A stretch of 64,000 bases of DNA from Deltaproteobacteria bacterium (GTDB lineage Bacteria; Desulfobacterota; Binatia; Binatales; Binataceae), in the NCBI GenBank assembly GCA_021794015.1, contig JAJYRQ010000003.1:54900-118899 (forward strand), given 5' to 3'. Made by a program: the position numbers and the translations under genes. The notes under the pieces are model-generated. The model made no database searches and was not told the origin of the DNA. It was given only the letters and a program-made list of their open reading frames with translations. Positions 1 through 64,000 of the stretch are shown here, piece after piece; the first letter of the stretch is position 1, and each line of letters opens with the position of its first letter.

Positions 1-681
1 CTGTTCCCAAAGCGGCGACTCCTCAAGCCAGCGAAAGAGGAAAAGGCCGACCAGCGAACTGAGAATCCCCGAGAAAAACATGAAGCGCCATCCCCAGACC
101 GCAAAACGCGGCCCCACGAAAACCGCCGATACCGCGTAGTACACAATCGAAGCGAGAAGCCCGCCAATCCCCGCGCCGCCCGAACCCGTAAGTCCCGACA
201 CCAGCCCCCGCCAGCGCGGCGCGACCGTCTCGGTCCCGATGGTGTGGGTCGAGGCGACCACCCCCCCGACGAACAGCCCCTGGATAAGCCTGAGCAGCAA
301 AAACAGCACCGGCGCCAGCAGCCCGGCCTGCGCAATCGTAGGCACCGCCCCCATCAGCGCGGTCGCCACGCCGACCCCGACTACCGCCGCGAAGAGCGCA
401 CGTTTGCGCCCCTGCCGGTCGGCGTAGGCGCCGAAAACGGCCGACCCCAGCGGACGCATCAGCAGCGTCACCGCGAAGGCGCCGTAAACCCCGGCCAGCG
501 ACAGCGTCGGCACGCTGGAAGGAAAAAACAGCGGACCGATGGTCGGCGCCAGGTAAAGAATGATGAACAGATCGAAAAGGTCCAGCGACCAGCCGAACAA
601 AGACGCAGCCAGCGCCGACGCTACCTGCCCGCGCGTTACTGCCACCGGCCCTGCCAGGGCCTGCTCCGCTTCTCCCTGCAT
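1..681 (-). CDS. MFS-type transporter, N-terminal part (gene continues beyond window start)
   Basis: Own reverse-strand translation from ATG at 679-681: MQGEAEQ...LFGWSLDLFDLFIILYLAPTIG...GAYADRQGRKRAL...RLIQGLFVGG. Hydrophobic helices plus an MFS-like D-R-x-G-R-K loop. Absent from the ORF track because it runs off the edge. Confidence 0.75.
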   Translation of the reverse strand, partial: MQGEAEQALAGPVAVTRGQVASALAASLFGWSLDLFDLFIILYLAPTIGPLFFPSSVPTLSLAGVYGAFAVTLLMRPLGSAVFGAYADRQGRKRALFAAVVGVGVATALMGAVPTIAQAGLLAPVLFLLLRLIQGLFVGGVVASTHTIGTETVAPRWRGLVSGLTGSGGAGIGGLLASIVYYAVSAVFVGPRFAVWGWRFMFFSGILSSLVGLFLFRWLEESPLWEQ

Positions 682-954
682 AAGCTCCTCCCGCGCAAAA
701 GCAAACTTTGCCGATGACTTCGCTCCCCCTGATGTGCCCCTATGACTCAATGACCATGCGCTGCCGGCCGCCCCCGCCTTTCCCCGCCGGCGCTGACGCG
801 CCGAAGGAGGGGTTGGTCGCCGTGCCGGGCCGGCGGCTGCGCAACGAGCCGTCGCCTCGCACCCGGCGCCGCACCACTGTGCGCCAGCTCTAAAAGCAGA
901 CTCATGAACGCCTGGGCTAGTCGGCCGTCCCGCAAATAACTTTAAGAAGTCCAG

Positions 955-1101
955 CCGTCATCCTGAGCGCCAGCGAAGGATCGCGCCCGGTCTTCCGGGC
1001 GAACTGGCTGGGCGCGAGGCTCTCACGCGTGGGGGGCCGCGCGAGACCCTTTACTTCCAATACGGTCGCTTCACTCCAGCAGCCTCCGTTCAGGATGACG
1101 G
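955..1101. repeat. MITE/REP-like element bounded by 15-nt terminal inverted repeats
   Basis: ccgtcatcctgagcg (955-969) versus cgttcaggatgacgg (1087-1101) is 14/15 complementary. A related half-site, gtcaccctgaacgaagcgaagggtc, lies at 1201-1225. Confidence 0.55.
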
Positions 1102-1422
1102 ATTATTGACCGGCCTTGAGCATTTCGTAACTCATTTGGGGGCCACAACACTAGCTCCGCCAGGTTAGTTTACCCCGCCACGCTGAACTCCCTCCTTCCT
1201 GTCACCCTGAACGAAGCGAAGGGTCTACGCGAAGCGATTTGCATGCCAGCACCGCGGCGAACCCGCCTGCCGGCGCCTGCCTGCGCCGCGCTCAGCACGG
1301 CGGGCAGGCCAACTCGGCAGGCAGGCCGCTGCGGGAGGCAGATCGCTGCGCGCAGATTCTTGGCCCCGCAGACTTCGCTCACAATGACATCCGGGTGCTA
1401 CCGTCATTTTACGAGACCGCTT

Positions 1423-2526
1423 CTAGCGGCTCGGCCGCTCCCCCGGCGTAGCGCCTGCACCCGCGTAGGCCCGGTCCGCCTGGGGTGCGGCGACCTCGCC
1501 CGAGGCGTCGGCCCAATCGGTCGCCGCGCCGGCACCCTGGCCCGGGCGCGCGCCGTCTATGAAATCGATCGGCCGGTTGGCCGTGCGATTTACCGTAAGG
1601 CGGAAGACGTCGAAACGGTTGTAGCCGCCCACGACGTCGTGGATTTGCTTGGGCTCGACGCAAGCCTCGAGGTTGATTTCCGCGTAGAGCATCCCCTCGC
1701 TCTCGCAGAGCGGATCGCCCACCAGCTTGCCGCTCGGGTCGGTGACCATCGAGACGCCGCGCGGGCTCTCGTCCAGAATCCGCCCCGCCTCCGTCCCGCA
1801 AACCAACAGTGCCTCGCGGCAAGCCTTGTCGAGGAAGCCCGCCGCCACCACGGTGAAGCATTTGGCCTCGAAGGAATGCGCCGCCGCTCGGATGCGGATC
1901 GCGTCGCGCAGGTCGTAGTTGCCGCCCTGGCGGGGATCGCGCGTCGGCCATACCGGCGGGTAGCTGGCGATATGCAACTGCTCGCCCTGGGCCATCAGCG
2001 CGTAGCGCGCCAGCGGATTGGTGTTCTCGCCGCAAATGAGCATCCCGATCCGCCCAAGGCGGGTTTCGCTCACCCGCAAGCCGGCGCCGTCGCCGTTCGC
2101 CCAGGTGAGTTTCTCGTAGAACGTCGGCACCAGCTTGCGGTGATGGTTCAGGATCGCGCCGTCGTCGGCGACGAGCACGTTGGAATTCCAAAGACATCCG
2201 ACACTGGCCGGCGTGCCCTCGTTGATGCCGAGCGAAACGAAGACCCCTAGCCGGCGCGCTTGTCGCGCCACGCGCTCAAGTTCCGCTCCGGGCACGCAGA
2301 GCGCGCCCTGGGCAAGCCGGACAAAAAAGTCGTGGTTATAAATCGGCGCATTAAGCGCCGACCAGAGCGGAAAAGCGGGTACGTAAGTCTCCGGAAAGAC
2401 AACCAGTTGCGCCCCGTGACGCGCGGCCTCCTCGATGATCGAGCAGGCTTTCGCAACGGTGGCCGGCGTGTCGAGAAAGACCGGACTTGCGTGCGCAGCC
2501 GCAACTGTGAATTTCGCATAGGCCAT
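1423..2526 (-). CDS. Nitrilase / carbon-nitrogen hydrolase family protein
   Basis: 367-aa ORF with VVFPETYVP (Glu), HHRKLVPT (Lys) and MLICGENTNP (Cys), matching the C-N hydrolase triad context. Confidence 0.85.
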   Translation of the reverse strand: MAYAKFTVAAAHASPVFLDTPATVAKACSIIEEAARHGAQLVVFPETYVPAFPLWSALNAPIYNHDFFVRLAQGALCVPGAELERVARQARRLGVFVSLGINEGTPASVGCLWNSNVLVADDGAILNHHRKLVPTFYEKLTWANGDGAGLRVSETRLGRIGMLICGENTNPLARYALMAQGEQLHIASYPPVWPTRDPRQGGNYDLRDAIRIRAAAHSFEAKCFTVVAAGFLDKACREALLVCGTEAGRILDESPRGVSMVTDPSGKLVGDPLCESEGMLYAEINLEACVEPKQIHDVVGGYNRFDVFRLTVNRTANRPIDFIDGARPGQGAGAATDWADASGEVAAPQADRAYAGAGATPGERPSR

Positions 2527-2815
2527 CGCCGTTTCCTCTCCGCTCAGCTCGCCGTGGCCCCGACCGCGAGCGCGGGCGGCGAGCCGCCGCCGGCCGCGTT
2601 AGCGGGCGGAGCTGTCTCAATGCTGCGCCGCTATCATAGGCGTTTCGTGCCGCAGCCGCCACTTCCCGGCGCTGGCGGCTGGCGCTCTCAGCCGACAAGG
2701 CGCTAAAATCGTTTCGCGCCAGGCGCGGCAGGCGCCTGGGCGCGGCAAGCGGGCCCGGGACTCGCCGCCTTCGCCAAAACGCAAAGCCCCCGACGCGGGC
2801 CCGAGGAGCAGTCCC

Positions 2816-4315
2816 ATGTCCAGGCAGCTTAAGCATTTTATCGGCGGCCGCTGGCTTGCAGGCACCAGTCGCCGCTTCGGTGACATTTTCAATCCCGCAA
2901 CCGGGGAGGTGAGCGCCCAGGTACCCTTCGCCTCGGCCGAGGAGGTGGGCCAGGCGGTGGCGGTTGCAAGCCAGGCCTTTCCCGCCTGGGCGGCTGAGCC
3001 GGTGCTGCGTCGCTCCCGCCTCATGATGCGGTTTCTGCAGCTACTTGAGCGGGGGACGCCCCGGCTGGCCGAAATCATAACCGCCGAGCACGGCAAGACG
3101 CTCGCCGACGCCGAAGGCGAGGTGCAACGCGGCATGGAGGTGGTCGAGTTCGCCTGCGGCATCCCGGCCCTCTTGAAGGGCGAGTTCAGCGAAAACGTCT
3201 CTCACGCGGTTGACAGCTACTCGCTGCGCCAGCCGCTGGGGGTCGTTGCCGGCATCACGCCCTTCAATTTCCCCGCGATGGTGCCGATGTGGATGTTCCC
3301 GATAGCGCTGGTTTGCGGCAACACCTTCGTCCTCAAGCCCTCGGAAAAAGACCCTTCGGCGGCCGGCTTGCTGGCTGAGCTGCTCAAGGAGGCCGGGATT
3401 CCCGACGGCGTCTTCAACGTCGTCCACGGAGACCGCGAGGCCGTCGAGGCGCTGGTCGCCCATCCGGCGGTCGATGCGATAAGCTCGGTCGGCTCAACTG
3501 CGGTGGCCGAGCAGATTTATCGCGGCGCCAGCGCTTGCGGCAAACGGGTGCAAGCGCTCGGCGGCGCAAAAAACCACATGGTTGTGATGCCCGACGCCGA
3601 CCCTGCCCAGGCCGTGTCAGCGCTGATGGGTGCGGCCTTCGGCTCAGCCGGCGAGCGCTGCATGGCGGTCTCCGTTGCCGTTGCCGTGGGCGAGCTGACA
3701 GCAGACGCCTTGGTGCAGGCGCTTGCAGAAGCAATGCGCAAACTCAAGGTGGGGCCGGGGGACCAGCCGGGGGTCGAGATGGGGCCCCTGGTAACCCGCC
3801 AGCACTACGAGCGCGTCTGCAACTACATCGAGCTCGGCCAAAGCGAAGGCGCCAAGCTGGTCGTTGACGGCCGGACCATTGGCGTGAAAGGCCATCGCAA
3901 CGGGTTTTTCCTCGGCGCCACCCTGTTTGACCGGGTGACGCCCGAGATGCAGATTTACCGCGACGAGATTTTCGGTCCCGTGCTCAGCGTGGTGCGAGTT
4001 GCCGATTACCGGCAAGCGGTGGAAATCATAAACCGCAACGAGTATGCCAACGGCACGGCGATTTTTACCTGCGACGGAGGCGTAGCGCGCGACTTCGTAT
4101 CGGCGATCAAGGTCGGCATGGTGGGCGTGAACGTTCCGATTCCGGTGCCGATGGCGTTTTATAGTTTCGGCGGCTGGAAACGCTCGCTGTTCGGCGATAC
4201 GCATATCTACGGACCCGAGGGGCTGCGTTTTTACACCCGGCTCAAGACCGTAACCGAGCGCTGGCCGGCCTCGCAGGCCAAGGGCCCTGACTTCCGCTTC
4301 CCCTCCAACGGCTAG
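2816..4315 (+). CDS. mmsA: Methylmalonate-semialdehyde dehydrogenase (CoA-acylating), aldehyde dehydrogenase family
   Basis: 499-aa ORF. N-terminus is HFIGGRW...[12 protein letters not shown] motifs are present ([27 protein letters not shown] catalytic Cys region). The C-terminal [12 protein letters not shown] is typical of MmsA. Confidence 0.88.
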
Positions 4316-4327
4316 CGGGCGGGCCGG

Positions 4328-5250
4328 CTAGGCGGGCCGGACGACGACCTGAAAGCCCGCCATCATGCCGCCGTCTACCGTCAGCGCCGACCCGGTCACG
4401 AAAGCGGCTGCGTCCGAGAGCAGGTAGACCACCGCCCCGCCGACCTCCCCGCTGATATCGGTCAAGGGCATGAGCGCGCCAGCCACGCCGGCCTTATTGA
4501 CCGCACAGTCCAGAAGCAGTCTCAGAAATGGAGCATGGCTGGCGCAAGAAATCAGGGCCGCGCACGAATTGGCACGAGCCACTGCAGCTCGGCAGAGAAA
4601 CGGTCGCTCCCCTGGCCTGCCCGCGGCAGGCCGCCCTCTCCCCGCGGGGAGAGGTAAAAAAGAAGGTGCCTGCCGGCGCCGAGGCGACGGGCGTCGGGAT
4701 TCCCTGCACGCCGTCGGCGCGCGGGAATGACAGAGAAAAGGCGCCGCGCGGGGCGACCACGGAAGGCGGCGCAGGCTCTCGGTTGTCACCCCCGCGCGCG
4801 GCCATTGCATGGCAGCGGGGATGGAGACGGCCTTCGCCGTGGCATTGCGCTCCCGTTGGTCGGGCAAGCTGCCGTGCGGCGAGCACCGCGCGCGGGGGGT
4901 CCCGAGGCCGCGCGCAGCGCGCGAGAGAGCTCGCGCCGAAGGCGCCAGTGAGCGTCCCCCCTTAAATCCCGAGCAAACGCTTATGAGACTGCTTGTAGCC
5001 TTCCCCAGCGCGCAACGGCCGCCTCGACCAGTGCCTGGACCTGCACTGCAGCGGTCACGTCGCACGCGCAGGGGCAGGCTTCGCCGCCGGCTTGTTCGAT
5101 AAGCCGCGCCGTTTGCCGCGCACCCTCGGCGTCAATGTCGGCGGCCACGAGCCTTGCTCCCGAAGCGGCCGTCAGCAGCGCCGCGGCGCGGCCGATACCA
5201 CTGGCCGCGCCGGTGACCGGCGCTGTCTTGCTGCGAAGAGAGATTTCCAT
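4328..5250 (-). pseudogene. Short-chain dehydrogenase/reductase remnant, catalytic middle replaced by repeats
   Basis: An N-terminal fragment lies at 4981-5250 (METISLRSKTAPVTGAASGIGRAA...VEAAVARWGRL). A C-terminal fragment lies at 4328-4510 (...GGAVVYLLSDAAAFVTGSALTVDGGMMAG). The NNAG/Ser/YxxxK core is missing, and the 923-nt span is not a multiple of 3. Confidence 0.7.
4511..4980. repeat. Composite REP/MITE-like repeat cluster
   Basis: Contains the hairpin cctctccccgcggggagagg (4635-4654), gcgcgggaatgacagag (4719-4735) and gttgtcacccccgcgcgcg (4782-4800). 4801-4904 is a near-identical inverted copy of 53344-53446 and 59843-59979. Confidence 0.8.
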
Positions 5251-5312
5251 TGTCTCTGCCTCTCGCCCTGCGCGACCCCGCTTGCGGCAGATCGCGCGCC
5301 TCGCGCCCCGGC

Positions 5313-6158
5313 TTAGGCAAGCCCTGAGCGGTAAGTGGGATAGAGCGGGGCCCAGCCAAGCTCGCGCCGGGCGCGTGCGTTGCTTGCGCGGCACGACGGC
5401 AACACCTCGGCGCTCGCTGCCGACGGTGCAGGCGCGCCCTCGAGCGCGCAGAGGTAATCGAAAAGCACCCGGTAGCGGACCGGTTCGTCGTCGGTTATCA
5501 GAAGCGTCCCTTCGCCCAATTGGGCCTCGAGCGCAGCGACCACGGCGCGCGCCATGTCCGCCACGCGGATAAGAGAGACATACTGCTCGGCGTTGGCCGG
5601 ATATGCCAGCGCTCCGGCGCGCGCCTGGCGGCGCAGGCGCTCGTCCCAGCCGCTTGCGTCGCCGTAGAAAATGCCGCCGCGCAGGATGCACCAGTCAAGC
5701 CCTGAGCGGCCGACCGTCGCTTCCATGTCGGCGGCAGATTGCGTGACTCGGCTGGGGCGCAGCGGCGTCGTCTCGTCAACCCAGCTCTCTCCGTAGCCTG
5801 CGGCGAGATGCGCGATACTTTGCTGGAGGTAGCGCCGAACGCCCAGGCGGCGCGCCTCGCGCACCAAGTTGGCGGTCCCGTCGCGCCGCACCTGGTCGTT
5901 GAGCTCCCAGTTGCGCGCCGGGCCGGGCGGCGGGATGGCCGTGGCCAGGTGCGCAACGGCATCGCAACCCTCGATAACCGGCCCGATCGTCTCGGGGCGC
6001 AAAATGTCGGCCAGCCGCGGCTGAGCGCCGATTCGCCCAAGCTTTGCCGCGGCCTCGGGGCTGCGCGCCACGGCAACCACCTCATGCCGGCATTCGACGA
6101 GCCGCGGGACGACCTGTCTGCCGAGAACGCCGGTTGCGCCGAATACCGCTACGCGCAT
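5313..6158 (-). CDS. NAD(P)-dependent epimerase/dehydratase (atypical SDR, NmrA-like) family protein
   Basis: 281-aa ORF starting MRVAVFGATGVLGRQVVPRL (GxxGxxG Rossmann motif). Confidence 0.75.
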   Translation of the reverse strand: MRVAVFGATGVLGRQVVPRLVECRHEVVAVARSPEAAAKLGRIGAQPRLADILRPETIGPVIEGCDAVAHLATAIPPPGPARNWELNDQVRRDGTANLVREARRLGVRRYLQQSIAHLAAGYGESWVDETTPLRPSRVTQSAADMEATVGRSGLDWCILRGGIFYGDASGWDERLRRQARAGALAYPANAEQYVSLIRVADMARAVVAALEAQLGEGTLLITDDEPVRYRVLFDYLCALEGAPAPSAASAEVLPSCRASNARARRELGWAPLYPTYRSGLA

Positions 6159-6266
6159 CGCCGACCCGCGCTGCGGCCCAGCGTGCCGGGCCGCATCATT
6201 ATGCGGACCTCGCCAGAGCCTGGCCGCCTGGTTTCCCTTTCATGGACCGACGTAGTGCCCTCTGCG

Positions 6267-6806
6267 TCACAGGAGCGGCGCGCGATAAAGCAAGTGTGCG
6301 ACTCCAAGTTCACGCTCGAAGCGCAGCACACTGGCTCGGTCGCACTTGCTCAGTAGCTCACTCACATCGTTGGCTGAACGGAGATTCTGGAATGCTCGCT
6401 TTGGCGCCAGATAGACGACAACCGATTTTCCCCGGCGGATCATGTAGATCACATTGTTCAACGTACCCTTGCTCTCCCCGTCCCATAGCATGAGCCCGTA
6501 TCCAGCGTCGTCAACCATCGCCAGATCTTTCGTCGCGTAGTATGCGAAACCGCGCGCTGCTGTCGGCCCCGCGACCTCGCGGACCGGCCAGCCGGCGATG
6601 TTGTTTCGGCAGTTGCCGGCCATGCAGTGGACGACGGCGTTGCGGTAGGCCTTCTCGGCCAGGTAACGCTGGACGGCCTTGTCGACGCCATTTGCATCGC
6701 CGATAAGGATCGTAAAGTTCTTCTCAATCATCGTGTCGAGCCGACGCTTCACGTCCGCGTTCAAGCGCGACAGGCGTCGAGACCCGGCGACGAAGACCTT
6801 TGTCAT
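6267..6806 (-). CDS. SLOG-superfamily (DUF2493/YspA-like, DprA/LOG fold) small protein
   Basis: 179-aa ORF with VFVAGSRR (res 4-11), ILIGDANGVD (res 33-42) and LWDGESKGTLNN (res 107-118). This resembles the GSR / G-x-x-G-x-D / G-x-GT pattern of SLOG Rossmannoid proteins. Assignment is from memory of the family. Confidence 0.55.
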   Translation of the reverse strand: MTKVFVAGSRRLSRLNADVKRRLDTMIEKNFTILIGDANGVDKAVQRYLAEKAYRNAVVHCMAGNCRNNIAGWPVREVAGPTAARGFAYYATKDLAMVDDAGYGLMLWDGESKGTLNNVIYMIRRGKSVVVYLAPKRAFQNLRSANDVSELLSKCDRASVLRFERELGVAHLLYRAPLL

Positions 6807-7182
6807 CGCGTGTCTGTGTTTTCGTCATGGCGAGCATGTAGACCGCCGCCGCGCCACGACCGAGGAGGTCCTGCGCCACTACTGTTGCCGTAGCGCCCGA
6901 ACGACATAGATCGTCGATGAGCAGGATGCGCTTGCCACCGACAGCGTCGCGGTCGATCTTGAAGGCACCTTGGAGGAGCCTGCTCCGCTGCTGATAGTCG
7001 AAGATGTTCTTCAACTCCGGTGTGTCCTTGATCTTCTTTGCGGTTCTCAGGTTCACCGGCTTCGACAGCCGTGTTCCGATGGCCTTCGCGATCTCGACGA
7101 CGGGCTGATAAGCCAGGCGCCTTCGCGACGCAGGCACCGGGACGATGCGGTGCGGCTGCGGCCTCAGGCAAGGCTCAGCCAT
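6724..7182 (-). CDS. ComF-like phosphoribosyltransferase-domain protein (short form)
   Basis: 152-aa ORF with the PRPP-binding loop KRILLIDDLCRSGATATV. It lacks the N-terminal Zn-finger region of full-length ComF. Its 3' end overlaps the SLOG gene by 83 nt in another frame. Confidence 0.65.
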   Translation of the reverse strand: MAEPCLRPQPHRIVPVPASRRRLAYQPVVEIAKAIGTRLSKPVNLRTAKKIKDTPELKNIFDYQQRSRLLQGAFKIDRDAVGGKRILLIDDLCRSGATATVVAQDLLGRGAAAVYMLAMTKTQTRDDKGLRRRVSTPVALERGREASARHDD

Positions 7183-7712
7183 TCGCGCAGAGCCGAGCGC
7201 GTGGTGGCAAATGCTGTCTCATCCCAGGGAATCTCCTCGGGCGCGAAGAAGCGCGCCTCCAGGGCCTCTGCCGACAGGACCGGGCTTGCGCCGTCGACGC
7301 TTGCCAAGTAGGCAATAACCACGACCGCCGCAGCCTCGGGGTCCGCGTAGACGCCGAGCAGGCGTTCGATGTGAGCCTCGAGGCCAACCTCCTCGCGCGT
7401 TTCGCGCAGCGCGGCTTCCTGGGGAAGCTCGCCGAGATTCACGTAGCCGCCGGGGAAGGTCCATCGCCCGCGCTGCGGCTCAATTGCGCGGCGCAAAAGG
7501 AGCAGCCGGCCCTCGCTGACCGGCAGACATCCGGCAACCAGCTTCGGCCCGCGGAAATCGACGTACCCGCATGCGGAGCAAACGTTGAAGCGTTGGTTCT
7601 CGGAAAGCACCCGGCGAAGCCGCATCGCGCCGGCGCACAGCGGGCAAAAACGCGCCTGCGAAGGATAGCGCCGCTGGACGGCGTGGTCGACCGCTACAGG
7701 ATCATCGTTCAC
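7164..7712 (-). CDS. NUDIX hydrolase with N-terminal zinc ribbon
   Basis: 182-aa ORF with CPLCAGAM...x15...CSACGY (a 4-Cys ribbon). A canonical NUDIX box follows, GGYVNLGELPQEAALRETREEVGL (GX5EX7REUXEEXGU). Confidence 0.85.
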   Translation of the reverse strand: MNDDPVAVDHAVQRRYPSQARFCPLCAGAMRLRRVLSENQRFNVCSACGYVDFRGPKLVAGCLPVSEGRLLLLRRAIEPQRGRWTFPGGYVNLGELPQEAALRETREEVGLEAHIERLLGVYADPEAAAVVVIAYLASVDGASPVLSAEALEARFFAPEEIPWDETAFATTRSALREWLSLA

Positions 7713-7826
7713 CGTTGCTCCCGCCTGGCCCGAACTCTCTGCCGCCGCTCGCCGGCGGCGTTCACGCGCAGCGGCCTGTTGCGTGCGGCGCTGAGCGCTG
7801 CCGGGCCATGCCCGGCCACAGCTATT

Positions 7827-10406
7827 TTACCCCCACAGCGTGCGCCGGCGCAGCAGCGCTTCGGCCACCAGCAGGAGCATCGCGGCCACCACAAAGTATC
7901 GGGTAAGCGAGGTGCGCTCGGCAACTTTGCGCTGCAGGCCGGGCAGCGCGGCGATGCGCGGGTTGAAGCTCCCGTCGGTCATCCGCGCAATCCTTTCCAG
8001 CAGCAGATAATTAGGCTCGGGGCGCGGAATCTCGGCCGCGACGGCCGGGCTAAGGGCATACCCGAGCGGAGCAAGCGCCGTAGTTCTGGCGGCTGCACCC
8101 TGCAGCTCGATCGTGTATACGCCGGGACGGGGCGCAGCGAAGCTTGCGGTAAACTCGCCGGGCGCGCGCTGGTCGAGCGCGACCTGCCGTTTGTCGCCCT
8201 GCGGCATCGTCACCAGGGCGCCCTTAAGTGGCGTTCTGCCGCCGGCCGCATAGTCGATCGCCTCCAGGCGGATTCGCCCCGCGCCGTAGCCGATGGCAAT
8301 GTCGAGCTTGGGGGCGGAAGCAGCGCCAGGCGCAAGCCAATCAAGGATGCCGTTCCACACCGGGCTGAAGACGCCGCGTTCGATCCAGGGGCCCGACCAG
8401 CGCCCGCTTGCGTCGGTGGTGACGGCCAGCGCCCGGCCCTTGCCGTAATGCCAACTTGCGACGATGGGGATGCGACGGCCTGCGTTCTCGGCAAACACGT
8501 CCAGCCTGGCGGCCGGGCGCAGCTTGGTGGCAACGTAACCCTTAAGCGGCGCCAGCGGATGGCCCGCCAGCGCTCCCAACACGCGGTCCGGCTTTACGCT
8601 GTAAGGGACAATGCTGCGCTCGACCAGGGTCTTGCCTGCCGGTTGTGGACGCAGGTCCTGCAGCACCAGTTGCGGCAACTCCTTGGGGTTGTCGGTCTGA
8701 TAGAGCGCGCCGCCGCCGTACTGCACAATCGATTTGAGCAACGGCAGATTCGGCTCGCGGCCAATGGCGATTGCCGAGACGGTGATATCGCCCTCGCGCC
8801 GCATCCGGGAGACCAGATCGTAGTACATCTGCTCGGTGCCGCCGGTGCGGCCGTCGGTGAGGATCACGACGTGTCGCAAGGAGGCTTTGGCCCCGGCAAG
8901 CATCCGGCCCGCCATTTCCAGCGCCGGGAGCAGGTAGGTTTTCCCGCGCGCTCTCAGGCGCTCGACCATCTGGTCGAAGTAGCCACGGCTTTGCCCCAGC
9001 GGCTCGAGCGGTACGACCACAAAGGGCTGCGAATCGAAACCTACCACCGAAACCAGGTCATCGTCCTTGAAGCTCTTGGTGACAGTGCGCGCCGCAGCCT
9101 TGGCGTACGCAAGCTTGTCGTTGCGCCCCATCGAGCCGGACTTGTCAATCAACAGCACCACGGCGTGGCGCGCCACCTCCACCCGGGGCGGCTCCATCAC
9201 GACCGGCAGCACTTGGGCCACGGGGCTGCCGGCCCAACCGCCCAGGCCGAAACTGCGGTCGCCGCCGACCATCACCAACGAGCCGCCCGCCTTGACGTAG
9301 GCGGCCAGCGCGGCCTGGGCGCCCGCGCTAAAGTCGGCGCGCGCGACGTTGTTCAGGATGACGATGCGATAATCGGCGGCGCGCAAGTCCAGGCCTCGGC
9401 CGCGCGGGTCAAGTACCGTGGGCACGAAACCGAGCCGGCGCGCCACGGTTTCGAGCAACGAAGCGGCGCGCGCGCTGCGCGTGAGAATCAACGCATGGCG
9501 GCGCGCGCCAACGCCCACAAGCCGTTCCAGCACGTCATCCTCGGGCCAGGCGTCGCGCGCGCGGTCGGCCGCGGCAAAGCGCACGCGGTAGGAGCTGAGC
9601 CCGGCTTTTTGCGCGCGAACCACGAAGACTTCGCGCTGCTCCCCCGCCCCAACTACCACCGGCCGCACCTCGAGCAGGCGGCCGTTCTCATAAAGCGAGA
9701 GCGTTCCGCGCACCGCCACCGGGTTAAAGTTGGCCAGCGTTGCCGAAAGCGTAAACCCCGCCCCCTCAGCCACTGCGCCGGGCGCCTCCAGCGCCGCCAC
9801 TGCGACGTCGGCGAAGCCGCGCGCGCCCGGCGGCGTCAGGATGTAAACCCGCCTCTGCGCCGCGCGCAGGGCTCGCGCCGCGGCCAACGCGTCGCCGCCA
9901 TTCTCCCAGCCGTCGGTCACCAGCACCAGCGGCTGCGACGGGTCGGCCGTTTGCTGCAACCCCTGACGCAGCGCCGCTTCAAGATCGGTGCGCTGGGGCA
10001 GGCACGGAGCGCACCCGCCGTCGCTTAGCAGAAGGGCCAGCCCCCGGCCAACCGTCGTCAGCACCGGACGGCCGGCGAAAACGGATGCCGGATCGGAGTC
10101 GCCCAACCCAAGCTGTTCTTGCAAGAGCCGCCCCATCCACCGGCGCATCTCTCCCGTTACGCTGTTCGAAGCGTCCAGCATCACGAGCGCGCTGCGCGCC
10201 TCGATCATTCGCGCCAGCGCCGGCCCCAGCGTCGCGACTCCCAGCAACAGCACCACCAGGCTGCGCAAAACCGGCACCCCAAGACGCCGCGAGAGCCCGG
10301 CCGACCAGAGACCTGCCAGCAACGGCAGGGTCGCCGCGCCCGCCAGGATATAGAGGCGTACGGGGTGCGCCCAGAAGGTCTGCCGAAGAACTGCGCTCAA
10401 CTCCAT
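7827..10406 (-). CDS. Membrane-anchored von Willebrand factor A (vWA) domain protein, Bat-operon type
   Basis: 859-aa ORF with N-terminal TM helices and a vWA MIDAS context, VVLLIDKSGSMGRND ... ILTDGRTGG. It lies directly downstream of the BatA-like gene. Confidence 0.75.
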   Translation of the reverse strand: MELSAVLRQTFWAHPVRLYILAGAATLPLLAGLWSAGLSRRLGVPVLRSLVVLLLGVATLGPALARMIEARSALVMLDASNSVTGEMRRWMGRLLQEQLGLGDSDPASVFAGRPVLTTVGRGLALLLSDGGCAPCLPQRTDLEAALRQGLQQTADPSQPLVLVTDGWENGGDALAAARALRAAQRRVYILTPPGARGFADVAVAALEAPGAVAEGAGFTLSATLANFNPVAVRGTLSLYENGRLLEVRPVVVGAGEQREVFVVRAQKAGLSSYRVRFAAADRARDAWPEDDVLERLVGVGARRHALILTRSARAASLLETVARRLGFVPTVLDPRGRGLDLRAADYRIVILNNVARADFSAGAQAALAAYVKAGGSLVMVGGDRSFGLGGWAGSPVAQVLPVVMEPPRVEVARHAVVLLIDKSGSMGRNDKLAYAKAAARTVTKSFKDDDLVSVVGFDSQPFVVVPLEPLGQSRGYFDQMVERLRARGKTYLLPALEMAGRMLAGAKASLRHVVILTDGRTGGTEQMYYDLVSRMRREGDITVSAIAIGREPNLPLLKSIVQYGGGALYQTDNPKELPQLVLQDLRPQPAGKTLVERSIVPYSVKPDRVLGALAGHPLAPLKGYVATKLRPAARLDVFAENAGRRIPIVASWHYGKGRALAVTTDASGRWSGPWIERGVFSPVWNGILDWLAPGAASAPKLDIAIGYGAGRIRLEAIDYAAGGRTPLKGALVTMPQGDKRQVALDQRAPGEFTASFAAPRPGVYTIELQGAAARTTALAPLGYALSPAVAAEIPRPEPNYLLLERIARMTDGSFNPRIAALPGLQRKVAERTSLTRYFVVAAMLLLVAEALLRRRTLWG

Positions 10407-10411
10407 CGCGC

Positions 10412-12196
10412 TTAGACAACCGCCCGCGCCCCGCGCCGCCGGTAAAGTAGCAGCGCCTCGAACAACGCCAGCGCAAGCGCCGACCAGAGCAGCGCTCCGG
10501 CCAGCGAAACCCGAGGCGGCGGCGAAGCCGACTCAGGCTTCGGCCCGAGCGCCAGCGGCGCAACCTCCTCCAGGTCCGACTCGCCCGGATCGCCCAGGTT
10601 GACGGCGCGCAACTCGACTGTACCCTCGGGACCGAGCAGCCGGTAAACCCCTTGCAGCGCCGGCGTAAACGAGCTTCCTTCGCGCACCCCGGTTGCGCTC
10701 CCGTCGGGCGCCATGATTCGCGTCACGCCGGAGGGCACCCGCCACGGCTGCCCGGTGCGCAGCAGCCGTTCTTGTCCGCCCAACTCGCCCAGTTGGGCCA
10801 GTACGTTCAGCGTCAGTACGGAGAGCGGCAGGTTCCTGCGCCCGCGATAGGGAAAAGGGTCAAAGCCAAGCACCACAAAACGGCGGCCCCAGCGCCGCCC
10901 GGCCAGGATCAGCCCGCCCCGGGCGCCGCGCGCCACGGTTCGAAGCCACCGATGGGGCAGAAAATACTCGCCGGCCCCCGGGTCGAGAAGGTCTGCATTG
11001 ACCGATTCCGTCAGCGGGTCGGTCTGCGGCCATTCGGTGATTCGAAGATGCGCCGCAGACGCGGCCTCGAGGCCGAAAAGCAGGTCACCCGCCGGCGGCA
11101 CCACCAGCATCGTGTCGACCGGCGGCCGGATGCGTGGGACGGCATATTCGAAAACCGCGAGGTCGGCCCCGGCAAAGTCGGCCGGCGAGAAGCTTGCGGC
11201 CGCCAAGCTGCGAACTTTCACGCCGGGCAGCAAGGCCAGCGAGGCACCGTGCTCCGGCGTCGGGCTGACGAAAACGACCGTCAACTCGCGACCTTGCCTG
11301 CCTACGGCGTAAGCGACGTTGTCCAGCGCAAAGCCGTCGTCGGGTTTAAGCCGGGCGCGGTAGACCTGAGCCGCAGCCACCGCCGGAAACCTCACACTCA
11401 CCATCTGGCGGCCGGCCAGGCGCACCTCGGTCCTGCCCAGTGATTTGCCGTCGCCCTCGAGGCTCACCTCGAGCGTTGCCGGAGCGAGGCCGAAATTCGC
11501 CACGCTGACGTGCGCCTGGAGAGCCGTGTTTGCCAGCCCGCCCCCTTCCAGCCCGAACGCGGTGAGGGCGTAGTTGGACTGCGGGCCACCCACGGTTATC
11601 GCCTCGATCCCGCGCGGCGCCGGCGCGGCCAGCCGATGGCGGCTGACAAAGACGATTCGCCTGAAACGGCGCTCAGCCAAAAGCCCCCGCAGTAGCTGTG
11701 CCACCGCCTCGGGATCGTCAGGCGCGTCGCAAGGCCTAAGCCGCGCCAGCGCAGCGGCGGCCTCGGCCACGGCCAGGGAGCTGGCGACTTGCCGCGGCGT
11801 CGGCGCCGTCAGGTAAAGCGCAACAGGGCCGTCGCTGGCGCGCAGCCGGCCGAGCGCGGCGGCGCCGGCGGCGGCAAAGCCGCTTGGCTGGCCCGCCACC
11901 GCCGCTTGCATCAGGGCCGAGTTGTCCAGCACCAGGGCGGTGCCCCGCAGGCGGCCGGCAAGGTAGGGCTTCGCCAGCGCCAGCGCGGCCAGCGCCAGGA
12001 TGGCTGCTTCGAGCGCGAACCGCCAGTCAAAACGGGGGCGCCGCCGCGCCCGCGCGCCGGCTGGCAACGCAACCATCCTGAAAGGGATGATGCTCGAGAC
12101 AACCACCGGCCGCGCGGGCCGGCGCACCAGGTAGGCCAGCGCCAGCACCGGCACCAGTCCCAGCCAGGCAAGCGCGAGCGGCTCGAGCAGGCCCAC
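10412..12196 (-). CDS. BatA-like protein (N-terminal double-transmembrane aerotolerance-regulator domain)
   Basis: 594-aa ORF. The N-terminus MGLLEPLALAWLGLVPVLALAYLVRRPARPVVVSSIIPF matches the BatA N-terminal domain pattern. A C-terminal TM helix is present. Confidence 0.65.
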   Translation of the reverse strand: MGLLEPLALAWLGLVPVLALAYLVRRPARPVVVSSIIPFRMVALPAGARARRRPRFDWRFALEAAILALAALALAKPYLAGRLRGTALVLDNSALMQAAVAGQPSGFAAAGAAALGRLRASDGPVALYLTAPTPRQVASSLAVAEAAAALARLRPCDAPDDPEAVAQLLRGLLAERRFRRIVFVSRHRLAAPAPRGIEAITVGGPQSNYALTAFGLEGGGLANTALQAHVSVANFGLAPATLEVSLEGDGKSLGRTEVRLAGRQMVSVRFPAVAAAQVYRARLKPDDGFALDNVAYAVGRQGRELTVVFVSPTPEHGASLALLPGVKVRSLAAASFSPADFAGADLAVFEYAVPRIRPPVDTMLVVPPAGDLLFGLEAASAAHLRITEWPQTDPLTESVNADLLDPGAGEYFLPHRWLRTVARGARGGLILAGRRWGRRFVVLGFDPFPYRGRRNLPLSVLTLNVLAQLGELGGQERLLRTGQPWRVPSGVTRIMAPDGSATGVREGSSFTPALQGVYRLLGPEGTVELRAVNLGDPGESDLEEVAPLALGPKPESASPPPRVSLAGALLWSALALALFEALLLYRRRGARAVV

Positions 12197-12206
12197 TGTG
12201 CATACC

Positions 12207-13106
12207 TCAGTGGGCCAGTCCCAGGTCGGTCACGGCGCGCATGAAGAAGGTGGTGAAAGGCTCGCTGGTGACATAGAGCGCGTAGCGCAGACCGTGGCGC
12301 AGGCAGAAGGCCTTCAGCTCGCGCGAAAAGCGCGCAAGCGCCCGCTGCAAGGCGCTTCGCTCCTGCGTGCCGAGCGTCACCACCGCGCGCTCGCCGGTCT
12401 CGACGTCGCGCACCTCGACCTCTCCGCTGAGATCGGCGCTCTCCAGTTCCAGCCCGCCCAACACCTGGACCGCGGTGGCGTCCACGTTGGCCCCGGTCAG
12501 CAGGCGCAACCCGTCGGTCAACGCCCGGGGCGCCATCAGGAAATCCGACACCAGGAAGACCTTGCCCGCGCGGCGCACAAGCGCAAGCTCGCGCGCCAGC
12601 GCGGCCGGCAGGTCGAGACCCCCCGCCGGACGCACCGCGCTTAGATAAGCAGCCAGGTCGGCGATGCGATGGCGCCCCTTAACCATGCCCGGCGACGCCG
12701 GCAAAGCCGTGCCGCCCAGCACGCGCACCATGACCCGGTCGCCGGAGGCCAGCGCCACATAGGCCAGCGCGAGCGCCGCGGCGCGGGCGAAGTCGAATTT
12801 ACGGTCGGCCTGCGGGCAGGCCATCGAAGCGCTGGCGTCGACGAAGAGCTGCGTCAGCAGGTCTTCCTCTTCCTTGAACAGCTTGACGTAGAGACGGTCG
12901 GTGCGCGCGAACAAGTTCCAGTCGACGTAGCGCAGGTCGTCGCCGTCCGAATAGTGGCCGAAGCCGGCGAACTCCAGCGACGAGCCGCGCCGGGGCGAGA
13001 GGTGGCTGCCCTTGCCCATGCCCTGCAGCTCGCGCCTGGTCTTGAGGCGCAAATGTTCGAGCCGGCTCAAAAAGTCCGCGCTGAATTCGGCCGGTAGTCC
13101 GAGCAT
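12207..13106 (-). CDS. DUF58 domain protein (MoxR-associated, vWA-like)
   Basis: 299-aa ORF with GSHLSPRRGSSLEFAGFGHYSDGDDLRYVDWNLFART, the signature DUF58 segment. It is positioned after moxR. Confidence 0.85.
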   Translation of the reverse strand: MLGLPAEFSADFLSRLEHLRLKTRRELQGMGKGSHLSPRRGSSLEFAGFGHYSDGDDLRYVDWNLFARTDRLYVKLFKEEEDLLTQLFVDASASMACPQADRKFDFARAAALALAYVALASGDRVMVRVLGGTALPASPGMVKGRHRIADLAAYLSAVRPAGGLDLPAALARELALVRRAGKVFLVSDFLMAPRALTDGLRLLTGANVDATAVQVLGGLELESADLSGEVEVRDVETGERAVVTLGTQERSALQRALARFSRELKAFCLRHGLRYALYVTSEPFTTFFMRAVTDLGLAH

Positions 13107-13113
13107 GGGCGGC

Positions 13114-14130
13114 TTAACGACGGGCCGGACGCACGCGCTTGAGCACTTGCTCGAGAATGGAGTCGGTGGTCACGTTCTCCGCCTCGGCCTGGAAGTTGCG
13201 CAGCAGGCGATGGCGCAGGGCGGGCAGCGCAACGTCCATGATATCGCCGTAGCTCACGCTCGGCCGGCCGTCCAGCAAGGCATTCACTTTGCCGCCCAGA
13301 ATCAGCGCCTGCGCCCCGCGCGGACTGGGACCCAGACGCAGGTAACGCGACACCTCCGGCAGCGCCTCGGCCGCTTCGGGCGTACAGGCGCTGACAATCG
13401 CAATGGCCAGCCGCTCCTGCGGCTCCTCGCTGATAACGGCGCGCACCAGCGTCTTGAGCTCTTCGATCCGGGCCGGCGCCACGGCCGGATCGAACACGGG
13501 ACGTACGCGGTACGCCTGCGCCCCGGTGGTGCGTCTTAGAATCTCCCGGAGTTCTTCGGGGCGGGGCGAATTCATTATCATCTTGAACAGGAACCGGTCC
13601 ATCTGCGCCTCGGGCAACGGATAGGTCCCTTCCAATTCAATCGGGTTCTGAGTTGCCAGGACAAAAAACGGCGCCTCCAGCCGATGGGTCGCGCCGAAGA
13701 CGGTCACCTGCCGCTCTTCCATCGCTTCCAGCACGGCCGACTGCGTCTTGGGCGTGGCGCGGTTGACCTCGTCGCCGAGCACCACGTTGGCGAAGATCGG
13801 GCCGGGCCGAAAACGGAACTGCCGCTGCCCGTCGCGTTCCTCCAGCACCTGCGTTCCGATGATGTCCGAGGGCATCAGGTCGGGCGTAAACTGGATACGC
13901 TTGAAGCTTAGCCCCAGCACTTCGGCCGCGGTCTTCATCAGCAGGGTCTTGCCCACGCCGGGCACGCCCTCGATGAGTACGTGACCGCCGCAGAAGAGCG
14001 CGGTCAAAACTTTGCGCACGACATCGGCGTAGCCCACCACGACCCGGCCGATCTCCGCCTCGGCGCCGCTGAAGAGCCGGCGGAACTCTTCCGCCTGACG
14101 GTTGACTGACGGTTGCAGCGCCGCGCCCAT
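13114..14130 (-). CDS. MoxR-family AAA+ ATPase
   Basis: 338-aa ORF with Walker A GVPGVGKTLL, a Walker B context (VLGDEVNRA) and the MoxR-typical QFTPDLMPSDIIG. Confidence 0.9.
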   Translation of the reverse strand: MGAALQPSVNRQAEEFRRLFSGAEAEIGRVVVGYADVVRKVLTALFCGGHVLIEGVPGVGKTLLMKTAAEVLGLSFKRIQFTPDLMPSDIIGTQVLEERDGQRQFRFRPGPIFANVVLGDEVNRATPKTQSAVLEAMEERQVTVFGATHRLEAPFFVLATQNPIELEGTYPLPEAQMDRFLFKMIMNSPRPEELREILRRTTGAQAYRVRPVFDPAVAPARIEELKTLVRAVISEEPQERLAIAIVSACTPEAAEALPEVSRYLRLGPSPRGAQALILGGKVNALLDGRPSVSYGDIMDVALPALRHRLLRNFQAEAENVTTDSILEQVLKRVRPARR

Positions 14131-14139
14131 CGGCTTCGA

Positions 14140-15615
14140 CTAACGGATGAGGTCCTGGTAGCGCGGCGGGATATTCTGGCGCGCTCTCAGCGCCAGTTCC
14201 GGCTCGCCTGAGCCAAGGCCGGCCCGCGTGTACGGAGTCTTTGCCGTCGCTCTCTCGCTCCCTGCCATCAAGCGGCCTCCTGCCCCTGCCGACAGCACCC
14301 CGGCGGGGAGCTGAAAGGTGACGTAACGCGCGTCCTGGACGGCAAGCTTGGGGCCATGCTCGCCCGGCCGGTAGAACCTGGCGGGGTTGCCCGGCGAAGG
14401 AAACTCGCCCGGACGGGTGTCGCCGAGGGAGCCTCCTTTGCCGCGCTGCGGCTGGCGGTTTTTCGCTTCGTCGCTTGCCGAGCGGCCCCGGCTGGCGGGC
14501 TTGTCACCGGCTGCGCTTTGTTGCTTGCCTGCCTGCCCGGGCCGCTCAAGTTGGTTACGCGACTTCCCGCTGGCGGCGGCTGCCTGAGCCGTCTGCCGGC
14601 CGGGGTTATCCGGGTTTTGCGCGGTTGGGATTTTCTCGCCCGAGCCGGTCTCGAGTTGAGCCTTGCTGGGCGAAGCTTCGTTTTCGAGCCGCTTTATGTC
14701 ATTGGCGGCTGCGGCGCCGGGCCGGTTGCCCTCGCCCCTTCCTGGCCCGGCCCCCTGCCCGCCTGAGCCGGTGCCTGTCCCTTGCCCTTGTCCTGCCCCT
14801 TGGCCGTGGCTGCCGGAGTACCCCGCCGGATTGCGGCCTGACACGCCTTGGGCAAAGCCGGTGGACTGATGGGGCGCCGCGCTGCGCGGTTCAAGCCCGG
14901 CTAATTGCGTCGGCTTCTCGGCGCGGGGCGCCAACGTCCTGACCAGTAGCTTGGCGGCAGCCTTGGCACCGGGCGCGAGCGCCTTGGCGACCGCCGACGA
15001 GGCGTCTTTCACTTGATGCGCCAACTGGGCGAGCGGGGCGCCCGCCCGCGACCACAGAAGCTGCGGGACAAGTCCGGCCCCCAACAGAAGCGCCGCCGCC
15101 AAAACGACGGCGCCCGCGTATGGCAGACCGCGCCGCAGTGTCAGCCCGGCGCGCAGCGCAAATGCCCGGCGGAGATCGAGGCGGTCAAGCCGGGCTGCGA
15201 CCCGCCCGCGCAGCAATGCGAAAAAAGGGCTTTGCCGAGCCTCTCGAGCCGCACGCGAGGGATCGGTCAGCACCGCGAAGGTAAGCACCTCCTGGTGGGC
15301 ATCCAGCAGCTCGTCCAATTCCCGCCCGGCATCCGCGAAGCCGCCTGCCCGCGATGCCTGTCGCCACGCCAGTGCTAGCGCCGTAGCCGCGGCGGCCAGG
15401 ACCAGACCCCAAAGCAGTTCCTCGACATAGGCGATAAAGCGCGGCCTCGCCAGCGCCTGCGCCAGCAGCGCGCCTCTCCCGCCAAGCCATCGTATCGCCA
15501 GCGCAATGGCCGCCGCGCTAAGCGCCAGCGGCGCGCTCTTAAGCAGCGTTCGGGCTGCCCCGACGCGCGCCAACCGCCGGCGCGTCTGCTCTATAACCTG
15601 CTCGGGCTCAACCAT
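14140..15615 (-). CDS. Membrane protein with long Gly/Gln/Ala-rich disordered region (first gene of the MoxR operon)
   Basis: 491-aa ORF with N-terminal TM helices, a low-complexity centre (GQGAGQGQGTGTGSGGQGAG) and a C-terminal IPPRYQDLIR tail. Its stop abuts the moxR start. Confidence 0.55.
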   Translation of the reverse strand: MVEPEQVIEQTRRRLARVGAARTLLKSAPLALSAAAIALAIRWLGGRGALLAQALARPRFIAYVEELLWGLVLAAAATALALAWRQASRAGGFADAGRELDELLDAHQEVLTFAVLTDPSRAAREARQSPFFALLRGRVAARLDRLDLRRAFALRAGLTLRRGLPYAGAVVLAAALLLGAGLVPQLLWSRAGAPLAQLAHQVKDASSAVAKALAPGAKAAAKLLVRTLAPRAEKPTQLAGLEPRSAAPHQSTGFAQGVSGRNPAGYSGSHGQGAGQGQGTGTGSGGQGAGPGRGEGNRPGAAAANDIKRLENEASPSKAQLETGSGEKIPTAQNPDNPGRQTAQAAAASGKSRNQLERPGQAGKQQSAAGDKPASRGRSASDEAKNRQPQRGKGGSLGDTRPGEFPSPGNPARFYRPGEHGPKLAVQDARYVTFQLPAGVLSAGAGGRLMAGSERATAKTPYTRAGLGSGEPELALRARQNIPPRYQDLIR

Positions 15616-16881
15616 TCACTGCCTTAAGGAAGCCCCGGAGACCGGCGCCGTGGCCAGCTCGCGGCGCGCCCGCAGTCTGGCGATCGCGCGCAGATGGCCG
15701 GCCAGCGTGCGCGAAAAAACGTGGCTGCCGTCGCGTCGCGCAACGAAATATAAGTAATCGGTCTCGGCCGGATAGAGCGTGGCCACGACCGAGGGCCACC
15801 CCGGATTGGCTATCGGCCCGGGCGGCAGCCCCGTAAAGCTGTACGTGTTGTAGGCCGAAAAGGTATGCACCGCCGCCAGCACCGGCTTCTCCTCTCCGCT
15901 CGGATTATACTGGGCCGTCGGATCGGACTGAAGCGGCATCGCGCGCCGAAGCCGGTTGGCAAAGACGCTGGCGATAAGGCGACGCTCGCCGGCAAGCCTG
16001 GCTTCCTTCTCCACCATCGAAGCGACGGTCACCAGGGCGGGCAGCGTCAGCCCCAAGGTGAAGCTCCTTTCCTCGACCGCCGGCGTAACCATCGCAAAAA
16101 ACCGCTCCAGCATCACCTGCAATATTTCCTGCGGTTCGTCGCCCAACGAAAATCGGTAGGTGGCGGGAAACAGGTAGCCTTCCGCGCCCAGCGGCTCCAA
16201 GCCAGCCGCTTTGACAACCGGCCCATGGAGCGCCGCCTGCTCGAACTCTCGCGCGCAAACCAGGCCTTGGCGCTGCAAGCGCTCGGCCACCTCGTGAACC
16301 GTCAACCCCTCGGGTAGCGTCACCCGTAGCGCTCCCGCCGAGCCGCGCACCAGGCGCTCGACAACCGTGCCAAGCCCTTCTCCGGGAGCAAAAACGTAGT
16401 CTCCCGGCTTTACTCTGACGGCTCGCCCGCTGAACTCCATGTAAAGCGAAAAAACCTTCGCGCTGGCGATAACCTGCGCGCGCTGCAACTGCCTGCCGAT
16501 GCGGGCCAGGGAGTCGCCATGCCGGACTACGACCAGGCGCGTCGAACGCCGGCTGGGCGGCGCCACGAGCAGCCGGTAGCCGCCCAGCAATATCGTCAGG
16601 AGCGTCGCGCCGATTAGCCCGGCACGCGCCGCACGAGGCACCGATCTGCTGCCCACGCCGGCGCCGGGCGCAGCGTCCTGCGGCAAGCTGATCCGACCGG
16701 CTTCCCGGTTCGGCGCGCCGGCCGACGCGTTTGCCGGCCATGCGCCGGCCTCTTCCCCGGGCACCCCGGCCGACTCCGGCTGCTGATCTGCCGGCGCGCG
16801 CGCCGGCCCCTCAGCCATGGCGTTATGGTTCGGCGCTTCGCTAGGGCCGATTTCACGTGGTTTCTCGGTCATGCGACTCAA
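15616..16881 (-). CDS. mltG: Endolytic murein transglycosylase MltG (YceG-like)
   Basis: 421-aa ORF with YceG motifs, SMVEKEA ... VFANRLRRAMPLQSDPT ... YNTYSFTGLPPGPIANPG. The exact start is uncertain because it overlaps the ruvX end. Confidence 0.85.
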   Translation of the reverse strand: MSRMTEKPREIGPSEAPNHNAMAEGPARAPADQQPESAGVPGEEAGAWPANASAGAPNREAGRISLPQDAAPGAGVGSRSVPRAARAGLIGATLLTILLGGYRLLVAPPSRRSTRLVVVRHGDSLARIGRQLQRAQVIASAKVFSLYMEFSGRAVRVKPGDYVFAPGEGLGTVVERLVRGSAGALRVTLPEGLTVHEVAERLQRQGLVCAREFEQAALHGPVVKAAGLEPLGAEGYLFPATYRFSLGDEPQEILQVMLERFFAMVTPAVEERSFTLGLTLPALVTVASMVEKEARLAGERRLIASVFANRLRRAMPLQSDPTAQYNPSGEEKPVLAAVHTFSAYNTYSFTGLPPGPIANPGWPSVVATLYPAETDYLYFVARRDGSHVFSRTLAGHLRAIARLRARRELATAPVSGASLRQ

Positions 16882-17314
16882 GCCATCTCTGCAGGATAAT
16901 AGCTGCAGCCTGAGCGTCCAGATGACAGTCCGGGCGCACTCTGCCCCTTGCCTCGCGGATCCTCTCCCTGGCCTCGCGCGTGCTCAGGCGCTCGTCCTGA
17001 AAGCTGACATTCCAACCGGTTCTGGCGGCTAGGCGCTGCCCAAAAGTCCGGGCTCGGTGCGCCCCGGTTCCCTCGGCTGCATTCATCAGAAGCGGCAAGC
17101 CGATGACCACCTCGGCAACCTCGCGACCGGCCAACAGCTTAAGGATCGCCCGAACGTCGCGTTCAAAGGAAGCTCGTTCGACGACACCCAACGGGTAGGC
17201 CGCGACTCGACCGAGGTCGCAAACCGCAACCCCTATTCTACGCGACCCGAGGTCGAGGGCTGCTACGGCTCCTGGTGCAGCGAAATTACTCATCTTGACA
17301 TCTCTAAAATGCAT
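16853..17314 (-). CDS. ruvX: Holliday junction resolvase-like RuvX (YqgF)
   Basis: ORF containing ALDLGSRRIGVAVCD and DERLSTREA, both YqgF signatures. The true start may be the internal Met at 17293. Confidence 0.85.
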   Translation of the reverse strand: MHFRDVKMSNFAAPGAVAALDLGSRRIGVAVCDLGRVAAYPLGVVERASFERDVRAILKLLAGREVAEVVIGLPLLMNAAEGTGAHRARTFGQRLAARTGWNVSFQDERLSTREARERIREARGRVRPDCHLDAQAAAIILQRWLESHDRETT

Positions 17315-17392
17315 CTAACATCGCATTGCCTCAGGGTTTTTCAAGACAACCTCTGTTGACCCATTCTCAACCATGAACTAGCTTGTTGAGCA

Positions 17393-18886
17393 ATGCGCTG
17401 GCTTCGAAAGGGGGCGACCGAGGGTCCGCGCCTTGTCGCCGCGCTGGGTCTTGCCACAGGCAGCACCCTGGCTGCGCTTATTATAGCGTTGTCGGCTTTG
17501 AGGCCTACTTACAACGTTCGCGGGCCACAGCCGGTGGCGCTGCAAGCGGGCCGAGCGTTCCAGCCGGAGGCCGAGCCGGCGGCCAGCGCCGCGCAACCGG
17601 CGGTAAGCGTCGAGATGACGGTGGGCGCGCCCGTCAAGGCGCAAGAGTATTTGAGGCTGCTGGGTTTACCCGCCAACGAAGCGGACCGCTGGGCCTCGGA
17701 GCTTTTCAAAGCAGCGGGCGTTAGCGTCTTTCAGCCGAACCATGCTCTGATGGTGTTGCGCGACCCGGGCAACACAAGCCTGAGGGGGTTGCGCTACGAA
17801 TTGAGCGATCGCGTGGCGGTGGTCGAGAAAGCGATCGGCGAGCACCTTGTCCGCGCCGAGCAGGAAGCGATCCGGTACAGCTTCCAACTGGTCAGCCTCG
17901 AGTTCACTGTGCGCGGCGGCTTCGGCCGGACGGCAGCGCGCGAGCACCTTCCGGCTTCCGTGGCGAGTGCGCTGGGCAAGGCGTTCGCGCATCAGTACCC
18001 GGTCCGCCGGCTGCCGGACGGAGCGGTCGTCAAGGTAATCTTTGGAGAACTGGCGAGCGCCGACTACCGGCATCGTGTCGCGACAGGACTGGAAGCTGCG
18101 GAGATAGGGTTCAAGGGGCGAAGGTGGCGGGCGTTCGCCTTTGCCGATCGCGGCAGGCGGCCGAGCTTCTATGACACGCGGGGCGAGGCGCTGGAGACGG
18201 TTGCGCTGCGCTACCCGGTTGCGTTTCGCTATGTTTCCTCGGGCTTCAGCTACCGGCGTTACCATCCGCTGCTGCACCGATACCGGCCACACCTTGGGGT
18301 CGATTTCGCCACGCGTTACGGCGCGCCGGTGCGCGCGGTCGCCGACGGCACAGTCGAGCAGGCCGGCTGGTGCGGAGAGTTGGGTCGTTGCGTCCGGGTG
18401 GCGCATGGCCGGGAGATGGTCAGCGTGTACGGCCATCTGGCCCGGATTAGCTCCGGCGTACGGCCAGGGGCTGCGGTCGCAAGCGGTCAGGTCATCGGCA
18501 AAGTGGGCTCCAGCGGTCTCTCCAGCGGCCCGCACCTGCATTTTGGCTTGCAGCGAGGCGGGCGTTTCGTCAATCCGCTAGGGCGCTACCTTGGCGCCCG
18601 GCACCGGGTTTCGCCCCGGATGCAGGCGTTGTTCGAAAATCTCAAAGCAAGGTACCTGGCGCTGCTTGGCGGGATGCCGACCAGCGGCAGTTATTTTGAG
18701 GAATCGCCGCAGCAGGCGCCTGCCCTCAAGCTGGTCTCGGGCGCAGCCGACGCGCAGCGGTCCACGAGCGGCGCCTTTTGGCTTGGACAAGGCGACCGCG
18801 CGGGCGCTCCAACGGCTGCCGGCTCCCGGCTGCGCTTCGGGGCGCATCTTCTCAGGCACCGCCGGCGAGAGAAGCGCTCTGGTTGA
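17393..18886 (+). CDS. M23 family metallopeptidase (peptidoglycan DD-endopeptidase type)
   Basis: 497-aa ORF with an N-terminal TM anchor and M23 motifs HLGVDFATRYGAPVRAVADG ... GHL ... SSGPHLHF. Confidence 0.8.
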   Translation: MRWLRKGATEGPRLVAALGLATGSTLAALIIALSALRPTYNVRGPQPVALQAGRAFQPEAEPAASAAQPAVSVEMTVGAPVKAQEYLRLLGLPANEADRWASELFKAAGVSVFQPNHALMVLRDPGNTSLRGLRYELSDRVAVVEKAIGEHLVRAEQEAIRYSFQLVSLEFTVRGGFGRTAAREHLPASVASALGKAFAHQYPVRRLPDGAVVKVIFGELASADYRHRVATGLEAAEIGFKGRRWRAFAFADRGRRPSFYDTRGEALETVALRYPVAFRYVSSGFSYRRYHPLLHRYRPHLGVDFATRYGAPVRAVADGTVEQAGWCGELGRCVRVAHGREMVSVYGHLARISSGVRPGAAVASGQVIGKVGSSGLSSGPHLHFGLQRGGRFVNPLGRYLGARHRVSPRMQALFENLKARYLALLGGMPTSGSYFEESPQQAPALKLVSGAADAQRSTSGAFWLGQGDRAGAPTAAGSRLRFGAHLLRHRRREKRSG

Positions 18887-19007
18887 GTACGAATCCCGGC
18901 GCAAGGCTCGCGCTGAACCAGAGCGCGATACGAAAACGGCTCGGCGCGCCGCGCAGCGGTTCCCGGCAGACCAACCGCGCGGGTGCACGGCCGGGACAAA
19001 CAGGCCG

Positions 19008-19820
19008 GTGGCAACTCGATTCGAGAGCTCGTTTTTCGATCTCCCTCGACCGCGCGTGATAGCGCACCGCGGCGCCAGCGCCGTTCGGCCCGAGAATACG
19101 CTGGCCGCCTTCGCCGCCGCCTGCGAAATGGGCGCGCCGTATATCGAACTTGACGTCCACATGACCGCCGACGCCGTCGTGGTGGTCTGTCACGACGCCG
19201 ATCTGCTGCGCACCGCCGGCGCGAAGATCGCGATCGCGCAAACCGCCCTCGAAGCGGTGCGCCGCGCCGACGTCGGGGCGACCTTCAGCGCTGACGGCGA
19301 GCACTATCCCTTTCGCGGCCAGGGCCTTAAGGTCCCCACCCTGGCCGAGGTCCTTGCCGCGTGGCCCGACCGCCGTTTCGTGGTCGAAATCAAGCAGACC
19401 GCGCCGAGTCTTGTTGCCCCGCTGCTCGAGGTGGTGGAAAGCCTGCACATGACCGACAAGGTGCTGATCGCCAGCGAGCATCAGGAGCCGCTCGACGAGT
19501 TGCGCGCGCTGGCGCCCGCGGTTCCGACCAACTTTTCACGCTTCGAGGTCGCCCGCTTCATGCAGGCGCTGGCGGCAGGCCAGACGGATTTCCGTCCTCC
19601 CGGCCAGGCGCTCCAGGTGCCGCCCTCCTACGAGGGCTTTGCCCTGGTAACTCCGGCAAGCGTTGACTTCGCCCACCGCCTGGGCGTCGAGGTCGATGTC
19701 TGGACCGTCAACGAGGTTGACGAAATGAAGGCCATGCTCGCGCTGGGCGCGGACGGAATCATCACCGATTGTCCCGACCGGATGTTCGGCTTGTTGGCAG
19801 GGCGCGCAGAACGTTGCTGA
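19008..19820 (+). CDS. Glycerophosphodiester phosphodiesterase family protein
   Basis: VIAHRGASAVRPENTLAAF ... YIELDVHMTADAVVVVCHD ... DGIITDCPD. The track ORF starts at 18591, but its first ~139 codons overlap the M23 gene and look non-coding. GTG at 19008 is proposed as the start. Confidence 0.75.
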   Translation: MATRFESSFFDLPRPRVIAHRGASAVRPENTLAAFAAACEMGAPYIELDVHMTADAVVVVCHDADLLRTAGAKIAIAQTALEAVRRADVGATFSADGEHYPFRGQGLKVPTLAEVLAAWPDRRFVVEIKQTAPSLVAPLLEVVESLHMTDKVLIASEHQEPLDELRALAPAVPTNFSRFEVARFMQALAAGQTDFRPPGQALQVPPSYEGFALVTPASVDFAHRLGVEVDVWTVNEVDEMKAMLALGADGIITDCPDRMFGLLAGRAERC

Positions 19821-19912
19821 GCAATCCCGCGGCCCGGCAAGACACCTGACGCAGACCGAGCGCGGGGCAATTTGCCGGGCGGCGCAACCGATTCTTTCTT
19901 GAGGGAAAAGAA

Positions 19913-20938
19913 ATGAAACTCGACAGGGGCCTTTGGACGCGGTCGCTGGCCGAGGTGCCGGCGACCGCGCGCGAGAGCGAACAGCTTGGCTTCGACGCGC
20001 TCTGGGTACAGGAAGCCGGAAATGACCCGTTCTTGGCCTCGGCCATTGCCGCCGAGCACACCGAGCGGGTCAAGGTAGGCACCGCGGTGGCGATTGCTTT
20101 TCCGCGCAGCCCGATGGTGACCGCGTGCGCGGCCTGGGACTTGGCGCGGTTGGCCCGCGGGCGCTTCATCCTGGGCCTCGGCACGCAGGTAAAGGGACAC
20201 ATCGAACGCCGCTACGCCACGCGCTGGGAGAAGCCGGTAGCCAAGCTTAGGGAGTACGTCGAGGCGCTGCGGGCCATTTTTAGCTGTTTCGCTGCCGGGG
20301 GGCGTAAGCTTTCCTACCAGGGCAAATTCTACAACTTTTCTTTGATGACGCCGTTTTTCGCCCCGGAAGTTCATGACTACTCGCGGATTCCCATCTACGT
20401 GGCCGGGGTCAACGACCGCATCTGCGAGTTGGCCGGCGAGCTATGCGAAGGGCTTCACGCTCACCCGTTCCATTCGGCGAAGTATCTACGGGAGTTTGTC
20501 CTGCCTCACGTGGCCAAGGGCCTCGCCCGTTCGGGCCGCCAGCGCAGCGATTTCACCATTGCGACCAGTGTCTTCGTCGTGACCGGCCGCAGCCCGGAGG
20601 AGCTGGAGCGGGCGAAGGCCGCCGTGCGCCAGCAGATCGCCTTTTACGCCTCGACCCGGACCTATGCGGTGGTGCTCGAGACCCACGGCTGGAACGACCT
20701 GCCGCTGCGGCTCAACGCGATGGCGGCGCGGGGGCAGTGGGACTCGATGGGCCGCGAGATAACCGACGAAATGCTCGAGGCGTATGCCGTAAGCGGGACG
20801 CCCGACGACATCGGTCCCAGGATAAAGGCGCGCTACGAGGGCCTGGTCGATCGCCTCGCGTTGTACATCCCGTATCCCAGCCCCCTCAACGCGGGCCAAT
20901 GGCGCGAGCTTGCCGCCTGGTTCAACGGCGCCTCTTGA
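19913..20938 (+). CDS. Luciferase-like monooxygenase (LLM) class, probably F420-dependent oxidoreductase
   Basis: 341-aa ORF: GFDALWVQEAGNDPF ... VKVGTAVAIAFPRSPM ... RFILGLGTQVKGHIERRY, typical of the LLM/F420 TIGR03617-like pattern (from memory). Confidence 0.8.
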   Translation: MKLDRGLWTRSLAEVPATARESEQLGFDALWVQEAGNDPFLASAIAAEHTERVKVGTAVAIAFPRSPMVTACAAWDLARLARGRFILGLGTQVKGHIERRYATRWEKPVAKLREYVEALRAIFSCFAAGGRKLSYQGKFYNFSLMTPFFAPEVHDYSRIPIYVAGVNDRICELAGELCEGLHAHPFHSAKYLREFVLPHVAKGLARSGRQRSDFTIATSVFVVTGRSPEELERAKAAVRQQIAFYASTRTYAVVLETHGWNDLPLRLNAMAARGQWDSMGREITDEMLEAYAVSGTPDDIGPRIKARYEGLVDRLALYIPYPSPLNAGQWRELAAWFNGAS

Positions 20939-20974
20939 GGCTGCATATTATAGTGACACTCTCAGCACTAGCGA

Positions 20975-21800
20975 GCTGGCCGGCCTGCCATCCGCGTACT
21001 TGGCTGCTGCGCCGGGCGCCCCTCCGGCCAGCGCAATCCGGGATTCCTCGCGCGCGGCCACTGCGTGGCGGCTGGCTCGGGTGTCGAAAGGTCGCGTAAC
21101 GCGGCCTCGCCATCTGCTGCCATGCAATGGCTTGGCGCACCAGGGGTCCCGGCGCGGTCCGGGCAGGCGCGGCCACCGCCTGCCAATCACAGAGACCGCG
21201 CCGCGTGGTGTCAGCCGAATCCCGCCCCCCTCACCTTGCTCCTCTCCCCCCAAGGGGAGAGGAAGAGAAAGCAGAGCACGCGTCCCCGACCAGCGGGAGC
21301 GCAATGCCGCGTAACGCGGCCTCGCCATCTGCTGCCATGCAATGGCCTGGCGCACCAGGGGTCCCGGCGCGGTCCGGGCAGGCGCGGCCACCGCCTGCCA
21401 ATCACAGAGACCGCGCCGCGTGGTGTCGGCCGAATCCCGCCCCCCTCACCTTGCTCCTCTCCCCCCAAGGGGAGAGGAGCGGAAAAGAGGGCGCTCACCC
21501 CACTTTTGTCATTCCCGCGCGCGGCGCTGACCGCGCGACCGCGTCTCGACCAGCGGGAGCGCAATACCCAGTGCGTTTTCCCTGCTGCCACGCAGTGGCC
21601 GCGCGCGAGGCCTGCCCCGAGCCCTGCCGAGGGGAATCCCGGGCTCCGCTGCCGCAGCGAACGCAAGACCCCAGCATTCTTCGCGCGGCAGACGCCGTCT
21701 TCGGCGTCCCTTCGGCAGGCTCATGGGGCAGGCTCTAAGGGCCGTCGAGGGACCCTCTGCGCACGCGGGAATGACAGAGGTGGCGCGTCTTTGCGCAACG
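20975..21800. repeat. Intergenic array of REP/MITE-like modules
   Basis: Contains modules shared with 4511-4980 and the prophage spacers: ctgccatgcaatggc, ccagcgggagcgcaatgcc, ttgtcattcccgcgcg, cgcgggaatgacagag, and the hairpin ctctccccccaaggggagagg. Confidence 0.8.
21093..21478. repeat. Tandem direct duplication, 171-bp unit with 215-bp period
   Basis: By eye, 21093-21263 and 21308-21478 differ at only 2 positions (cttggc/cctggc and tcagcc/tcggcc). Confidence 0.9.
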
Positions 21801-21914
21801 GGTGTAACGATATCCTGCACTTCTCAATAAGGACGCCCACCGCCTGTGAGCGTGAGAGCCCAGGCTGACACGCAGTTGAGGCGCAGCCTACAACCGCCCG
21901 CGCTCGCCCGGGTT

Positions 21915-24167
21915 CTAGGGCGCGAGGTAAAGTTGGCGCACCTGCTCGACCTCGGGACCGTTCGCCTTCCAGTCGCGCTCCAATTGTTCCCGCTGTCTCG
22001 GGGTCAGGTCCCAGGAGAGCGGACCCTGGTGCCCGGGCGCAAAGACCACGGTGCTTACCAGACCCGGGTACTCGTCGTGGAGCAGCCGCTCGGCAAGGTC
22101 GTTGCGCGCCAACTCGATCGGCGTGCGCGTGTTGATTAGCGCCTCGATGGGGCTCAGCAACTCGTGCGCCCAGCCACTGTGATGCTCGCTTTCAGCCGGC
22201 ACGAGGTAGTCGGCCTTGGTCGCCGCCTCGCGCTCGGCGCGTAGCTGTATGATGATCACGTGGCGCAGCCGCTGGTGGTTGTCCTTAAGCACTCGCCTGA
22301 GCCACTCGACGGCGACCCAGACGCCGTAATTGTCGAAGTACCCTCCGTCGGCGACGTGTTCCTGGAGCACGCCGGTGCTCCCGTCCTCCTGGGCAACGTC
22401 GCCGGTCTCCTCGCTCACGTAGCGTGCCCGGGCTGCGGGGCTGATGTAGGGGAAAGCCGCCGACATGCGCACCGCGGTCACCACCGAAATGTCGGCACCC
22501 GGGTAGGCCCCCTCTCCGAACAGCAGCGCCTCCGGCACGTTTTTGAGCGGCAGCATGGTAGTGCTGAAAAGCAGCGCCTGACCCGAATCCACGAAAGTGG
22601 CGTTGAAGACGGTTGCCGGGAGCCAGCCTTCGGCGACCGCCCGGGTCCACTGCGAAAGCCGGGTATCCATCGGCCGCCGGCCTCCATCCTTCCACGGGAA
22701 GGCCCAGCGCCAGACCTGCTCGAGCGCCCATCCGCGGTCTAACGTTCTCTCTTTGATCCACGGGAACAGAAGGCGTATCCCGTCAGGATAGGCCAGCGCC
22801 CAGGCCGTCGCTCCATGCTCGGAGGTCTCCGCCGCGCGCAGGGCCTCGGAAAGCTCCTCCTCATCGGGCGCGTCATGGTTGCGGAAGTAGGATTCTACGA
22901 AGTCAAAGGCGCCCACCGACCCTCCCGATGTCGCGCTGATAAGCGCGATCGCCCGGCTGAAATCGGGACCCAGCTCGCGTTGCAGGCCGACCAGCACCCG
23001 CGCCGTCCAGGCGGTCGCCTGGATGCCGCCCCCGCTGGCGCATACGACGACCATCACCGGCTTGCGCCCCTGCGGCTGGCGTTCGAACCAGCCTTGAACG
23101 ACCTGCCTGGTCGGCACCGGCGTTTGCACGGTATTGGGATCGCCCGTCTCGACCGGCGAGAATATTCGGAAGTAGTGATCGTTGCCGGCCCAGCTATAGC
23201 TGAACCACGAAAACATCACCAGCATCAGCAGCACCGGCGCCCGATACCGATCGAAGAAAAAGGCAACCGCCGAAAGCAACAAGGTCGCCAGCAAAAGCGA
23301 GTACTCAAGGTAAACCAGCGCCGGCCATAGCTCCCGAGCCTCGCCATGGAGCAGATAGTACCGCCCGGAAAAAAAACTCCACAGCCAAAAACAGCCGAGC
23401 ACAAGCAGGAAGCAAAACGCCGCCACGTGCTCGGGAAAGGGCCGGCCGGTCTCCTCGTTCAGGTAACCGGGACCCAGCGCGCCCAGCATCGCCGCCCAGC
23501 GCGGCATGGAACTCCGCGAACGCTTGGTCAGCATCTGCGGGAGCCACCGCTCCGGCAGCAACACGCCGCACATCCGCGTCCGGTCTTCGGCCGGAACGAT
23601 TGCTCCGTACAGCACGGTGGCCGCCCACAGGATGACCACCGCGGCACCCGCGCCGAGCACAACTCCCAGGATGACCCATTGGTGGTTCGACTCGGCGCTA
23701 AGGCACAGACGCACCGCCAGCGGCAGCGCAGGCAGCGAGAAGAAGACGAACCGATGGCGGCAAAGTACCAGCCGCGCCCGGGTCACCCGCTGGATAAACG
23801 GCTGGTGCTTGTCCACCTCCTCGAACCGTTCCGGACCTAGCGTAAGAACCACCATCACCGCGGTCATGCAGAGCCAGCAACCGGTAAGCGCCAGGCAGGT
23901 AACGTACAACGGCTGGATCGCGTTGTCGAAGACCATCAGGTTGGAAAACATCCGCGGCGCGACCCAGACCACCACGGTAGGAATGGCCACCAGCGCCACG
24001 AAGAAAGAAAGCTGAAAGCGGAGGAAAAACAGGTAGCGCAGAAGCGGCGGCGCTACCCTGTCCCACGACCGGACCGCTTGCCCAAGCCTGTCCGCCAGAT
24101 GCTGGATTAAATCGCCCAGCAGCCGGCGAACGCTCCCCACGCCGGCGGTGTCGGACGGGATTGCCAC
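21915..24167 (-). CDS. Polytopic membrane domain fused to patatin-like phospholipase domain
   Basis: 750-aa ORF. The N-terminal ~370 aa has multiple hydrophobic helices. The C-terminal half has VVVCASGGGIQATAW (oxyanion G-G-G-x), ISATSGGSVGA (nucleophile elbow, A-x-S-x-G variant) and ADGGYFDNYG (D-G-G catalytic Asp). Confidence 0.75.
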   Translation of the reverse strand: MAIPSDTAGVGSVRRLLGDLIQHLADRLGQAVRSWDRVAPPLLRYLFFLRFQLSFFVALVAIPTVVVWVAPRMFSNLMVFDNAIQPLYVTCLALTGCWLCMTAVMVVLTLGPERFEEVDKHQPFIQRVTRARLVLCRHRFVFFSLPALPLAVRLCLSAESNHQWVILGVVLGAGAAVVILWAATVLYGAIVPAEDRTRMCGVLLPERWLPQMLTKRSRSSMPRWAAMLGALGPGYLNEETGRPFPEHVAAFCFLLVLGCFWLWSFFSGRYYLLHGEARELWPALVYLEYSLLLATLLLSAVAFFFDRYRAPVLLMLVMFSWFSYSWAGNDHYFRIFSPVETGDPNTVQTPVPTRQVVQGWFERQPQGRKPVMVVVCASGGGIQATAWTARVLVGLQRELGPDFSRAIALISATSGGSVGAFDFVESYFRNHDAPDEEELSEALRAAETSEHGATAWALAYPDGIRLLFPWIKERTLDRGWALEQVWRWAFPWKDGGRRPMDTRLSQWTRAVAEGWLPATVFNATFVDSGQALLFSTTMLPLKNVPEALLFGEGAYPGADISVVTAVRMSAAFPYISPAARARYVSEETGDVAQEDGSTGVLQEHVADGGYFDNYGVWVAVEWLRRVLKDNHQRLRHVIIIQLRAEREAATKADYLVPAESEHHSGWAHELLSPIEALINTRTPIELARNDLAERLLHDEYPGLVSTVVFAPGHQGPLSWDLTPRQREQLERDWKANGPEVEQVRQLYLAP

Positions 24168-24294
24168 GGCAATAGACCAAGCATCATATTAGCCCGCCGG
24201 CCTGCCCCTTTGAAACAACCGCGCCCGGACCGTCGCGCCCCGTCGCCTGGCGGCGTCCGGCACCCCGACCGCCCCAAGCGCCACCCGCCCGGCG

Positions 24295-25539
24295 CTACTC
24301 GTACTTACGAATGTCGTCGATTACCTTGCCGTCGTTGGGCAGGGCGCCGGGCGGCGTGAGCAGGACTTCGCAGCGGAGCTTGCAGACCTCGCGGAAGGCG
24401 GCGGCGATGGCGCGCTTAAGTTCCTCGCCCGCCCCATCCTTGACCTCGCAGCGCAGCGTGGCGGCGTCCTGGTGCTCGACGCTGTCGATGACCAGGCGCG
24501 CCTTGACAATCTGCGGATGGCGGCGAACGACCTCGGCGATCTGTGCGGGGCGTACGAACATGCCGCGCAGCTTGGCCGTCTGGTCGGCGCGTCCCATCCA
24601 GCCCCGGATGCGCGGCGCGGTGCGGCCGCAGGGGCTTGGCCCGGGCAGCAACGCGGAGAGGTCGCCCGTGCCGAAGCGGAAGAGCGGGTAGTCGGGATTA
24701 AGCACGCTTACCACCACCTCGCCGACCTCGCCCGGCTCAACCGGGTCGCCCGTCCCGGGACGGACAAGCTCCAGGATGACGCCTTCGTCCACGATCATGC
24801 CTTCCCGGGCAGGCGATTCGTAGGCGATTAGGCCGGCATCCGCCGTCGCGTAGCACTGCAGCACCGAGACTTTGCGGCCTGCAAGCTCGGCGCGCAAGCC
24901 GGCCGGCAGAGCCTCGCCGCTCACTAGCGCCTTGGCGAGCGAACTCAGGTCGGCGCCCGTTTCCTGCGCCTTGTCGAAGAGGATCTTCAGGAAGGACGGC
25001 GTCCCAACGTAGACGCTCGGCCTTAGGTCAGCGATGGTCTTAACCTGCAGCTCGCTCTGGCCGACACCGCCCGGAATCACGGTGCAGCCAAGTGCGCGGG
25101 CGCCTTCTTCGAACATCGCGCCGCCGGGCGTCAGGTGATAGGAGAAACCGTTGTGGACGAACTCGCCCGAGCGGATGCCGGCGGCATACAGCGCGCGCGC
25201 CAGCCGCCAGTGATCGGGGCCTGCGCCTTCCGGATCATAGACGGGCCCCGGCGAAACGAAGACCCGGCGCAGCCGGGCGGGCGCCGTCGTGGTCAGGCCG
25301 CCAAAGGGCATGCCGGCGCGCTGCAGATCGCCCAACTCGGACTTGCGCGTGACGGGCAAGGCCGCCAGCGCCTTGCGGTCAGCGATAATGGCGGGATCGA
25401 CGCCCTGGAGAATCCGAGCCCAGCCGGGCGCCTTGGCCTTGGCGGCGCCGAGCAGTGCCCGCAGCGCCGCAAACTGTTCGCGCTCGCGCCGCTCGGGGTC
25501 GCGGGTCTCGAGCGCGTCATAGTACGGAGCATCAGCCAT
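24295..25539 (-). CDS. Phenylacetate-CoA ligase-like (PaaK / F390 synthetase family) adenylate-forming enzyme
   Basis: 414-aa ORF starting MADAPYYDALETRDPERRE. It has the typical PaaK-family layout, with SGEALP ... YATADAG ... FGTGDL, and sits at the end of the Liv-type ABC operon. Confidence 0.8.
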   Translation of the reverse strand: MADAPYYDALETRDPERREREQFAALRALLGAAKAKAPGWARILQGVDPAIIADRKALAALPVTRKSELGDLQRAGMPFGGLTTTAPARLRRVFVSPGPVYDPEGAGPDHWRLARALYAAGIRSGEFVHNGFSYHLTPGGAMFEEGARALGCTVIPGGVGQSELQVKTIADLRPSVYVGTPSFLKILFDKAQETGADLSSLAKALVSGEALPAGLRAELAGRKVSVLQCYATADAGLIAYESPAREGMIVDEGVILELVRPGTGDPVEPGEVGEVVVSVLNPDYPLFRFGTGDLSALLPGPSPCGRTAPRIRGWMGRADQTAKLRGMFVRPAQIAEVVRRHPQIVKARLVIDSVEHQDAATLRCEVKDGAGEELKRAIAAAFREVCKLRCEVLLTPPGALPNDGKVIDDIRKYE

Positions 25540-25569
25540 TTGGCACCCGTGGGCGCGGCGCCGGCAAAC

Positions 25570-26382
25570 TTACGCCAGCCAGCGCTTGCGCCGTTTATAG
25601 TGCTTCCCCTCGCGGTAGCTCAGCCGCCGTTCGCCGGCCAGCCCAAGGTAGAATTCCTTGACGTCGGCGTTTTCGCGCAACGCTTGCGCGGGGCCGTCGA
25701 GCACGATGCGCCCGTTCTCCAGGATGTAGCCGTAACGGGCATGGCGCAGGGCGAGATTGGTATTCTGTTCGGCGAGCAGCACGGAAACGCCCTGCTCGGC
25801 GTTGAGCCGGTCCACGATCGCGAAAATCTCCTCGACCAGTTGCGGCGCCAGCCCCATCGACGGCTCGTCCAACAGCATCAGCTTCGGCCGCGACATCAGG
25901 GCCCGGCCGATGGCGACCATCTGCTGCTCGCCTCCGGAAATGTAGCCCGCCAGGGAGCGCCGGCGCCGCTTAAGCGAAGGGAAGTAGTGATAGACGCGGT
26001 CGAGGTCCTCGCCAACGCTCGTGCGCCCCGCCCGGCGGGCAAAGGCGCCTGTCAGGAGGTTGTCCTCGACCGTCAGATGCTCGAAGCAGTGGCGTCCCTC
26101 CATCACCTGGATGACGCCTCGGCGCACCACCTGGTGCGGCATCAACCGGTCCAGGCGCTCGCCCTCGAACTCGACGGTGCCCTTGGTGACCTGGCCGCGC
26201 TCGGCCTTGAGCAGGTTCGAGATCGCCTTGAGCGTGGTGCTCTTGCCGGCGCCGTTGCCGCCGAGCAGCGCGACGATTCCGCCGCGCGCCACCTCCAGCG
26301 AGACGCCCTTTAGCACGAGGATTACGTGGTCGTAAATGACCTCTATGTTGTTGACCCTTAGCAGGGGTCCATCGCCCGCCAC
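25570..26382 (-). CDS. livF: Branched-chain amino acid-type ABC transporter ATP-binding protein (LivF-like)
   Basis: Walker A GGNGAGKSTT, signature SGGEQQM, Walker B LMLLDEPS. Confidence 0.88.
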   Translation of the reverse strand: MAGDGPLLRVNNIEVIYDHVILVLKGVSLEVARGGIVALLGGNGAGKSTTLKAISNLLKAERGQVTKGTVEFEGERLDRLMPHQVVRRGVIQVMEGRHCFEHLTVEDNLLTGAFARRAGRTSVGEDLDRVYHYFPSLKRRRRSLAGYISGGEQQMVAIGRALMSRPKLMLLDEPSMGLAPQLVEEIFAIVDRLNAEQGVSVLLAEQNTNLALRHARYGYILENGRIVLDGPAQALRENADVKEFYLGLAGERRLSYREGKHYKRRKRWLA

Positions 26383-26419
26383 GGCACCGTCTCTCCAGCC
26401 TAAGCGCAGGCTTTGGCTG

Positions 26420-27760
26420 TTACTTCGCGGCAGCCTCGACCTTCGAGCAGTCGCGCGGCGTGATGCCTTTTTCTTTGGCGTACGCCAAGGCCGAAGCCTT
26501 GTACATTTCCCAAAGCATGCGCCGGTGCGGCTTGATCCAGTCGGTGATCGTCTTCCAGTGGTGGCCGTCCCACTGCTGGATTTTGACGTCGCCGCCGCCT
26601 TCGTGGTCCGTGCAGGTGACGTGGATCGGCGTCACCAGCCCGGCGGCGCCGAGCTGCTTGATGCGGCCGGCGGTGAGATTGAGGTGCTCGAAGCCCCACT
26701 GGATCTGCTCGCCGGTAAGCGGCTTCTTGCCGTACCTGGCCTGGGCGATACGCAGGGCCTCGGTATCATAGATGGCGTTGACCACGCCGCGGTCGTAGAG
26801 CACCTCGCCGACCTTCGCCTTGGTCGCATGGCCGCCACCCTTGCCGTACACGTACTTGAGAATGTCCTGGATCACCGGGAACTTGGCGCCGACTCCCGTG
26901 ATATTGGCGGCTTTGTAGCCCTTGCCTGCCGCACCCGCGGGTTCAACGTCAGGCTCGGAGGCCGACCACCAGATGCCGACGAAGTGAGTCATCGGGTAGC
27001 CAATGGCGGCCGCTTCCTTGACCGCCGTCGAGTTCATTACGCCCCAACCCCACATCAGCACCCAGTTCGGGCGCAGGCGGCGGATTTCCAGCCAGGTTGC
27101 CTTCTGCTCGAGCCCGGGATGGGCTACGGCGAACTTGCTGAACTGGTAGCCGTAGCGCTGGGAAAGCTTTTCGAGCGTGGCAATCGGCTCCTTGCCGTAA
27201 GCGCTGTCGTGATAGACGAGCGCGATCTTCTTGCCCTTGAGCTTGTCCAGCCCGCCCTCCTGCGAGCCGACGTACTGGATAATGGCGTCGGCCCCGGCCC
27301 AGTAAGTCGCCGGATAGGTGAAGGCATAGGGAAAGACCGGGCCGTAGCTGGCATCAGCGCGGCCGTAGCCCATCATGATCAGCGGAATCTTGTCGGCCGC
27401 CGTGCGCTCGAGCAGCGCGTAAGAGATGCCGGTCGAAAGCGGATCGACCCATGAGGCGCCGGTCGGCCCCTTGTGCTTGAGGCGCTCGTAGCACTCCACG
27501 CCTTTGTCATTGTTGTAGGCGGTCTCGCACTCCTCGTAGGTAATCTTGACGCCGCCCACGCCGCGGTCGCGCGCGTTTACCAGGTCGAGGTAATCGGCGT
27601 AGCCGTCGGCGAACGGAATCCCGTTGGGCGCGTACGGCCCGGTACGATAGACCAGGCGCGGCACGAACTGCTCGTTCTGCGCCTCGGCCACGCCGCCAAC
27701 CAGCAAACCGGCGGCGACGGCAGCCGCCACAACTCCGATTGCACCTTTCCAGGCTTTCAT
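26420..27760 (-). CDS. ABC transporter periplasmic substrate-binding protein (LivK/type I PBP family)
   Basis: Start set at the internal Met (MKAWKGAIGVVAAAVAAGLLVGGVAEAQ signal peptide, with GGAGGAGG upstream). The track ORF extends to 27970. Confidence 0.8.
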   Translation of the reverse strand: MKAWKGAIGVVAAAVAAGLLVGGVAEAQNEQFVPRLVYRTGPYAPNGIPFADGYADYLDLVNARDRGVGGVKITYEECETAYNNDKGVECYERLKHKGPTGASWVDPLSTGISYALLERTAADKIPLIMMGYGRADASYGPVFPYAFTYPATYWAGADAIIQYVGSQEGGLDKLKGKKIALVYHDSAYGKEPIATLEKLSQRYGYQFSKFAVAHPGLEQKATWLEIRRLRPNWVLMWGWGVMNSTAVKEAAAIGYPMTHFVGIWWSASEPDVEPAGAAGKGYKAANITGVGAKFPVIQDILKYVYGKGGGHATKAKVGEVLYDRGVVNAIYDTEALRIAQARYGKKPLTGEQIQWGFEHLNLTAGRIKQLGAAGLVTPIHVTCTDHEGGGDVKIQQWDGHHWKTITDWIKPHRRMLWEMYKASALAYAKEKGITPRDCSKVEAAAK

Positions 27761-27921
27761 AAAACCCCTCCTCCGGACGCCAGCGAACTCGATGCGCTGG
27801 AATCCATTCGAAAGCGGTGCCGCAAGGCCCAGCCGCGATAACGACGGCGCAACGCTAGCACAGCTCCCGCTCAAGGGCAAACGCTCGCCGAAACGCGGCC
27901 GCAGCCTCGGTGACAGGAGCC

Positions 27922-29001
27922 TCAGTAAGGAAAGGGCCACAGCCGCAGCTTCTCCTTGCCTACCTGCCAAAGCCGCGCCAGACCGTTGGGCTCGACCACC
28001 AGAAAAAACACAATCAGCGCGCCGAAGATGATCGATTGCAGGTTGGTGACCGTGGCAACCCGGATGCTGAGCCCCAAAAACCCGGGCGCGTTGCTCAGCA
28101 GCACCGGCACCAGCACCACGAAGGCCGCCCCCAGGAACGAGCCGAGGATGCTGCCCAGGCCGCCGATAATAATCATGAACAGAATCTGGAATGACCGCTC
28201 GACGTCGAAGGCCAGCGGCTCAACCGTCCCGGTGTATACAAAGGCCCAAAGCGCGCCCGCCACGCCCACGTAAAAGGAGCTGACAGCGAAGGCGGTCAGC
28301 TTGGTCGCCAGCGGACGGATGCCGATGATTTCGGCCGCGATGTCCATGTCGCGGATCGCCATCCAGGCGCGCCCCGTGGCGCAGCGCACCATGTTCTTGG
28401 CCGCCAGCGCCAGCAGCGACACCGTGGTCAGCGCGAACAGATACTTGTCCACCGAACTCGCCTCGGCGCCGGTTATATAGACGCGGCCAAAGACCGCCCG
28501 CAGCGGCGCCGAAATCACCCCCGAGGAAGAATAATTGGTAAACCACGGAACCCGGTTAAACAGCCAGACCAAAAAGAATTGCGCGGCCAGCGTGGCCACG
28601 GCGAGGTAAAACCCCTTGATCCGCAAACTCGGCACACCAAATACGATGCCCACCGCCGCGGCGATAAGCCCAGCAATCACGATCACCAGCACCACGTTCA
28701 GATGCGGAAAGCCGATGGCCAGCTTGTAGGCCGAAAACGCGCCAACCGCCATGAAGCCGCCGGTGCCGAGCGAAACCTGCCCCGCGTACCCGGTGAGAAT
28801 ATTGAGCCCCAGCGCCGCCAGCGAATAGACCAAAAACGGTATCAGAATCGCGTCCAACCAGTAGCCGTTGGCAATCAGCGGCACGCCCACATAGGCGGCC
28901 AACACCAGCACAACCAGCGCAATCCGATCCTGGGCGATCGGAAAGATCGCCTGGTCCGCCGCGTAGCTCGTCTTGAACTCGCCCGCCTCGCGATAGAACA
29001 C
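27922..29001 (-). CDS. livM: Branched-chain amino acid-type ABC transporter permease (LivM-like)
   Basis: 359-aa polytopic ORF. YAGQVSLGTGGFMAVGAF is typical of LivM. Confidence 0.88.
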   Translation of the reverse strand: MFYREAGEFKTSYAADQAIFPIAQDRIALVVLVLAAYVGVPLIANGYWLDAILIPFLVYSLAALGLNILTGYAGQVSLGTGGFMAVGAFSAYKLAIGFPHLNVVLVIVIAGLIAAAVGIVFGVPSLRIKGFYLAVATLAAQFFLVWLFNRVPWFTNYSSSGVISAPLRAVFGRVYITGAEASSVDKYLFALTTVSLLALAAKNMVRCATGRAWMAIRDMDIAAEIIGIRPLATKLTAFAVSSFYVGVAGALWAFVYTGTVEPLAFDVERSFQILFMIIIGGLGSILGSFLGAAFVVLVPVLLSNAPGFLGLSIRVATVTNLQSIIFGALIVFFLVVEPNGLARLWQVGKEKLRLWPFPY

Positions 29002-29007
29002 GAACCG

Positions 29008-29943
29008 CTACACCCGCTCGATTATCCGCTCGCCGAACAACCCCTGCGGCCGGAACAGCAGAAAGATGAGCGCCAGCAGGTAGGCGAACCAATTCTCCAC
29101 CGCGCCGCCCAGCGCAGGCCCCCAAAACACTTCGCCGACCTTCTCCGTGGCTCCGACGATAAGTCCGCCGACAATCGCTCCCGGCACCGAGGTGAATCCC
29201 CCCAGGATCAGTACCGGCAACGCCTTGAGCGCCACCAGCGAAAGCGAAAACTGCACGCCCAGGCTGCTCCCCCACATGATCCCGGCAACCAGAGCGACCA
29301 GCCCGGCCATCGTCCACACGATAACCCAAACCACCTTTAACGGTACCCCGACCGAAAGCGCCGCCTGGTGGTCGTCGGCCACCGCGCGCAGCACCCGCCC
29401 GACCGAGGTCCAGCGGAAAAACAGCGCCAGCGCCGTCACCAGCAGGCCCGCAACCGCAGCGCCCACCAGGTCGAGCTTGTTCACCAGGATGCCGCCCAGC
29501 GTGAGCGGCCCGCTGGGGATGCCGAGCTCCAGCGTGTGCACATCCCCGCCCCACATGAGCTGCCCCAACCCCTCAAGGAAAAAGCTTATCCCCAGGGTTG
29601 CCATGAAAAGAATGATCTCCGACTGATTGACCATTGGACGCAGCACCAGGCGCTCGACCGCGAAGGCCAGCCCCACCATCACGCCGCAAGTCGTGCCCAG
29701 CGCCAGCCAGGCCGGAGCCCCCATCTCCATCTGCCCAACCAGCATCAGGGCCGCGAACAGCACCATCGTGCCCTGGGCGAAGTTGAAGACGCGCGAGGCC
29801 TTGTAAATGATCACAAACCCGAGCGCCACCAGCGAATACATCACCCCGGTCAAGAGACCGCCGGTCAGCACCTCGACGAAAAAACGCGGGTCCCCCGCGA
29901 TCTGCACGAAGGGATCGATCAGGACGGTGTAGAGGAAATGCAC
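29008..29943 (-). CDS. livH: Branched-chain amino acid-type ABC transporter permease (LivH-like)
   Basis: 311-aa polytopic ORF. VIIYKASRVFNFAQG is typical of LivH. Confidence 0.88.
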   Translation of the reverse strand: MHFLYTVLIDPFVQIAGDPRFFVEVLTGGLLTGVMYSLVALGFVIIYKASRVFNFAQGTMVLFAALMLVGQMEMGAPAWLALGTTCGVMVGLAFAVERLVLRPMVNQSEIILFMATLGISFFLEGLGQLMWGGDVHTLELGIPSGPLTLGGILVNKLDLVGAAVAGLLVTALALFFRWTSVGRVLRAVADDHQAALSVGVPLKVVWVIVWTMAGLVALVAGIMWGSSLGVQFSLSLVALKALPVLILGGFTSVPGAIVGGLIVGATEKVGEVFWGPALGGAVENWFAYLLALIFLLFRPQGLFGERIIERV

Positions 29944-30764
29944 GGCTTCTCCTCGGCTGGCGCCGGCCCATGGTCAACTCCGAGGTAAGCCTCGACCACG
30001 GCCGGGTCGGTGCGCACTTGGTCCGGCGTTCCATCGGCGATCTTGCGTCCGTAATCGAGCACCACGACGCGGTCCGAGATATCCATGACCACGCCCATGT
30101 CGTGCTCGATAAGCGCGATGGTGGTGCCGAACTCCTGGTTCACGTCGAGGATGAAGCGGCTCATGTCCTGTTTTTCCTCGACGTTCATCCCGCCCATCGG
30201 CTCATCCAGCAGCAGCAGTTCGGGCTCGGCGGCCAGCGCCCTGCCCAGTTCGACGCGCTTTTGCAGGCCGTAGGGCAGGCGGCCGACCGGAATTTTGCGC
30301 ACCGCCTGGATTTCCAGGAAGTCGATGATGCGTTCGGCGAAGGCGCGGTGCGCAAGCTCCTCGCGCCGGGCGGGGCCGAGGTAGAGCGCGTCCCACAGCA
30401 GGTTGGCGCGCATCTTGAGCAAGCGTCCGGTCATGATATTGTCGAGCGCGGTCATGCTGCGGAAGAGCGCGATGTTCTGAAAGGTGCGCGCGATCCCGTT
30501 CTTGGCGGCGTCGTGCGAACGCATCTGATGCACCGCGCGCCCCTTGTAGGTGATGGTCCCCTGTTGCGGCTTGTAGAAGCCGTTGATGCAATTGAGCATC
30601 GAGGTTTTGCCCGCGCCGTTGGGCCCGATGATGGCGCGGATTTCGCCCCGGCGGATGTCGAAGCTCACGTCGAAGAGCGCCTGGATGCCGCCGAAGGCCA
30701 GCCGCAGGTTGCTGACCTCGAGCAGGACCCCGTCGCTGCCTCGCTCGCCAGGCTCCGCGCTCAC
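29919..30764 (-). CDS. livG: Branched-chain amino acid-type ABC transporter ATP-binding protein (LivG-like)
   Basis: Walker A GPNGAGKTS, LPYGLQKRVELGRALA, Walker B LLLLDEPMGG. Confidence 0.88.
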   Translation of the reverse strand: MSAEPGERGSDGVLLEVSNLRLAFGGIQALFDVSFDIRRGEIRAIIGPNGAGKTSMLNCINGFYKPQQGTITYKGRAVHQMRSHDAAKNGIARTFQNIALFRSMTALDNIMTGRLLKMRANLLWDALYLGPARREELAHRAFAERIIDFLEIQAVRKIPVGRLPYGLQKRVELGRALAAEPELLLLDEPMGGMNVEEKQDMSRFILDVNQEFGTTIALIEHDMGVVMDISDRVVVLDYGRKIADGTPDQVRTDPAVVEAYLGVDHGPAPAEEKPCISSTPS

Positions 30765-30774
30765 CGTGTCCGAC

Positions 30775-32877
30775 CTAGCCGGCTTTCCTAGGCGCAGTTA
30801 AGGGCGCCCCTGAGCCCTTGGCGGCGGGAAAGGTTGCGGCCTCGGCGACCCGGACCCTGGCCCGTACGCTCCCCGTGCGGCCGTCTTCGAACCTCACCTG
30901 CAGCACGCTCTCGCACTCGGCGCAGCCGGAATAAAGCGCTTCAACCAGCGCCGCATATTTCTCGCCAATCAGGCGGCGGCGCACCTTGCGCGTGCGCGTC
31001 AGCTCTCCGTCGTCCGCGTCGAGTTCCTTGGGCAGGATGAGAAAGCGCGCAATCTGCGAACCGGCGAGCACCGGGTCCCGCGCCAGGTCGCGGTTGACCT
31101 CCTCGACCTTGGCGCGCAAAAGGTCGTAGACCTCGGACTTGCCGGCCAGCTCAGTATAGCTGGTGTAGGCCAGACCCCGGCGCTCGGCCCAGTTGCCGAC
31201 CGCGCCGATGTCGATGTTGACGAAGACCGCGGCGTGGTCGCGGCCGTGGCCGAAAGCGACGGCCTCCTTGATGTAAGGGAAGAACTTAAGCTTGTTTTCC
31301 AGGTACTTGGGCGCAAACAGCGTTCCGTCTTTGAGTCGCCCCACATCCTTTGCGCGATCGACGATTTTCAGGTGTCCGCGCGCGTCAAGATACCCCGCGT
31401 CGCCGGTGCGGATCCAGCCCTCCGGAGTCTTGGTCTCCTGCGTCGCCTGCGGATTCCTGTGGTACTCGAGAAAAACCCCCGGCGAGCGAAAAGTCACCTC
31501 GCCCGCCTCGGTCACAGCCAGCTCGACCGTACCCACAGGCTTGCCCACCGTGTCGGGATAAACCTCGCCGTCAGGCTGCATGGCCACGAATACCGCGCCC
31601 TCGGTCGAGCCGTAGAGCTGCTTAATGTTGATCCCGAGGCCGCGGTAGAAAAGGAACGTGTCGGGGCCAATCGCCTCGCCGGCGGTGTAGGCAACGCGAA
31701 TCCGACTTAGGCCGAGCGCGTTCTTGAGCGGACCGTAAACTGCTGTTGCGCCCAACCCGTAGCGTAGCCGGTCGAGCCAACCAACCGGCGCGCCCTCCAG
31801 GATGCGCGTGCCAACTCGGCGGGCATGTGCCACGAAATGCCTGAACATCAGCCGCTTGACCGCACCCGCATCCTCCATCCGAACCATCACGTTGGTCAGG
31901 ATGTTTTCCCAAATCCGCGGCGGCGCAAAAAAATAGGTCGGGCCGATCTCCCGCAAATCCTGCATCACCGTCGCCCCCGACTCCGGACAGCACACGCAGA
32001 AGCCCGCGCAATAAGCCTGCGCCACCGAGAACGAGTTGTCTCCCACCCACGCCATGGGCAGGTAGGCAAGGGCCTCGTCGCGCTCGGTAAGACGATCGAA
32101 CTCAACCGCCGCCTGCGCGGTCAGAATCAGATTGTCGAAGCTGAGAACGACGCCTTTGGGCTGGCCCGTGGTCCCCGAAGTATAAAAGAAGCCCGCCGGA
32201 TCGCTGCCCCGGCCTGCGGCAACCTCCGACAGGAAGCTCTGCGGGTGAGCTGCGTCGTGGCTCCGCCCGTCTTGCTCGAGCTGTGAAAGACTGTGCAGCC
32301 AGGGCTCGCGATAGCTGCGCAGCCCGCGCGGATCACTGTAGAAAACCTGCTCGAGCTTTGGGAGCCGCGGCTTTACCGCGCACAGCTTGTCGACCTGCTC
32401 CTGGTCCTCGGCCACCGCGAAACGCACCTCGGCGTGGTCAAGGACAAATTCCATCTCGGCCGCGGTCGCATCCTGGTAGACAGGCACCGCCACTGCGCCC
32501 AGCGACTGGGCCGCGACCATCGACCAGTAAAGGTGCGGGCGATTGTCGCCGATGACGGCCAGCTTGTCGCCGCGCTCAAGTCCCAACGCGGCCAAGCCGC
32601 CGGCCAGCGCGCGGACGTGCTCCAGCGCCTGGCGCCAGGTCCAGGTCTGCCAGATGCCGAGGTCTTTCTCGCGTATCGCCGGCCGGTCGGGACGCAGGCG
32701 GGCATGATGCAAGAGCAGCTTTGCAAAGGTATCCAGCCCGGGGGTTCCGGGCTTTTGCTTTTCGGTGGCGAAGGGGCCGGAAGGAGTTGCGTTTGCCCAG
32801 CCGCTCGGCGCGCCCGAATCGGAGCGCGCTGGCGCAGCCTCTGATGCGTAGGAGTCTAGCTTCGCCTTCTGGGCCAC
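30775..32877 (-). CDS. AMP-dependent (long-chain) acyl-CoA synthetase
   Basis: 700-aa ORF with the AMP-binding motifs FFYTSGTTGQPKGV and YGSTEG, and TGDAGYLDARGHLKIVDRAKD. Confidence 0.85.
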   Translation of the reverse strand: MAQKAKLDSYASEAAPARSDSGAPSGWANATPSGPFATEKQKPGTPGLDTFAKLLLHHARLRPDRPAIREKDLGIWQTWTWRQALEHVRALAGGLAALGLERGDKLAVIGDNRPHLYWSMVAAQSLGAVAVPVYQDATAAEMEFVLDHAEVRFAVAEDQEQVDKLCAVKPRLPKLEQVFYSDPRGLRSYREPWLHSLSQLEQDGRSHDAAHPQSFLSEVAAGRGSDPAGFFYTSGTTGQPKGVVLSFDNLILTAQAAVEFDRLTERDEALAYLPMAWVGDNSFSVAQAYCAGFCVCCPESGATVMQDLREIGPTYFFAPPRIWENILTNVMVRMEDAGAVKRLMFRHFVAHARRVGTRILEGAPVGWLDRLRYGLGATAVYGPLKNALGLSRIRVAYTAGEAIGPDTFLFYRGLGINIKQLYGSTEGAVFVAMQPDGEVYPDTVGKPVGTVELAVTEAGEVTFRSPGVFLEYHRNPQATQETKTPEGWIRTGDAGYLDARGHLKIVDRAKDVGRLKDGTLFAPKYLENKLKFFPYIKEAVAFGHGRDHAAVFVNIDIGAVGNWAERRGLAYTSYTELAGKSEVYDLLRAKVEEVNRDLARDPVLAGSQIARFLILPKELDADDGELTRTRKVRRRLIGEKYAALVEALYSGCAECESVLQVRFEDGRTGSVRARVRVAEAATFPAAKGSGAPLTAPRKAG

Positions 32878-33080
32878 CGACCGACTCGTTCCCCCGTACT
32901 ATAGCGTCTATCTTCTGCCTGGCACATCCGGTGCCATCCAATATGCGGCAAACGTGCCTGGGCGCGCAAGGCATCGCACGCACCCCGCTGCGCCTTGGCC
33001 GGGACCTTCCCGCTAACGCGGCGACCTTGCGGCCGCGCCCAAGCTTGTATCCGCGGCAAGCCGCCCGACCGCTTTACGGC

Positions 33081-34610
33081 TCAGCGCCACCGCTTAAACC
33101 ACGCCCGCAGGAGCCCTTCGATTCGCCGCGTCAGCCTGGCCCGGTTGAAAGCATCGGCCGCCTTGCCAAGCGCTTGCGCGCGGGTCGGGTAGGCATAGAT
33201 TACATCGGCGAGACCGAGCAGGCCCAGGCCGGCGGCCATCGCCACGCCTATCTGGCCGATTATCTCTCCCGCCCCGGTGCCGACGGCGCTGGCGCCCAGG
33301 ATACGTCCGCGCCGCCCCACCGCAACGATTTTAAGGAAGCCTTCCGTGTCTCCCTCGATCACCGCCCGGTCAACCTCGCTCCACGGTTGCACGATCACGC
33401 GGCAGGCAAGGCCGCGCGCTGAGGCCTGCGCTGCGTCGAGCCCCACGTGCGCCACTTCCGGCTCGGTGAAGACACACCACGGCACGGCCGAAGTGTCCAG
33501 CCGGCGGCGGCCGAAGAAAAGTGCGTTGCGCACCGCCACGCGGGCGGCGGCGTCGGCCGCATGGGTAAACCTCTGCCGGGAACAGACATCGCCGGCAGCG
33601 TAGACTCGGCGATTCGAGGTGCGCATCCGAGCGTTCACCCTGATGCCGGCGTTCTCATTCCATTGAACGCCCGCGGCTTCCAGTCCCAGCCCGCGCAACG
33701 CGGGCGCGCGGCCGGCCGCAACCAGGATTTCGTCGCAGGCAAGCGTATGACCCTGCGTCCCGCACTCGATTTCGATGCGCTTTTCACCGCTCTCAGTGCG
33801 CACGCGACGAATCGACGCCCCGGTATACAGCCGCACCCGGTCGGCTTCGAGCGCGCGCGCGACAACCGGCGCCACGTCGGGATCGGCTTGCGGCAGGATG
33901 CGGGGCGCGGTTTCGACCAGCGTCACCTCCGAACCCAGGCGGCCGAAGGCTTGGGCAAGCTCACAGCCGCTCGCTCCGGCGCCGATCACGGCCAGCCGCC
34001 CGGGCAGGCGGGTCAGCGCGAAAACCGTTTCTGTCGTTAGAAACCCCGCTTCGGCCAGGCCCGCTATCGCAGGAACCGCCGGCTGCGTGCCGGTGGCGAC
34101 CAGCGCGCGCCAAAAGCGCAAACGCCGGCCGTCAACGTCGACGGCATCGGACGCAACGAAACGCCCGTGGCCCCAAAAGAGATCAACGCCGAGCCGCTCA
34201 AAGCGCCGGATAGAGTCGTGCTCTGCAAGCTCAGCCTGCGCGCGGCGGATCGCGGCTGCCGCCCCCGCGAAGTCGGCCGGGCATGGCCGCTCGCTGCGCT
34301 CCGCAACGCTCCAGCCTTCCCGCGCCTGCCGGCAGCCCCGCGCATAGTGTAGTAGCGCCTTGGAAGGGACGCAGGCGAAATTCAAGCAATCGCCGCCCAT
34401 CGCGCGCCGCTCGACCAGGGCCACCTTCGCTCCCAGTTGCGCTGCCGCGGCCGCAGCCACCAGGCCGGCGCTGCCGGCTCCCAGCACTACGAGATGGTAG
34501 CGAGGCGCCGGCTGCGGGTTTGAGCGGCCCGCCCCGATGACGCTCTCGGCCAGCCGCTGCGCATCGTCGGCCCGGCCCCCGGCGCACGCCGCGCCTGCTT
34601 CGACGGTCAT
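33081..34610 (-). CDS. FAD-dependent pyridine nucleotide-disulfide oxidoreductase (dihydrolipoamide dehydrogenase / mercuric reductase-like)
   Basis: VVLGAGSAGLVAA (FAD), redox-active GGDCLNFACVPSK, a second Rossmann motif VIGAGASGCELA, and a dimerisation-domain C-terminus. Start set at Met 34608-34610, which has GGAGGAGG upstream. Confidence 0.82.
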   Translation of the reverse strand: MTVEAGAACAGGRADDAQRLAESVIGAGRSNPQPAPRYHLVVLGAGSAGLVAAAAAAQLGAKVALVERRAMGGDCLNFACVPSKALLHYARGCRQAREGWSVAERSERPCPADFAGAAAAIRRAQAELAEHDSIRRFERLGVDLFWGHGRFVASDAVDVDGRRLRFWRALVATGTQPAVPAIAGLAEAGFLTTETVFALTRLPGRLAVIGAGASGCELAQAFGRLGSEVTLVETAPRILPQADPDVAPVVARALEADRVRLYTGASIRRVRTESGEKRIEIECGTQGHTLACDEILVAAGRAPALRGLGLEAAGVQWNENAGIRVNARMRTSNRRVYAAGDVCSRQRFTHAADAAARVAVRNALFFGRRRLDTSAVPWCVFTEPEVAHVGLDAAQASARGLACRVIVQPWSEVDRAVIEGDTEGFLKIVAVGRRGRILGASAVGTGAGEIIGQIGVAMAAGLGLLGLADVIYAYPTRAQALGKAADAFNRARLTRRIEGLLRAWFKRWR

Positions 34611-34821
34611 CGGACACCTCCTCCGGACGGACTGAATGCTCTTCCCACTATAGCCAGCGCAGGTATGGTCCGGAAAAGCGGCCCCGCAAGGTCGGCCGAG
34701 CACGCCGGCGCCGGCGTGCATCGCGGCCGCCCCCGCCGCAGGCTATGCTCTCATCACGGCAGGGGCGGACTCGGCACCGGGAAAAAACGGCCCGGCGCCG
34801 AGCCGATGAGGAACCAGCTCT

Positions 34822-36171
34822 ATGCTTATAGGCGCGTTGGGCGCGGCGGTCGCAGCGCTGGCGCTCGCCGTTTTGCTGCTGGTGCTTTGGCGGCCGGGAG
34901 ACCGCGGCGAAGCAGCCGAGCTAAGAACCGCCGTGGCCGGTCTGCAGGCCGCCCTCGCCCGCGCCGAAGAGGGGCTGCGCGCGGAACTGGCGCGCACGCG
35001 CGGCGAACTGTACGAAGCCTCGCGCGCGTTGCGCGAAGAGGTCGGCGCCACCCTAAGAACGCTGGGCGATTCCAACGTGAGCGCGCTAAGCGCGCTTGCC
35101 CAGCGCCAGCAGGGAGAACTCAAGCTTTTCTCCGAACAGCTCGGCACCCAGCTCGCGGGCCTCGGCCATGTTATCGAGCAGGGCCTCAAAGGACTGCGTG
35201 AAGCGGTCGAGGCGCGCCTTTCCCAGCTCCAGCAGGACAGCAGCACCAAGCTGGAGATGATGCGCGCCACCGTCGATGAGAAGCTCCAGCAAACGCTCGA
35301 GCAGCGGCTCGGCGAGAGCTTTCGCCAGGTGAGCGAGAGCCTCGAGCAGGTCCACCGCGGCCTGGGCGAAATGCAATCGCTGGCCGGCGGCGTGGGCGAT
35401 CTCAAGAAAGTGCTCTCCAACGTCAAAACGCGCGGCATGCTGGGCGAAGTGCAGCTCGAAGCGCTGCTCGCGCAGATTCTCGCCCCCGCCCAGTACGACC
35501 GTAACGTTGCCACCAAGGCCGACAGCGCCGAACGCGTCGAGTTTGCCGTGCGCCTGCCCGGACGCGACGGTCCCGGCGGCGACCCGGTCTGGCTCCCGAT
35601 CGACGCCAAGTTCCCGCTGGAAGACTACACCCGGCTGGTCGAGGCGCAGGAACGCGCCGACCTGCCGGCCGCCGAAAGCCAGGCCGCCGCGCTCGAGGCG
35701 CGCATCAAGGCCTGCGCGCGCGACATCCGCGACAAGTACCTCAACGCGCCGGTGACCACCGACTTTGCCCTGCTGTTTCTTCCCACCGAGGGGCTTTATG
35801 CCGAGGTGATACGCCGCCCCGGCCTGTTCGAGACGCTGCAGCGCGAGTTCCGGGTCGTCGTGGCCGGACCGAGCACCCTGGCAGCTCTGCTCAACAGCCT
35901 GCAAATCGGCTTTCGCGTGCTGGCCATCGAGCAACGCGCCGGCGAAGTATGGAAGCTCCTGGGCGCGGTAAAAACGGAGTTCGGTCGCTTCGGTGACACC
36001 ATCGACAAGGTGCACAGAAGAATCGACGAAGCCTCAAGCGCGCTCGACCACGTGAGAAAGCGCTCCCAGACGATCGCCCGGCGGCTCAGAGACGTGGAAG
36101 AGCTGCCGCAGGGACAGGCGCAGCAGTTGCTCCCCGAGCCGGGCCCCGAGGACCCGGCCCCAACGGATTGA
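34822..36171 (+). CDS. rmuC: DNA recombination protein RmuC
   Basis: 449-aa ORF with an N-terminal TM helix, a long coiled coil and a C-terminal RmuC nuclease-like region (FAVRLPGR...WLPIDAKFPLEDY...FLPTEGLYAE). Confidence 0.88.
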   Translation: MLIGALGAAVAALALAVLLLVLWRPGDRGEAAELRTAVAGLQAALARAEEGLRAELARTRGELYEASRALREEVGATLRTLGDSNVSALSALAQRQQGELKLFSEQLGTQLAGLGHVIEQGLKGLREAVEARLSQLQQDSSTKLEMMRATVDEKLQQTLEQRLGESFRQVSESLEQVHRGLGEMQSLAGGVGDLKKVLSNVKTRGMLGEVQLEALLAQILAPAQYDRNVATKADSAERVEFAVRLPGRDGPGGDPVWLPIDAKFPLEDYTRLVEAQERADLPAAESQAAALEARIKACARDIRDKYLNAPVTTDFALLFLPTEGLYAEVIRRPGLFETLQREFRVVVAGPSTLAALLNSLQIGFRVLAIEQRAGEVWKLLGAVKTEFGRFGDTIDKVHRRIDEASSALDHVRKRSQTIARRLRDVEELPQGQAQQLLPEPGPEDPAPTD

Positions 36172-36440
36172 ACCCCAAGCTTCTTGCAGCCTCGGCCGCC
36201 GGGCCGAGCGGTGCGGCGCCGCCAGATGCGGGCCGCGAACAGCCCACGGCCGGCCCGAGCGCTGGAGCTTGCCGCTTGCGCGCGGTTCTTGCGCCGCCGG
36301 CGCCGCGCTCAAGCCGGCCTTACATCGCTCGCTCGATCCGCTTATATTAAGTAGCTGGATGTATGGTGCCGGCCGCGTCCTGGCGCCGGCCGCCGCGCGA
36401 CGGCCGACACCGCGCGGCACAAGAGGGACAACGGCGGCCG

Positions 36441-37082
36441 ATGAGCTTTTTTGCGCAGGCCCGGCAGAAAATGGTGGCCGAGCAGCTTGTGCGCCGCGGT
36501 ATTCAAGATGCCGGCGTGCTGGCCGCGATGGCCCAAGTCCCGCGCGAAATGTTCGTCCCCGACGAACTGGTCGACCGCGCTTACGACGACGGCCCGCTGC
36601 CGATCGGGGCCGGCCAGACGATCTCGCAGCCCTACATGGTCGCCCTGATGTGCGAGGTGGCCCGGATCGGACCGTCCGAGCGCGTGCTCGAGGTCGGCAC
36701 CGGCTCGGGCTACCATGCGGCGGTGCTCTCCCGACTCGCGGCAGCCGTCTTTTCTTTGGAACGCCTGCCCGAGCTGGTGGAGCAGGCACGGCAAAGGCTT
36801 GCCGCCTGCGCCGCCAACGTCGCGCTGCGCCTCGGCGAGGGCGGCGAAGGGTGGCCCGAGCAAGCTCCGTTCGACGTCATCATGGTGACGGCCGCGATGC
36901 CGGGTCTGCCCCGCCCGCTGCTCAGCCAGCTTGCACCGCTCGGCCGCCTGGTTGCCCCGGTGGGCGAAAAGGAACTGCAAAGCCTGGTGCGCGTCACAAG
37001 ACGTGGCGGGCATTGGCACGAGGAGTACTTCGGCGAATGCCGGTTCGTCCAGATGATCGGCGCCTTCGGTTTCACCGAGTGA
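36441..37082 (+). CDS. pcm: Protein-L-isoaspartate O-methyltransferase
   Basis: MVAEQLVRRGI...VPREMFVP...DGPLPIGAGQTISQPYMVA...VLEVGTGSGYHAAVL. Start set at the internal ATG 36441. Confidence 0.9.
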   Translation: MSFFAQARQKMVAEQLVRRGIQDAGVLAAMAQVPREMFVPDELVDRAYDDGPLPIGAGQTISQPYMVALMCEVARIGPSERVLEVGTGSGYHAAVLSRLAAAVFSLERLPELVEQARQRLAACAANVALRLGEGGEGWPEQAPFDVIMVTAAMPGLPRPLLSQLAPLGRLVAPVGEKELQSLVRVTRRGGHWHEEYFGECRFVQMIGAFGFTE

Positions 37083-37192
37083 GGCTTAGGCTTTAGCGGC
37101 GGCCGGGCGTAATTGGCCCGGATGGCCGGGTGCGGGAGCGCCCAACGGGGCGCTCGCAGCGGCAGGTTGGGAGGCTCTGGGGAGGCTGGGAA

Positions 37193-37939
37193 ATGCCGGC
37201 ACGCGGGCGAACCGGGTTTGTATCAATGGCCGCGCCGGCGCTGCTGGTCCTGGTAGCTGCCGCCGGATGCGCCGGGCAGAAGCCGCCTCCGTCCGGGCCG
37301 GCCGCCGGACGCTCGATCGTTCACGTCGTCCGCCCCGGCGAGACCATCTACAGCATCGCTCAGCGCTACGGGGTCGGCGCGCGCCGACTGGCCGCGGCCA
37401 ATCGTCTCGGTGACGGGCAGAGCCTGCGCGTCGGCCAGCGGCTGGTGATTCCGCTCGGCGCGCCGGCCCCGGCGCGGGCCGCCAGGTTGGGGACGCCACG
37501 CGCGCCCCCGGTGCATCACGAGTTCGCCTGGCCGATTGCGGGCGGCCGTTTAGCCTCCGGCTTCGGCATCCGCAACGGAGCGATGCATCACGGCATCGAC
37601 ATCGACGCGCCCGCCGGCACGCCGGTGCGTGCCGCCGAGGCCGGCGTGGTGAGCTACGCGGGCCGGATGCGCGGCTACGGCAACGTCATTATTGTCCGTC
37701 ACGCCGGCGGTTTCGCCACCGTTTACGCCCACAACCGGGCCAACCTGGTCCGCAGCGGCCAGGCCGTGCGGCGCGGCCAGACGCTGGCGCGCGTCGGCAG
37801 CACGGGAAGAGCGACCGGGGCCAACCTCCATTTCGAGGTGCGCTACCGCAACGTCGCATACGATCCGCTGACCTGCCTGCCTGCGCCCGAACCGTCGCCG
37901 CCGCATTTTGCCCGCGCCGCAGAGCCGCTGTATCCTTGA
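37193..37939 (+). CDS. LysM-domain M23 peptidase lipoprotein (NlpD-like)
   Basis: Signal peptide plus lipobox LVAAAGC, LysM (HVVRPGETIYSIAQRYGV), and M23 motifs (HHGIDIDAPAGTPVRAAEAG ... TGANLHFEV). The pcm-nlpD synteny is classical. Confidence 0.82.
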   Translation: MPARGRTGFVSMAAPALLVLVAAAGCAGQKPPPSGPAAGRSIVHVVRPGETIYSIAQRYGVGARRLAAANRLGDGQSLRVGQRLVIPLGAPAPARAARLGTPRAPPVHHEFAWPIAGGRLASGFGIRNGAMHHGIDIDAPAGTPVRAAEAGVVSYAGRMRGYGNVIIVRHAGGFATVYAHNRANLVRSGQAVRRGQTLARVGSTGRATGANLHFEVRYRNVAYDPLTCLPAPEPSPPHFARAAEPLYP

Positions 37940-38000
37940 AGAGGCGAGTTGGGGCCACACGCCGCCGCGCCTTCGCAGCACAGGCCCCGGAGCACAAGCC

Positions 38001-38519
38001 ATGATGCCTGACCAACTGAAGCGCCTGGTCAGGGAAATCCCCGATTTCCCCAAGCCTGGCATATTGTTCCGCGACATCACCCCGCTGCTAAGCGACGGCC
38101 AAGCCTTGCGTTCCCTGGTCGATCTTCTCGCCGACCCGTTCAGAGGCAAGGTGGATATCGTGGTCGGCATCGAATCGCGCGGCTTCATAGTCGGAGCGCC
38201 CGTCGCCTACCGCCTCGGCGTCGGTTTGGCCATCGCGCGCAAGCCTGGCAAACTTCCCTTCAGCACGATAATGCAGAGCTACCAACTCGAGTACGGGTCG
38301 GCCTCGCTCGAGATTCATCGCGACGGCCTGGCACCGGCGATGCGCGTGCTCGTGGTGGACGACCTGCTGGCTACGGGCGGCACTGCCGAGGCAGCGCTGC
38401 GGCTGGTAAGCAAGCTGGGCGCCGAACCCGTAGGCTGCGCCTTCGTCATCGAACTGAGCCAGCTTAAGGGACGGCAGCGGCTGGCGCCGACCGAATGTTT
38501 CGCGCTCATCAAGTACTAA
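38001..38519 (+). CDS. apt: Adenine phosphoribosyltransferase
   Basis: IPDFPKPGILFRDITPLL ... GIESRGF ... VLVVDDLLATGGTA. Start set at the internal ATG 38001. Confidence 0.9.
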   Translation: MMPDQLKRLVREIPDFPKPGILFRDITPLLSDGQALRSLVDLLADPFRGKVDIVVGIESRGFIVGAPVAYRLGVGLAIARKPGKLPFSTIMQSYQLEYGSASLEIHRDGLAPAMRVLVVDDLLATGGTAEAALRLVSKLGAEPVGCAFVIELSQLKGRQRLAPTECFALIKY

Positions 38520-38580
38520 TGACCCCACGCAGCCATCCCCTCTGACCGCGCGCGCCACGGCAGGCTAGAGCCGCAGGACG

Positions 38581-39516
38581 ATGCGAAAGCCGGTTTCCAG
38601 TCGCCGTGCTTCAACCGCCCGCCCGGCGCCGGATGCGGCGCTCACCGCCGACCGGCGCCGGCTCATAACCGTTCTGCTGGTTACCGCTTTCTACTGCGCG
38701 GTCGAACTGGCCGCCAGCTATTATGCCGACAGCCTCGCGCTGCTCTCCGACGCGATCCATCTGCTGACCGACATCGGGGCGCTCGGTCTTGCGTTGCTGA
38801 CGCTCTGGATTTCCCGACTTCCGGCCCGCGGTGCGAAGACTTACGGCTACCTGCGGGCGGAGGTTCTCGGCGCGGTTCTAAACGGGCTCGCGCTCTGGCT
38901 CCTGGTGGCGTTCATCTGGTACAAAGCGCTGCGCCGGCTCGACCACCCTCCGGCGGTACAAGGCGGCGTCATGATGGGGATCGCCTGTCTCGGCCTGCTG
39001 GTCAACGGCTTTGCCGCCTGGATGACCCACGGCAGTCGCCGTCGCGGCGAAGTGGGGCTGGCCGTGAGCGGTGCCTTCGTCCACGTTCTTTCCGACCTGA
39101 TTGGTTCGCTCGGCATCCTGGTATCGGGCGCGCTGGCGCGTTTTTTCGGCTGGCGCGCGGCCGACCCGGCGGTGAGCCTGCTGATCGGCGTTCTGGTGCT
39201 TTACGGCTCATGGGGGCTCATCCGGGAGGGCGTCGATGTCCTGATGGAAGCGGTGCCGGCGCAGGTTGATCTGGAAGAACTGCGCCGCGACCTGCTGGCG
39301 CTGGGCAACGCCGAGGAAGTCCACGACCTGCACGTCTGGTGCCTTGCCAGCCGCCAGCTCGCGCTCTCGGCCCATGTGGTTGTCGGTCCGCACGCCGACC
39401 ACGACCGGGTGCTGGCCGACATTTCAGCCATGCTCGAGCGCGATTACAACATCCGCCACGTCACAATCCAGATCGAGCGCCGCAGCCGCCGCCCGCAGGA
39501 ACCGCAGCACTTCTAG
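38581..39516 (+). CDS. Cation diffusion facilitator family metal exporter (CzcD/ZitB-like)
   Basis: 311-aa ORF: ADSLALLSDAIHLLTD ... HVLSDLIGS ... a C-terminal cytoplasmic domain with HDLHVW. Confidence 0.88.
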   Translation: MRKPVSSRRASTARPAPDAALTADRRRLITVLLVTAFYCAVELAASYYADSLALLSDAIHLLTDIGALGLALLTLWISRLPARGAKTYGYLRAEVLGAVLNGLALWLLVAFIWYKALRRLDHPPAVQGGVMMGIACLGLLVNGFAAWMTHGSRRRGEVGLAVSGAFVHVLSDLIGSLGILVSGALARFFGWRAADPAVSLLIGVLVLYGSWGLIREGVDVLMEAVPAQVDLEELRRDLLALGNAEEVHDLHVWCLASRQLALSAHVVVGPHADHDRVLADISAMLERDYNIRHVTIQIERRSRRPQEPQHF

Positions 39517-39599
39517 ACCTGCCATGCGGAGGCTTCCGAGCGCCGCGCTAATCCTGCGGCCCGCCGGGGCGGGCGCGTTGTCCCCGACCCGCGCCCTGC

Positions 39600-40046
39600 T
39601 CAACCCTGGCTCGCTGCCACCCCCAGCAACGCGCCCAGCCCCGCCCGGGGCAACAGCAGGTCCGCCAACGTATACCGGTCCAGGGTGGCCAGGAAATTGT
39701 CGCAGGCCTCGCGCAACGCCTCTTTCAGCACGCAGGCCTTCGAAAGAATGCAGCGATTCTTTGCGCCGCGAAAGCACTCGACCGGCTCAAACGGACCTTC
39801 CGTGTAGCGTACCAGCGCCCCGACGTTAATCTGGGCCGGCGGCCGCGCCAGTTCGATACCTCCTCCTTTGCCCCGGTAAGTTTGCACGTACCCTCCGCGC
39901 GCCAAGCCGTGCACAACCTTGACCAAGTGGTTGCGCGAAATCCCGTAACGCTCGGCGATCTCGGAGATCAGGCAAAGCCGCTCCGCATGAATGCCGAGGT
40001 AGATCAAAACCCGCAGCGAGTAATCCGTATAGCGTGTCAATTCCAT
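39600..40046 (-). CDS. Rrf2 family transcriptional regulator (NsrR/IscR-like)
   Basis: MELTRYTDYSLRVLIYLG ... ISEIAERYGISRNHLVKVVHGLARGGY, plus a Cys cluster (C-x-C context: ECFRGAKNRCILSKAC). Confidence 0.88.
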   Translation of the reverse strand: MELTRYTDYSLRVLIYLGIHAERLCLISEIAERYGISRNHLVKVVHGLARGGYVQTYRGKGGGIELARPPAQINVGALVRYTEGPFEPVECFRGAKNRCILSKACVLKEALREACDNFLATLDRYTLADLLLPRAGLGALLGVAASQG

Positions 40047-40331
40047 GCTTCATCCGCCAGGGCGTTGCCCGCCCCTGCTCGCCCGCTCCCGCCAAAGCCG
40101 CGCTCGGCCGGCTTGCCGGGGCCGTTCGCGCGGCGTCCTGCACCCTTGCCGAGCGCCCTGCCAGAGCCCGATCTTCGGGGCCAAAGCGCGCTGGCGCAGC
40201 GGCCGGCGCGCCGCTGCGCCGTAAAGCTGTATTGCAGATTCATCTTAACGTGCGCTAGCATACTTGGCCAGAGTTTTCGACTGCCGTCGCGGCGCCGGGC
40301 CGTCCGTTTGCGGTCCAGAGGAGTTCACCCT

Positions 40332-40775
40332 ATGGCGAGTTACCAGGTCGAGCAGCTTTGCCGAGAGATCGTTTTCGGCACTCAGGACGCGGTCATCTTT
40401 GCCGACAGGGAAGGAATCATTCAGCTATGGAACCCTGGCGCAACTCGAATCTTCGGCTATGGCGCGCAACAAGCGTGCGGCAAGACGCTTGACCTCATCA
40501 TTCCCGAGAAGCTCCGCGACCGCCGCTGGGAAGGTTACCGGCAAACGATGGCTAGCGGTGAGACACGCTACGGGAGCAGTGTTCTGGCCGTTCCCGCCCT
40601 ACGCAAGGACGGCGCCCGAATCTCGGTTGAATTTACGGTAACCCTGATTCGCGGCGTAGACGGCGAGCTTCTCGGGATCGCGGCCCTGATGCGCGACGTT
40701 ACCGAACGCTGGGAGCAGGACAAAGCGCTTAGACAGCGCCTCAAACAGCTCGAGGGCGCTGCGGGCAAGGCTTAA
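40332..40775 (+). CDS. Stand-alone PAS domain protein
   Basis: MASYQVEQLCREIVFGTQDAVIFADREGIIQLWNPGATRIFGY ... a PAS fold pattern. AGAGGAG lies upstream of ATG 40332. The track ORF start (39882) is antisense to the Rrf2 gene. Confidence 0.75.
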   Translation: MASYQVEQLCREIVFGTQDAVIFADREGIIQLWNPGATRIFGYGAQQACGKTLDLIIPEKLRDRRWEGYRQTMASGETRYGSSVLAVPALRKDGARISVEFTVTLIRGVDGELLGIAALMRDVTERWEQDKALRQRLKQLEGAAGKA

Positions 40776-40973
40776 GACGAAGAGCCCCGGATGGCCACGC
40801 CCGTCCGGCAGCTTCGGGCAACCCTGCACGGCCTTGCTCCGGCGCGTACCAGGATTGGCAGCGCCGGGGCCGGAGGCCTGTGCCGCGGCTGCTCGGGGGA
40901 TCGCCCGCTTGCAGCCCAGCGCAAATGTCTCGACCATCTAAGGATAGCGCGACAACGCAAGGGCGCGGTCGGG

Positions 40974-41894
40974 ATGAAGCAGCTTAATTTCAGCTTGAAA
41001 CCCCTGGCGCCGTACGACCTCAGCTACTCGGTGTGGCTCTTGCGCCGCCGTCCAACTAACGAGCTGGACCGCTGGGAGGACCGAACCTACCACCGCGTCG
41101 TACTGTTCGGCGGCCGCCCCGTGGCGCTGGCTGTCACCCAGACCGGCCCGCGCGAGAGGCCGGAATTGGAGGTTTCGGCGCTGGGCAGAACAATCGGCCC
41201 GGCGGAAAAGCCGGCGCTGGCGCGGCTCTTAGCTCGCATGCTCGGAACCGAAGTCGACCTGGCGCCGTTCTACCGGACGGCGCGCCGAGACTCGCAGCTC
41301 GACGAACTCGTCCAGCGTTTTCGCGGCTTCAAACCTCCGCGCTTTCCGAGCCTCTTCGAGACCCTGGCAAACGCGATCTTGTGCCAACAGATTTCGCTCA
41401 ATGTGGGGCTGGCGCTTATCGGCCGCGTCGCCCGCCGTTGGGGCCTTGCGCTCGCGCCCGGCAACCACAGCCCTCACGCCTTCGCGCGGCCGGCCGACCT
41501 GAGATCAGCGCGGCCGCAGGACTTGCGTCGGCTCGGACTCAGCCGCCACAAGGCGGCCGCCTTGCTCAACCTGGCGGCTATCGCGGCGCGCGACGAACAG
41601 GCGATTGAAGGGATCGGCGCCTTGGGCGACGCGCCGGCGATGGAGCGTCTGCTGGCGCTGCGTGGTGTCGGACCGTGGAGCGCTGAGTACGCGCTGCTGC
41701 GCGGGCTGGGGCGACTGCATTTCTTTCCCGCCGGCGACGTGGCCGCCCAGAAAAACCTCGCCCGCTGGTTGGCCCTGGAGCGTCCTCCCGACACGGCCGA
41801 AACCCGCCGGCTGGTGGCGCGCTGGCATCCTTACGAAGGGCTCGTCTATCTTCACCTTTTACTCTTCAGCCTGTCAGCAAAGGGATACCTGTAG
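40974..41894 (+). CDS. HhH-GPD DNA glycosylase (AlkA-like 3-methyladenine glycosylase II)
   Basis: AILCQQISLNVG ... LRGVGPWSAEYALLRGLG ... FPAGDVAAQKNL (helix-hairpin-helix plus catalytic Asp). Start set at ATG 40974. Confidence 0.78.
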   Translation: MKQLNFSLKPLAPYDLSYSVWLLRRRPTNELDRWEDRTYHRVVLFGGRPVALAVTQTGPRERPELEVSALGRTIGPAEKPALARLLARMLGTEVDLAPFYRTARRDSQLDELVQRFRGFKPPRFPSLFETLANAILCQQISLNVGLALIGRVARRWGLALAPGNHSPHAFARPADLRSARPQDLRRLGLSRHKAAALLNLAAIAARDEQAIEGIGALGDAPAMERLLALRGVGPWSAEYALLRGLGRLHFFPAGDVAAQKNLARWLALERPPDTAETRRLVARWHPYEGLVYLHLLLFSLSAKGYL

Positions 41895-42060
41895 TGAGAA
41901 CGCCGCGCGCCCCCAAAAGCGTCCGCGCGCAGGCCAACGCCTCCGGCTTTCGGCCCAGGCCGACGCCGCCGCGCTGCGCCGAGCCGGACGCACGACATGC
42001 CCAGCGGCCAGGCCGGCCGCCTTTGGGCGGCGTGGCGCCTCTTGCCTTCGCTGTAGAAAA

Positions 42061-42075
42061 TGATAATGATTATCA
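42061..42075. promoter_or_regulatory. Fur box (perfect 7-1-7 palindrome) upstream of feoAB
   Basis: TGATAATGATTATCA at 42061-42075 matches the TGATAATnATTATCA consensus exactly. It sits in an AT-rich patch about 64 nt upstream of the feoA ATG. Confidence 0.75.
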
Positions 42076-42138
42076 ATAGCGGCCGGGCCGGCCCAAGGGG
42101 ATTGCTCTTCTTTCCCTGGCGCGGCAGGCGGCACGCCA

Positions 42139-42375
42139 ATGCGAATCTCGCTCAATCAGCTTCCCGACGGACAGGCCGCAGTGGTCGCCGAGATTCGCGC
42201 CGGCGGCTCTCTGATGGCGCGGATGACCGCCTTCGGCTTAAAGCCCGGACGCCGCATTCGAGTTATTCGCCGCGCCAACTGGCAGGGGCCGCTGCACGTT
42301 CGGGTCGGCATGACCGAAATCATGATTCGGCGAAGCGATGCGCAGAGCGTCCAGGTCGCGGTCGATCCCGCCTGA
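42139..42375 (+). CDS. feoA: Ferrous iron transport protein A
   Basis: 78-aa ORF. The SH3-like FeoA pattern LNQLPDGQAAVVAEI...RLMARMTAFGLKPGRRIRVI is present. Confidence 0.85.
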   Translation: MRISLNQLPDGQAAVVAEIRAGGSLMARMTAFGLKPGRRIRVIRRANWQGPLHVRVGMTEIMIRRSDAQSVQVAVDPA

Positions 42376-44290
42376 GGTCCGGCGGGTTGTGATCGTGGGC
42401 ATGCCCAACACGGGCAAGTCCACCCTGTTCAACCGCTTGACGGCCTCGCAGGCGCGCGTCGGCAACTGGCCCGGCGTCACGGTGGCCGCGCAAGCCGCCC
42501 GGATCGCGGCAGGCGGCGCGACGGCGGAAATCGTGGATCTGCCGGGAATCTACAGCCTGGAAGGCGGCTGTGAGGCCGAGCTCATTGTGCGCCGTTTTCT
42601 CGAGCGCGAGCCGATAAACCTTTGCCTCGTGCTGTTGCACGCCGCCCAGCTCGATCGGCAGTTGACGCTGGCCCTCCAACTCAAGACCCTCGGGCTCCCG
42701 CTGCTGGTGCTCCTCAACATGGCCGACGAAGCCGCGGCGCTCGGCGTTCGCATCAACGCCGCCCGGCTCTCGGCCGAGCTGGAGCTGCCCGTTCGGCTGA
42801 TCAGCGCCAAGTACGGCGGCGGGGTTGCCGCCGCCTGGCAGTGCATCGAGTCCCTTCTCGACGAGCGCCCGGGCGCTGCGCGCGCCGACGGGGCGGGCCG
42901 CCATGCGCGGGCGCAATCGGGGCGCCGCAATGAACTCCATCGCGTGCCGCAACGCGCCGAAAGCCTGCCCCGCAACGGACAGACGGCATGCCTTGGCTGC
43001 GGCGCCTGCCCTATGACTTGGGCGGCTGGCGCCACGGCGGGCGTCCCAGCCGCGGTCGCCGTGGAGCGGATTTACGCCAGCGCCGTGAAGGCACCCGACG
43101 ACCTGCCGGAGCGTCTGACGGCCCGTCTCGATCGCCTCCTGCTGCATCGGCAGCTCGGCTTGCCGCTGTTTTTCGTCACGGTTTTCCTGCTCTTCGAGCT
43201 GGTTTACCGGCTCGCAGCGCCGATGCAGGAGGGCATGGTCTGGGGGCTGGGCCGGTTGCGACTGGAGCTGCTGGAGCCGGCGCTGCGAGCGGTCCCGCCG
43301 CTGTTAAGGAGTTTTCTCCTGGAGGGGTTGTACAACGGCGTCGGCACGGTGCTGAGCTTCCTGCCCGTCATCGTTCTTTTTTTCGTTGCGATGGCGGCGA
43401 TTGAGGACAGCGGCTACCTGGCGCGCGCGGCCTTTCTGATGGACGCCGTGATGGCGCGGGCGGGGCTGGACGGAGGCGCCTTCGTAATCCAAGTGATGGG
43501 GTTGGGCTGCAACGTGCCGGCGATTTTGGGCACGCGGGTGATGCGGTCGCGCGCGCTGCGCCTGCTGACGATGCTGGTAATTCCTTTTTCGTTGTGTTCG
43601 GCGCGGCTGCAGGTTTTCGTTTTTCTGGCGGGCGCGCTATTTTCGGCTCGGGCGGCGCCGCTGGTTTTGCTCTCCTTGTACGCGGCCAGTTTCGCCGCTG
43701 CGGCGCTGACCGCTGTGGTCTGGCAGCGGCGTTATCGCAGCCCTGAGCCGCTTCTGCTGGAAATGCCGCCCTACCGGTTGCCCACTGCCGGCCATCTGCT
43801 GCGCCAGGCGCGGCGTGCAGCCGAGCATTTTCTGCGCCGGGCGGGCGGCTTTATCATCGGAGGCATGGTCGCCGTCTGGTTGCTCACTCATCTTCCCACC
43901 GGCGTCCCCCCGGCGGGGCCCGCGACTCTGGCCGGAAGGGCAGCGCTGCTTTTGGTCCCCGTTTTCAGGCTGGTTGGCATCGGCCCGCTGCTCAGCCTAA
44001 CGCTGCTGCTCGGATTCGCGGCCAAGGAGATCATCATCGGAGCGCTGGCCGTCATCTACCGGGCAGGCGATGCTAAACTGGCCGGGGTGCTGGCGGCCGA
44101 CCTCGGCTGGGTACAGGCCTACAGCTTTATGCTGTTCACGCTTATCTACACGCCGTGTCTCGCCACCGTGGCCGCCATCCGGCAAGAATCAGGCACCTGG
44201 CGTTTCACCCTGTTTGCCGTCGGCTGGTCGCTTACCTTGGCGTGGCTGGCAAGCTTTCTCTTCTACCAGGGCGCGCGAGCCCTGCTATGA
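42338..44290 (+). CDS. feoB: Ferrous iron transporter FeoB
   Basis: G-domain VVIVGMPNTGKSTLFNRLT ... DLPGIYSL ... NMADE, followed by a polytopic membrane domain. The start may be GTG near 42389 rather than 42338 (a 38-nt overlap with feoA). Confidence 0.88.
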   Translation: MRRASRSRSIPPEVRRVVIVGMPNTGKSTLFNRLTASQARVGNWPGVTVAAQAARIAAGGATAEIVDLPGIYSLEGGCEAELIVRRFLEREPINLCLVLLHAAQLDRQLTLALQLKTLGLPLLVLLNMADEAAALGVRINAARLSAELELPVRLISAKYGGGVAAAWQCIESLLDERPGAARADGAGRHARAQSGRRNELHRVPQRAESLPRNGQTACLGCGACPMTWAAGATAGVPAAVAVERIYASAVKAPDDLPERLTARLDRLLLHRQLGLPLFFVTVFLLFELVYRLAAPMQEGMVWGLGRLRLELLEPALRAVPPLLRSFLLEGLYNGVGTVLSFLPVIVLFFVAMAAIEDSGYLARAAFLMDAVMARAGLDGGAFVIQVMGLGCNVPAILGTRVMRSRALRLLTMLVIPFSLCSARLQVFVFLAGALFSARAAPLVLLSLYAASFAAAALTAVVWQRRYRSPEPLLLEMPPYRLPTAGHLLRQARRAAEHFLRRAGGFIIGGMVAVWLLTHLPTGVPPAGPATLAGRAALLLVPVFRLVGIGPLLSLTLLLGFAAKEIIIGALAVIYRAGDAKLAGVLAADLGWVQAYSFMLFTLIYTPCLATVAAIRQESGTWRFTLFAVGWSLTLAWLASFLFYQGARALL

Positions 44291-44673
44291 GGACACTTCT
44301 CGCCATGATTAGACTCAAACGCGCGTACGACCCGCCGGCGCCGCAAGACGGCGTTCGCGTGCTGGTTGACAGGCTTTGGCCGCGAGGCGTGAAGCGCGAC
44401 AGCGCCCAACTTAGCCGATGGATGAAAGAGATCGGTCCCAGCGACCAGCTCAGGCAGTTCTTCGGCCATGAGCCGGAGCGCTTCGAGGAGTTCCGCCGCC
44501 GCTACCTGAAGGAGCTGTCGCTTGCGTCGGCCAAACCTCAACTCGACGAGCTCCTGGCCCTTGCCCGCCGGGAAACCCTTACGCTGGTGTACGGCGCAAA
44601 GGACCCGCTCCACAACCAGGCGGTGGTGCTCAAAGGGCTGCTCGAGTCGCGCCTTAAGCGACAGAAAGGCTAG
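44287..44673 (+). CDS. DUF488 domain protein
   Basis: IRLKRAYDPPAPQDGVRVLVDRLWPRGVKRD...WMKEIGPSDQLRQFFGH...LVYGAKDPLHNQA. Its ATGA overlaps the feoB stop. Confidence 0.75.
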   Translation: MRTLLAMIRLKRAYDPPAPQDGVRVLVDRLWPRGVKRDSAQLSRWMKEIGPSDQLRQFFGHEPERFEEFRRRYLKELSLASAKPQLDELLALARRETLTLVYGAKDPLHNQAVVLKGLLESRLKRQKG

Positions 44674-44801
44674 GCTGTACCCGCAGCAGGTGCCGACCCC
44701 GGCGCAGGGGCCGGCGGGGCGCGCGATTGCGGGTGGACGATCGCTCAGCGTACCGGTGCCCCTCAGGCCCGCGGCCGGCATCTCCACGGTGGAGAGCGCT
44801 A

Positions 44802-45224
44802 ATGGAAGAAGCGCCGTTTTTCCGGGAAATTGAGCACGGCAGCGATTTGGCGATTGAGGTGTTTGCCCCCTCGCGCCTCGAACTTTTCGCAAGGGCCTTG
44901 GAGGCAATGGGCCGCCTGATGGTCGCTCCCGAAGGAATCGACCCGATCGAAACGCGGACCGTAGCCGTTGGTCCTGGAACCGACCAAGAGATGCTGCACG
45001 ATCTGCTGGCGGCAGCGCTCAACCTTTTTCTCATCGACGAGTTTGTCTGGACAACTGCCGGCGTGACGGAGAAGAATCATGGCCTTGAAGCCTACTTCAC
45101 TGGTGAGCGCCTGCGTGTCTGCCGCCACTGGCTGCTCAGCGAGATAAAGGCCGTCACCTACCATCAGCTAAGTATCGCGCAGCGCGAGGGTCAATGGCTG
45201 GCCCGAATCGTGTTCGATATCTGA
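44802..45224 (+). CDS. Archease
   Basis: MEEAPFFREIEHGSDLAIEVFAPSRLELFARALEAM ... EIKAVTYHQLSI ... ARIVFDI, the archease signature from memory. No rtcB is present in the window. Confidence 0.75.
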   Translation: MEEAPFFREIEHGSDLAIEVFAPSRLELFARALEAMGRLMVAPEGIDPIETRTVAVGPGTDQEMLHDLLAAALNLFLIDEFVWTTAGVTEKNHGLEAYFTGERLRVCRHWLLSEIKAVTYHQLSIAQREGQWLARIVFDI

Positions 45225-45288
45225 CCCCCTGGCCTGGCTCGACCCGGCAGCCCACAATGGGGCGCCCGCGATCGGACCGGCCTCGGCC

Positions 45289-46731
45289 ATGACGTTCAAC
45301 GCCGAGCGCTGGAGCGCGTTGGCGGCGGCCGGTGCCGCGCTCCTGCTCGCCTTTCTTGATGCCTCCGTCAACATCGCTTTTCCGGCGATTGGCGCCGCCT
45401 TTGGCGTTGGCGTCTCGAGCATTCAATGGGTGGTCATCGCCTACCTGCTAACGAGCGCAAGCTTAGTGCCGACGTGCGGGCGCGTGGCGGACCTTTGGGG
45501 CCGCCGCAGGATGTTGGTGGCTGGCGTAGCGACCAGTCTGGCGGCGCTAACGCTTTGCGGTCTGGCGGGGAGCTGGGGGTTTTTTCTCTCGTTTAGGGTC
45601 TTACAAGGGTTCGGCGCAGCGCTGATTTTCGCCAGCGCGCCCGCGGTGGTAAGCGCTAGTTTTGGTCCTGCCGAGTTGGGCCGCGCCTTGGGGATTCTCA
45701 ACATGGCCGGCTACGTCGGTTTCACCGCCGGACCGGCCGTCGGTGGTTTACTCGTGCAGTTGTTCGGCTGGCGATCGGTCTACCTGTTCAGGCTGCCCTT
45801 GGCTCTGCTCGCTGCCGGGCTGGGCTTGATGCTGGGGGCTGACAGCGTAGGCCGGCGCTCGCCGGGGCGCCGGCTCGGGCTAACGCCGCCTGTGCTTTTG
45901 GCCGCCAGTGTAACGGCTCTGCTGCTTGCCTTGAGCCTTAGCAGCCCGCAACGGCAGGCGCGCCTGCCCGCCTTGCTGCTCGCCGTTGCTGCGGCCGCAG
46001 GCTTGCTGCTTTTCGTTATCGCCGATCGGCGGGCGGCCTATCCACTGTTTGACCCGCGCCTTTGGACCCCGACCCTGGCCCTGGCGAATGCGGCCAATCT
46101 GGTTGCCAACGCCGCTCTCTTTGTGATCTGGCTGCTGGTCCCCTACTACCTCGTGGATTTTCTGCACTACGGGACCGGCGCGGGCGGCCTGCTGCTCGCG
46201 CCCTGCCCTTTCGGGATGGCGCTTGGGGCGCCACTCTCGGGCCTGTTGACGGACCGGATGGGCAGCCGCTGGCCGCAGCTTCTGGGGCTTGCCTGCGAAG
46301 CGGGCGGGCTTGCTCTAGCGGGCCGGCTCGGGAGTGCGGCCTCGTACCCTGCGGTGGCGGCGGTATTGCTGCTGAGCGGCGTCGGCATGGGCGTCTTTAC
46401 CGTGGCGAACATGAGTTTTGTCATGTCTTCGGTACGGTCCGACGCGCAGGGCGCAGCGGCGGGGACCGTATCGATGATGCGCACGCTGGGAATCGTTGTC
46501 GGCGCAAACACCGCGGCGTTGGTTTTCGGGGCCCGGCTGGCTTTCCACGAAGCGACCCTTGCTCGCCTGGCAAAGCCGCCGGCCGCGCTCAAGACGATAA
46601 GCTTTTTCGCCGCTTTCCGCGAAACTTCGGACCTCGGCGCGCTGCTCTGCCTGCTGGCGCTGCTCCTGGCCGCAGTGGCCACCGCCCGGCGCGTCGTCCC
46701 GCCCGCTTCAGAAGTGCCCGCGCGGTGCTGA
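45289..46731 (+). CDS. MFS transporter (14-TMS DHA2/EmrB-like)
   Basis: 480-aa polytopic ORF with GRVADLWGRRRML (MFS motif A) and LQGFGAALIFASAPA. Confidence 0.82.
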   Translation: MTFNAERWSALAAAGAALLLAFLDASVNIAFPAIGAAFGVGVSSIQWVVIAYLLTSASLVPTCGRVADLWGRRRMLVAGVATSLAALTLCGLAGSWGFFLSFRVLQGFGAALIFASAPAVVSASFGPAELGRALGILNMAGYVGFTAGPAVGGLLVQLFGWRSVYLFRLPLALLAAGLGLMLGADSVGRRSPGRRLGLTPPVLLAASVTALLLALSLSSPQRQARLPALLLAVAAAAGLLLFVIADRRAAYPLFDPRLWTPTLALANAANLVANAALFVIWLLVPYYLVDFLHYGTGAGGLLLAPCPFGMALGAPLSGLLTDRMGSRWPQLLGLACEAGGLALAGRLGSAASYPAVAAVLLLSGVGMGVFTVANMSFVMSSVRSDAQGAAAGTVSMMRTLGIVVGANTAALVFGARLAFHEATLARLAKPPAALKTISFFAAFRETSDLGALLCLLALLLAAVATARRVVPPASEVPARC

Positions 46732-46835
46732 GCGCGAAAACCCGCCCGCCGCGAGTCGAGTTGCCGGCGGCGGCCACGACCCACGCGGCCTTGTCTGCTC
46801 GGGGTCGCGGCGGCGTAGGTGAAGCCGCTTCTCTC

Positions 46836-47873
46836 TCAAACCCAGCCGACGACGCGGAGCGCCGCCGTCAACAGATAAGCAAGCACCAGCCCGGACAGCG
46901 GCCCCGCCACCCAGCCCTCAAGGATCGCTCGAAGCGTTGACCAGCGGACGGTCTCAACGCCGCGGGCAAGACCCGCCCCGGCCATCGCGCCAACCAGCGC
47001 CTGGTTCATCGACGTGAAAGCGCCGAAGCCAAGTACCGCGCTCAGCACGACCAGCGCCTGAACGAACTGCGCGGCGGCGGCCATCTGAAGATCAAGACGC
47101 ACGATCTCGAAGGCCATCCGCTCAAGCAGCCCCCGGCCCCAGGTAATTACCCCCAGCGCGAGCCCGCAACCCCCAAGCACACCCGCCATCGCGCAGCCGC
47201 TTAAACGTGTGGCTACCAGCACGCCGGTCGCATTCGCCACATCGTTGGCGCCCATGGTAAGCGATGCGAAACACCCGGCTAGCACCAACAGTCGTCTTGC
47301 CGTTTGCCTGCTCCCACCCGCCAGCAGGACCCGATCCAAAATCCGGGTGAAAACAAAACCAAGCGCCAGAGCGGCAAACGGCGCCACCGCCCAGACCGCA
47401 ACCAATCTAGCCAGCGTCGCCCATTTCACGCCGATATGCTGCGCCAGCCCCGCACCGACCATCGCAGAGACCAGTATCTGAATGGTCGAGGTCGGAAGCT
47501 TAAGCCGGTTGTAAAGCGCGGTCAGGGCGAAAGCCGCCCCAAGCATGGCGCTGCCAGCCCGCAATCCCATACCGGCCCCGAGCAGCCGCTCGCCAACGGT
47601 GTGCAGCACGCCGTGGCTCAGCAGGCTTGCGCCGACCAGCACGAAGACGGCCATCGTCGCCAGCGCCGGTCGCACGCCAACCGCGCCGGTTGCGTACGGC
47701 ATTCCCATGCAGGCACCGGTGTAGTGCGCGCCCATGCTCCACGCAAACCCCACGGCGAGCGTCGCCAGCACCAGCGAATCGGCGCTCACAGGCACACCCC
47801 TGCCTCCGCACGGCACCGCGCCCAGGACCTCGGCCCCGCACACTAGACGGGCGCCAACCCGCTGCCGCCGCAA
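46836..47873 (-). CDS. Inorganic phosphate transporter, PiT (PHO4) family
   Basis: Polytopic ORF with GANDVANATG and a duplicated PiT repeat pattern. The true start is probably downstream of 47873. Confidence 0.78.
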   Translation of the reverse strand: MRRQRVGARLVCGAEVLGAVPCGGRGVPVSADSLVLATLAVGFAWSMGAHYTGACMGMPYATGAVGVRPALATMAVFVLVGASLLSHGVLHTVGERLLGAGMGLRAGSAMLGAAFALTALYNRLKLPTSTIQILVSAMVGAGLAQHIGVKWATLARLVAVWAVAPFAALALGFVFTRILDRVLLAGGSRQTARRLLVLAGCFASLTMGANDVANATGVLVATRLSGCAMAGVLGGCGLALGVITWGRGLLERMAFEIVRLDLQMAAAAQFVQALVVLSAVLGFGAFTSMNQALVGAMAGAGLARGVETVRWSTLRAILEGWVAGPLSGLVLAYLLTAALRVVGWV

Positions 47874-47974
47874 GCGCCGGCTTCGGTTTGTCGGCTATTC
47901 ACGCAGCGCGGTTGGCCGGGGCAGAACCGCCTACCGCCTCCTGAAGGCTCGGCTCCGCTCTGTCTTCTCAGCGC

Positions 47975-48592
47975 TTAGGGAAGCGATGCAACCGGCTTGC
48001 CGCTCGGCCCGTAAAGCGTCAGCGTCGGATTCCCGTTTCCGTCCACATCCAGCGCGGCTCGCGTCTTGTGCGCGCCGTCGAGCAGTGCAACGCCGGCGGT
48101 GTTGGCGCCGGTGACGTGGAGGCCGATTCTCGGCCCCTTGGTCCCGTCCAGGCTAAGCGTCGGCCGTCCGTCCTGGCTCAACTCGAACGTGGCACGCACT
48201 CGGCGCGCACCGTCGATGAATACCAGCGCCACCCGCCCGTCTTGCGTAACGCCCAAGGCGCCCCTCGGAATACCCTGGCTGTCAAAGAAGCGGACGCGAG
48301 CGATTTCCTGGCCGTTGATCCCGACGGCGACGCGCCGTTCTCCCTTTCTACCGTACATGTCCAAAGACGGCTCGCCGCGGACCAGATGCAGATCTGCCCG
48401 CTTCGCGCCACCGGCATCCTGCAGAATGAATTCCCCCGCCCGTACCACCTTGGCCCGCTTGGTAGCAGCCTGGGCCGTCGCCTGCCACTGGCTGCCCGCG
48501 GCCAGCACAAAGGCGATCACCGCCGTACCCGCTGCTCCGGCCAACGCTGCAAAGAGCGCGGGCCACTTGCCCGATGCTAGGGTTGCGCGCAT
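47975..48592 (-). CDS. Secreted/anchored hypothetical protein with internal ~30-aa beta-strand repeats
   Basis: 205-aa ORF with an N-terminal hydrophobic anchor. Repeated units follow, of the type DG.P.L.L.G..G (SQDGRPTLSLDGTKG, DGNGNPTLTLYGPSG). Confidence 0.55.
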   Translation of the reverse strand: MRATLASGKWPALFAALAGAAGTAVIAFVLAAGSQWQATAQAATKRAKVVRAGEFILQDAGGAKRADLHLVRGEPSLDMYGRKGERRVAVGINGQEIARVRFFDSQGIPRGALGVTQDGRVALVFIDGARRVRATFELSQDGRPTLSLDGTKGPRIGLHVTGANTAGVALLDGAHKTRAALDVDGNGNPTLTLYGPSGKPVASLP

Positions 48593-49045
48593 GACGATCT
48601 CCTCCTGTTAAAAGCGTTCTCCGCCAGTAAAGACGTACCACTCGTAAGGCTACTGCTTTTCACTTCGCCAGGGGAGATCCAAGCGGAACTTCGATCCGCG
48701 CCGCGCCTCACTTGCCGAAGCCGCGCCGCGCCAAGGAGCACAAGCCGCGCGCCGCGCAGACAGCAGATAGCGCATGCCCGTTTGCGCCTGCGCGCGGCTG
48801 AAAAATTTCACCCTTACCGAAACCCCACACTCTTGGGATTATCGCGTGCGATGCGAGGTTCCTTCCCAGCCACCAACCAGTTCATGACCATCAAGCCAGC
48901 CCAAAGCTTCGAACAGCCACAGAGACGCGCCGGACGCGGCGCCGCAGCCGCAACGCCTGCCGAACCGGCCCATCGCTCGCCGCGGCCCGCGCACAACCCG
49001 AGCGTCGGCCGCGCCAATGCGCCGGCCGTCGCTCTCAGCCGGACG

Positions 49046-50269
49046 ATGCTTGCGACGCACGCGACAGAGGCGCCGCGGGGAGAGGCACCGGAGTGGGTAG
49101 CGCTGCTGCCGGCGGGGACGTTTGCGGGGCGGGACGGCCGCGGTCCGTTTCGCAACGCCGACCCGGAGGCGGTCATCCAGGCGACGCAGGCGCTCAGGAT
49201 GGAGGCGGGCATTCCGGTTGACTATGACCACGCCACGGATTTTGCCGCGCCGCAGGGCCGACCGGCGCCGGCTGCCGGATGGATCAAGCAACTGCAAGTG
49301 CGCGCGGGCGCCATCTGGGGCCGCGTCGAGTGGACGCCGCAGGGCGCCAAGGCGCTTTCGACCAAGCTATACAGGTACATCTCGCCGGTCTTTCAGTTCG
49401 ACAAGAAGCCCGGCGTCGAGGGCGAGCAAGGCGATGTGGTGCGCATCCTGCGCGCCGCTCTCACCAACAATCCCAATCTCTATCTCACCGCGATTGCGGC
49501 ATCGGAGACAACGCTGATGGCAGAAAAGGCAGACGCGCAAGCAACCCAGGAACTCGATCTTCCCGAGGTGCTGAAGTCGCTCAAGAAGGTCTTCCCTGAC
49601 GCCTCGAACGCAACGCTGCTCGAGCTGGTCAACACCTACGAAGAGGCCGAGCACGGCGCCGAGCCCGAGGCGGAGCCCGAGGCCGCGGCGGAGTCGGAGC
49701 CCGAGCCCGACGACGGCGGCGACGACGGCGAGTTCGGGATGCTGGCCGGAGACGAAGGCGGCGACCACGATGACGACGACGCCGATGACGCCGACGAGGT
49801 GGCGGCGCAGGAGTCCAAGCGCAAGGCGTACGACGACGAGGCGCGCGCCGGCCGCAGGGCCAACCGCGAGCTCGACCGCGAGCGCAAGCGCGGCGCGCAT
49901 TCGGCCGACGCGCAGATCGCCGCGCTGGTGACCACGGTGAACGCGATGCGCGCCGAGCGGGCGCGCGAGCGGGCCCAGCGAGCGGTGGACGAGGCGGTGC
50001 GCCAGGGGCGGCTCTCCCCGGCGCAGCGCGAGTGGGCGATTTCCTACTGCGCGCGGGACGCCGGCGGCTTTGCCGAGTTCATCGCGCGCCAGCCCCGCCT
50101 CGACCTTTCCGCCGAGGCGCTCAGCCGCCAGGTGTCCGGGGACGGCCAGCACGGCGCCGGGCTTTCGGCGGTCGAGTTGGCGGTTTGCCGGGAGCTCGGC
50201 GTGAGCCCGCAGGCGTACCAGAAAGCGCGCGAGGCGGGACCGGCGCGAATGTCGTTCATTAATAAGTGA
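49046..50269 (+). CDS. Mu gpI-like head maturation protease with C-terminal scaffold-like region
   Basis: EWVALLPAGTFAGRDGRGPF ... IPVDYDHAT ... PAAGWIKQLQVRAGAIWGRVEWTPQGAKALSTKLYRYISPVF matches the Mu-like_Pro pattern. An acidic tract and a coiled-coil C-terminus follow. Start set at ATG 49046; the track gives 48782. Confidence 0.82.
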   Translation: MLATHATEAPRGEAPEWVALLPAGTFAGRDGRGPFRNADPEAVIQATQALRMEAGIPVDYDHATDFAAPQGRPAPAAGWIKQLQVRAGAIWGRVEWTPQGAKALSTKLYRYISPVFQFDKKPGVEGEQGDVVRILRAALTNNPNLYLTAIAASETTLMAEKADAQATQELDLPEVLKSLKKVFPDASNATLLELVNTYEEAEHGAEPEAEPEAAAESEPEPDDGGDDGEFGMLAGDEGGDHDDDDADDADEVAAQESKRKAYDDEARAGRRANRELDRERKRGAHSADAQIAALVTTVNAMRAERARERAQRAVDEAVRQGRLSPAQREWAISYCARDAGGFAEFIARQPRLDLSAEALSRQVSGDGQHGAGLSAVELAVCRELGVSPQAYQKAREAGPARMSFINK

Positions 50270-50304
50270 GACGCAAGTGGAGAGGCAGAGATACTTTCTG
50301 TTGA

Positions 50305-50351
50305 CCCTCACCCGGCGCTTCGCGCCGCCCTCTCCCGGACGTGGGAGAGGG
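50305..50351. repeat. REP-like hairpin module (ccctcacc ... ccctctccc-n6-gggagaggg)
   Basis: The same module type occurs at 4635-4654, 21228-21263, 21443-21478 and 58270-58320. Confidence 0.7.
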
Positions 50352-50402
50352 AATGAGTAGCAACTGAGGCGGCCCGGAATAGCAAGCAAGGGGAACTGAG
50401 CA

Positions 50403-51140
50403 ATGGCAATGCTGACAAATTCGCGCAACACGCCCGAGATGGCGGACGGGGCGCGAGAGATCGCGGTTGGAGTCGAGGCGGCAACGACCGTCTACCTGGG
50501 CTCGATGGTGGCGGCCGACGCCAACGGCAACGCGGTGCCGGCGCAGCCCTACGGCGCCGGGCCGCTGGCGAAGCTTTCGGTGCTGGGACGCGCCGAGCGG
50601 GTGCATGCGGGGATTCCCGGCCAGGACGCGGTGAACGTGGCGCCGGTGACCTCGGGCGCGGCCGGCGCGCTGAAGCTCATCGCGCGCCGGGGCGTCTTCA
50701 TGTACGGCCAGGACGGGAGCATCACCGAGGCCAGCGTGGGCGCCCCCTGCTTTGCGGTTGACGACAACACGGTCTCGGCGTCGGACGGCTCGGCCAACAC
50801 GGTGGTGGCGCCGGCGGCGGCCACGGTGCCGGCCTCGGTGCAGGGCGCGGTGATACCGCTGGGGCATCATCCGGCGCTTGCCGGCTCGGTGGTGGTGCAG
50901 AACGCCGCGACCAATGCGACGGTCACCTACGTCGAGGGCAAGGACTACGTGGTGGATTACGCCGGCGGCGCGGTGATTCTTTGCGACGGCACCACGATTG
51001 CCGCCAGCGTCACGGTTTACATCGGCTACAGCTACCAGTCGACGGCGCCGGCGCGGCCGGTGGCCGGTCGGGTGGCTCAGCTCGACCCCTCGGGCGAGGT
51101 ATGGGTCGATTTTTGGCATCAGGCCGCGCAGGCGGTCTAG
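50403..51140 (+). CDS. Hypothetical head protein (decoration/accessory position between protease and major capsid)
   Basis: 245-aa ORF with good coding look. It contains a ~47-aa module (res 162-211) shared with the gp37-like and sheath proteins. Confidence 0.6.
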   Translation: MAMLTNSRNTPEMADGAREIAVGVEAATTVYLGSMVAADANGNAVPAQPYGAGPLAKLSVLGRAERVHAGIPGQDAVNVAPVTSGAAGALKLIARRGVFMYGQDGSITEASVGAPCFAVDDNTVSASDGSANTVVAPAAATVPASVQGAVIPLGHHPALAGSVVVQNAATNATVTYVEGKDYVVDYAGGAVILCDGTTIAASVTVYIGYSYQSTAPARPVAGRVAQLDPSGEVWVDFWHQAAQAV

Positions 51141-51150
51141 GAGTGGGTAG

Positions 51151-52119
51151 ATGGAAATTTCCGCAGCTAATCTGACGGCGCTTTTCACCGGCTTCGACGT
51201 TATCTTTCAGCGCGGGTTCGAGAAGCCGCCCAGCTACTACGACAAGATCGCGTCGGTCACCCGCAGCTCGACCCGCCAGACGGTCTACCCCTGGCTCGGC
51301 CGCACCACGCAGTTCCGGGAATGGCTCGGCGACCGCACCCTGCAGGCGCTCGAAGCGCACGAATACACCATCGTCAACAAGGCGTGGGAAGACACGGTCG
51401 AGATCGACCGCAACGATATCGAAGACGACCAGTTCGGCGTCTACGAGCCGATTATCGAGCAGCTCGGATGGGACACCAAGGTCCATCCCGACGTGCTGCT
51501 GTTCACGATGATCAAGAACGCGGTGGCGAATATCGATACCACCGGCGCCAACGCGGTAATCGGCTACGACGGCAAGACCTTCTTCAGCGCGGAGCATCCG
51601 GTGGGTCCGATGGGCGCCGGGCGGCGCCAGAAGGCAACGGCCAACGTGGTGACCACGGGCGCCGGTCCGTACTGGTTCCTGCTGGACGCCGGCCGGGCGA
51701 TTCGGCCGTTTATCTTTCAGCTTCGGCGCGAGTACGCGGTGACCCGGATGAACACGCCGACCGACGAGGCGGTCTTCAACCGCCATACTTTCCGCTATGG
51801 CGTGGACGGCCGCGCCAACGTCGGCGTGGGCCTCTGGCAGCTCGGTTTTGCCTCGAACACCGACCTGTCCAACCCGGCCAACTACGGCGCGGCGATTGCC
51901 GCGATGCGCAGCGTGAAGACGGACGCCGGGTTGCCCTTTGGCAGCTGGTCGTCGCCCGAGACGGCGAAGTTCCTGCTGGTGCCTCCGGCGCTCGAAGAGG
52001 GGGCGCGCCAGCTACTCAACTCCGAGTTCATGGCGGGCGCCGGCGCCTCTGCCACGGTTCCCACGACCAACATCTGGCGCAACTCGGCCCAGCTCGTCGT
52101 ATCCGAGTACCTGGCATAA
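51151..52119 (+). CDS. Mu gpT-like major head (capsid) subunit
   Basis: FDVIFQRGFE...VYPWLGRTTQFREWLGDRTLQALEAHEYTIVNKAWEDTVEIDRNDIEDDQFGVY matches the Mu-like_gpT family pattern. Confidence 0.88.
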   Translation: MEISAANLTALFTGFDVIFQRGFEKPPSYYDKIASVTRSSTRQTVYPWLGRTTQFREWLGDRTLQALEAHEYTIVNKAWEDTVEIDRNDIEDDQFGVYEPIIEQLGWDTKVHPDVLLFTMIKNAVANIDTTGANAVIGYDGKTFFSAEHPVGPMGAGRRQKATANVVTTGAGPYWFLLDAGRAIRPFIFQLRREYAVTRMNTPTDEAVFNRHTFRYGVDGRANVGVGLWQLGFASNTDLSNPANYGAAIAAMRSVKTDAGLPFGSWSSPETAKFLLVPPALEEGARQLLNSEFMAGAGASATVPTTNIWRNSAQLVVSEYLA

Positions 52120-52233
52120 GCGGCGGCGAGACAGGAAAGTGGTGACTAGCACAGCCCAAAGCCCCGGCGCGGTTTCACGCAGCAACCTCTGCGCGTGGAG
52201 GCCCGACCGCGCCGGGGCACCTCGCCCGCGCCC

Positions 52234-52450
52234 CACCATGGCGTCATCCCGAGCGAGCGCTGCGCGAGTCGAGGGAACCCGAGCCCCCTCGCGCGCGCCA
52301 GGCCATTGCATGGCGGCGGGTCGCCGGGACCCCTCGCGCGCGCCAAGCACACGCGCGGGGGTGACAGAGGGATGCGCGGGCGTCGCCCCACATTGTCATT
52401 CCCGCGCGTGCCCGGCGCGCGCGAGAAATCCCGAGCGAGCGGGGCGTAGC
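52234..52450. repeat. Composite REP/MITE-like cluster in capsid/gp36 spacer
   Basis: 52234-52320 is nearly identical to 61257-61343. It also carries ccgggacccctcgcgcgcg, cgcgcgggggtgacagag and ttgtcattcccgcgcg. Confidence 0.8.
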
Positions 52451-52452
52451 TG

Positions 52453-52893
52453 ATGCCGTACGCACAGACAACCGACTTGCAGGCGCGATACTCGAATCGG
52501 GACCTGACGCAGCTTACCACCTCGGATATCTCCGCGGTCGGGCCGGACCTGGCGGTGCTGGCGCAGGCGCTGGCGGATGCCTCGGTCGAAATTGACAGCT
52601 ACCTAGAGGCGCGTTTTACGCTGCCGCTTTCCGATCCGCCGGCGGCGCTGAATCGGCTCTGCTGCGATATTGCGATTTACCGGCTGCAGGCGCTGACGCC
52701 GCTGCACGACCTCGAAGACGCGCGCAAGCGTTACGAGGACGCCATCAAGTTTCTCACCCAGGTCAACCAGGGCAAGCTCACGCTGGGGCTTTCGGCCGAC
52801 GCGCTTGAGCCGCCGGCGGCGCAAGCCGAGGCGGCTGTGGTCGGCACCAACCGCTCGCGGGTTTTCACCCGCGGCGCCCTCCACGAGTACTGA
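52453..52893 (+). CDS. Mu gp36-like (DUF1320) head-tail connector protein
   Basis: MPYAQTTDLQARYSNRDLTQLT...IDSYLEARFTLPL...LCCDIAIYRLQ is typical of DUF1320. Confidence 0.75.
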   Translation: MPYAQTTDLQARYSNRDLTQLTTSDISAVGPDLAVLAQALADASVEIDSYLEARFTLPLSDPPAALNRLCCDIAIYRLQALTPLHDLEDARKRYEDAIKFLTQVNQGKLTLGLSADALEPPAAQAEAAVVGTNRSRVFTRGALHEY

Positions 52894-52950
52894 CGCTGCG
52901 GCGCTCGGAGAGGCAGGCCCGCGCGCCATGCGCGGGGAACGAGGAGCAGC

Positions 52951-53319
52951 ATGGAAAGTCAGAAAACCACGAGCGTGACGATCAGGTTGGCGCGCGACGC
53001 ATTCAACGCGCACGCGGAGCCGGCGGCGCCCGCGATGCTCGCGCGCATCGACCGCGAGATCGCGCGAAAACTCGGGCGGTTCCTCGGTTGCGAGCACAAG
53101 GTGATCCAACGCGACGACGACGGCACGACGGAGGTCGAGATGACCTTCGCCGACGGCGCGCGGGAGGTGGCCGACCAGGCGCTGCGCGACGACGTCGTCA
53201 CGCTGATGGAGTCGATTGCATGGGACGTGGTCGTCCGGCGCCTCGAGGCCCGCAACCGGGCGGCGCGGCGCAGGCTGCAGGGCGCGGCCACGGCGCGCGC
53301 CGCGGCGGCCGCGCAGTGA
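52951..53319 (+). CDS. Hypothetical phage protein
   Basis: 122-aa ORF in the co-directional phage block. No recognisable motif. Confidence 0.45.
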   Translation: MESQKTTSVTIRLARDAFNAHAEPAAPAMLARIDREIARKLGRFLGCEHKVIQRDDDGTTEVEMTFADGAREVADQALRDDVVTLMESIAWDVVVRRLEARNRAARRRLQGAATARAAAAAQ

Positions 53320-53343
53320 CTGCGCGCCGGCACATCGCGGCGC

Positions 53344-53468
53344 CGGGACCCCTCGCGCGCGGCGCTGACCTCACGGCAGCTTGCCCGACCAACGGGAGCG
53401 CAATGCCGCGCCGAAGGCCGTCTCCACCCCGCTGCCATGCAATGGCCGCACGCGGGGTGACAGAAAAA
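53344..53468. repeat. REP/MITE-like element copy (family R1)
   Basis: cgggacccctcgcgcgcgg...cacggcagcttgcccgaccaacgggagcgcaatgcc...ccgaaggccgtctcc...gctgccatgcaatggc. Other copies are at 4801-4904 (inverted) and 59843-59979. Confidence 0.85.
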
Positions 53469-53485
53469 GAAACGCGGCGCAGTGA

Positions 53486-54367
53486 GTGATGGGCGCGCCG
53501 ATTAGCACGCAGGACTGGAGCTACTTGAACCCTGCCAACTGGGCCGGGGCGAGCTACGCCCCGGCCCAGGCGAACACGATCGGCGCCATCGAGGCGGCAA
53601 TCGTGGCGCAGCTTCAGAACTACGCGGCGGCGAATCCCGGCTCTGCGCTGGCGATGGTTGAGATTGCGCACTTCCCGGACAAGCCGGAGAGCTACCGCCT
53701 GGTGAACCGCGTGGGCGCGGTGCTGGTCGAGTTTTCCGGCGCGGAGTATCAGCCCGAAGACGACACGGCGCTGGTGGTCCAGGAGCGGCGTCTTTCCTTC
53801 GAGGTCAACGTGTTGGCGCGCGACCTGGGATGGGGCTACGGAGCGCTGGCGTCGGGAACCTCGCCGGGCGCGTATGCGCTGCTCGACGCGGTGCGGACGG
53901 CGCTTACCGGCTTTCGGCCTCCGGGATGCAAGAAGATGCGTCCGGTGCGGGAGCGGTTCCTCGAGCGCGACGCCCAGGGCGCGATTTGGTACTACAGCGC
54001 CGAGTTTGTCTGCTCGACGGTGGCGATGGAGGCGCAGCCGGCGGCGCCGGCGGCGGCGCTGGTCTCGGCGCGCGCGCTGGAGAAGTCCGGGCAGACCACG
54101 CGCAGCGTTGCGGCGGCGCCGTACATCTTCAATGCGAGCAACCAGGTCCAACTTGTCCAGGGCAACGTCTCGAATGTCGTGGTGACTTCCGACCCGGCCG
54201 GGACGACCTACGTCCAGGGCGTCGATTACAACCTGGACGCGGTGAACGGGGTTCTCACGCTGATTTCGGGCGGCGCAATTGCGGCCGGCGCCACGGTGCT
54301 GGTCGCCTACAGCTACGCCGACGTGGTCTCGACCGCCACGGCGCAGAACGGGGCGCCCACCAACTGA
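53486..54367 (+). CDS. Gp37-like tail/neck protein with C-terminal Ig-like module
   Basis: 293-aa ORF positioned between the gp36-like gene and the sheath gene. Family assignment rests on position and recollection only. The C-terminal module VVVTSDPAGTTYVQGVDYNLDAVNGVLTLISGGAIAAGATVLVAYSY is present. Confidence 0.5.
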   Translation: MMGAPISTQDWSYLNPANWAGASYAPAQANTIGAIEAAIVAQLQNYAAANPGSALAMVEIAHFPDKPESYRLVNRVGAVLVEFSGAEYQPEDDTALVVQERRLSFEVNVLARDLGWGYGALASGTSPGAYALLDAVRTALTGFRPPGCKKMRPVRERFLERDAQGAIWYYSAEFVCSTVAMEAQPAAPAAALVSARALEKSGQTTRSVAAAPYIFNASNQVQLVQGNVSNVVVTSDPAGTTYVQGVDYNLDAVNGVLTLISGGAIAAGATVLVAYSYADVVSTATAQNGAPTN

Positions 54368-54412
54368 GAGAAGAGATGAAGGAAAGGAGAGCAAGCAGCG
54401 CGGCGCGACCTC

Positions 54413-54498
54413 CATTGTCACCCCCGCGCGCGGTGCCTGGCGCGCGCGAGGGGTCCCGGGGCTTTTTCTTCTCGCTTCTCTTTTCTCGCTTCTTTTCC
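54413..54498. repeat. REP-like module ending in CT-rich arm
   Basis: ttgtcacccccgcgcgcgg...cgcgcgcgaggggtcccgggg...cttctcgcttctcttttctcgcttct. The same arm occurs at 56231-56285. Confidence 0.75.
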
Positions 54499-54511
54499 GA
54501 AGGAGTAGGCA

Positions 54512-56107
54512 ATGCCTGCATCGTTCTTGCATGGAGTTGAGGTAATCGAGACCAACGTCGGCCCGCAGCCGATAACGGTGGTCAAGTCGGCGGTAATCGG
54601 CCTGGTCGGCACGGCGCCGCGCTGGGCGGTTGCGGCGGCCAATCCGGCCGGCGTGGCGTCCGGGCAAACGCCGACGCTGGTCTCCTCGCAGCGCGACGGG
54701 ACCATGTTCGGTCCGCTGATTCGGGGGTACTCGATTCCGTACGCGCTTTCGGCGATTCAATCGCAGGGCTCCGGCCAGGCGATTGTGGTGGACGTCTTCA
54801 ACCCCTCGACCCACAACACGCCGGTGGTGAATCAGGCCTTCACGATGCCGGCGTCGGGGCCGCAGGTAATCAACCTGGGACATATGGGAATCGTCGGGCC
54901 GGGGCTGGCCGGGGGCATTTACGCCACGAGCGTCGTGGTGAAGAACTCGGGAGGCACGACGACATACGTCGAGAACACCGACTACACGGTGGATTACATC
55001 AACGGGGTTATCGCGGCGAAGACCGGGGGCGCGATTACCGCCGGCGAGGCGCTGGAGATTTCGTTCAACTACTGCGACCCGTCCAAGGTGCAGGACTCGG
55101 ACCTGGTGGGCGCGGTCACCGCCGGCGTCTACACCGGAATCCAGGCGCTGCAGACGAGCTACGGTCTTTTCGGCTTTTTCCCGAAAATTCTGGTCGCGCC
55201 GGCGTTCTTCGCCCAGAACCTGCTGACCGCGCAAATAGTAGGCTCGCAGGACGCGACGGTGGCCGCGGCGCTGACCACGATGGCCGGCACGCTGCACGCC
55301 GTGGCGCTGATTGACGCGGCGGTAGGCACGTCGGTAGCCACGGCGCTGGCCAATCGCAGCGCCGCCAACGCGGCCTTCAACACCAGCTCGCATCGGGCGA
55401 TTCTGTGCTTCCCCGGCGAGAACTTCTACGACACGGGCGTCATTCCGACCGGCGTCACGCTGAACGCCGCGGGGGCGCCGGTGCAGGCGCAGATCAACCA
55501 GAACACCGACTCGCCCCTTTCGCAGTGGATGGCCGGCGCGATGGCGGCCAAGGACGTTGCCAAGGGTTACTGGTGGTCTCCGTCGAATACGCAGGTCAAC
55601 GGGATTCTCGGGCCTGACGTGACGCTCTATGCCTCGCTGACCGACCCCAACTCCGACACCGATAATTTGAACGCCAGCGGAATCGTGACCGTCTTCAACG
55701 CCTACGGCAGCGGCTACCGTATCTGGGGCAACCGCAGCGCCGCCTATCCGACCTTCACCGACCCGGCCAACTTCATCAACATCCGCCGCACGCTGGACGT
55801 AATCGAGGAGTCGGTGGAGTTGGCGATGCTGCAGTTCATCGACCAGCCGATAACCAACGCGCTCATCACCGCGGTGCTGGCCTCGGTGAACTCGTTCTTG
55901 CGCACGCTGGTCGGCCGCGGCGCGCTGGTCGGCGGCAGCGCCTCCTACAACCCCGCCGAGAACCCGGCCAGCCAGCTTGCCGCCGGGCAGATCGTCTTTG
56001 ACTTGTCCGTGATGCCGCCGCCGCCGGCCGAGCGGATCACCTACAACGTCTTCATCAACACCAACCTGCTTTCCCAGCTTGCCGCGAGTAACGCGGTGAC
56101 CGCGTAG
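54512..56107 (+). CDS. Contractile tail sheath protein
   Basis: 531-aa ORF. The N-terminus MPASFLHGVEVIE...PITVVKSAVIGLVGTAP and the C-terminal region SGIVTVFNAYGSGYRIWGNRS...NIRRTLDVIEES are typical of phage sheath proteins. Confidence 0.88.
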   Translation: MPASFLHGVEVIETNVGPQPITVVKSAVIGLVGTAPRWAVAAANPAGVASGQTPTLVSSQRDGTMFGPLIRGYSIPYALSAIQSQGSGQAIVVDVFNPSTHNTPVVNQAFTMPASGPQVINLGHMGIVGPGLAGGIYATSVVVKNSGGTTTYVENTDYTVDYINGVIAAKTGGAITAGEALEISFNYCDPSKVQDSDLVGAVTAGVYTGIQALQTSYGLFGFFPKILVAPAFFAQNLLTAQIVGSQDATVAAALTTMAGTLHAVALIDAAVGTSVATALANRSAANAAFNTSSHRAILCFPGENFYDTGVIPTGVTLNAAGAPVQAQINQNTDSPLSQWMAGAMAAKDVAKGYWWSPSNTQVNGILGPDVTLYASLTDPNSDTDNLNASGIVTVFNAYGSGYRIWGNRSAAYPTFTDPANFINIRRTLDVIEESVELAMLQFIDQPITNALITAVLASVNSFLRTLVGRGALVGGSASYNPAENPASQLAAGQIVFDLSVMPPPPAERITYNVFINTNLLSQLAASNAVTA

Positions 56108-56114
56108 GGCAGTA

Positions 56115-56290
56115 TGGTAGAGCGCAGAAACATCCTCTTCGCGTCATTCCGAGCGCAGCGCAGCGGAGTCGAGGCCTGCCCTGAGCTCTGTCGAAGGGAA
56201 TCCCGGAGCCCGGCGTTGCGCGCCGTCCGGCGCGCGCGAGGGGTCCCGGGACTCTCTCTTCTCGCTTCTCTTTTCTCGCTTCTCTTCCTC
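56115..56290. repeat. REP/MITE-like cluster directly after sheath stop
   Basis: 56115-56206 (tggtagagcgcaga...gtcattccgagcgcagcg...ctgtcgaagggaatcccgg) matches 58141-58232 with about 6 mismatches by eye. The gaggggtcccgg core and the CT-rich arm follow. Confidence 0.85.
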
Positions 56291-56299
56291 TGCGGCTTC

Positions 56300-57121
56300 A
56301 TGGTCGTGCCGCCGGCCTCAGCGCCGGTCATCAACCTTGGCACGGCCACCGGCAGCTTCACGGTGCCGTGGACGGTTCCTGGCACGACGGTGATTCTTGG
56401 CTACAGCGGCAGCACGCCTATTACTGCAACGCTGCCGACCAACGTGCCGGCGGGAGTCTACAACCTGATCGTCAACGGACCTGGTGGCACAGGGCAAGGA
56501 ATCGCAAAGGTCACTTTTACTCCGGCGCCTCTTCTGTCCGACGGGACCGCGTATAACCAGAGCGTGATCTACTATGTAAGTGGCACGACAGTCTTGTCCC
56601 TGTTGTTCGATGGCAGCAACTATCACTTGCTAACGCCGCCAGAGGTAGGCTCGATTGGAATAGCGAGCCGGGTACAAGCGAGTTATCCAGGCGCGGCCGG
56701 AGTGGGTTGGATTGGCGGAGCCGTTCTGTCTGGCGCCCCTCTGATTCCCCTGTCTACACATATTGCATCTTCGCTGTTTGCATTGAACACGGTGCTGGGT
56801 GCGCCATTCTATGTGCCGTCCGAATCGAGCTACTACACTAACCCGCTGCAGCTCGACGCTGTTAGCGCAAATGTCGAAGGCTCGCCTAGTTGCTCGACTG
56901 CTCCAAAGCTGGCGCTGGTAGATTGCGGCGCCACAGCCGGAAGTTGCGCCTCGCCAACAACGCTTGCGTTGCTGACTCTACCAACCGCAGCTGGATGGAC
57001 CGCCGCGACTGGTCTTGCTGTCAACCTTGCGGCAACGCACTGGATAGCGTGGGAGTTTACCGCCGGCGTCTGCGCGACGCCGCCGACGGTGGACGCTGCA
57101 GCCAGCTTGCAGACGCAGTGA
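56300..57121 (+). CDS. Hypothetical Gly/Thr/Ser/Ala-rich cargo protein (AT-richer than surroundings)
   Basis: 273 aa from ATG 56300. The track ORF starts at 56114, inside the repeat. Hand counts of three 60-nt lines gave 33, 37 and 31 G+C. Confidence 0.55.
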   Translation: MVVPPASAPVINLGTATGSFTVPWTVPGTTVILGYSGSTPITATLPTNVPAGVYNLIVNGPGGTGQGIAKVTFTPAPLLSDGTAYNQSVIYYVSGTTVLSLLFDGSNYHLLTPPEVGSIGIASRVQASYPGAAGVGWIGGAVLSGAPLIPLSTHIASSLFALNTVLGAPFYVPSESSYYTNPLQLDAVSANVEGSPSCSTAPKLALVDCGATAGSCASPTTLALLTLPTAAGWTAATGLAVNLAATHWIAWEFTAGVCATPPTVDAAASLQTQ

Positions 57122-57130
57122 GGGGCCGCA

Positions 57131-57310
57131 ATGCAAGTAGCCGAAAAAACCGGCGGCAAATGGCGCTGGCGATGCACGGCCTGCCAGACGGTCGTCGAGG
57201 TCGAGCGCGGAGAGCCGCCGCCGGCGGAACACAGTAAAACCATGGCTGCGGCGTTCGGCCCGATGGCGGTCCCCTGCACCGGGGAGGAGTTCCATCTGGA
57301 GGAATCATGA
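57131..57310 (+). CDS. 59-aa hypothetical protein with CxxC...C-x5-H
   Basis: Own translation: MQVAEKTGGKWRWRCTACQTVVEVERGEPPPAEHSKTMAAAFGPMAVPCTGEEFHLEES. GAGGGG lies upstream. High third-position G+C. Below the 60-aa cutoff of the ORF track. Confidence 0.4.
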   Translation: MQVAEKTGGKWRWRCTACQTVVEVERGEPPPAEHSKTMAAAFGPMAVPCTGEEFHLEES

Positions 57311-57486
57311 CCAACCGCGAACGAAGCATCCTCAACTACAAGCGCGCGCCGGTAACCTATGCGCCCAACCGTCATCGCGGGGGTGAGAAAGTGCGGCCCT
57401 CCGACCACAAACTGACGCAATCCGACCAGGAACGCCAGGCAAGCGCTGAAGAAAAACGCCGCCGGCGCGCGATGCGGGGGCGGTAG
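57307..57486 (+). CDS. 59-aa basic hypothetical protein
   Basis: Own translation: MTNRERSILNYKRAPVTYAPNRHRGGEKVRPSDHKLTQSDQERQASAEEKRRRRAMRGR. GGAGGA lies upstream, and an ATGA overlap joins it to the preceding ORF. Confidence 0.4.
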   Translation: MTNRERSILNYKRAPVTYAPNRHRGGEKVRPSDHKLTQSDQERQASAEEKRRRRAMRGR

Positions 57487-57488
57487 CC

Positions 57489-57743
57489 GTGCGGACCGTA
57501 CTGCCCATCGCCGCGCTATGTGTGCTGGTTGGAGCGCCGCCGGCGTCGTGGCTGGAGCCGGGCAACGTGGTTGAGCGCAACGGCCGGTGCTTCCAGCAGC
57601 CACTACGCTGCGAGGCGCATCCGGAGGCCGCGCTGCCGCAGGTGAATTGCCGCGCCAGCAAGCCCGAGCACGAATGCGATTGCGCGAGATGCTGGCGCGG
57701 GCGGGACCGGCAGGCGTCCCCCACCGGAAGGCAGGCGATCTGA
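57489..57743 (+). CDS. 84-aa secreted Cys-rich hypothetical protein
   Basis: GTG start, signal-like N-terminus MRTVLPIAALCVLVGAPPASW, seven Cys residues. Tightly packed with its neighbours. Confidence 0.4.
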   Translation: MRTVLPIAALCVLVGAPPASWLEPGNVVERNGRCFQQPLRCEAHPEAALPQVNCRASKPEHECDCARCWRGRDRQASPTGRQAI

Positions 57744-57744
57744 G

Positions 57745-58146
57745 GTGTTTGCGCTGATTGCATCGCCGCTCATTCGCTGGGCGGGAGTCGGGCTGCTGAT
57801 CGCCGGGGTGATTGCCTACCGCGCATGGCTGCTGCACGACATCACCGCGGCCCGCGCCGAGCTGGCGGCGGCGAAGGCAGAGCTGGCGCAGTGTCAGGGC
57901 GCGGCGGCGAGCGCGCAGGCGGCTATCGCCCTGCAGGACCGCCGCGTCGAGGAGCTGCAGGCGCAAGCGCGCGTGGCGGCCGCGGCGGCGCAGGCGCGCG
58001 AGGCGCGCGCGGCAGAGGCCGGAGCGCAGGCCATGGCCCAAGCCGGCGCCGGCGCCCGGCGAATCGAGGGCGCCCGCGTGGCTCCAGGATGTGCCGCAGC
58101 GATTGCCTGGGCGGCCGCAACGGGACCGGAGCTCGGCCAATGGTAG
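57745..58146 (+). CDS. Type II membrane protein with Ala/Gln-rich coiled coil (i-spanin-like)
   Basis: N-terminal TM helix WAGVGLLIAGVIAY, then AARAELAAAKAELAQCQ...VEELQAQARVAAAAAQ. Located in the lysis cassette. Confidence 0.5.
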   Translation: MFALIASPLIRWAGVGLLIAGVIAYRAWLLHDITAARAELAAAKAELAQCQGAAASAQAAIALQDRRVEELQAQARVAAAAAQAREARAAEAGAQAMAQAGAGARRIEGARVAPGCAAAIAWAAATGPELGQW

Positions 58147-58400
58147 AGCGCAGAGACGTCCTCTTCTCGTCATTCCGAGCGCAGCGGAGCGGAGCCGAGG
58201 CCTGCCCTGAGCTCTGTCGAAGGGAATCCCGGGGCCGGATGCCGCACGGCGAGCAGCTCGCGCGCCGCCTGCACCCTCACCCGGCGCGCGGCGCCGGCCT
58301 CTCCCATGGAGAGAGGCAAGAAGCAGAAGTCGCGGGCAACGGCTCTTTTTGTCACCCCCGCGCGCGTGTCCGGCGCGCGCGAGGGGTCCCGGCGCTCTGT
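58141..58400. repeat. REP/MITE-like cluster between i-spanin-like and lipoprotein ORFs
   Basis: 58141-58232 is a copy of 56115-56206. It also carries the hairpin module cctcaccc...cctctcccatggagagagg and ttgtcacccccgcgcgcg...cgcgcgaggggtcccgg. Confidence 0.85.
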
Positions 58401-58418
58401 TGCGAGATCACTTCTCTC

Positions 58419-58748
58419 TTGTTTCTTCTCGGATGCGCGGCCCGGCCCCCTGCTCCCGTGCCGCAAACGGTGGTGGCCGACGTTCCGGTTGCGCGGCGCG
58501 TCTACTGCGATGTGAAGATTCCGGCCCGGCCGGCGCTGCCGGTTGCGGCGCTGGCGCCGTCGGCGACCCCGGCCGACGTGGTGCGCGCCTACGCCGCCAG
58601 CGTGGCGCTGCTCAAGGGCGCCGTCGTCGCGCGCGAGGCTCTGCTGCGCGGATGCGCCCGGCCGTCGCCGCGCGCGCCGTCTTCGGCGTCTCCCCTCCCT
58701 GCGGGAGCGGGAAACGGCGCAGGCGCGTTGGAGGGAGCGGCGCGATGA
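58419..58748 (+). CDS. Pro-rich lipoprotein-like ORF (o-spanin-like), start codon unresolved
   Basis: Lipobox LLGC (Cys codon at 58434-58436), followed by ARPPAPVPQTVVADVPV...PARPALP. No convincing in-frame start or n-region exists upstream, because the repeat abuts it. It may be damaged. Confidence 0.3.
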   Translation: MFLLGCAARPPAPVPQTVVADVPVARRVYCDVKIPARPALPVAALAPSATPADVVRAYAASVALLKGAVVAREALLRGCARPSPRAPSSASPLPAGAGNGAGALEGAAR

Positions 58749-59038
58749 AAACGTTTTTGCGCACGCTACTCACCGGGGCCGACAACCAGAGCTATGACGT
58801 GGTGCGCCTCGGTCTGTTCGTCGCGATTGTGGTGTGGGCGGTTTTCGGCCTCGGCTTTCTCGCCATCGAGATTTTCGCGCTCGTCCGCTACGGACATCTG
58901 GCCGAGCCGTTTGCCACGGCGACGGTGACGCATTTCGGCGCGCTCGGCGGCCTGCATTGGGCCTCGTCCCAGGGCCTCAAGGTCAAGGCCGCAACCGAGC
59001 CGCCGGTGCCGGCGGCCGCCGCAGGAGGTCCGCGATGA
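58745..59038 (+). CDS. Small membrane protein (holin candidate)
   Basis: 97 aa with a hydrophobic stretch, LGLFVAIVVWAVFGLGFLAIEIFALV. ATGA overlaps occur at both ends (with the lipoprotein ORF and with the endolysin). Confidence 0.5.
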   Translation: MKTFLRTLLTGADNQSYDVVRLGLFVAIVVWAVFGLGFLAIEIFALVRYGHLAEPFATATVTHFGALGGLHWASSQGLKVKAATEPPVPAAAAGGPR

Positions 59039-59604
59039 GCGGTCGCAACTACAGCCTCGAGTTCGCCCAGGCCATGGATTTGCTCTTGGAGCTGGAGGGC
59101 GGCTACGGCAGAAAGCTGATTGCGCTGCCGGGAGACCCCGGCGGCGAGACCTACTGCGGTATCACGGCCGGCTCTTGGATCGCCTGGCGGGCGCGGACGG
59201 GGCGCGAGTTCAAGTCGCTGGCGCAGGCTACGCAGTCCGAGGTCGAGGCCTTCTACTGGGACGAGTACTGGACGGCGCTGCATTGCGACCGGCTCCTGTG
59301 GCCGGCCAGCGCGGTCTATTTCCAATGCGCGGTCAACCTGGACCCGGTCTCGGCGATGAAGTGCTTGCAGATCGCGGCGCTGGCGCGGCCGATTGACGGG
59401 GTTTGGGGTCCTATGACCTACCGCAGCATACAGACCGTGGCGCCCCCCTGGCTCGCGGTCGGAATCCTGGCGGTGCAGTCGGCCTTCTATGCGTTCCATC
59501 CGGAACGCTACGAAGCGGGGCTGCAGGCGCGCGTTGCGCGCGTGCACGCCTGGCTGAATGAAACGCAGCGCCGCGAGGGCGCCCTTCCGAGCCAACGGAG
59601 CTGA
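59035..59604 (+). CDS. Endolysin, glycoside hydrolase family 108-like with PG-binding C-terminal domain
   Basis: LLELEGGYGRKLIALPGDPGGETYCGIT (the GH108 EGGY...DPGG.T..GI motif), then IDGVWGPMTYRSI (PG_binding_3-like). GGAGG lies upstream. Confidence 0.78.
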   Translation: MSGRNYSLEFAQAMDLLLELEGGYGRKLIALPGDPGGETYCGITAGSWIAWRARTGREFKSLAQATQSEVEAFYWDEYWTALHCDRLLWPASAVYFQCAVNLDPVSAMKCLQIAALARPIDGVWGPMTYRSIQTVAPPWLAVGILAVQSAFYAFHPERYEAGLQARVARVHAWLNETQRREGALPSQRS

Positions 59605-59642
59605 GTGAGAGAAACCCGAAAAGGGGGCAGGAGAGCAAACAG

Positions 59643-59822
59643 ATGAACTTCGAGGTCAAAGAAGTCGTAATCGCGGCGGTTAGCAACGCCGTCGGCCTGG
59701 CGGTCGGCTATCTGCTCGGCCGGCGCGCCTACGCGCCGCTAGTCGCGGATGTCGAGGCGGCGGTGAAGAACCTCCAGACGCGCCTGTCCGCGCTCGAGGC
59801 CGGCGCCGCCAAGAAGCTTTAG
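59643..59822 (+). CDS. 59-aa single-TM protein (holin/antiholin-like or lysis accessory)
   Basis: Own translation: MNFEVKEVVIAAVSNAVGLAVGYLLGRRAYAPLVADVEAAVKNLQTRLSALEAGAAKKL. AGGAG lies upstream. Below the ORF-track cutoff. Confidence 0.45.
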   Translation: MNFEVKEVVIAAVSNAVGLAVGYLLGRRAYAPLVADVEAAVKNLQTRLSALEAGAAKKL

Positions 59823-59842
59823 CCGATGCGCTCATGCGGCCC

Positions 59843-59979
59843 CGGGACCCCTCGCGCGCGGTGCTCGCCGCACGGCAGCGTGCCCGACCTGCCTGCCGCG
59901 CCGGGCGCGGCGCAGGCAGGCCAACGGGAGCGCAATGCCACGGCGAAGGCCGTCTCCGTCCCCGCTGCCATGCAATGGC
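59843..59979. repeat. REP/MITE-like element copy (family R1) carrying an extra 32-nt imperfect palindrome
   Basis: Matches 53344-53446 and the reverse complement of 4801-4904. 59890-59921 (tgcctgccgcgccgggcgcggcgcaggcaggc) is present only in this copy. Confidence 0.85.
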
Positions 59980-60027
59980 CGCGCGGCAGGGAAATCCGGA
60001 GCCGCGTAGGAGTAAGGAGAGAAGGAC

Positions 60028-60603
60028 GTGACGAACATTGCAGTTAATCGCATCTCGAATGCCAACGTTTATATCGACGGGGCAAACCTGATGGGGCGCG
60101 CCGAGGAGCTCGAGTTGCCGCTGCTCAAGTCGAAGCGGGCGCCGCATAAGGGGCTCGGGATGGCCGGCACGGCGTCGTTCTGGGACGGCTTTGACGAGCT
60201 CAAGGCGAAAATCAAGTGGGCGTCGGTATACGCCGAGGCGTTCATGCTGTCGGCGGACCATTTGGGCGCGCATCAGTTCCAGGTGCTGGGAGACCTGATG
60301 GTCTACCAGGCGGCGGGGCTGGTCCAGGAGCTGCCGCTGGTCTACCTGATGACGGCGAGCTTCGAGGACTCAGGCAAGCTCGGCTTCAAGCAGCACGAGA
60401 ACGCAAGCGCAGAGACCGAGTTGACGGTTTATCATTCGGAACTCTACGTCGGCGGCCAGCAGATTCACATGTACGACGTGATGTCAAACCAGTACATCGC
60501 GGGCGGACAGGACATGCTGGCCAACTTCCGCGCCAACCTGGGCGGCTCCGGCGCTCCGGCGATCCAAGGCGTGCTCGGCGCGCTGAGCGGCGGACAGCTC
60601 TAA
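60028..60603 (+). CDS. Major tail tube protein (P2 FII / Phage_tube family)
   Basis: ISNANVYIDGANLMGRAEELELPLLKSK...GLGMAG ... TVYHSELYVGGQQIHMYDVMSNQYIAGGQDMLANFRANLG matches the tube family pattern. GTG start with AAGGAGAGAAGG upstream. Confidence 0.85.
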   Translation: MTNIAVNRISNANVYIDGANLMGRAEELELPLLKSKRAPHKGLGMAGTASFWDGFDELKAKIKWASVYAEAFMLSADHLGAHQFQVLGDLMVYQAAGLVQELPLVYLMTASFEDSGKLGFKQHENASAETELTVYHSELYVGGQQIHMYDVMSNQYIAGGQDMLANFRANLGGSGAPAIQGVLGALSGGQL

Positions 60604-60625
60604 GCCGAGCCGCGAGGAGGAGCAA

Positions 60626-60997
60626 ATGGCAGACGAAAAGATTCTCGTTAACGGCGTGGCGGTCGCGCCCGGCGCGTGGGAGACCGGCAGGGAAGTCGCG
60701 CTGCCCTCGGGGCGCACTGCGCAGATTCGCGCCAAAAAGCCCACCGGCGAAGACTTCCTGCGCGCCCGGCGCAGCCTGGACGCCGCCGCGCTGCGCGATC
60801 CGCTGGCCGGGATGTACGCGCTGCTGGCGCAGGTCGCGCGGGTGGACGGCAAGCCGACCACCTACGAGGAAGTCGTCAGGATGGACCTCGAGGACTTGAC
60901 GGCGCTGATGGTCGCGGTGCAAGGCGACGATTTTTTCTCGTCGAGCCGGACGCCTTCATCTTTCTCGCCGAGCACGGCTTCGGGATCGGGGAGCTAA
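60626..60997 (+). CDS. Tail assembly chaperone (short, zero-frame product; lambda G / P2 E analogue)
   Basis: 123-aa ORF between the tube and tape measure genes. GAGGAGGAG lies upstream. Confidence 0.75.
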   Translation: MADEKILVNGVAVAPGAWETGREVALPSGRTAQIRAKKPTGEDFLRARRSLDAAALRDPLAGMYALLAQVARVDGKPTTYEEVVRMDLEDLTALMVAVQGDDFFSSSRTPSSFSPSTASGSGS

Positions 60998-61095
60998 AGG
61001 CGATGGAGGCCGGCGAGATTGCGTTCTGGGTCTCCGAGCTGGACGCGCTCGAGGCGCGCCGCGCCGAGGCGCTGAAGGCCGCGCGGGAGCGCTGA
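60626..61095 (+). CDS. Frameshift-extended tail assembly chaperone (GT / E+E' analogue; join 60626..60937, 60937..61095)
   Basis: The -1 frame ORF (part of track ORF 60676..61095) has a coherent amphipathic C-terminal sequence. It ends 3 nt before the next ATG. Confidence 0.6.
60931..60937 (+). other. Programmed -1 ribosomal frameshift slippery heptamer T_TTT_TTC
   Basis: In the zero frame the sequence reads gaT TTT TTC tcg. The -1 frame continues as FFLVEPDAFIFLAEHGFGIGELKAMEAG... and stays open to 61095. Confidence 0.7.
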
Positions 61096-61098
61096 GTC

Positions 61099-61458
61099 AT
61101 GCACGCGTGGCTGATAATCGCGCTGTCCCTGATGCTCGCCTACGCGCTCGGATACATGGTCGGCGGATTCGCCGAGGCCGCGCGGCAGGTCGAGCGCGAG
61201 ACAGCCGCGCTTGCCCGGCGCTGCGCGGGGGCGGCGGGAAAAGAGCCGCCGCGCGCCACCACAGCGTCATCCCGAGCGAGCGCTGCGCGAGTCGAGGGAA
61301 CCCGGGCCCCCTCGCGCGCGCCAGGCCATTGCATGGCAGCGGGGAAGAAGAGGGCCAGCATCGCAGCATCGCGCTCCCGCTGGTCGGGCGAGCTGCCGTG
61401 CGGCGAGCACCGCGCGGGGGCGACCGAAAAAGGGGCGACGGACGAGGACGCGCAATGA
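61099..61458 (+). CDS. Small membrane protein; 3' part of ORF reads through a repeat element
   Basis: The N-terminus MHAWLIIALSLMLAYALGYMVGGF is a TM helix. From about 61257 the ORF is made of REP sequence, so the true C-terminus and expression are uncertain. Confidence 0.3.
   Translation: MHAWLIIALSLMLAYALGYMVGGFAEAARQVERETAALARRCAGAAGKEPPRATTASSRASAARVEGTRAPSRAPGHCMAAGKKRASIAASRSRWSGELPCGEHRAGATEKGATDEDAQ
61257..61420. repeat. REP/MITE-like cluster between chaperone and tape measure genes
   Basis: 61257-61343 is nearly identical to 52234-52320. 61323-61420 is a divergent inverted R1-like copy (gccattgcatggcagcgggg ... gcgctcccgctggtcgggcgagctgccgtgcggcgagcaccgcgcggggg). Confidence 0.8.
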
Positions 61459-61468
61459 GCGGCGCCGG

Positions 61469-61723
61469 CTACAGCGAGCGGTACAGCTTGAGTGCGGCCT
61501 CGTGCTCGGGCGTGCCGCGCTTGGTGCTGCCCAGGGCGTGCAGCGCCTGGCGCAGCGCGTCCCGGCGCGCGCGGCCGGCCGGGGTGCGTCCCTCGACCCA
61601 GAGTTGCAGGGGCAACAGCAGCAGCCGAATCACGACGTACAGAATCATCAGGGCCAGCGCCAACCCGCAAAGCATCAGGCCGACGGCCACGCCTACCCCA
61701 ATCGGCACGAAAATCCAGGCCAC
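61469..61723 (-). CDS. Small hydrophobic protein on the opposite strand (moron candidate)
   Basis: This is the C-terminal part of track ORF 61469..62713, which lies outside the tape measure gene: (V)AWIFVPIGVGVAVGLMLCGLALALMILYVVIRLLLLPLQLW... A GTG at 61721-61723 or the ATG at 61673-61675 could be the start. Confidence 0.3.
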   Translation of the reverse strand: MAWIFVPIGVGVAVGLMLCGLALALMILYVVIRLLLLPLQLWVEGRTPAGRARRDALRQALHALGSTKRGTPEHEAALKLYRSL

Positions 61724-61771
61724 GGCGCATAGCCTAGCGCTCCAAACGGCGGCGCGCCAGGAGCGGCGCTG

Positions 61772-63688
61772 ATGTCCCTCAACTTCGCCATTCTCATCAA
61801 GGCGGTTGACGAGGCCACCGGCGTCATCGGCAAGGTCAACGGCGCGCTGGAGAACGTCAGCCGCGCCGCCGGCGGCTACGGCGAACGGCTCACGGCCGCC
61901 GGCGAGCAGATGACGCTGATGGGCGGCATCGCGCAAGCCGGCGCCGAGGGCCTGATGCGCGGCGTGGAAAAGGTAATCGAGCCGGCCACTGCGATGCAGG
62001 AACGGCTCGCCGCGCTCTCGGCACAGACGTCGCTTACCGCGGCGCAGCTTGGCCGCGTGCATGAGCACGCGGAGAAGTTCTCCGAGTCGGCGGCCGGATA
62101 CGCAGTGTCCGCCGAGGACTACGTTGGCGTCTTCTCCGCCGCCTACCGCACGCTGGGCGATTTCACCGAGGCGCAGCAGGCCGCCGACGAGGCGGTCAAG
62201 CTGAGCGCAGTGACCGGCATCAGCGCGGCCCAGGCGATGCAGACGCAGATTGCGATGCACGAGGACCTGGGTGCGTCCGCGCGGGAGACCAACCGCGTGC
62301 TGGGCGCGGTCATCCGCCAATACGCGCTGGGCCCCGAGTCGATGCGCAGCTTCACCTACGCGATGGCGCGCAGCGCCGGCGCGGCGCGGCTCACGCACAC
62401 CAGCATGAGCGAGCTGGGCGCGGTGATGGGAGAGGCGTCGCAGATGCTCCCCGGCGGTCGCGGCGCGCAGCTCTTCGCCTCGCTGCTCGCCGAGCTGCCG
62501 AAGGTCGCCAACAAGGCGGGACTCGATATGAGCCACGGGCTCATCGCCACGCTCGGGCAAATCCGCTCCGCGATCGCTGGCGCCGCGCCCGGGGCGCAGG
62601 CGCAGATGCTGCAGCAGATGGGCTTCGCGGGAGCACAGGGCACGATGCTGGTCACGCTGCTCGGCAATCTCGACAAGATTCAAGCGGCGCAGGCGAATAT
62701 CGCCGGCGCGCACTACGGCACCTTTGCCTCAGAGTTGGCCGCGCGCTCGGCGACGATGGCTGCCACGCAGGCGCGGCTCTGGAACGCCCTGGCCGCGCTC
62801 ATGGACGCCGCCGGCTCGACCGCGCTGCCGGCGCTCACGCGATGGGTGCAGATGCTCGCCTCCGGCCTGGTCAAGCTGCAGGGCTGGGTCGAGGGGCATA
62901 AGCGATTGGTCGGCGCGATGGTCGAGGCCGCCGCCGCGATCGCGCCGGTCACGCTGGGCGCGGCCTCCCTGCTGCTGACACTGGGTCCGATTTTGATTTT
63001 GCTCGGCGGCGTCTCCAAGGTCTTCAGTGCGCTGTCATATGTGCCCGCAATCTTCAGCGCGCTCAGCGCGGCGGTGAGCGGCGCGACCTGGGCGGTTGCC
63101 GGGCTGGCCACCGGGAGCGAGACGCTCGGCACCATCTGGGCGGCGATGATGGAGACCAACCCGATCGGGTGGATTCTCACCGCAGTCGCGGTCATCGGCG
63201 TTGCGGGCTACGAGCTGTACAAGCACTGGGACGCCGTGCGGGCGCTCTTCGCCCGCTTCTATCATTTCCTCGCCGCGCTCGACTGGAAGGTAATTGGGCT
63301 CCGCATCCTGCACGATCTGCTCGCCCCGATCGAGTGGGCGACGCACGGCATCGAACGGCTGCTCGGGATTCACAGCGCAGCGCCGCCCGCGCCGGGCGCA
63401 GTCGGCGCGGTCGCGGCGCTGGGTGAGGCGGGGACCTACACCGTGTCAGCGCCGCGGAGCGCGGCCGGGCGCCCCGGCGCCGGCGCGCAGCCCGCGCGCG
63501 TGGTGACGATTCACCACGCGCCGGCGGTCACCGTGCACGTCCACGGCGGAGACCCGGCCAACGTCCATCGCGCGGTGGTGGACGCGCTGCATGACCACGT
63601 CGACGAGATTCGCCGCGCAATCAAGCATCAAGACGAAATCGACGCGCGCGCGGCGTTCGCGCCCGCCGCGCCCGGGTGGGGCGCGTGA
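61772..63688 (+). CDS. Tail tape measure protein
   Basis: 638-aa Ala/Gly-rich ORF following the chaperone. The N-terminus reads MSLNFAILIKAVDEATGVIGKVNGAL. The hydrophobic C-terminal third is typical of TMPs. AGGAGCG lies upstream. Confidence 0.85.
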   Translation: MSLNFAILIKAVDEATGVIGKVNGALENVSRAAGGYGERLTAAGEQMTLMGGIAQAGAEGLMRGVEKVIEPATAMQERLAALSAQTSLTAAQLGRVHEHAEKFSESAAGYAVSAEDYVGVFSAAYRTLGDFTEAQQAADEAVKLSAVTGISAAQAMQTQIAMHEDLGASARETNRVLGAVIRQYALGPESMRSFTYAMARSAGAARLTHTSMSELGAVMGEASQMLPGGRGAQLFASLLAELPKVANKAGLDMSHGLIATLGQIRSAIAGAAPGAQAQMLQQMGFAGAQGTMLVTLLGNLDKIQAAQANIAGAHYGTFASELAARSATMAATQARLWNALAALMDAAGSTALPALTRWVQMLASGLVKLQGWVEGHKRLVGAMVEAAAAIAPVTLGAASLLLTLGPILILLGGVSKVFSALSYVPAIFSALSAAVSGATWAVAGLATGSETLGTIWAAMMETNPIGWILTAVAVIGVAGYELYKHWDAVRALFARFYHFLAALDWKVIGLRILHDLLAPIEWATHGIERLLGIHSAAPPAPGAVGAVAALGEAGTYTVSAPRSAAGRPGAGAQPARVVTIHHAPAVTVHVHGGDPANVHRAVVDALHDHVDEIRRAIKHQDEIDARAAFAPAAPGWGA

Positions 63689-64000
63689 TGAGACCCGTCG
63701 TCCCGTACTACGGCGGCAAGGCGTGCCAGGCCACGCGAATCGCGGCGCTGATGCCGCAGGCGCGGGTCTACCTCGAGGCCTACGGCGGCATGGCGTCGCT
63801 GATGCTCGCGCGCGAGCCGTCGCGGATCGAGGTCTACAACGATCTCGACGCCCGCCTCGTCAATCTGTTTCGCGTGCTGCGAGACCCGGCGGGCGCGCGG
63901 ATGCTGCGCGAGATGATCACGCACACTCCCCTTTCCCTCGCCGAGTACGCGCGCGCGTGGCGGCTGCTCGAAGACGCCGCGACGCCGGCGGTCGAGCGCG
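63688..64000 (+). CDS. DNA N6-adenine methyltransferase (D12/Dam class), N-terminal part, continues past window end
   Basis: Own translation: MRPVVPYYGGKACQATRIAALMPQARVYLEAYGGMASLMLAREPSRIEVYNDLDARLVNLFRVLRD... This fits the Y-x-G-G-K, E-x-[FY]-x-G and ND pattern of D12 methylases. The TGATG overlaps the TMP stop. Confidence 0.7.
   Translation, partial: MRPVVPYYGGKACQATRIAALMPQARVYLEAYGGMASLMLAREPSRIEVYNDLDARLVNLFRVLRDPAGARMLREMITHTPLSLAEYARAWRLLEDAATPAVER

What the first reader, a model, noticed from the sequence alone, without database searches (positions are those of the whole stretch)
6267..7712. Compact NUDIX - PRTase - SLOG three-gene island: candidate nucleotide-centred conflict/signalling system
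Three co-directional genes have overlapping ends. The first is a NUDIX hydrolase with an N-terminal 4-Cys zinc ribbon and a canonical NUDIX box. The second is a short ComF-like phosphoribosyltransferase with an intact PRPP loop (RILLIDDLCRSGATA) but no Zn-finger N-terminus of its own. The third is a 179-aa SLOG/DUF2493-like Rossmannoid protein (GSRR, GDANGVD, WDGESKGT).

The island is AT-richer than its flanks. Two 60-nt lines at 6361-6480 each gave 32/60 G+C by hand, against 42/60 for a line in the adjacent vWA gene. That suggests horizontal acquisition.

All three domains bind or process PRPP, NAD, ADP-ribose or related nucleotides. SLOG domains act as nucleotide-signal sensors in Thoeris ThsA and as N-glycosidases in LOG. 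From memory, comparative-genomic work on nucleotide-centric conflict systems predicted associations of SLOG with Nudix and PRTase. I know of no experimentally characterised defence system with exactly this trio. No classical effector (nuclease, TIR, SIR2, pore) is present, so any activity would have to act through nucleotide synthesis, depletion or modification.

Alternative reading: ComFC and DprA (also SLOG fold) are both competence proteins, so this could be a degenerate ssDNA-handling pair.
Basis: partly seen in the sequence, partly recalled or inferred. Interest (0 to 1): 0.72.

Follow-up and report, generated by a model that had tools for sequence, protein, structure and literature searches.

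The report
Decayed PRTase–SLOG toxin–antitoxin pair beside NUDIX
The proposed three-gene system is really a native NUDIX gene sitting next to a horizontally acquired two-gene module related to known phage-defence toxin–antitoxin pairs, and the module's presumed toxin gene has lost its front 40%.

Summary
The three minus-strand ORFs exist and their domain assignments hold: a Zn-ribbon NUDIX, a ComF-like PRTase and a SLOG protein. They are not one system.

**NUDIX is native.** In the closest orthologous loci it is the last gene of a MoxR–DUF58–BatA–vWA cluster, with no PRTase or SLOG gene nearby. Its G+C (0.670) matches the window mean.

**The conserved unit is a pair.** It consists of a ~200-aa PRTase followed by a ~180-aa SLOG gene, usually joined by an ATGA overlap. 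The pair occurs in many phyla.
- Of 66 PRTase-anchored loci that could be evaluated, all 66 have SLOG downstream.
- Of 77 evaluable SLOG-anchored loci, 25 have a degraded or missing PRTase.
- The NUDIX family was detected in 1 of 80 SLOG-anchored loci, 0 of 80 PRTase-anchored loci and 0 of 68 viral loci.

**The window's PRTase is a remnant.** It lacks the N-terminal ~85 residues and abuts the NUDIX stop codon. The 83-nt overlap with SLOG comes from a 1-nt deletion haplotype.

**Closest known systems.** The PRTase matches the PsyrT and ShosT toxin profiles. The best structural match of the SLOG model is the antitoxin ShosA.

**Best reading.** This is a decayed, minimal ShosTA/PsyrTA-like toxin–antitoxin (defence) module with an orphan SLOG gene. 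The locus itself is of low interest. The uncharacterised minimal pair family is of modest interest.

The parts
6267..6806 (-). Intact 179-aa SLOG-fold (minimal DprA/ShosA-like) gene; presumed antitoxin, orphaned here
   Evidence: ORF. There are 2321 homologues at 90% clustering and 2218 clusters at 50% identity. All positions that are invariant in the family alignment, which includes this sequence, are therefore present in it (A2). The AF2 model has pLDDT 88.5. The top PDB matches are 8zva ShosA and 4ljl HpDprA, E 5e-4. Predicted pI is 9.8.
6807..7163 (-). 5'-truncated remnant of a ComF/PsyrT-like PRTase gene. It corresponds to about residues 86-198 of the 198-200-aa full-length protein and keeps the PPi loop (IVPVP) and the PRPP loop (LLIDDLCRSGAT). 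The mechanical ORF is 7182..6724.
   Evidence: tblastn with full-length partners gives real homology only from IVPVP onward. A DNA alignment places the junction at the NUDIX stop codon. PADLOC PsyrT 1.2e-16, ShosT 2.6e-7. The missing N-terminus holds invariant residues (A3/A4), a beta-meander and two helices.
6807..6808 (-). Site of a 1-nt deletion (CGCAGATGA to CGCG-ATGA). It removes the PRTase stop codon of the ATGA stop/start overlap and extends the ORF 83 nt into the SLOG gene.
   Evidence: Alignment with L009/L010 and more distant relatives. It is a real haplotype, shared by independent assemblies L017, L018, L019 and L022.
7164..7712 (-). Zn-ribbon NUDIX hydrolase gene. It is the native last gene of the MoxR-DUF58-BatA-vWA cluster and a neighbour of the module, not a part of it.
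   Evidence: Pfam NUDIX 1.4e-20. It is full length against its orthologues. Orthologous loci L106 and L107 keep the cluster and NUDIX without PRTase/SLOG. G+C is 0.670, equal to the window mean.
6267..7146 (.). Low-G+C segment (0.601) that coincides with SLOG plus the PRTase remnant
   Evidence: Lowest 0.2% of equal-sized sliding windows in the 64-kb window (profile).

Best explanation
The locus is a native gene followed by a relic of a mobile two-gene module.

**The native gene.** The NUDIX gene is the terminal gene of a MoxR/DUF58/BatA/vWA cluster. The evidence shows no functional link to the two genes downstream.

**The module when intact.** A ~200-aa ComF/PurF-like PRTase is followed by a ~180-aa SLOG protein. 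The two are usually coupled by an ATGA stop/start overlap.

**Inferred mechanism of the intact module.** This is by analogy with ShosTA, PsyrTA/RqlHI and the 'DprA+PRTase' system. The PRTase is the toxin: it uses PRPP to phosphoribosylate an unknown acceptor, which perturbs nucleotide metabolism or replication. The SLOG protein is a type-IV-like antitoxin that counteracts the damage, with or without binding the toxin directly. The route could be ssDNA/RecA, as in ShosA, or action on the phosphoribosylated product.

**State in this genome.** The module sits immediately after the NUDIX stop codon. Its PRTase gene has lost about 255 nt of 5' coding sequence (about 85 residues). In this haplotype it has also lost its stop codon. 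The toxin is therefore most likely dead, and the SLOG gene is an intact orphan antitoxin.

**Shown versus inferred.**
- Shown: the gene structures, the truncation, the synteny patterns and the fold assignments.
- Inferred: the toxin and antitoxin roles, the loss of activity, and the biochemical mechanism.
For: **The pair, not the trio, is conserved.**
- Of 80 SLOG-anchored loci from GTDB species in many phyla, 51 have an intact PRTase directly upstream. In 43 of those the junction is an [A/G]TGA overlap.
- All 66 evaluable PRTase-anchored metagenome loci have a full SLOG gene downstream.
- The NUDIX family appears in 1/80, 0/80 and 0/68 loci.

**The asymmetry is the one expected of a toxin and an antitoxin.** SLOG persists with a degraded or absent PRTase in 25 of 77 evaluable loci: 8 truncated at the 5' end, 9 split, 1 truncated at the 3' end and 7 with none (frameshifted examples L188 and L189). 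The reverse case was never seen.

**The truncation is real.** The N-terminal part that is lost carries invariant residues (W, H, S, G, G, G, K) and the structural elements E20-49, H51-62 and H65-82.

**NUDIX is native.** Orthologous synteny without the module, 24 same-species contigs with the same arrangement, and G+C.

**Links to known systems.**
- PRTase against PsyrT 1e-16 to 1e-20 and ShosT 1e-7 to 1e-10.
- The top fold match of the SLOG model is ShosA, 8zva.
- The PRTase fold matches HpComF (TMq 0.62), PurF and ShosT.

**Experimental precedent.** ShosT is a PRPP-dependent toxin, and ShosA is a DprA-like antitoxin that does not bind the toxin (PMC11961720, PMC12961424). A DprA+PRTase system protects against T7 and lambda (PMC9122126).

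**Mobile and conflict context in relatives.**
- Neighbours include PIN/FitA, HicA, MazE, transposases, Shedu, AIPR and conjugation genes.
- This SLOG domain occurs fused to Abi_alpha and HEPN_AbiU2.
Against: - No experiment exists on this minimal family. The toxin and antitoxin roles rest on homology and on the asymmetry of gene loss.
- SLOG proteins of this family do not reach the PADLOC ShosA or PsyrA profiles: 0.021 for the window protein, and no hit for three relatives. The structural similarity is modest (TMq 0.57, 13% identity).
- The retained PRTase fragment shows no relaxed constraint. dN/dS against the closest full-length relative is 0.24, compared with 0.29 for SLOG.
- The fragment keeps every highly conserved residue of its part, and it keeps an ORF with an ATG in both haplotypes. 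Residual function cannot be excluded.
- Some 'split' PRTases in long-read MAGs may be sequencing errors.
Confidence: 0.72

Rival explanations
1. The truncated PRTase is still a working, shorter toxin or enzyme, so PRTase fragment plus SLOG remains a functional two-gene module in this species. The fragment could be translated by coupling to the NUDIX stop codon 16 nt downstream of its ATG.
For: - The fragment keeps the PPi loop, the PRPP loop and all strongly conserved positions of its part.
- dN/dS is 0.24, with no sign of relaxation.
- The ORF with an ATG is present in both haplotypes and in many independent assemblies.
Against: - It lacks about 85 residues, 43% of the protein. These include seven invariant positions, a three-stranded beta-meander and two helices, one of which directly precedes core strand beta-1.
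- The window haplotype has also lost the stop codon and the ATGA coupling.
- Independent truncations at many other break points (residues 65 to 175), frameshifts and complete losses in other genomes show that PRTase decay is the common fate.
- A low dN/dS is equally expected from a recent truncation.
Confidence: 0.12
2. One reading: NUDIX, PRTase and SLOG form one three-gene nucleotide-signalling or depletion system. The NUDIX would functionally replace the N-terminal pyrophosphatase-type domain seen in ShosT.
For: - The three genes are co-directional and overlapping.
- ShosT fuses a PPase domain to its PRTase domain, and the PPase was proposed to pull the reaction forward (PMC11961720). A neighbouring pyrophosphohydrolase is therefore not absurd.
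- The arrangement is stable in 24 contigs of this species.
Against: - There is no co-conservation. The NUDIX family appears in 1/80, 0/80 and 0/68 related loci.
- NUDIX orthologues stay with the MoxR-Bat cluster and lack PRTase/SLOG. More distant NUDIX homologues sit in unrelated contexts.
- NUDIX has host-like G+C, unlike the module.
- The juxtaposition coincides with a deletion break point that destroys the PRTase N-terminus.
- The missing N-terminus is part of the ComF-type fold, not a PPase domain.
Confidence: 0.05
3. In the intact module the SLOG protein is a ligand sensor or effector, as in Thoeris ThsA, and the PRTase makes the nucleotide signal. This would be a signalling pair rather than a toxin-antitoxin pair.
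For: - The same SLOG domain is fused N-terminally to the abortive-infection effectors Abi_alpha and HEPN_AbiU2 in some proteins. It is fused to NADAR, DUF4326 and DUF488-N3a in others.
- SLOG domains are known nucleotide sensors (PMC9503650).
Against: - The 179-aa protein has no effector domain.
- PRTase never occurs without SLOG (66/66), whereas SLOG often survives without PRTase (25/77). This fits a protective partner, not a sensor that needs its signal generator.
- In every tested relative (ShosTA, PsyrTA, RqlHI) the PRTase protein is the toxin (PMC11961720, PMC12961424, PMC9122126).
Confidence: 0.08
4. A degenerate competence pair: ComFC plus DprA, handling ssDNA during transformation.
For: - ComF subfamily match 9e-12 and GntX 3e-9.
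- Public sources name the homologues 'ComF family protein'.
- The best TM-score of the PRTase model is to H. pylori ComF.
- The SLOG model matches DprA structures.
Against: - Scores are far below the family cut-offs: 45 against 233.6 bits for ComF, and 15 against 191 bits for dprA.
- There is no conserved Cys zinc finger in the full-length PRTases.
- The SLOG protein has no SAM domain or C-terminal DprA domains.
- The pair is patchily spread over many phyla and sits next to TA genes, transposases and defence genes. None of the 25 Pfam families listed for the neighbours is a competence family, and no listed family matched more than two neighbours.
Confidence: 0.03

Closest known systems
ShosTA (Shosta; the 'DprA+PRTase' system found in a P2-like phage hotspot is a similar pair): type IV toxin-antitoxin phage-defence system
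   Same: - A two-gene unit: a PRTase toxin with a PRPP-binding DD loop plus a Rossmann/SLOG DprA-like antitoxin.
- The PRTase matches the ShosT profile at 1e-7 to 1e-10 and the ShosT structure 8zvd at E 1e-4.
- The top structural match of the SLOG model is ShosA, 8zva.
- The basic pI of 9.8 is compatible with DNA binding.
   Different: - There is no N-terminal PPase-like domain on the PRTase (about 200 aa against 424 aa).
- The SLOG protein is 179 aa, with no SAM domain and no long C-terminal tail (ShosA is longer: the crystallised construct is residues 1-313, without the C-terminal loop).
- The SLOG proteins do not reach the PADLOC ShosA profile.
- The window copy has a truncated PRTase.
PsyrTA / RqlHI (RecQ-like helicase-PRTase toxin plus DprA-like antitoxin)
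   Same: This is the best profile match of the PRTase: the PsyrT C-terminal 115-150 residues at 1.2e-16 for the window and about 1e-20 for full-length relatives. A DprA-like Rossmann-fold partner gene is also part of the system.
   Different: There is no helicase domain; the PRTase stands alone. The SLOG partner is much smaller and has no PsyrA profile hit.
ComFC and DprA of natural competence
   Same: The PRTase fold is closest in TM-score to H. pylori ComF (0.62) and carries the ComF-type motifs. The SLOG protein shares the GSR and GxAxGxD motifs and the fold of the DprA Rossmann domain.
   Different: - Scores are far below the family cut-offs.
- There is no zinc finger, and no SAM or winged-helix domains.
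- The two genes are fused into a mobile, overlapping pair with a patchy distribution. There is no competence context.
Retron type III and Ophion PRTase effectors
   Same: Defence-associated PRTases are reported to form one clade together with the ShosT and PsyrT PRTases (bioRxiv 10.1101/2025.09.30.679545). There is a weak hit to PADLOC PRTase_III-A.
   Different: There is no reverse transcriptase or ncRNA, and no rSAM or PHP partner. The partner here is a SLOG protein.

Membership tests
Proposed NUDIX-PRTase-SLOG three-gene system | The three genes are co-conserved (syntenic) across genomes | tested here: not met
   The NUDIX-family HMM hit 1 of 80 SLOG-anchored loci (2 kb away, opposite strand), 0 of 80 PRTase-anchored loci and 0 of 68 viral loci. 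NUDIX orthologues lack PRTase/SLOG. Only same-species contigs share the trio.
ShosTA | Toxin with a PRTase domain that has PRPP-binding loops (DD motif) | tested here: met
   PADLOC ShosT 2.6e-7 for the window and about 1e-10 for full-length relatives. LLIDDLCRSGAT is present. Fold match to 8zvd/8zvc, E 1e-4. The window copy retains only the C-terminal ~113 residues.
ShosTA | N-terminal Rossmann PPase-like domain fused to the PRTase (ShosT residues 1-164) | tested here: not met
   Full-length relatives are 191-202 aa with a short beta-meander and two helices before the core. No second domain is present.
ShosTA | Antitoxin with a DprA-like Rossmann (SLOG) domain | tested here: inconclusive
   The top structural hit is ShosA 8zva (E 5e-4, TMq 0.57, 13% identity). 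The PADLOC ShosA profile gives only 0.021 for the window and no hit for three relatives.
ShosTA | N-terminal SAM domain and unstable C-terminal tail of ShosA | tested here: not met
   The 179-aa protein is a single Rossmannoid domain plus two short C-terminal helices.
ShosTA | Toxicity of the PRTase, neutralisation by the partner, phage defence | not testable with these tools
   Only indirect support: PRTase never occurs without SLOG (66/66), while SLOG often occurs without an intact PRTase (25/77).
PsyrTA / RqlHI | PRTase domain of the PsyrT type | tested here: met
   PADLOC PsyrT 1.2e-16 (profile positions 574-688 of 689) for the window, and 1e-17 to 1e-21 for four of five full-length relatives (3.5e-11 for the fifth).
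PsyrTA / RqlHI | RecQ-like SF2 helicase fused N-terminally to the PRTase | tested here: not met
   The PRTase proteins are about 200 aa. Matches cover only the last ~150 positions of the 689-position profile.
ComFC (competence) | Reaches the ComF family score and has the N-terminal 4-Cys zinc finger | tested here: not met
   TIGR00201 gives 45.3 bits against a cut-off of 233.55. The N-terminal consensus of full-length homologues has no conserved Cys. The window copy lacks the N-terminus altogether.
DprA (competence) | Reaches the dprA equivalog or Pfam DNA_processg_A score; SAM plus Rossmann (plus winged-helix) architecture | tested here: not met
   TIGR00732 gives 15.1 against 191 bits, and PF02481 gives 15 against 29.6 bits. 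The protein is a single domain.
SLOG superfamily (fold level) | Rossmannoid fold similar to LOG, DprA, YpsA, ThsA-SLOG and TRPM-SLOG, with a Gly-rich loop after strand 1 | tested here: met
   Foldseek hits, each with probability 0.91 to 1.00, to ShosA, HpDprA, YvdD/LOG, TM1055, YpsA, ThsA and TRPM2/5. GSR, GDANGxD and WDGxSKGT are invariant.
Nudix hydrolase with Zn ribbon | Nudix box GX5EX7REUXEEXGU and an N-terminal 4-Cys ribbon | tested here: met
   PF00293 1.4e-20; PF14803 at 24.1 bits against a 25.6-bit cut-off. C23, C26, C45, C48 and the box residues are invariant among orthologues. The substrate was not determined.
Intact type I PRTase (window copy) | Complete fold, including the elements before core strand beta-1 | tested here: not met
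   The window ORF aligns only from IVPVP (residue ~86-89 of the full-length protein). E20-49, H51-62 and H65-82 of the full-length model are absent.

The most novel reading that the evidence does not exclude
The minimal PRTase(~200 aa)-SLOG(~180 aa) pair is a distinct, uncharacterised toxin-antitoxin/defence family with at least 2,200 SLOG clusters at 50% identity. In it the small SLOG protein would neutralise the toxin enzymatically or by sequestration, for example as a LOG-like phosphoribohydrolase that reverses the PRTase product. That differs from the ssDNA/RecA route of ShosA. The standalone or NADAR/DUF4326-fused SLOG homologues seen on viral contigs would then act as antitoxin mimics, that is, as anti-defence proteins. 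The window would hold only a decayed copy of this family.
Probability: 0.15. Interest if true: 0.6.

Novelty: new variant of a known kind. Interest (0 to 1): 0.3.

Why it matters
**For this locus: little.**
- The apparent three-gene operon is an accident of insertion and deletion next to a housekeeping NUDIX gene, and the presumed toxin is broken.
- It shows how overlapping co-directional ORFs with thematically related domains can mimic a system.

**More generally.**
- A compact PRTase-SLOG pair related to ShosTA and PsyrTA is widespread in soil and sediment bacteria.
- PADLOC profiles do not capture the SLOG partner: in the PADLOC library used here, no SLOG protein of this family reached its ShosA or PsyrA profiles.
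- The pair shows a clear loss asymmetry that predicts which partner is toxic.
- Testing it could show what the minimal requirements of PRTase toxins and DprA-like antitoxins are.

Tried and rejected
- **Empty-site search in metagenomes.** A metagenome scan anchored on the vWA C-terminus found nothing. Contexts of the closest NUDIX orthologues replaced it.
- **Burroughs et al. 2015 (NAR, nucleotide-centric systems).** The paper is not held. Whether that work already predicted this exact pair or the trio could not be checked.
- **dN/dS of the PRTase fragment against SLOG.** There was no difference (0.24 against 0.29), so it cannot separate a recent truncation from retained function.
- **The Tyr-to-Cys change in the PRPP loop (DDLCRSGAT).** It is not diagnostic, because that column is conserved in fewer than 80% of the full-length homologues.
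- **Promoter and terminator scan of 5200-8000.** No promoter-like site was found, and terminator-like sites were at chance level.
- **tRNA and Rfam scans.** No tRNA or tmRNA that could mark an integration site, and no Rfam match.
- **A conserved third gene.** Among 129 nearest-neighbour ORFs from 35 loci, no Pfam family recurred in more than 2 and no PADLOC family in more than 4.
- **A second PRTase hit in the window.** The weak tblastn hit at 38304-38480 lies in an ORF that is probably the housekeeping adenine PRTase (assigned from its sequence, no family search). It is unrelated.
- **An apparent extension of PRTase homology to 7248.** The extension crosses a stop codon and is not real.
Full report
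**Observation.**
- NUDIX, 7712..7164, 182 aa, GTG start.
- A PRTase ORF, 7182..6724, 152 aa.
- A SLOG ORF, 6806..6267, 179 aa.

Pfam gives NUDIX 1.4e-20 and a near-threshold Zn_ribbon_Nudix match. It gives only a weak Pribosyltran hit for the second protein and sub-threshold DprA/YAcAr hits for the third. NCBIfam gives ComF and GntX matches far below their cut-offs for the PRTase. PADLOC was more informative. The PRTase matches the C-terminus of PsyrT (1.2e-16) and ShosT (2.6e-7), the two known PRTase toxins. The SLOG protein touches ShosA only at 0.021.

The G+C dip is real but covers only PRTase+SLOG: 0.601, the lowest 0.2% of equal-sized windows. NUDIX is 0.670 and the window mean is 0.673.

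**The conserved unit is a pair.** The SLOG protein has 2321 homologues, at 69-82% identity among the 120 best hits listed. They come mostly from soil metagenomes, and the few that carry a source name are acidobacterial MAGs. In every non-identical context examined, the SLOG gene is preceded by a 191-200-aa gene that overlaps its start by 4 nt. There is no NUDIX in those contexts. The flanks carry PIN/FitA, HicA and MazE genes and transposases. Translating the upstream genes shows full-length PRTases whose C-terminal 113 residues align with the window ORF.

I then quantified this in both directions.
- *SLOG-anchored.* A scan of GTDB species genomes with a SLOG alignment returned 80 loci from Acidobacteriota, Planctomycetota, Nitrospinota, Chloroflexota, Cyanobacteriota, Proteobacteria, Latescibacterota and others. 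HMM searches of their ORFs gave these results:
  - 51 loci have an intact PRTase directly upstream, 43 of them with an [A/G]TGA stop/start overlap, and 1 is near-intact.
  - 9 are split by a frameshift or stop, 8 are truncated at the 5' end and 1 at the 3' end.
  - 7 have no PRTase, and 3 cannot be evaluated.
  - The NUDIX family appears in 1 of the 80, 2 kb away on the other strand.
- *PRTase-anchored.* In 80 metagenome loci, all 66 with enough downstream sequence carry a full SLOG gene, and none carries the NUDIX.

The nearest-neighbour genes of 35 loci share no recurrent family. They are a mix of housekeeping, conjugation (TrwB, TraH) and defence genes (Shedu, AIPR, HNH, MTases, MADS components).

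**NUDIX is native.** Its homologues are generic ~185-190-aa Zn-ribbon Nudix proteins, at most 62% identical. The two closest orthologues examined (L106, L107) sit in the same gene order as in the window: MoxR, DUF58, BatA-like, an ~860-aa vWA gene, then NUDIX. They are followed by SmpB, or by a TIR-domain gene on the other strand, and not by PRTase/SLOG. A more distant homologue lies in an unrelated metabolic context. The window NUDIX is full length against these orthologues. Only contigs of the same species (99.5-100% identical) share the NUDIX-PRTase-SLOG-epimerase arrangement.

**The window's PRTase is a remnant.**
- tblastn and DNA alignment show that homology to full-length genes starts at IVPVP, immediately after the NUDIX stop codon. 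The first 12 codons of the ORF are unrelated sequence that overlaps the NUDIX 3' end.
- The missing ~85 residues contain seven invariant positions. In an AlphaFold model of the closest full-length homologue (pLDDT 92.4) they form a three-stranded beta-meander and two helices that precede core strand beta-1.
- That model matches PurF's PRTase domain, H. pylori ComF (TMq 0.62) and ShosT.
- The 83-nt overlap with SLOG is caused by a 1-nt deletion that removes the ATGA stop. It is a genuine haplotype, shared by at least four independent assemblies. A second haplotype (L009, L010) keeps ATGA and encodes a 126-aa ORF.
- The retained fragment shows no relaxed constraint (dN/dS 0.24 against 0.29 for SLOG) and keeps all conserved residues of its part. 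The truncation is therefore either recent or tolerated. I cannot tell which.
- Other genomes show independent frameshifts (L188, L189) and truncations at many other break points.

**The SLOG protein.** The AlphaFold model (pLDDT 88.5) is a single Rossmannoid domain. Its best PDB matches are ShosA (8zva) and H. pylori DprA, followed by TRPM SLOG domains, LOG/YvdD, TM1055, YpsA and ThsA. The invariant motifs GSR, GDANGxD and WDGxSKGT resemble DprA motifs more than the LOG motifs. That comparison rests on my own knowledge of those motifs and is an inference. The predicted pI is 9.8.

The family has 2218 clusters at 50% identity. Some members are fused to Abi_alpha, HEPN_AbiU2, NADAR, DUF4326 or DUF488-N3a, which places the domain in conflict systems. 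Viral contigs carry 68 distant standalone relatives without a PRTase.

**Mechanism.**
- *Shown.* The pair is a tightly coupled, horizontally mobile unit. The PRTase never occurs without SLOG, whereas SLOG often outlives the PRTase.
- *From the literature.* In ShosTA the PRTase protein is a PRPP-dependent toxin that disturbs purine metabolism and replication. The DprA-like partner neutralises it without binding it, through ssDNA and RecA (PMC11961720, PMC12961424). DprA+PRTase pairs protect against T7 and lambda, and DprA homologues are the antitoxins of shosTA, psyrTA and rqlHI (PMC9122126).
- *Inferred.* The minimal pair works in the same general way, with the PRTase as toxin and SLOG as a type-IV-like antitoxin. 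In this genome the toxin is inactivated by 5' truncation, which leaves an orphan antitoxin next to an unrelated NUDIX gene.

**Comparison and novelty.** The module is not a member of ShosTA in the strict sense, because it has no PPase domain, no SAM domain and no ShosA profile match. It is not PsyrTA, because it has no helicase. It is not ComFC/DprA, because scores are far below the cut-offs, there is no zinc finger and there is no competence context. It is best described as a minimal variant of the PRTase plus DprA-like toxin-antitoxin/defence kind. I could not check whether Burroughs et al. 2015 already described it.

**Verdict.** The ORFs are real but the trio is not a system. Interest in the locus is low. 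The minimal pair family deserves a modest follow-up.

Noticed in passing
window 4784-4912; also 53336-53462, 59836-59985, 61315-61420, 21514-21610, 21285-21353: A ~105-130-nt G+C-rich repeated element with CGCGCG-type ends occurs at least five or six times in the window at 74-91% identity. It may be MITE/REP-like. It has no Rfam match.
   Followed up: partly
window ~4328-5260 (minus strand), insertion ~4564-4905: The short-chain dehydrogenase gene downstream of the epimerase is split into N- and C-terminal fragments. This haplotype carries a ~342-nt insertion that is absent from the sister haplotype L009 and contains one copy of the repeat above. In the same-species contig L018 an IS110 transposase is called a short distance downstream of the N-terminal SDR fragment, where that contig diverges from the window.
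   Followed up: partly
L107:7621-8703 (opposite strand, directly after the NUDIX orthologue): In a related genome, the position that holds PRTase/SLOG in the window holds a CAP12-PCTIR TIR-domain gene. The site downstream of the MoxR-Bat-NUDIX cluster may be a variable spot that collects defence-type genes.
   Followed up: no
P0295, P0317, P0357, P0309, P0361; viral loci L190-L257: The same SLOG domain is fused to DUF4326, NADAR and DUF488-N3a, and to the abortive-infection effectors HEPN_AbiU2 and Abi_alpha. 68 viral contigs carry distant standalone relatives with no PRTase nearby, which could be phage counter-defence proteins.
   Followed up: partly
L081:1848-2108 and 5624-5995: In an alphaproteobacterial MAG the PRTase gene is separated into an N-terminal piece and a C-terminal piece about 3.5 kb apart. 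An insertion probably disrupts the toxin gene, while the SLOG gene stays intact.
   Followed up: no
window 14140-15615 (minus), especially 14250-15000: There is strong negative AT skew (-0.41 to -0.44) over a low-complexity region rich in Gly, Gln, Ala and Pro. The region lies in the 491-aa ORF upstream of MoxR.
   Followed up: no
window 37908-38519 (+): An ORF that is probably the housekeeping adenine phosphoribosyltransferase (VLVVDDLLATGGT); this is judged from the sequence alone, without a family search. It explains the weak second PRTase hit in the window and is unrelated to the module.
   Followed up: yes
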